The notes under the pieces are model-generated. The model had not been told where the DNA came from and did not search any database. It saw only the letters and a program-made list of their open reading frames with translations. Positions 1 through 18,091 of a DNA stretch of 18,091 nt are shown here, piece after piece. A program made the position numbers and the translations under genes. Source of the stretch: Ginkgo biloba (taxonomy: Eukaryota; Plantae; Ginkgophyta); assembly GCA_024626585.2 (NCBI GenBank), contig JANKJI020000002.1, positions 140,631,243 to 140,649,333 of the forward strand, written 5' to 3'. Every line of letters begins with the position of its first letter. Position 1 is the first letter of the stretch.

Positions 1-551
1 TGGTGTATCCAGACTACATGAAGTAAAGATAAATTGGTATTGCCCTTAATGGGTGAAGTGGAAAAAGCCTAAGTTATTATTATCACTAGAGAATATCGGT
101 GGCGAAGTGATGGTGAAAGAAATCATGAGTGTTTGATAAAGATGAGTGTTTGTAATAGAACATGATTTGAAGAATTTTTGATGCATTCAATACTCATTTT
201 TTAAGCAAGTTGTCCATAAAGGAAGAGTGTAGTTTTATTTACACAGGATAAATTTACTTATAAAAGNNNNNNNNNNNNNNNNNNNNNNNNNNNNNNNNNN
301 NNAAAGACATCATGTTTTCTTGGTTTATTGTATGGTGTTATGCTGAATGATAGGAACAAACACAAATAAAACAAAAGAAAACCATTATTGTTGAAAAGTA
401 TAAGACTAATTTGGAGACCCAATTCAAGTATCATAAATAATGTTGACTATAAATCCATGATGAATGAAGTAAAATAAAATAAAACATTATAAAGGAGTAC
501 CTAATTTTCTTTAAGANNNNNNNNNNNNNNNNNNNNNNNNNNNNNNNNNNN

Positions 552-864
552 GTCAAGGGATGTTAGGTGTTAAATAAGTTTTCATTAAAAGGGAGAGTTA
601 TAATTAATAACAAATTATAGATTTGTCCATAATTAGCTTAGTCATAAAGCTAATTTAAGAGTATGTCAAATATTGTGTTATATTGAGTGTTGTGTCAAGT
701 TATGTCAAAATATATGTCAAGACAAAGTCAGTTATAGATAATGCAATTATAATTTATCTATAAATATGTAATACTTGTACATGATATATCATATCAAGTA
801 ATAGTAATGAAATTAATATCTTATATAATATTTCCATCTCCGTCTCTATGTTATGATTTCAACA
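552..864 (+). mobile_element. 3' end of a degenerate Ty1/Copia LTR retrotransposon (end of pol, PPT, 3' LTR)
   Basis: CAAGGGATGTTAGGTGTT reads QGMLGV, like the C-terminal ...MLGV of Copia RNase H. It is followed by a purine tract AAAAGGGAG (587-595), then AGTTA (decayed TGTTA) at 596, CTATAAATA at 758-766, and a TTTCAACA terminus at 864. This gives an LTR of about 270 bp. Confidence 0.55.
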
Positions 865-2009
865 CTATTCCTAAGTTATATCTTAATATATTGAGAAGTG
901 CACTTGAAGATGCTTTTATGGGAGTCAAAGAGCATATATTTCCATATTGGAATATCCCATGAGATGTGGATTATCAATAATTATTTTATTATCACTAAAA
1001 TATATCCACCATCAAACAAGCCTCTAAAACACTCTCATATANNNNNNNNNNNNNNNNNNNNNNNNNNNNNNNNNNNNNNNNNNNNNNNNNNNNNNNNNNN
1101 NNNNNNNNNNNNNNNNNNNNNNNNNNNNNNNNNNNNNNNNNNNNNNNNNNNNNNNNNNNNNNNNNNNNNNNATTTTATAGGAAAAAAGGAAATTATAAAG
1201 GGTAGAGAATAGAGAAGAGAGGTATAATGAGCATGACGCATTGATAGACCTTTAAAGCACAAGATAGGCAAGTTGAGGGATAGCCATCAAGGTCCAATTA
1301 AAAGAAGTTGGGATTTCAAGTAGAATAATGATCCAAAGTAGGTGATGATATATAATAAAAATATGTAAATGGTGTAAGGAGGCCAATTGATTAAACATAA
1401 CTTCAGAGTAAAGGCTAAGATGTTTTTCATAAAGGGAAAGTGATGGTGAACAACAAATAAAATGATAAGAAAAAAGGGTAGTGGTTATGATAGGTTGGTG
1501 AAATTAATTTAGGGTTTTATAATAAAGGATCACTTTTTCATTTGATAAAATTTATAGTATTCATGTTTTATGCTAGGGAGGTCCTTTAGAGATATAATGA
1601 AATTCATCATGTTTTGTTCACAAATTGAAAATGTTCGATGAATTAGTTAGTGCACATATATATTAATTAGTGAATTGACCATGATCATCTCATAGAGATA
1701 GAGTAATATAGTCTCAATTTTCAATTAAAGTATGAGCTCATGGGAAGAGTCATGTCTAGATATTCTAGAAAGTCTATATAGGTACCCAATTACATTGAAA
1801 AGTATATCTCCATACACTTCAAATAACTAAAGTTAGAGAGATTATATATCTAGAAAAATTAATTCTATAGTTCAAAAAAGTGTTCCTAGTATTATTCTCA
1901 AGAATATAGTTTTTAAAGAATATTNNNNNNNNNNNNNNNNNNNNNNNNNNNNNNNNNNNNNNNNNNNNNNNNNNNNNNNNNNNNNNNGATAGTAATAATT
2001 TAATAAAAA

Positions 2010-2520
2010 AAATTGTAATCTTAACACATCTGTCAACTACTAAAACTTTGTTAAAATATGCCATAAAACCTCTAAAGTATCTTACATGGTTTAATGGTGA
2101 TGCACATTTGATATAACTTAGTACATGCTCCTCCATTAGGACTGGGAACTTCATTAGGGTCCATAATAGTTCCAAACTATAGATTATTATTGTATCTTAT
2201 GATGCCCCCTATCTTCATTAATTCCATCAAGCACTCATGATACCCTTATGGAAACTCACATAGTTATTCTCTTCTACATCCATAAATATCAAATCAACAA
2301 ACCCATACATCTCCTAATCTATTAAAAAATATAAAAAGTTAAATTAGAAAAAATCTATAGGCAATACTTTGAGAACATTAAATCCATATAAACTAATAAA
2401 ATTTTATTAGCCCACCCACCATAAATAATGCTAATCATGGATCCACCATTTATGAATAGATCTCTATGCCACCTATAGAAGTACACTCCATCACCCATTG
2501 AACAAAATTAAAATTTCATG
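2010..2520 (-). mobile_element. Degenerate L1-type LINE reverse transcriptase remnant
   Basis: The minus strand gives FVQWVMEC (2483-2506), then with a frameshift FINGGS (about 2439-2456). These resemble the plant L1 RT motif WIxWIMxC...S.L.NGS. Further on, VRYFRG resembles the L1 VRYLG motif. Many stops and frameshifts; boundaries approximate. Confidence 0.4.
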
Positions 2521-2686
2521 AATATAGTATATTTTCTTTGTCATAAGAAATTATAGCATGGTACCAATTAATGGAAACTTATAGTAAATATTTTCTAGAC
2601 TTTGATAATGGATTAAATAAGGTATACCCGCATTTTAATAAAGAGTATAGGATGTAGGATAATATTAAGACTATAAAACAATGTTA

Positions 2687-2785
2687 GTGTTTTCAATATA
2701 TAAAAGATTTGAGAATCTCATGCCATTCAATGGGAGCACTGCATGTGTTTTCAACATATAGAAGATTTAGAAATCTCATGCAATT
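2687..2785. repeat. Degenerate direct repeat, 2 copies, 58-bp period
   Basis: GTGTTTTCAATATATAAAAGATTTGAGAATCTCATGCCATT at 2687 vs GTGTTTTCAACATATAGAAGATTTAGAAATCTCATGCAATT at 2745. Confidence 0.75.
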
Positions 2786-3710
2786 TGACATAGACGGTAG
2801 TAGATTGTAGGCATAGAGAGCTAATACACTTTTTTTGTATGAATCTAAATGAAATATTGAATGATTGTTGGAATGTTTCATTGAGGAAAATATAAATAGT
2901 CTCCATTTCCCTTAAATATAAATAAGATCCTCCTGTAATAAATATAAAGATATTATAAGATTGCATCAAATATAAATATTCTTTACAACAAATATATGTT
3001 GTATCTTCAAGGTTAAATACATATAGATCATACAAAATGAAACAAAAAACTAGATGAAGCTTGAGAACCAAAGAAAGTCGACATGTCNNNNNNNNNNNNN
3101 NNNNNNNNNNNNNNNNNNNNNNNNNNNNNNNNNNNNNNNNNNNNNNNNNNNNNNNNNNNNNNNNNNNNNNNNNNNNNNNNNNNNNNNCCATTTATAAACC
3201 CATAAGTTCTACGACTTTCTTTCATCATACCACATTCCTCATGCCAACCCCTGAGACCCAAACTCCTGATAAATTCAATTTAACATTGTGTCAGGTTTGC
3301 AGGTTTTCAAACCCTTTTCCACTATTTGGGTCTCGACCTCTTGGGCCTTGATAACCCAATGTCAATTAAATACACCATATAAGAATTTTGGGTCCAGTGG
3401 AGCTTTGCTACATACATAAGGCCACAGGTCCAAAACTATGCATACCNNNNNNNNNNNNNNNNNNNNNNNNNNNNNNNNNNNNNNNNNNTATGAGCTCCTG
3501 CTCATAAGTCATTCCTTTCTTTTCTACACCACTAAGGCATGTTTGATTATGCTCATGGTGCTCTGTCCATATTTCTACCCTTTCATTCTTGGCTATAGGA
3601 TTTTATGTACTAGCTCAGGCTCTGCTTCGTAATATCAAAGATCTTCTAATCTTCTCCCTTTACTTTCCTAATACCAAAAGCCTTATCAAATAATTATGCT
3701 TTAAACATCC

Positions 3711-3725
3711 ATGGCTCTGATACCA
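3711..3725 (-). mobile_element. LTR retrotransposon primer-binding site (tRNA-iMet type)
   Basis: The minus strand reads ...TATCA tt TGGTATCAGAGCCAT: the canonical plant PBS, 2 nt after an LTR-terminal CA. Confidence 0.85.
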
Positions 3726-3727
3726 AA

Positions 3728-4030
3728 TGATATAGCGTAGTGTTTGAGGATAATGTATACACAAGCAAGATGGTCTCGTATACATGTTAATCACCTTGCC
3801 ACCCAGAACTGCACTGCCTCTAGGATCTTTACAACCCAACGAAGCTCCCAATATGGAGGCACGATCAGTCCATCATGTGCAATCTGTAGAATCTTAAAAA
3901 AAAACTCATAGTGGGCACCCATAAACATAGTAAGAAAGAATTAAGCAATTTTGCACACCATAGGACAAGAGAAAAATATTTTTAACTCAAGAAACCCTTA
4001 CGGGGAATAAAACTATATATCTCATTAAGA
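3728..4030 (-). mobile_element. 5' LTR (at least the PBS-proximal part) of a degenerate LTR retrotransposon
   Basis: Starts TGATA on + (terminal TATCA on -) directly beside the PBS. The far boundary could not be located, so the end coordinate is approximate. No intact gag is visible to the left. Confidence 0.5.
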
Positions 4031-7000
4031 TTTAAAATATGAAATGTTAAATTATATTAACCCTCAGTGGGTTCGTCCTCACTATTGGAGGGCCATACAT
4101 AAGATTTACCATTAATATTTTATTTTATATATTGGGACACTGCCCCTGCATTCATGAGTTGCCTCTCTGTCACTGAATCTACTCATCATCAACACATGAT
4201 AAAACTCACATAGCCATCCTCTTTGATTACCTCTCTCGATGATCTGTCTATATCCTCATCCTCTACTTGGAAAAATTCACCTTTGCCCCTTTTTAGTTGG
4301 CCTCAATACTACGGCAGAATCATCCATCATCCATAGAATATTGACTGCCTCTATCAGTGGTTCTGTCAATCTTTAAGTGCCTCTAACACCAAATATCTCA
4401 GTTAGCTATTACTCCTTGGTAAAATTCTTCATCGTTGACATCCTCTNNNNNNNNNNNNNNNNNNNNNNNNNNNNNNNNNNNNNNNNNNNNNNNNNNNNNN
4501 NNNNNNNNNNNNNNNNNNNNNNNNNNNNNNNNNNNNNNNNNNNNNNCTTATATGTATTTTAACATAAGAAATTAAAATATATTTATGTGCAAGAAATTAT
4601 GGAGAAGTAAATATTTATATTAATAAAACTACTGAAGGTACAATGGCGCTAATGGCTCTTAATATCTAAAAAATATCTAATTGAGAAGATATATTTGTCC
4701 TCTAATTTTTAATGAATAAATTCATCTTCTACTACGTATACAATCATTCTCTTGCAAGTATCTTGGTCTTGTCCATATTCATGGCTTTATAAATTAGTAA
4801 GATTTTATGATTAGTAAGTGATTTTATCAGATTAGAAAAAATAAAAGCTTCATGAACTTATTTAGTAAAAAGCTATCTAGGATAAAGATAAAAGATTATC
4901 TTAACCCATATCTTAATAAAAACTAATTTAATAAATTTAAAGAAAACACTATATAAGAAAAGACAAAAGATTTACCCTGATTTTTTTAGCAAAAACTAAT
5001 TTTCTCAATTTAGTATAAAGTTATTTAGAAAGAAGAACAAAGCCTATTCTAATTATTTTTAGCAAAATGAGATAGCTATCAATAACTAATTAATTTATCT
5101 CACTTATTTTTTACAATGAAATAAGTAGGGAATAAAGACTAGCTAGCCTCTTTATATAAGGGTGCTTCATGTAACTTTGGGCACATCAAGAAACTACCCA
5201 AATATGTGCGATTCAACGTTTTAGGTCAAAGTTATTTGACATCTTTATTTTTTATATAAAGTTCATATGGGCTAAGACATTAGTTCTATAGTAGTTTGTT
5301 ACTAATATATTAGCCATAAGTTCATGAATCTCTGCAATAAAGTCTTTTTGCAAATACTACTCTTAGGAAAAAGATAACTACTTTATAAGGTTGAGAATGA
5401 AATCCTTAGTATTAAGATAATGCCAAGTGAACAAATTTAAAAAAAAAAAAAAATTATGTTCCTCTTTAGATTTATGTNNNNNNNNNNNNNNNNNNNNNNN
5501 NNNNNNNNNNNNNNNNNNNACCCTCTGCTCTTTTAAGAAAGATCTTTGAGGAGGGTGATATGAGGTCAAGTGAGTCTAATTTTGTGTAGACATCATTATT
5601 CAAATGTATGAAATAAGACTTGTGAGATATATAATTTATTCCTCCTTAAAATGTATCTCTTTTGTTCACATATTATTCTCTCCACTCTTTTAAAATTTAT
5701 CATTGAAGAAGTTGATATGAGATATTGTTCTCTCCACTCTTTTGGCATGATTATACAAGACCCATGAGATATACAAAAAAATTCTATTATTTAGGAGGTA
5801 AAGATGTTTTGTGCTCATATGAATCTTTAAATAAATTTGATTACATATCATCTCACAAATTTAATTAAATGAGAGCTTTGTAACTTCCTTAAAGCATCTT
5901 ACAAGTTTCTTTTAAAAAAACTAGAAAAACCCTTATCATTTAACCATATTTAGTTGACTTAGCTCATTAGATCTTTTCTAAAAATGTAGTGAGAAATGAC
6001 AAATAAGCTTCATAAAAGTTAGTCCAACTACTTAATTTATAAGCATTAGTAAGTTGCCTTAAAAATATTAAGCTAATATTAGAACTCTTATTTATTAAAA
6101 GAATATGCAAAGTGTTTGGAATAGTAGAGAAAAGTACTACTTTTTAGCCTATAGTTATCACATGTATTTTTATCTCTTCTTTCATATCAGGGACTTTAGA
6201 TTTATGCCTTACATTTTTTAATTCTTTTTTATAAAATTAATAGCATCTATAATTTTTTCTCTAAGTCCTTTTAATTATTCCCATTTTAAAAAACATATGG
6301 TATATACACACTTATTAAAAATCTATTGCTTCTTAAATCATATATGAAAGCAATGATTGGGCAGCTTGATGGCCATTAGTCTTATTCTTTTGNNNNNNNN
6401 NNNNNNNNNNNNNNATTTTTATTCTTAGAATAATGTGCAGAGTTACAAAAGATTATTATATCTTAAATCATACCTTAAAGTAATGGGAAAAAGAGGCAAG
6501 CAATGACTCACCACTAAATTGCTCTCATTTTTAGAGATATACTACATGGTAAATAACAAACAAATTTTATACATGGTAAAAAGTACTGTAAGCAAATATG
6601 TATTTGTCATAAGAAATTATTTGTTTTGGAATTACTTCAAATAGAGCCATGTGGTGAAGAGTCCTTGCCTTGAGTTGTNNNNNNNNNNNNNNNNNNNNNN
6701 NNNNNNNNNNNNNNNNNNNNNNNNNNNNNNNNNNNNNNNNNNNNNNNNNNNNNNNNNNNNNNNNNNNNNNNNNNNNNNAGTTGTTTTTCATCTAAGAGGA
6801 AAAAAATTATTTCATATTAATAATATATTTGCAAATAAATGCTCTTAGATATTCGCAAATAAATACACTTTAAAAAACAAAATTGATGACACGTTTCCAA
6901 AGCTCCTCGAGAGAATACTTGAAAGTGATTCATATCCATAAAATTTGCATGGACATGAAAGAATTTTGAGAATAAACTATTAACAAGTTTGTTTTAGCAT

Positions 7001-7116
7001 TTTTTATTCTCNNNNNNNNNNNNNNNNNNNNNATGTACAAATGATGTTGAAGCGATGGCATAAATAACACGAGGAAATGACGTTTCTACTATTTGGTGAA
7101 TTTATTAAGCAATATT

Positions 7117-7166
7117 ATCCCACATTGACAAATATTACGAGCATTCACAATGAAAGTACTATAAAA
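7117..7166 (+). promoter_or_regulatory. Plant Pol II snRNA promoter: USE plus TATA box
   Basis: ATCCCACATTG (7117-7127; consensus RTCCCACATCG) and TATAAAA (7160-7166) are separated by 32 nt. This is the Pol II spacing; Pol III snRNA genes have about 10 nt less. TATA starts 32 nt upstream of U4 +1. Confidence 0.93.
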
Positions 7167-7191
7167 TTAAAAGCCTAGGCATTATAGAGGT

Positions 7192-7343
7192 ATCTTTGCG
7201 CTTGGGGCAATGACGCAGCTAGTGAGGTAAAACCGAGGCGCGTCAATTGCTGGTTGAAAACTATTTCCAAACCCCCTCTTCGGCCTTGGTTCATCCTTGG
7301 CCGTAGAGAATTTTTGAAAGGCCCGCCATTTGGTTCGGGCCTC
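7192..7343 (+). ncRNA. U4: U4 spliceosomal snRNA
   Basis: Begins ATCTTTGCGCTTGGGGCAATGACGCAGCT, the plant U4 5' end and U6 stem II partner. Has the 5' K-turn stem-loop (GTGAGG-TAAAA-CCGAGGCGCGTC), TGCTGGTT (U6 stem I partner), GAAAACTATTTCCAAACCCCCTC, central stem-loop GGCC...GGCC, Sm site AATTTTTG and 3' hairpin AGGCCCG...CGGGCCT. Length about 152 nt with a proper promoter. Confidence 0.97.
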
Positions 7344-7357
7344 AAAACCAATTTTAA
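7343..7357 (+). terminator. Possible degenerate snRNA 3' box
   Basis: CA-AAACCA-ATTTTAA vs plant consensus CA(N3-10)AGTNNAA: one mismatch, at the conserved G. Confidence 0.35.
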
Positions 7358-7798
7358 AACTAAATTAGGGATTTCTAAGCAACATTGCCTAAAAAGAGTG
7401 CATCTGTGTGTTGTGGCAGGGGCTATTGTGCAAGTCCAGGTCTGGACAAAGGTTAAGGGACAAGTATTGATTCGTAAGTGATTGAGATTAGCCAAAAACT
7501 GTTTGTGGTTCCGTGTTAATATTTAAGGTTTTAGTGTCTTTTGGTAATTGTTGATATGTTCGAGGTATCTCTTTTAGTTGTAGCCTTTGTTTTTGTCGTG
7601 TTAATGGTTGATTTTCCTTCATATTTCTGTCCCCAAAAGGTGCGTTTCATTGAAAATATGGATGTTCACTTTAATGCGCGAGATCACTTTCATGGGTGTT
7701 GTATATTTGGCATCAACGTCAATGGGCTATTGTGTTTCACAGATGTTTGATTGTTCCCGTTTTTAAGCTTATTATCGGGTGAGTGTTCTTCTAGATTT

Positions 7799-8235
7799 CT
7801 GGTATAATTATTGAGGTGAAATCAAAGGTGTTCCACCTTTGGCTTCTGAATCGTTACCAGCGCACAAGTTAAATATGCATGATTATACAGGCTTTTGCCG
7901 CTGTTCGCATCATTCTTTATGGAGTGAAGGGCGATTGTCAATCTTCGTGAGGGCAGCTTGATAGTCCTGTGGGGGATCTTTGCCCATATTGCTTGGGAAC
8001 ATTGGGGTGGATGGGTTAAATTTCTCTCCTCATTCTTCTGCCCTCAGAGTTGGTGCAGAATGGAATAATTTAGGGAGGGGGAAGGGAGCAGTTGCACAAG
8101 TTGAGTCATTTTTGTGAATGTTGATTGCTGGGGAGCCTTACTATTTGATCTGATCTTTTCTGAAGCGGTCTTCAGACTTGACAAGCCAGATTAGTCAACA
8201 TTGGCCTGCCTTCGGTTCAGAATCCGTAGCATGGA
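7799..8235 (+). ncRNA. Candidate structured non-coding RNA of unknown family
   Basis: Consecutive helices: CTGGTA/TACCAG enclosing CAAAGGTG/CACCTTTG; ACAGG/CCTGT plus GCTGTTC/GGGCAGC closing a 3-way junction; GCCCAT/ATGGGT; TTCTGC/GCAGAA; CACAAG/TTTGTG; AATGTTGATT/AGTCAACATT enclosing CTGG/CCAG and TCTGAAG/CTTCAGA; TCCGT/ATGGA. No long ORF. Visibly more GC-rich than the flanks. Confidence 0.45.
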
Positions 8236-8265
8236 ATATCCGTAAGTAAACCCTCTAATTTCATA

Positions 8266-8352
8266 CCTTGCGAAAGTATATACTTCCATGAACTGAAAAT
8301 TTGGTTCCTTGCGAAAGTATATACTTCCATGAAGTGAATATTTGGTTCCTTG
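8266..8352. repeat. Tandem repeat, 41-bp unit, about 2.1 copies, with internal palindrome
   Basis: CCTTGCGAAAGTATATACTTCCATGAA(C/G)TGAA(A/T)ATTTGGTT at 8266 and 8307, with CCTTG again at 8348. Each unit contains the perfect palindrome AAGTATATACTT. Confidence 0.9.
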
Positions 8353-8370
8353 AAGTTTTATTAGGGTACA

Positions 8371-8989
8371 CTAGTCCTGCCAGTAGCAAATTATTTGCCA
8401 CGGGCAGTCCTCCCCCGCCCACCCCGTGCCCTGCCCGCCCTCCGCTCTTTGCCCCAGTGCCCCTATCCACCCTCCGCAGTAAATGACGGCACGGGGAGGG
8501 GTGCGGGGAGTAAATGAAGACCACATGGCCCTCATTTACTCTCCACACCCTCTCTCGAGGGCGGCAGGGAGTCCCCCCGTCCACGCCCTCTCCCNNNNNN
8601 NNNNNNNNNNNNNNNNNNNNNNNNNNNNNNNNNNNNNNNNNNNNNNNNNNNNNNNNNNNNNNNNNNNNNNNNNNNNNNNNNNNNNNNNNNNNNNCGGCGC
8701 CCTCCCGGTGCTCTCTCACTGGCGCCCTCTCCGTCCCCTATTACGCTGATGTCCCCTCTCATGATGCCATATCTCATCGGTGACCTCTTGTCAGTCCCGT
8801 CCCCTCTCTCGTTGGTGTCCTTTCTTTCGTTGGCCCCCTCTCCGTCCCCCCCTCCCGCACACAAAGGAGGTAAATGGCCCTCATTTACTCCTCGTACCCC
8901 CTCCTATATTACAAAAAAAAATGTAACTCCGTGACAGGAATTTCTCTCTCCTGTCACGGTTTTGTGTTGTTTTTTAGTAATATAGTATA
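8371..8989 (-). mobile_element. Non-autonomous Helitron-like element (GC-rich, multiple internal inverted repeats)
   Basis: The minus strand starts TTATACTATATTACTAAAAAA (like Helitron 5' TCTATACTA..., though the TC itself is missing). It ends GCCCGTGGCAAATAATTTGCTACTGGCAGGA-CTAG|T, a subterminal hairpin plus CTAG before T. GC content shifts sharply relative to the flanks. Confidence 0.6.
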
Positions 8990-9282
8990 AGGGTACATTA
9001 GGGTACATTAGAAAGATCCAAGTCATAGTAAATTAGGGGAGGAATGACTTCTTCAATTTAGGCTTGGTTGGNNNNNNNNNNNNNNNNNNNNNNNNNNNNN
9101 NNGTTGTTAAGTTACATTTTGATGACGTTTTTAGTATGGATATAGCACTTCAATTGATGTTTTAGAATAAATGAATTACACGTGTCAACATGAATTTACA
9201 CCATGTTGCACTTATAAATGGTAGCCTTTGCGCCGACTTATTGATGGTGGTGTGATATCAAAAGAATATTATGATATCATGG

Positions 9283-9453
9283 GACTAATGGTTTAAGCTT
9301 CATTGCAAGCACCAAGGGAAATTTAACTACTTGCTAGTTAAATAGACTAATGGCTTAAGCTTCATTGCAAGCACCAAGGGGAATTTAACTACTTGGTAGT
9401 TAAATAGACTAATGGCTTAAGTTTTATTGCAAGCACTAGAGGGGCATTTAATT
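9283..9453. repeat. Tandem repeat, 62-bp unit, about 2.7 copies
   Basis: GACTAATGG(T/C)TTAAGCTTCATTGCAAGCACCAAGGG... starts at 9283, 9345 and 9407. The full units contain the hairpin ATTTAACTAC-TTG-(C/G)TAGTTAAAT. Confidence 0.92.
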
Positions 9454-10343
9454 GCAGAGTACTTTAATATTAATATTTGAATTCATTCTATGTTTTATTA
9501 TTGCAAAGAATTGTTAATTTATTCTTTAGATAAAAATTGTAGAGCTATAAGCTATAACATAGGTTGAATGCTAACGATTATCTTTTATGATGGCTATGAG
9601 AATTTAGAAGTTAGATTAGAGCATCTAACATTTAGAAATGTTAGAAGAGAATTTGAGATTTAATTTTATCATTANNNNNNNNNNNNNNNNNNNNNNNNNN
9701 NNNNNNNNNNNNNNNNNNNNNNNNNNNNNATGCCCATTTTACATTGTAGAAGTGTAATTGATAATTTATAATTGATTTGTGGGGTTTAAATTTGTGTTGT
9801 CCTGAAAATAATGATCATTATTTGCTTAAATGTTAATTCCATGATTTAGATTAGGGTTTATTGTGTAAATTTGAGAGGCAATAAATCAAACTAAGTGTTG
9901 TACCTATTGGACTTTAACTTAGAATTTCGCCCTTTTTTGAGCAAGGATAATTAACAAATGANNNNNNNNNNNNNNNNNNAAAACATCCTCTTTATCATGT
10001 TCCCAATAAATAAGGTGTTTAAAATTGTCCTTAGTAGGAAGATCCCATGGAGGGGGCTTTTGAATTTTTTTTAATGGTTGCTATTGAGAAAAATTTAGTT
10101 GCATAAAATTATATCAGCAAATTTGATCAGGTACGTGTGGATTAGACAATGCTCATAACTCACAGTGAAGTCTAGGCCCCCCTCTTCAGCGGTTGTTAGA
10201 AATGAATTATCAAAGTAGTTGGAGCTTTGTGTTTTATGGAAGAGATTATGATTCTTTTTTGTAGATTCAAATTTTTGGTTCATGGGACCTTTGATTCTTG
10301 ATAATTAGAAGCCTAGTGGTCTCCATGGGACCTTCTTGTAAGA

Positions 10344-10397
10344 GACAACTTTAAAGATAAGGATCTTGACTAAGTGACAACTTTAAAGATAAGCATC
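10344..10397. repeat. Short direct repeat, 32-bp period
   Basis: GACAACTTTAAAGATAAG(G/C)ATC at 10344 and 10376. Confidence 0.8.
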
Positions 10398-11693
10398 ACA
10401 ATTGTGTTATATAACTAGTGTGGTTACTTTTCTAGTTTGGGTTTGCAAAAACGGATAGTATCTCAAAATATTGTAGGATTAGTACTCGATATTAAGGCAT
10501 TTGCTAGTGCCTTGTGTGGATGATTAAAGTGGAGTGTGTATCTTTGTAATATTAGATTTGTTTTCTTAAAGAACTAAGGTCTCGTCTTTAAAATTTTTAG
10601 GCATTCAATTTTATTTGAGCACACGGAGAAGAAAACCCCTCTTTTGAATAAGGTTAGTTTAATTTGATTTTGTGTCGTCGCTTTGACATTCTAGAGAAGG
10701 GCATCTCACAAATTATTGAATGTAGTATTTTGCACCAAAGCATTATGAATACATANNNNNNNNNNNNNNCCATTGATAGCGATTACATATGAAACTCTAA
10801 TATTGGTGGTGTTGTGCACTTGTGCCTGCAAGAACCAATGTCTTTGTGATCTCATAATAATTATTCAAGCGCTTGTGAATCTTTCTGTTGTAATTGTTGA
10901 TAGATGAATGTGCAATAATCAAGCTTATTGTCCATTGGATTTAATTTGTTTTTGTTATAGAGGTTTTGATTAGTTTGAGATCNNNNNNNNNNNNNNNNNN
11001 NNNNNNNNNNNNNNNNNNNNNNNNNNNNNNNNNNNNNNNNNNNNNNNNNNNNNNNNNNNNNNNNNNNNNNNNNNNNNNNNNNNNNNNNNNNNNNNNNNNN
11101 NNNNNNNNNNNNNNNNNNNNNNNNNNNNNNNNNNNNNNNNNNNNNNNNNNNNNNNNNNNNNNNNNNNNNNNNNNNNNNNNNNNNNNNNNNNNNNNNNNNN
11201 NNNNNNNNNNCCCAGTCGTTTGCTTATGCAAGCTTTGTTTTAAGGTTTTGATAAACATTTTTCCATGATTTTCTAACCACTCTGTCAACTTGTTAATTAA
11301 CATAGTATATTCTTTAATCATGCCCACATATACGAGTTGCCATTATAATGTGTGATAGTAATGTGTTGTAGTGACCTACATTACATATGGCCTGGGCCTA
11401 ACTCTGAAACCCTAAGTTTATGCTTTCTATTATGCCATTCAAGTTTTTGTAAATCCTTAAGTGAAAATTGTTAATTGAGTAGCACTAGGAATGAGTTGTT
11501 AGTGAAAATTGCTTGTTAGTTACCTTAAGGTTTCATTATTGAAATCACCACTATAATGAAATGATTACTANNNNNNNNNNCCCTTTACTTATTAAATGTT
11601 GGATTATAAAATTTGTATGGTGAATGAGTCTTTAATATATAATGCCATTCAAAACTAATATTTTGAAGATCTTGTAAGAAACAAAATCATGTT

Positions 11694-11858
11694 TTTCTTC
11701 TTGTCCTTTTGCAAGGATAGTGGATTGGATCGATTCAAATATAAACAATTATTTTCTGACATTTAATGACATTTCTTCTTGTTCTTTCATAAGGATAGTG
11801 GATTGGATCGATTAAAAAATAAGCAATTTATTTTACGACATTAGAATGACATTTCTTT
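11694..11858. repeat. Tandem duplication, about 78-bp unit, 2 copies
   Basis: AAGGATAGTGGATTGGATCGATT at 11713 and 11791. The flanking TTTCTTCTTGT and GACATT...AATGACATTTCTT are also duplicated. Confidence 0.9.
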
Positions 11859-12373
11859 CCATTTTTCTAATGNNNNNNNNNNNNNNNNNNNNNNNNNNNN
11901 NNTTGTCATCAATAATTCATTGGCATTGGTTTGATTCACCTTATTACCACGTGGTGCAATCTTTAGTATTTATTATTACTAGATCTTCATATGCAAATCA
12001 CTAGGTGGTAGGTTGGTTCCTTGTATTTTGGTGGAGGGTTATGAAACAAGTGCATATTTAGGATTAGTTTCGATAATGAATTAATATAGCATATTCTTTT
12101 AGAATGATAAGAACTTTAGAATTTGTTTGTAAGTAGTTGTAGTGTGGTGAAAATGTGGAAGTGTTTACAAATTTTAAAATAATTTTTATGGAAGTTTTTA
12201 TAATTTTTAAAACAATTTCTATGTATTAAAAGGAAGAAGGTTGAAGTGTTTGAATTGGTGATATAGGAATAAAGGTGAAATGCATCATTCGAATCATTTA
12301 TGAAGATATAGAAAGTATGGTAGAATCATTTATGTAATTACAACTCCAAAATTCATTCATTTCATCCATGTAA

Positions 12374-12405
12374 TCTATACTAATATACTAAAAAATTGCC
12401 ATGTC
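12374..12405 (+). mobile_element. Helitron-like 5' terminus
   Basis: A|TCTATACTAATATACTAAAAAATTGCCATGTC matches the typical plant Helitron 5' end (TC after a host A) and resembles the 5' end of the 8371-8989 element. The 3' end was not found; it may lie in the N-run at 13280-13379. Confidence 0.45.
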
Positions 12406-12776
12406 TGCCCCCCTTCCCCCTTAAAAAATGAAATAAAAAAAAAAAATCGGGTCCAGATTCGCATGGACAAAGAGAATGAAAATAAAAATAAAAGAATTAA
12501 AAAAATGGTGCATGCCAAGAGCGATGTAATGAATGCAATCTCTAGATTTTTCTCGCATTACTAAATGGAAAGGGCCAAGTGTGGGATTCGACCTTATTAC
12601 TAATTTCCATATTGATGCCCATATTGTTGATTTTCAAGTGCAAACCACAAATGGATATGAAAAATGTTTTGGATTGAGTGAGTTTTGAACCCCAACCATT
12701 TTTAAAATTATTTTTTAATTACAACTTGGTTCTTAATTCTAGCCATGGTTTAAATTTTCCAATATTAATGGTCGTC

Positions 12777-12851
12777 TCAGAGGTTTACAACTATGGCGTG
12801 CTACTTCTGGAGCTAATGACGAATAATAAACCCACTAAAGATTTATTTGGA
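12777..12851 (+). pseudogene. Receptor-like protein kinase fragment (subdomain IX)
   Basis: Translates SEVYNYGVLLLELMTNNKPTKDLFG vs the RLK consensus SDVYSYGVxLLELxTGKKPTDxxF. The conserved D and G are substituted, and no other kinase subdomains are nearby. Confidence 0.8.
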
Positions 12852-13047
12852 AGGGTTAGAAAATGTTTTCTTGGTAAAGCCCAAAGTATGATCGATTAAA
12901 TTCTTCAGTCGACAGATGTAGCTTTGATTTGCACTACTGAAGCGGTGAGGACAATGTGAAATAGGATTTGATGAAATCTAGGGTTTTGTATTAGGATACA
13001 TGAAATTGTAGTCTAGCAGGAGTATCAGAAGTAAAGAGGAGGAAACA

Positions 13048-13212
13048 ATGAGTTACAGAAAGTTCAAGCATCCCAAGTATGGCTCGCTAGGATAAATGAT
13101 GTCAGTGGAGAAGAAATCTAATCTTCCTCTCTCTGTTACATGCCATGAATTGATTCAGTGAATGACATGCAAGATAATGACTTTAATGGTCTACAAGCCC
13201 AGCATGACCCAT
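13048..13212 (+). pseudogene. RPL3: 60S ribosomal protein L3 (uL3) N-terminal pseudogene fragment
   Basis: MSYRKFKHPKYGSLG* vs plant RPL3 MSHRKFEHPRHGSLG. In the same frame, codons 41-55 read CKIMTLMVYKPSMTH vs CK(F/L)TAF(M/L)GYKAGMTH. In-frame stops at codons 16 and 38. A telo-box TAGGGTTT lies upstream at 12979-12986. Confidence 0.88.
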
Positions 13213-13524
13213 AAGCCTAAATCCAGTAAGCATTTTTTATTCTCTTTTCTTTTTTTTTTTTTTTTCTAGCCAATTGTCGNNNNNNNNNNNNNNNNNNNNN
13301 NNNNNNNNNNNNNNNNNNNNNNNNNNNNNNNNNNNNNNNNNNNNNNNNNNNNNNNNNNNNNNNNNNNNNNNNNNNNNNNTTTGTGCTCTTGACTAGCCTT
13401 GGTAAACCCAAGGGAGTAACTATTCAAGTTATACCACTTTGATGATGATATAATTCTAAGTCATCCAATGTAATTTGGTTTAATTGTTCCAAGTGATCAT
13501 ATACAATTCAAATGGTATGGGATA

Positions 13525-14165
13525 ATTTAAAAGAGCCTTTTAAATATAGATTTTCATTTGTTAATCATTTATTAAAATATTGATAAAATTTAGTAAAGTA
13601 GCAATATTGGACATAATTTACTTTTCCTTAGTTCCATTACATGTCCTTATGTAATTAAAAGTATAAATAGGTTACAGTCATAAGACATACACAAGTTATA
13701 AAAAACATAAGAAACATTGTAGATATCAAACCATGAGTGCTATAACTGACAAAACCACTTTCTTAAGCTTTAATTATTACTTTCCAACATAGAGAGACCA
13801 AGTTCTTGGAATCTCCTCTTAAAAAGTTATAGCTCTTAATTATTTGGTTAAGGTATGTATAAACTAATTATGAAAGACTTGAATCTAGAATTGATTTGAT
13901 ATCAAATAACCTTGGATCAAAATACTAATCCAAAAACCTGTTACAATTTTATCACAACATATGTTTTACATACAAAATAAAGTAAGTAAAGGGGAGAAGT
14001 CTTTTCACCGATGCTTTGGGATCAATATAGTACATGTGGCATCTGCGAATTTAAGGTTCACTAATTAATTTGTTTCAATAATGCCTTGCTCTTTACCATA
14101 TATAATATACAAAAAGAAACGTGATATATTTTTGATAGGATGAACTATAACAATCAATTGACTCT
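13525..14165 (+). mobile_element. Possible heavily degraded hAT transposase C-terminal region
   Basis: FHRCFGINIVHVASA (VASA at 14036-14047), then with a frameshift FT.L...NNALLFT. This echoes the hAT dimerisation motif YRILLTIPVTVASAERSFSKLKLIKNYLRST. Weak, with many stops. Confidence 0.3.
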
Positions 14166-16150
14166 CACATGGCCAAAGACTATTATTAGAGTTGCAAGTG
14201 TAAATCTTTTGAGATCTAATGTGCATTATTTCACACAACTCGCACAAATCTCGGAAGTGACTACCAATAAGAGTGATAGTGATTGACTAATATATTCAAC
14301 TTTAATGTGGCATAAAAATGACTAGACAATCACTCAATTCTTATAAGGGGGATTTAGATGAAAATTTTCCTTTTTTCTTACAATCTAGATGTATGGACAC
14401 ACAAATTTCGATGTTATAATTATTATCATGAGGAGTCTATAGCATGCTACCTATGTTGAGCAAGTGTCTTGATGGGTTACATCCAACGTAACTTCATGCT
14501 ACCAAAGCTTCCACCCACTTGCATACCATTTTGCAGACACAGTAAAAAGGAGACAACCAAATCATACGGGCGATATGCAATAACCCACTATATAATACGA
14601 CGATAATCTATCCACTTTGTTCTAAAAAAGGTGCGAGGGTAAGATAAAAAGCCAACATACTCTAAAGTGATGATAATGCTCTTACTATACTTTTTCCAAG
14701 GATGATATCAAGCTAATTGATATCATTCTCTAGGGAAAAAAATAAGATATCAAGAAAATTGATTGCCACATGGTATAAAGGTAAGGCTACACTTTCTTCG
14801 AAAAGAAGAAAACTTTATACTTTTAAGAGTACTAATGTTATAAATATTCAAGCTTATCAATAAATAGTGTATATTCGAACTAAATCAACGATGTTACGGG
14901 CTTGGAATGCTTTTGCTTTTGTCCATTGCCAAGCTAAGATGACAACTACTTGTACATTGTTAGTCATATTATACATTGTTAGTGAACTATCCCCTACAAC
15001 ATTATTCATGCCTTTGATGGCTGTCCGTAACAAACCGGCCCACTTCTACCATGTATGCTTATATTGCGCCACGTGACAGAAAAATTCCGTCAATCAAATC
15101 GATGGAAATTGATTAATGTCTATTCACTAAATCTGATCGTTCATCCGTCTTTCTTCGCACGGATTATGTAATGTTTACAGCATCATTTTTTCCGTCGTTA
15201 AGAAACAGCTCGGCGTACTAATATTCCCACGTATACGCCTTTTATGTATGTAGCTTTCCAATGCGTATTTCATTCACGCACGACAAAAAAAAAAAAAAAA
15301 ACGGATAAAACAAGCCCATGGGTAACATTAGGATGTGGATATGTTTTGTTTTTGGTGGAATCAATTAAACATGCTATTCAAGTTGCATTTTCTTTTAACA
15401 AACAAAAAATACAATCGTGTCAGCGTGTGACCTCGGCTTTGGATTCTTGTCCACATGGGCACACCAAAGAGACTTTAGGAGTGAAGAAACAAAAGAGTAC
15501 TTTGATTCTTAATGTGTCTCTGCCCTACTATTAAAAGAGTTAAGNNNNNNNNNNNNNNNNNNNNNNNNNNNNNNNNNNNNNNNNNNNNNNNNNNNNNNNN
15601 NNNNNNNNNNNNNNNNNNNNNNNNNNNNNNNNNNNNNNNNNNNNTTAATAAGATAGAGTAAACTCATGTTATAGTGCTTTAGCTTCAAGAAATAGTGCAA
15701 AGGCACATGGAAAAAATACACGATCATAATTTCAAAGGTTTACACTTTCAAGAAGGATATTTGGTTATCCTATTTGATAGTAAATTCAAGAATATGAAAT
15801 AAAATCTCAAGAAGCAGTGGCTTAGCCCCTATGTCTTGTCTGAACTACATGAGAATGGTTTTGCCAATTTAGCAAAGTTATTTGGAGAGGTTATTCTTAA
15901 TCTAATTAACGACTCCCTCTTAAAACTATTCATAACATGATCTTTAATCCAAGTTATATAATTATAACATATTGTAAATAATCATAAGGAATGGCCCTAT
16001 CAACAAGGATGGTCTAATTCCTTAATTTTATCTTTTAACCATGCATTAGTGCCACACTATGATATTTCAAAAGGTAGAAAATATTTTTGACTAAGTGTCA
16101 AGTCACAACTTCTAAATGTTTCACTAAATATCCTAAAAATATAAATCTAA

Positions 16151-16525
16151 ACACCATTCTATGATAGTGAAACCTTGTGACCAATCGCATGCAATATATC
16201 ACTTACAAAATCAAAGGGTGCAAGTCGCACTTTAAGTTAAGAAATGGATACCATCATGCAATGGTGTAATTTTTTGATCATTCACATGTAATATATCATT
16301 AGTACAATCAAAGGGAATAAAAAACACCCCCAAATAATAGAAACCATCCTATAATGGCACAACCTTATGATGGATCGCACATAATCTATCACTTACACAA
16401 TCTAAGATGCAAGCTACACCAAGTAACTTACAAACTAGAATATGGATACCATCATGTTATGGTGTAATCTTATGACTGATCATATGTAATATATCACTTT
16501 CATAAACAAAGCACACAGGTTGCAT
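16151..16525. repeat. Degenerate tandem array, 4 units of about 93-105 bp in A-B-A-B order
   Basis: Units start near 16151, 16248, 16341 and 16446, sharing ACCAT...T(G/A)TGA..ATC.CA...AAT.TATCA. GGATACCATCATG..ATGGTGTAAT occurs only in units 2 and 4 (16246, 16444). Confidence 0.8.
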
Positions 16526-17795
16526 TCCTCACATAAATGGAGAAACATTATGATCCACAACTAAGTGCAACATCTAATTGTATAAAAACATATCTTAATA
16601 TAAATGGCATGATGAAGGAATCTCACCTATTGTTTAGCTACAAACCTAGGCAAAAACATAAGGGTTAGATAGTAGAATCAATTCATCCAATAATTGTCAC
16701 GTAATAGGGGAAGTTTTCCCTTCACAGAAGGATTAATATTCTAAAAGTAATTTTAGGTCTCAAGAATCTTATACATATCATGCATTTATGATAGGATGTG
16801 ACAAGGTGTTAACAATGATGGCAGAGGATGTGCTGATGAGTCATCAAAGAAAGAACCCATAATAGAAGTGACCCTCATTAAATCCAAATTACATGATGTG
16901 GTATCCATCCTTAATGCATCATGTATGAACCATGCCTTCAAGATAATTTCTAAAGATCACTTATCATTTGTTGATATGAAACTAGATGAGAAGGAATGAG
17001 TAGAATATTGTGCTTCTTTAACAAACCCATATTAAAAAATAAAATTCACAAAGTCTATATAAATATATCAAGAGATGTTAGTTGTACATAAGTTATCTAC
17101 AATAAATATCTCTTCATATATTTTGTAAGAATCTAAGTATTTATCCTTTAAGTGATCAAAGAAACCACAATCCTTACCATGGAGATTTATCCCATACTCA
17201 ATGTTGATGATATAATTCCTCAAGGATTTGGTAAATGTTCTTGGGAATCTTGTAACATAGATTGTGGGCACTAGCTCACACCCACTCAAGTTTCAATCCA
17301 GCGAGTCACATAGAGGAATTAAGCATATAGAATATTCTTGATCCCTAGGATAGTGCACCACACCAACCTGGTGAAGGAAATCATCCATGTTATGAATCCT
17401 AATGAGTTTTATATGGAAAAAAGGCCCATCATATTTGATACTAACTTAGTAGAAAGACTATTCAGTATCCCCAATGTGGGTGAATTGATCAATTTAGAAT
17501 AAGAGAAAATATGGTTTAAGAGGCACAAGAAGGATATGGCCCTCGATATTCCAAAGGAGGACCTAATCGATGTCAATCCCAACACACTTATTAAGGTTGA
17601 CTTGTCCATGATCATTGAAGGTACATATAAAGCACTTTCCATAAGCATCCTTAGGCTCACATGATCCTCTAATATTAATCGTATCTCAGTTAAATAGATG
17701 AGGATCATTATAAAATCATCCAGTATAGAAGAATGCTACGTCTTCCCATAGCGCTTCTATTCATCCATCATTTAGAGCTTCCTATAACACCTCTA

Positions 17796-17900
17796 TTTGA
17801 CCTTCCTTCAGGTAGTATCAACTAGATGGAGGGCACTATTGGTAGTCGTTTGACCTTTAAGCGGTAGCAACTAGACGGAGGGTGCCATTGGTAGCTATTT
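17796..17900. repeat. Degenerate tandem duplication, about 50-bp unit
   Basis: TTTGACCTT...GGTAG...CAACTAGA(T/C)GGAGGG...ATTGGTAG occurs twice (CAACTAGA at 17819 and 17868). Confidence 0.75.
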
Positions 17901-18091
17901 AGTTATGAATTTAGAATATGATAAACTTAATGGTGGAGGGATACTATCCCATCCATTCAAGAAGGCTCTCATGAGCTCTCCAATTTGGAAGGATGTAGAG
18001 GAACTCATCACTATGGAGAGGAGGTCGAATTTGTTAGGTGAGCCCCTTCTAAAGGTTACATTAGAGAAAAATCAAGTTTTTAAGGAAGAAA

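Follow-up and report, generated by a model that had tools for sequence, protein, structure and literature searches.

In plants, the 3' box of snRNA genes follows the consensus CA(N)3-10AGTNNAA, and its mutation lowers cleavage by the DSP1/CPSF73-I complex (PMC5079582). Transcription of the Arabidopsis U1a and U2.3 genes proceeds beyond this box (PMC5079582), and extended snRNA transcription in this plant can reach downstream genes (Fukudome 2017, in the form in which PMC6670113 cites it). Another plant RNA with an snRNA-type promoter, the telomerase RNA of land plants, has a USE, a TATA box and a terminator of its own, is about 240-260 nt long and carries a template such as CTAAACCCT (PMC6765143).

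The window (the whole stretch of DNA analysed here, 18,091 nt) is AT-rich, plant-like DNA of about 27% GC that contains a single Rfam match above the gathering score, a U4 snRNA gene (RF00015, 110.4 bits). The features of this locus are the following:

7117-7127, + strand: USE of the plant snRNA promoter (ATCCCACATTG), the sole match in the window
7160-7166, + strand: TATA box (TATAAAA), 32 nt upstream of the U4 start
7192-7340, + strand: full-length U4 snRNA gene (Rfam RF00015), with its Sm site at 7309
7341-7361, + strand: zone where the 3' box is expected, containing no AGT; another U4 copy, from run X13, aligns up to 7361
7341-8260, + strand: putative read-through island, 40% GC, G/U-rich, CHG-retaining and non-coding, recognised by its composition and by a contig of run X2 (7249-8415)
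7655-8235, + strand: interval singled out in the preliminary description; ordinary folding, with stems 7799-7860, 7823-7841 and 8159-8176 well populated
8257-8338, no strand assigned: tandem duplication with a period of 41 nt at the island's far end, from a repeat search
8371-8989, - strand: multi-copy, Helitron-like repeat with a hairpin and a CTAG end followed by T, apparently crossed by the read-through
8695-12420, presumably + strand: weaker, patchy contig coverage, taken as the read-through tail

The gap between the USE and the TATA box is 32 nt, and this spacing is of the Pol II type among plant snRNA promoters. Both elements stand upstream of U4 and on its strand, as read-through from an snRNA gene would have it. 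The preliminary description of this DNA had placed a densely structured, non-coding RNA candidate just behind the U4 gene, without a promoter of its own and perhaps driven by that of U4. The position and the dependence on U4 are supported: the interval 7655-8235 lies directly 3' of U4, starting 315 nt behind it; the only USE in the window is that of U4; and an unspliced contig joins the region to U4, upstream of which no coverage attributable to this locus is seen. The dense structure does not hold up. The reading that we favour, and regard as probable, is that the interval forms the central part of an unspliced, unstructured, non-coding 3' extension of U4, produced by Pol II read-through, and that this extension is most likely an RNA without a structure-based function.

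Transcription was assessed in public runs that are only guessed to be RNA, none being recorded as such, and whose contigs carry no strand, ends or levels; within these limits, 45-100% of the words of 7345-8260 are present in 14 runs from 8 studies. Four runs (X2, X8, X9 and X13) were mapped as contigs on 7034-13030. X2 yielded one unspliced contig of 1168 nt and depth 19.7 that starts within U4 at 7249 and ends at 8415, with further pieces at depth 4-7 up to 11709 and zero depth at 11834-12233; X9 contributed a contig at 7238-7514 that spans the U4 3' end, X8 covers 7791-8428 plus pieces to 12420, and X13 covers 7669-8091. Together, X8, X9 and X13 account for parts of 7597-8428. The U4 3' end is crossed by the X2 and X9 contigs, which come from runs guessed to be RNA and hold no strand or single-molecule information. 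On the upstream side, depth is zero at 7034-7233 in X8 and X9 (a control of just about 160 nt), and the depth seen there in X13 is fully accounted for by another copy of U4; in X2 the mapped stretch is overrun solely at its 3' end, no contig crossing the upstream one. Because coverage starts in U4, fades with distance and has gaps, it fits RNA better than DNA carry-over, from which we infer that it reflects RNA and that the transcription of the region behind U4 is probably real. The other U4 copy, represented by an X13 contig, likewise extends about 300 nt beyond U4. The U4 part of the window copy in X2 is at most about 240, as against about 4000 for other U4 copies, a rough bound that would suit either one functional copy out of many or a copy given mainly to read-through. 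Over 7034-13030 the four runs showed no GT..AG joint, although contigs lose rare forms and may thus miss minor splicing; X2 and X13 read straight through the candidate intron 7779-7890 without splicing. Splicing at 7779, 7890 and 8242 was also considered and rejected, no such joints being present in the contigs.

The 3' flank of U4 (7341-7361) contains neither CA(N)3-10AGTNNAA nor any AGT. In a comparison set of 53 distinct USE-bearing plant U4 loci from metagenome contigs, AGT occurs in the 3' box zone of 45 and the strict box in 28. The strict box is also absent from U4 loci with the USE TCCCACCTCG and from locus L029, whose U4 has a 3' stem resembling that of the window U4, and the published consensus therefore misses some plant lineages. 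Since the missing AGT is not unique to this locus, its lineage may rely on a different box with normal cleavage, so that the absence need not be a lesion and may be a lineage trait. The U4 3' flanks concerned here are those of L013, L020, L055, L086, L091 and L029.

The stems listed in the preliminary description do exist (ten of them pair at the positions given there), and the terminal hairpin TCCGT/ATGGA at 8223-8235 is present in the MFE structure. Their sum is not a dense structure: the MFE z of U4 is -2.57, whereas 7655-8235 has -0.08, 7799-8235 has +0.37 and 7341-8260 has +1.16; the minus strand gives -1.11. None of the 26 windows of 70 nt inside 7655-8235 falls below z -2 (best -1.89, mean +0.14), a level passed by 6% of the 704 control windows of this size taken elsewhere. 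The folding z is thus near 0 at all scales, a result that had been set beforehand as refuting structure. Three stems only are well populated in the ensemble, namely 7823-7841 (0.99), 8159-8176 (0.89) and 7799-7860 (0.81); the closing stems of the proposed three-way junction have a pair probability of 0.00, stem 7982/8016 reaches 0.01-0.05 and the remaining listed stems 0.2-0.6, with an ensemble diversity of 159. The many G-U pairs, which had been read as evidence for a + strand RNA, are a matter of composition, as the pairing probability of random bases is 0.42 on the + strand and 0.32 on the - strand; the + strand contains 26% G and 35% U, and a strand rich in G and U gives many short G-U stems. 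There is some excess of short pairings, with 295 stems of at least 5 bp (G-U included) versus 246±15 by chance and 5 perfect stems of at least 7 bp versus 1.4. Under shuffling of 30-50 nt blocks, which preserves local purine/pyrimidine patches, this excess shrinks to p values of 0.01-0.06 in an interval whose borders were drawn around the stems, and none of the equal-size control windows matched the excess of stems of at least 5 bp. Given that choice of borders, and since no energy is gained, the excess is left as a weak, unexplained residue. The interval 7655-8235 folds no better than shuffled sequence, and its reading as a structured RNA is not supported.

The composition of the island offers another view of these stems. 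CHG o/e is 0.95 in the roughly 0.9 kb behind U4, as compared with 0.30 in the flanks (p 6e-7), a retention of the kind that unmethylated DNA would show, and CpG o/e is 0.55. With a GC skew of +0.21 and an AT skew of -0.20, the island falls 2.5-3 sd outside 29 other U4 flanks, and the bias of T over A and of G over C starts at U4 and persists to about 12.2 kb. Judged from base composition, the island would owe its character to long-standing low methylation together with a transcription-linked strand bias, which would make the sequence G/U-rich and, therefore, full of short stems. The skews point to a cause that is older than leaky termination, and more stable, which speaks against a simple read-through.

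As the preliminary description held, the region belongs to no recognised RNA family and has no long ORF. A permissive Rfam search of 7341-8420 gave a best E of 0.61, far below gathering; neither tRNA nor tmRNA was found, and the only Sm site near the interval is that of U4. A snoRNA cluster was rejected (no box C in 7000-8420 and no Rfam snoRNA match), as was a telomerase RNA, given the lack of a second USE, ten internal runs of T4+, a transcript of more than 1 kb and an unsuitable template: for a template of at least one repeat plus one base, among the usual telomere types, the island offers only AAACCCT (7 nt) at 8248. The 57 open frames of at least 35 aa in 7341-18091 include no real Pfam match, and among proteins of similar length none is homologous to the ORF that comes first behind U4 (64 aa, starting at 7556). 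This frame (7556-7750, + strand) is opened by the first AUG after the 6-codon uORF of U4 and has a hydrophobic start; it is probably a by-product of the U-rich sequence. A coding exon or pseudogene was also discarded, there being no Pfam match in the tested frames, no homologue of the 64-aa ORF and no tblastn match in the fetched loci, and no protein remnant appears in any frame. Nothing similar to the island was found behind U4 in 120 metagenome loci, mostly plant U4 genes, which also contain no diverged homologue of it, nor was a second copy seen in the window. The sole contig under another organism label (7669-8091) is 100% identical over 423 nt. The best hairpin has no exact match in viral contigs and none in plasmids, collections that are barely informative on plants.

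In the favoured reading of a U4 3' extension, Pol II would start at the USE/TATA promoter of U4, and some transcripts would escape 3' cleavage by DSP1/CPSF73-I, the missing AGT core of the 3' box possibly favouring this escape. To judge from the contigs, these presumed + strand transcripts would continue for no less than 1.07 kb and die away within the following 3-4 kb. The active promoter may keep about 0.9 kb unmethylated, preserving C and G, and long-term transcription may yield the G/U-rich strand bias, two steps suggested by composition. Short G-U stems would then compete with one another and define no fold, and the extended pre-U4 would be trimmed or degraded.

The compositional footprint likewise makes the strongest case for a rival, an old and stable transcription unit that would have U4 as first exon, either of a downstream gene or of a polyadenylated lncRNA, and the interval as 5' exon or intron region, a switch from snRNA to downstream gene that has a precedent in Arabidopsis (Fukudome 2017, through its citation in PMC6670113). 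Such a unit would account for the skew (T>A and G>C, as far as about 12.2 kb), which resembles that of introns, for the CHG retained in the island, for the splice-like signals (donors GTGAGT at 7779 and GTAAGT at 8242, acceptors ending at 7742 and 7890) and for the U4-joined contig of X9, which is not accompanied by a high U4 signal, as would be the case in a poly(A) library. We consider it unlikely, however, because the four runs show no GT..AG joint over 7034-13030 and span 7779-7890 unspliced (X2 and X13), none of the 57 frames in 7341-18091 has a real Pfam match, and the 64-aa ORF at 7556 has no homologue of similar length. Quite improbable is the related idea that a long-lived lncRNA, possibly polyadenylated, takes both its promoter and its first exon from this U4 copy and keeps, at 7799-8235, a loose fold that is under selection; if true, a wild-type plant would constitutively produce a chimera of snRNA and lncRNA.

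Some real lncRNAs show weak folding z, and a functional structured domain at 7799-8235, processed from the U4 read-through or carried on it as a protein scaffold, could appeal to this, to the existence of the listed stems, to the modest excess of short stems (unmatched for those of at least 5 bp by equal-size controls) and to a region that appears to be transcribed and unmethylated. We nevertheless judge it very improbable: z is about 0, ensemble diversity is 159 and the junction probability is 0.00, Rfam has no match for it, box C and USE are missing, U4 holds the only Sm match nearby, nothing similar stands behind U4 in the 120 metagenome loci, and the contigs, which cannot show ends, give no sign that the domain has its own. 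Distinctly unlikely, too, is the absence of any link to U4, that is, DNA carried over in the runs, or the remains of a decayed or captured gene, lying behind U4 by chance. The guessed type of the runs speaks for it, as do the captured-looking kinase and RPL3 scraps and the Helitron-like repeat in the window; on the other hand, coverage begins within U4, declines and has empty stretches, unlike that of uniform DNA, no frame holds a protein remnant, the window has no second copy, and CHG is undepleted, unlike in the flanking debris. The U4 read-through extension is retained as the best explanation.

Several other elements were observed in the window. The repeat at 8371-8989 (- strand), which we take to be Helitron-like from the features of its termini, has a short hairpin about 11 nt before the CTAG end (followed by T) on one side and TATACTATATTA on the other, contains internal inverted repeats and has many other copies among the run contigs; AGGGTACA flanks it at either end, with a repeat at 8990-9009. 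The segment 12560-13095 (+ strand) begins with a broken receptor-like-kinase fragment, whose match to the BRI1 type is weak (E 0.015), and goes on with codons 1-15 of ribosomal protein L3 (E 0.11, 7/7 matches uL3); it has other copies, about 90% alike, among the run contigs and looks like transposon-captured gene scraps. Beyond the mapped stretch, an N gap is immediately preceded by a long pyrimidine/T tract ending in CTAG (13230-13270), perhaps a 3' splice site or the tail of a retro-element. Short tandem duplications occur at 8257-8338 (41 nt), 9283-9451 (62 nt), 11694-11857 (78 nt), 12156-12223 (33 nt) and 16147-16511 (about 95-100 nt), and a MITE-like pair of 35-nt inverted repeats, 268 nt apart, at 10018-10052 and 10321-10355, where loose contig ends near 10300-10333 suggest other copies. 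Outside the Helitron-like repeat, the strongest local folds in 70-nt windows are at 14661-14750 (z -6.2) and 17061-17130 (z -5.6).

Compared with the telomerase RNA of land plants (PMC6765143), the island shares the character of a plant lncRNA in an snRNA-type promoter setting, absent from the Rfam matches and with the near-template AAACCCT at 8248; unlike that RNA, it lacks a USE and TATA box of its own, exceeds 1 kb, contains ten T4+ runs, at which Pol III would terminate, and has its near-template at the far end and in a form that differs from CTAAACCCT. It also resembles the unmethylated regions found near expressed plant genes (10.1101/2020.05.21.109744), being a CG- and CHG-retaining island by an active promoter in a repeat-rich genome, with the difference that its low methylation is deduced from CHG o/e. 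With the fusions of snRNAs to downstream genes (Fukudome et al. 2017, as far as PMC6670113 relates them) it has in common a long transcript putatively driven by an snRNA promoter and splice-like signals, whereas neither a spliced joint nor a downstream protein-coding gene was found in the window, only the kinase and RPL3 scraps. Were the extension a stable, conserved lncRNA, an snRNA promoter would here be giving rise to a new gene. There is a likeness, too, to the 3'-extended pre-snRNAs of the DSP1-CPSF73-I pathway in Arabidopsis (PMC5079582): in both cases, a Pol II snRNA gene with USE and TATA box is transcribed, or appears to be, beyond the snRNA end, and a weak or mutated 3' box, to which that of the window U4 can be likened, leaves, or here would leave, an uncleaved, extended RNA. 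The present case differs in coming from unselected public runs, in exceeding 1 kb and in the absence of the canonical 3' box. Since read-through is already on record for plant Pol II snRNA genes, the significance of the finding is judged to be small; its modest interest lies in a natural U4 locus without a canonical 3' box, an extension of more than 1 kb seen across independent studies and an apparently old compositional footprint, so that the locus could help to ask how lineages without an AGT box end their snRNAs.
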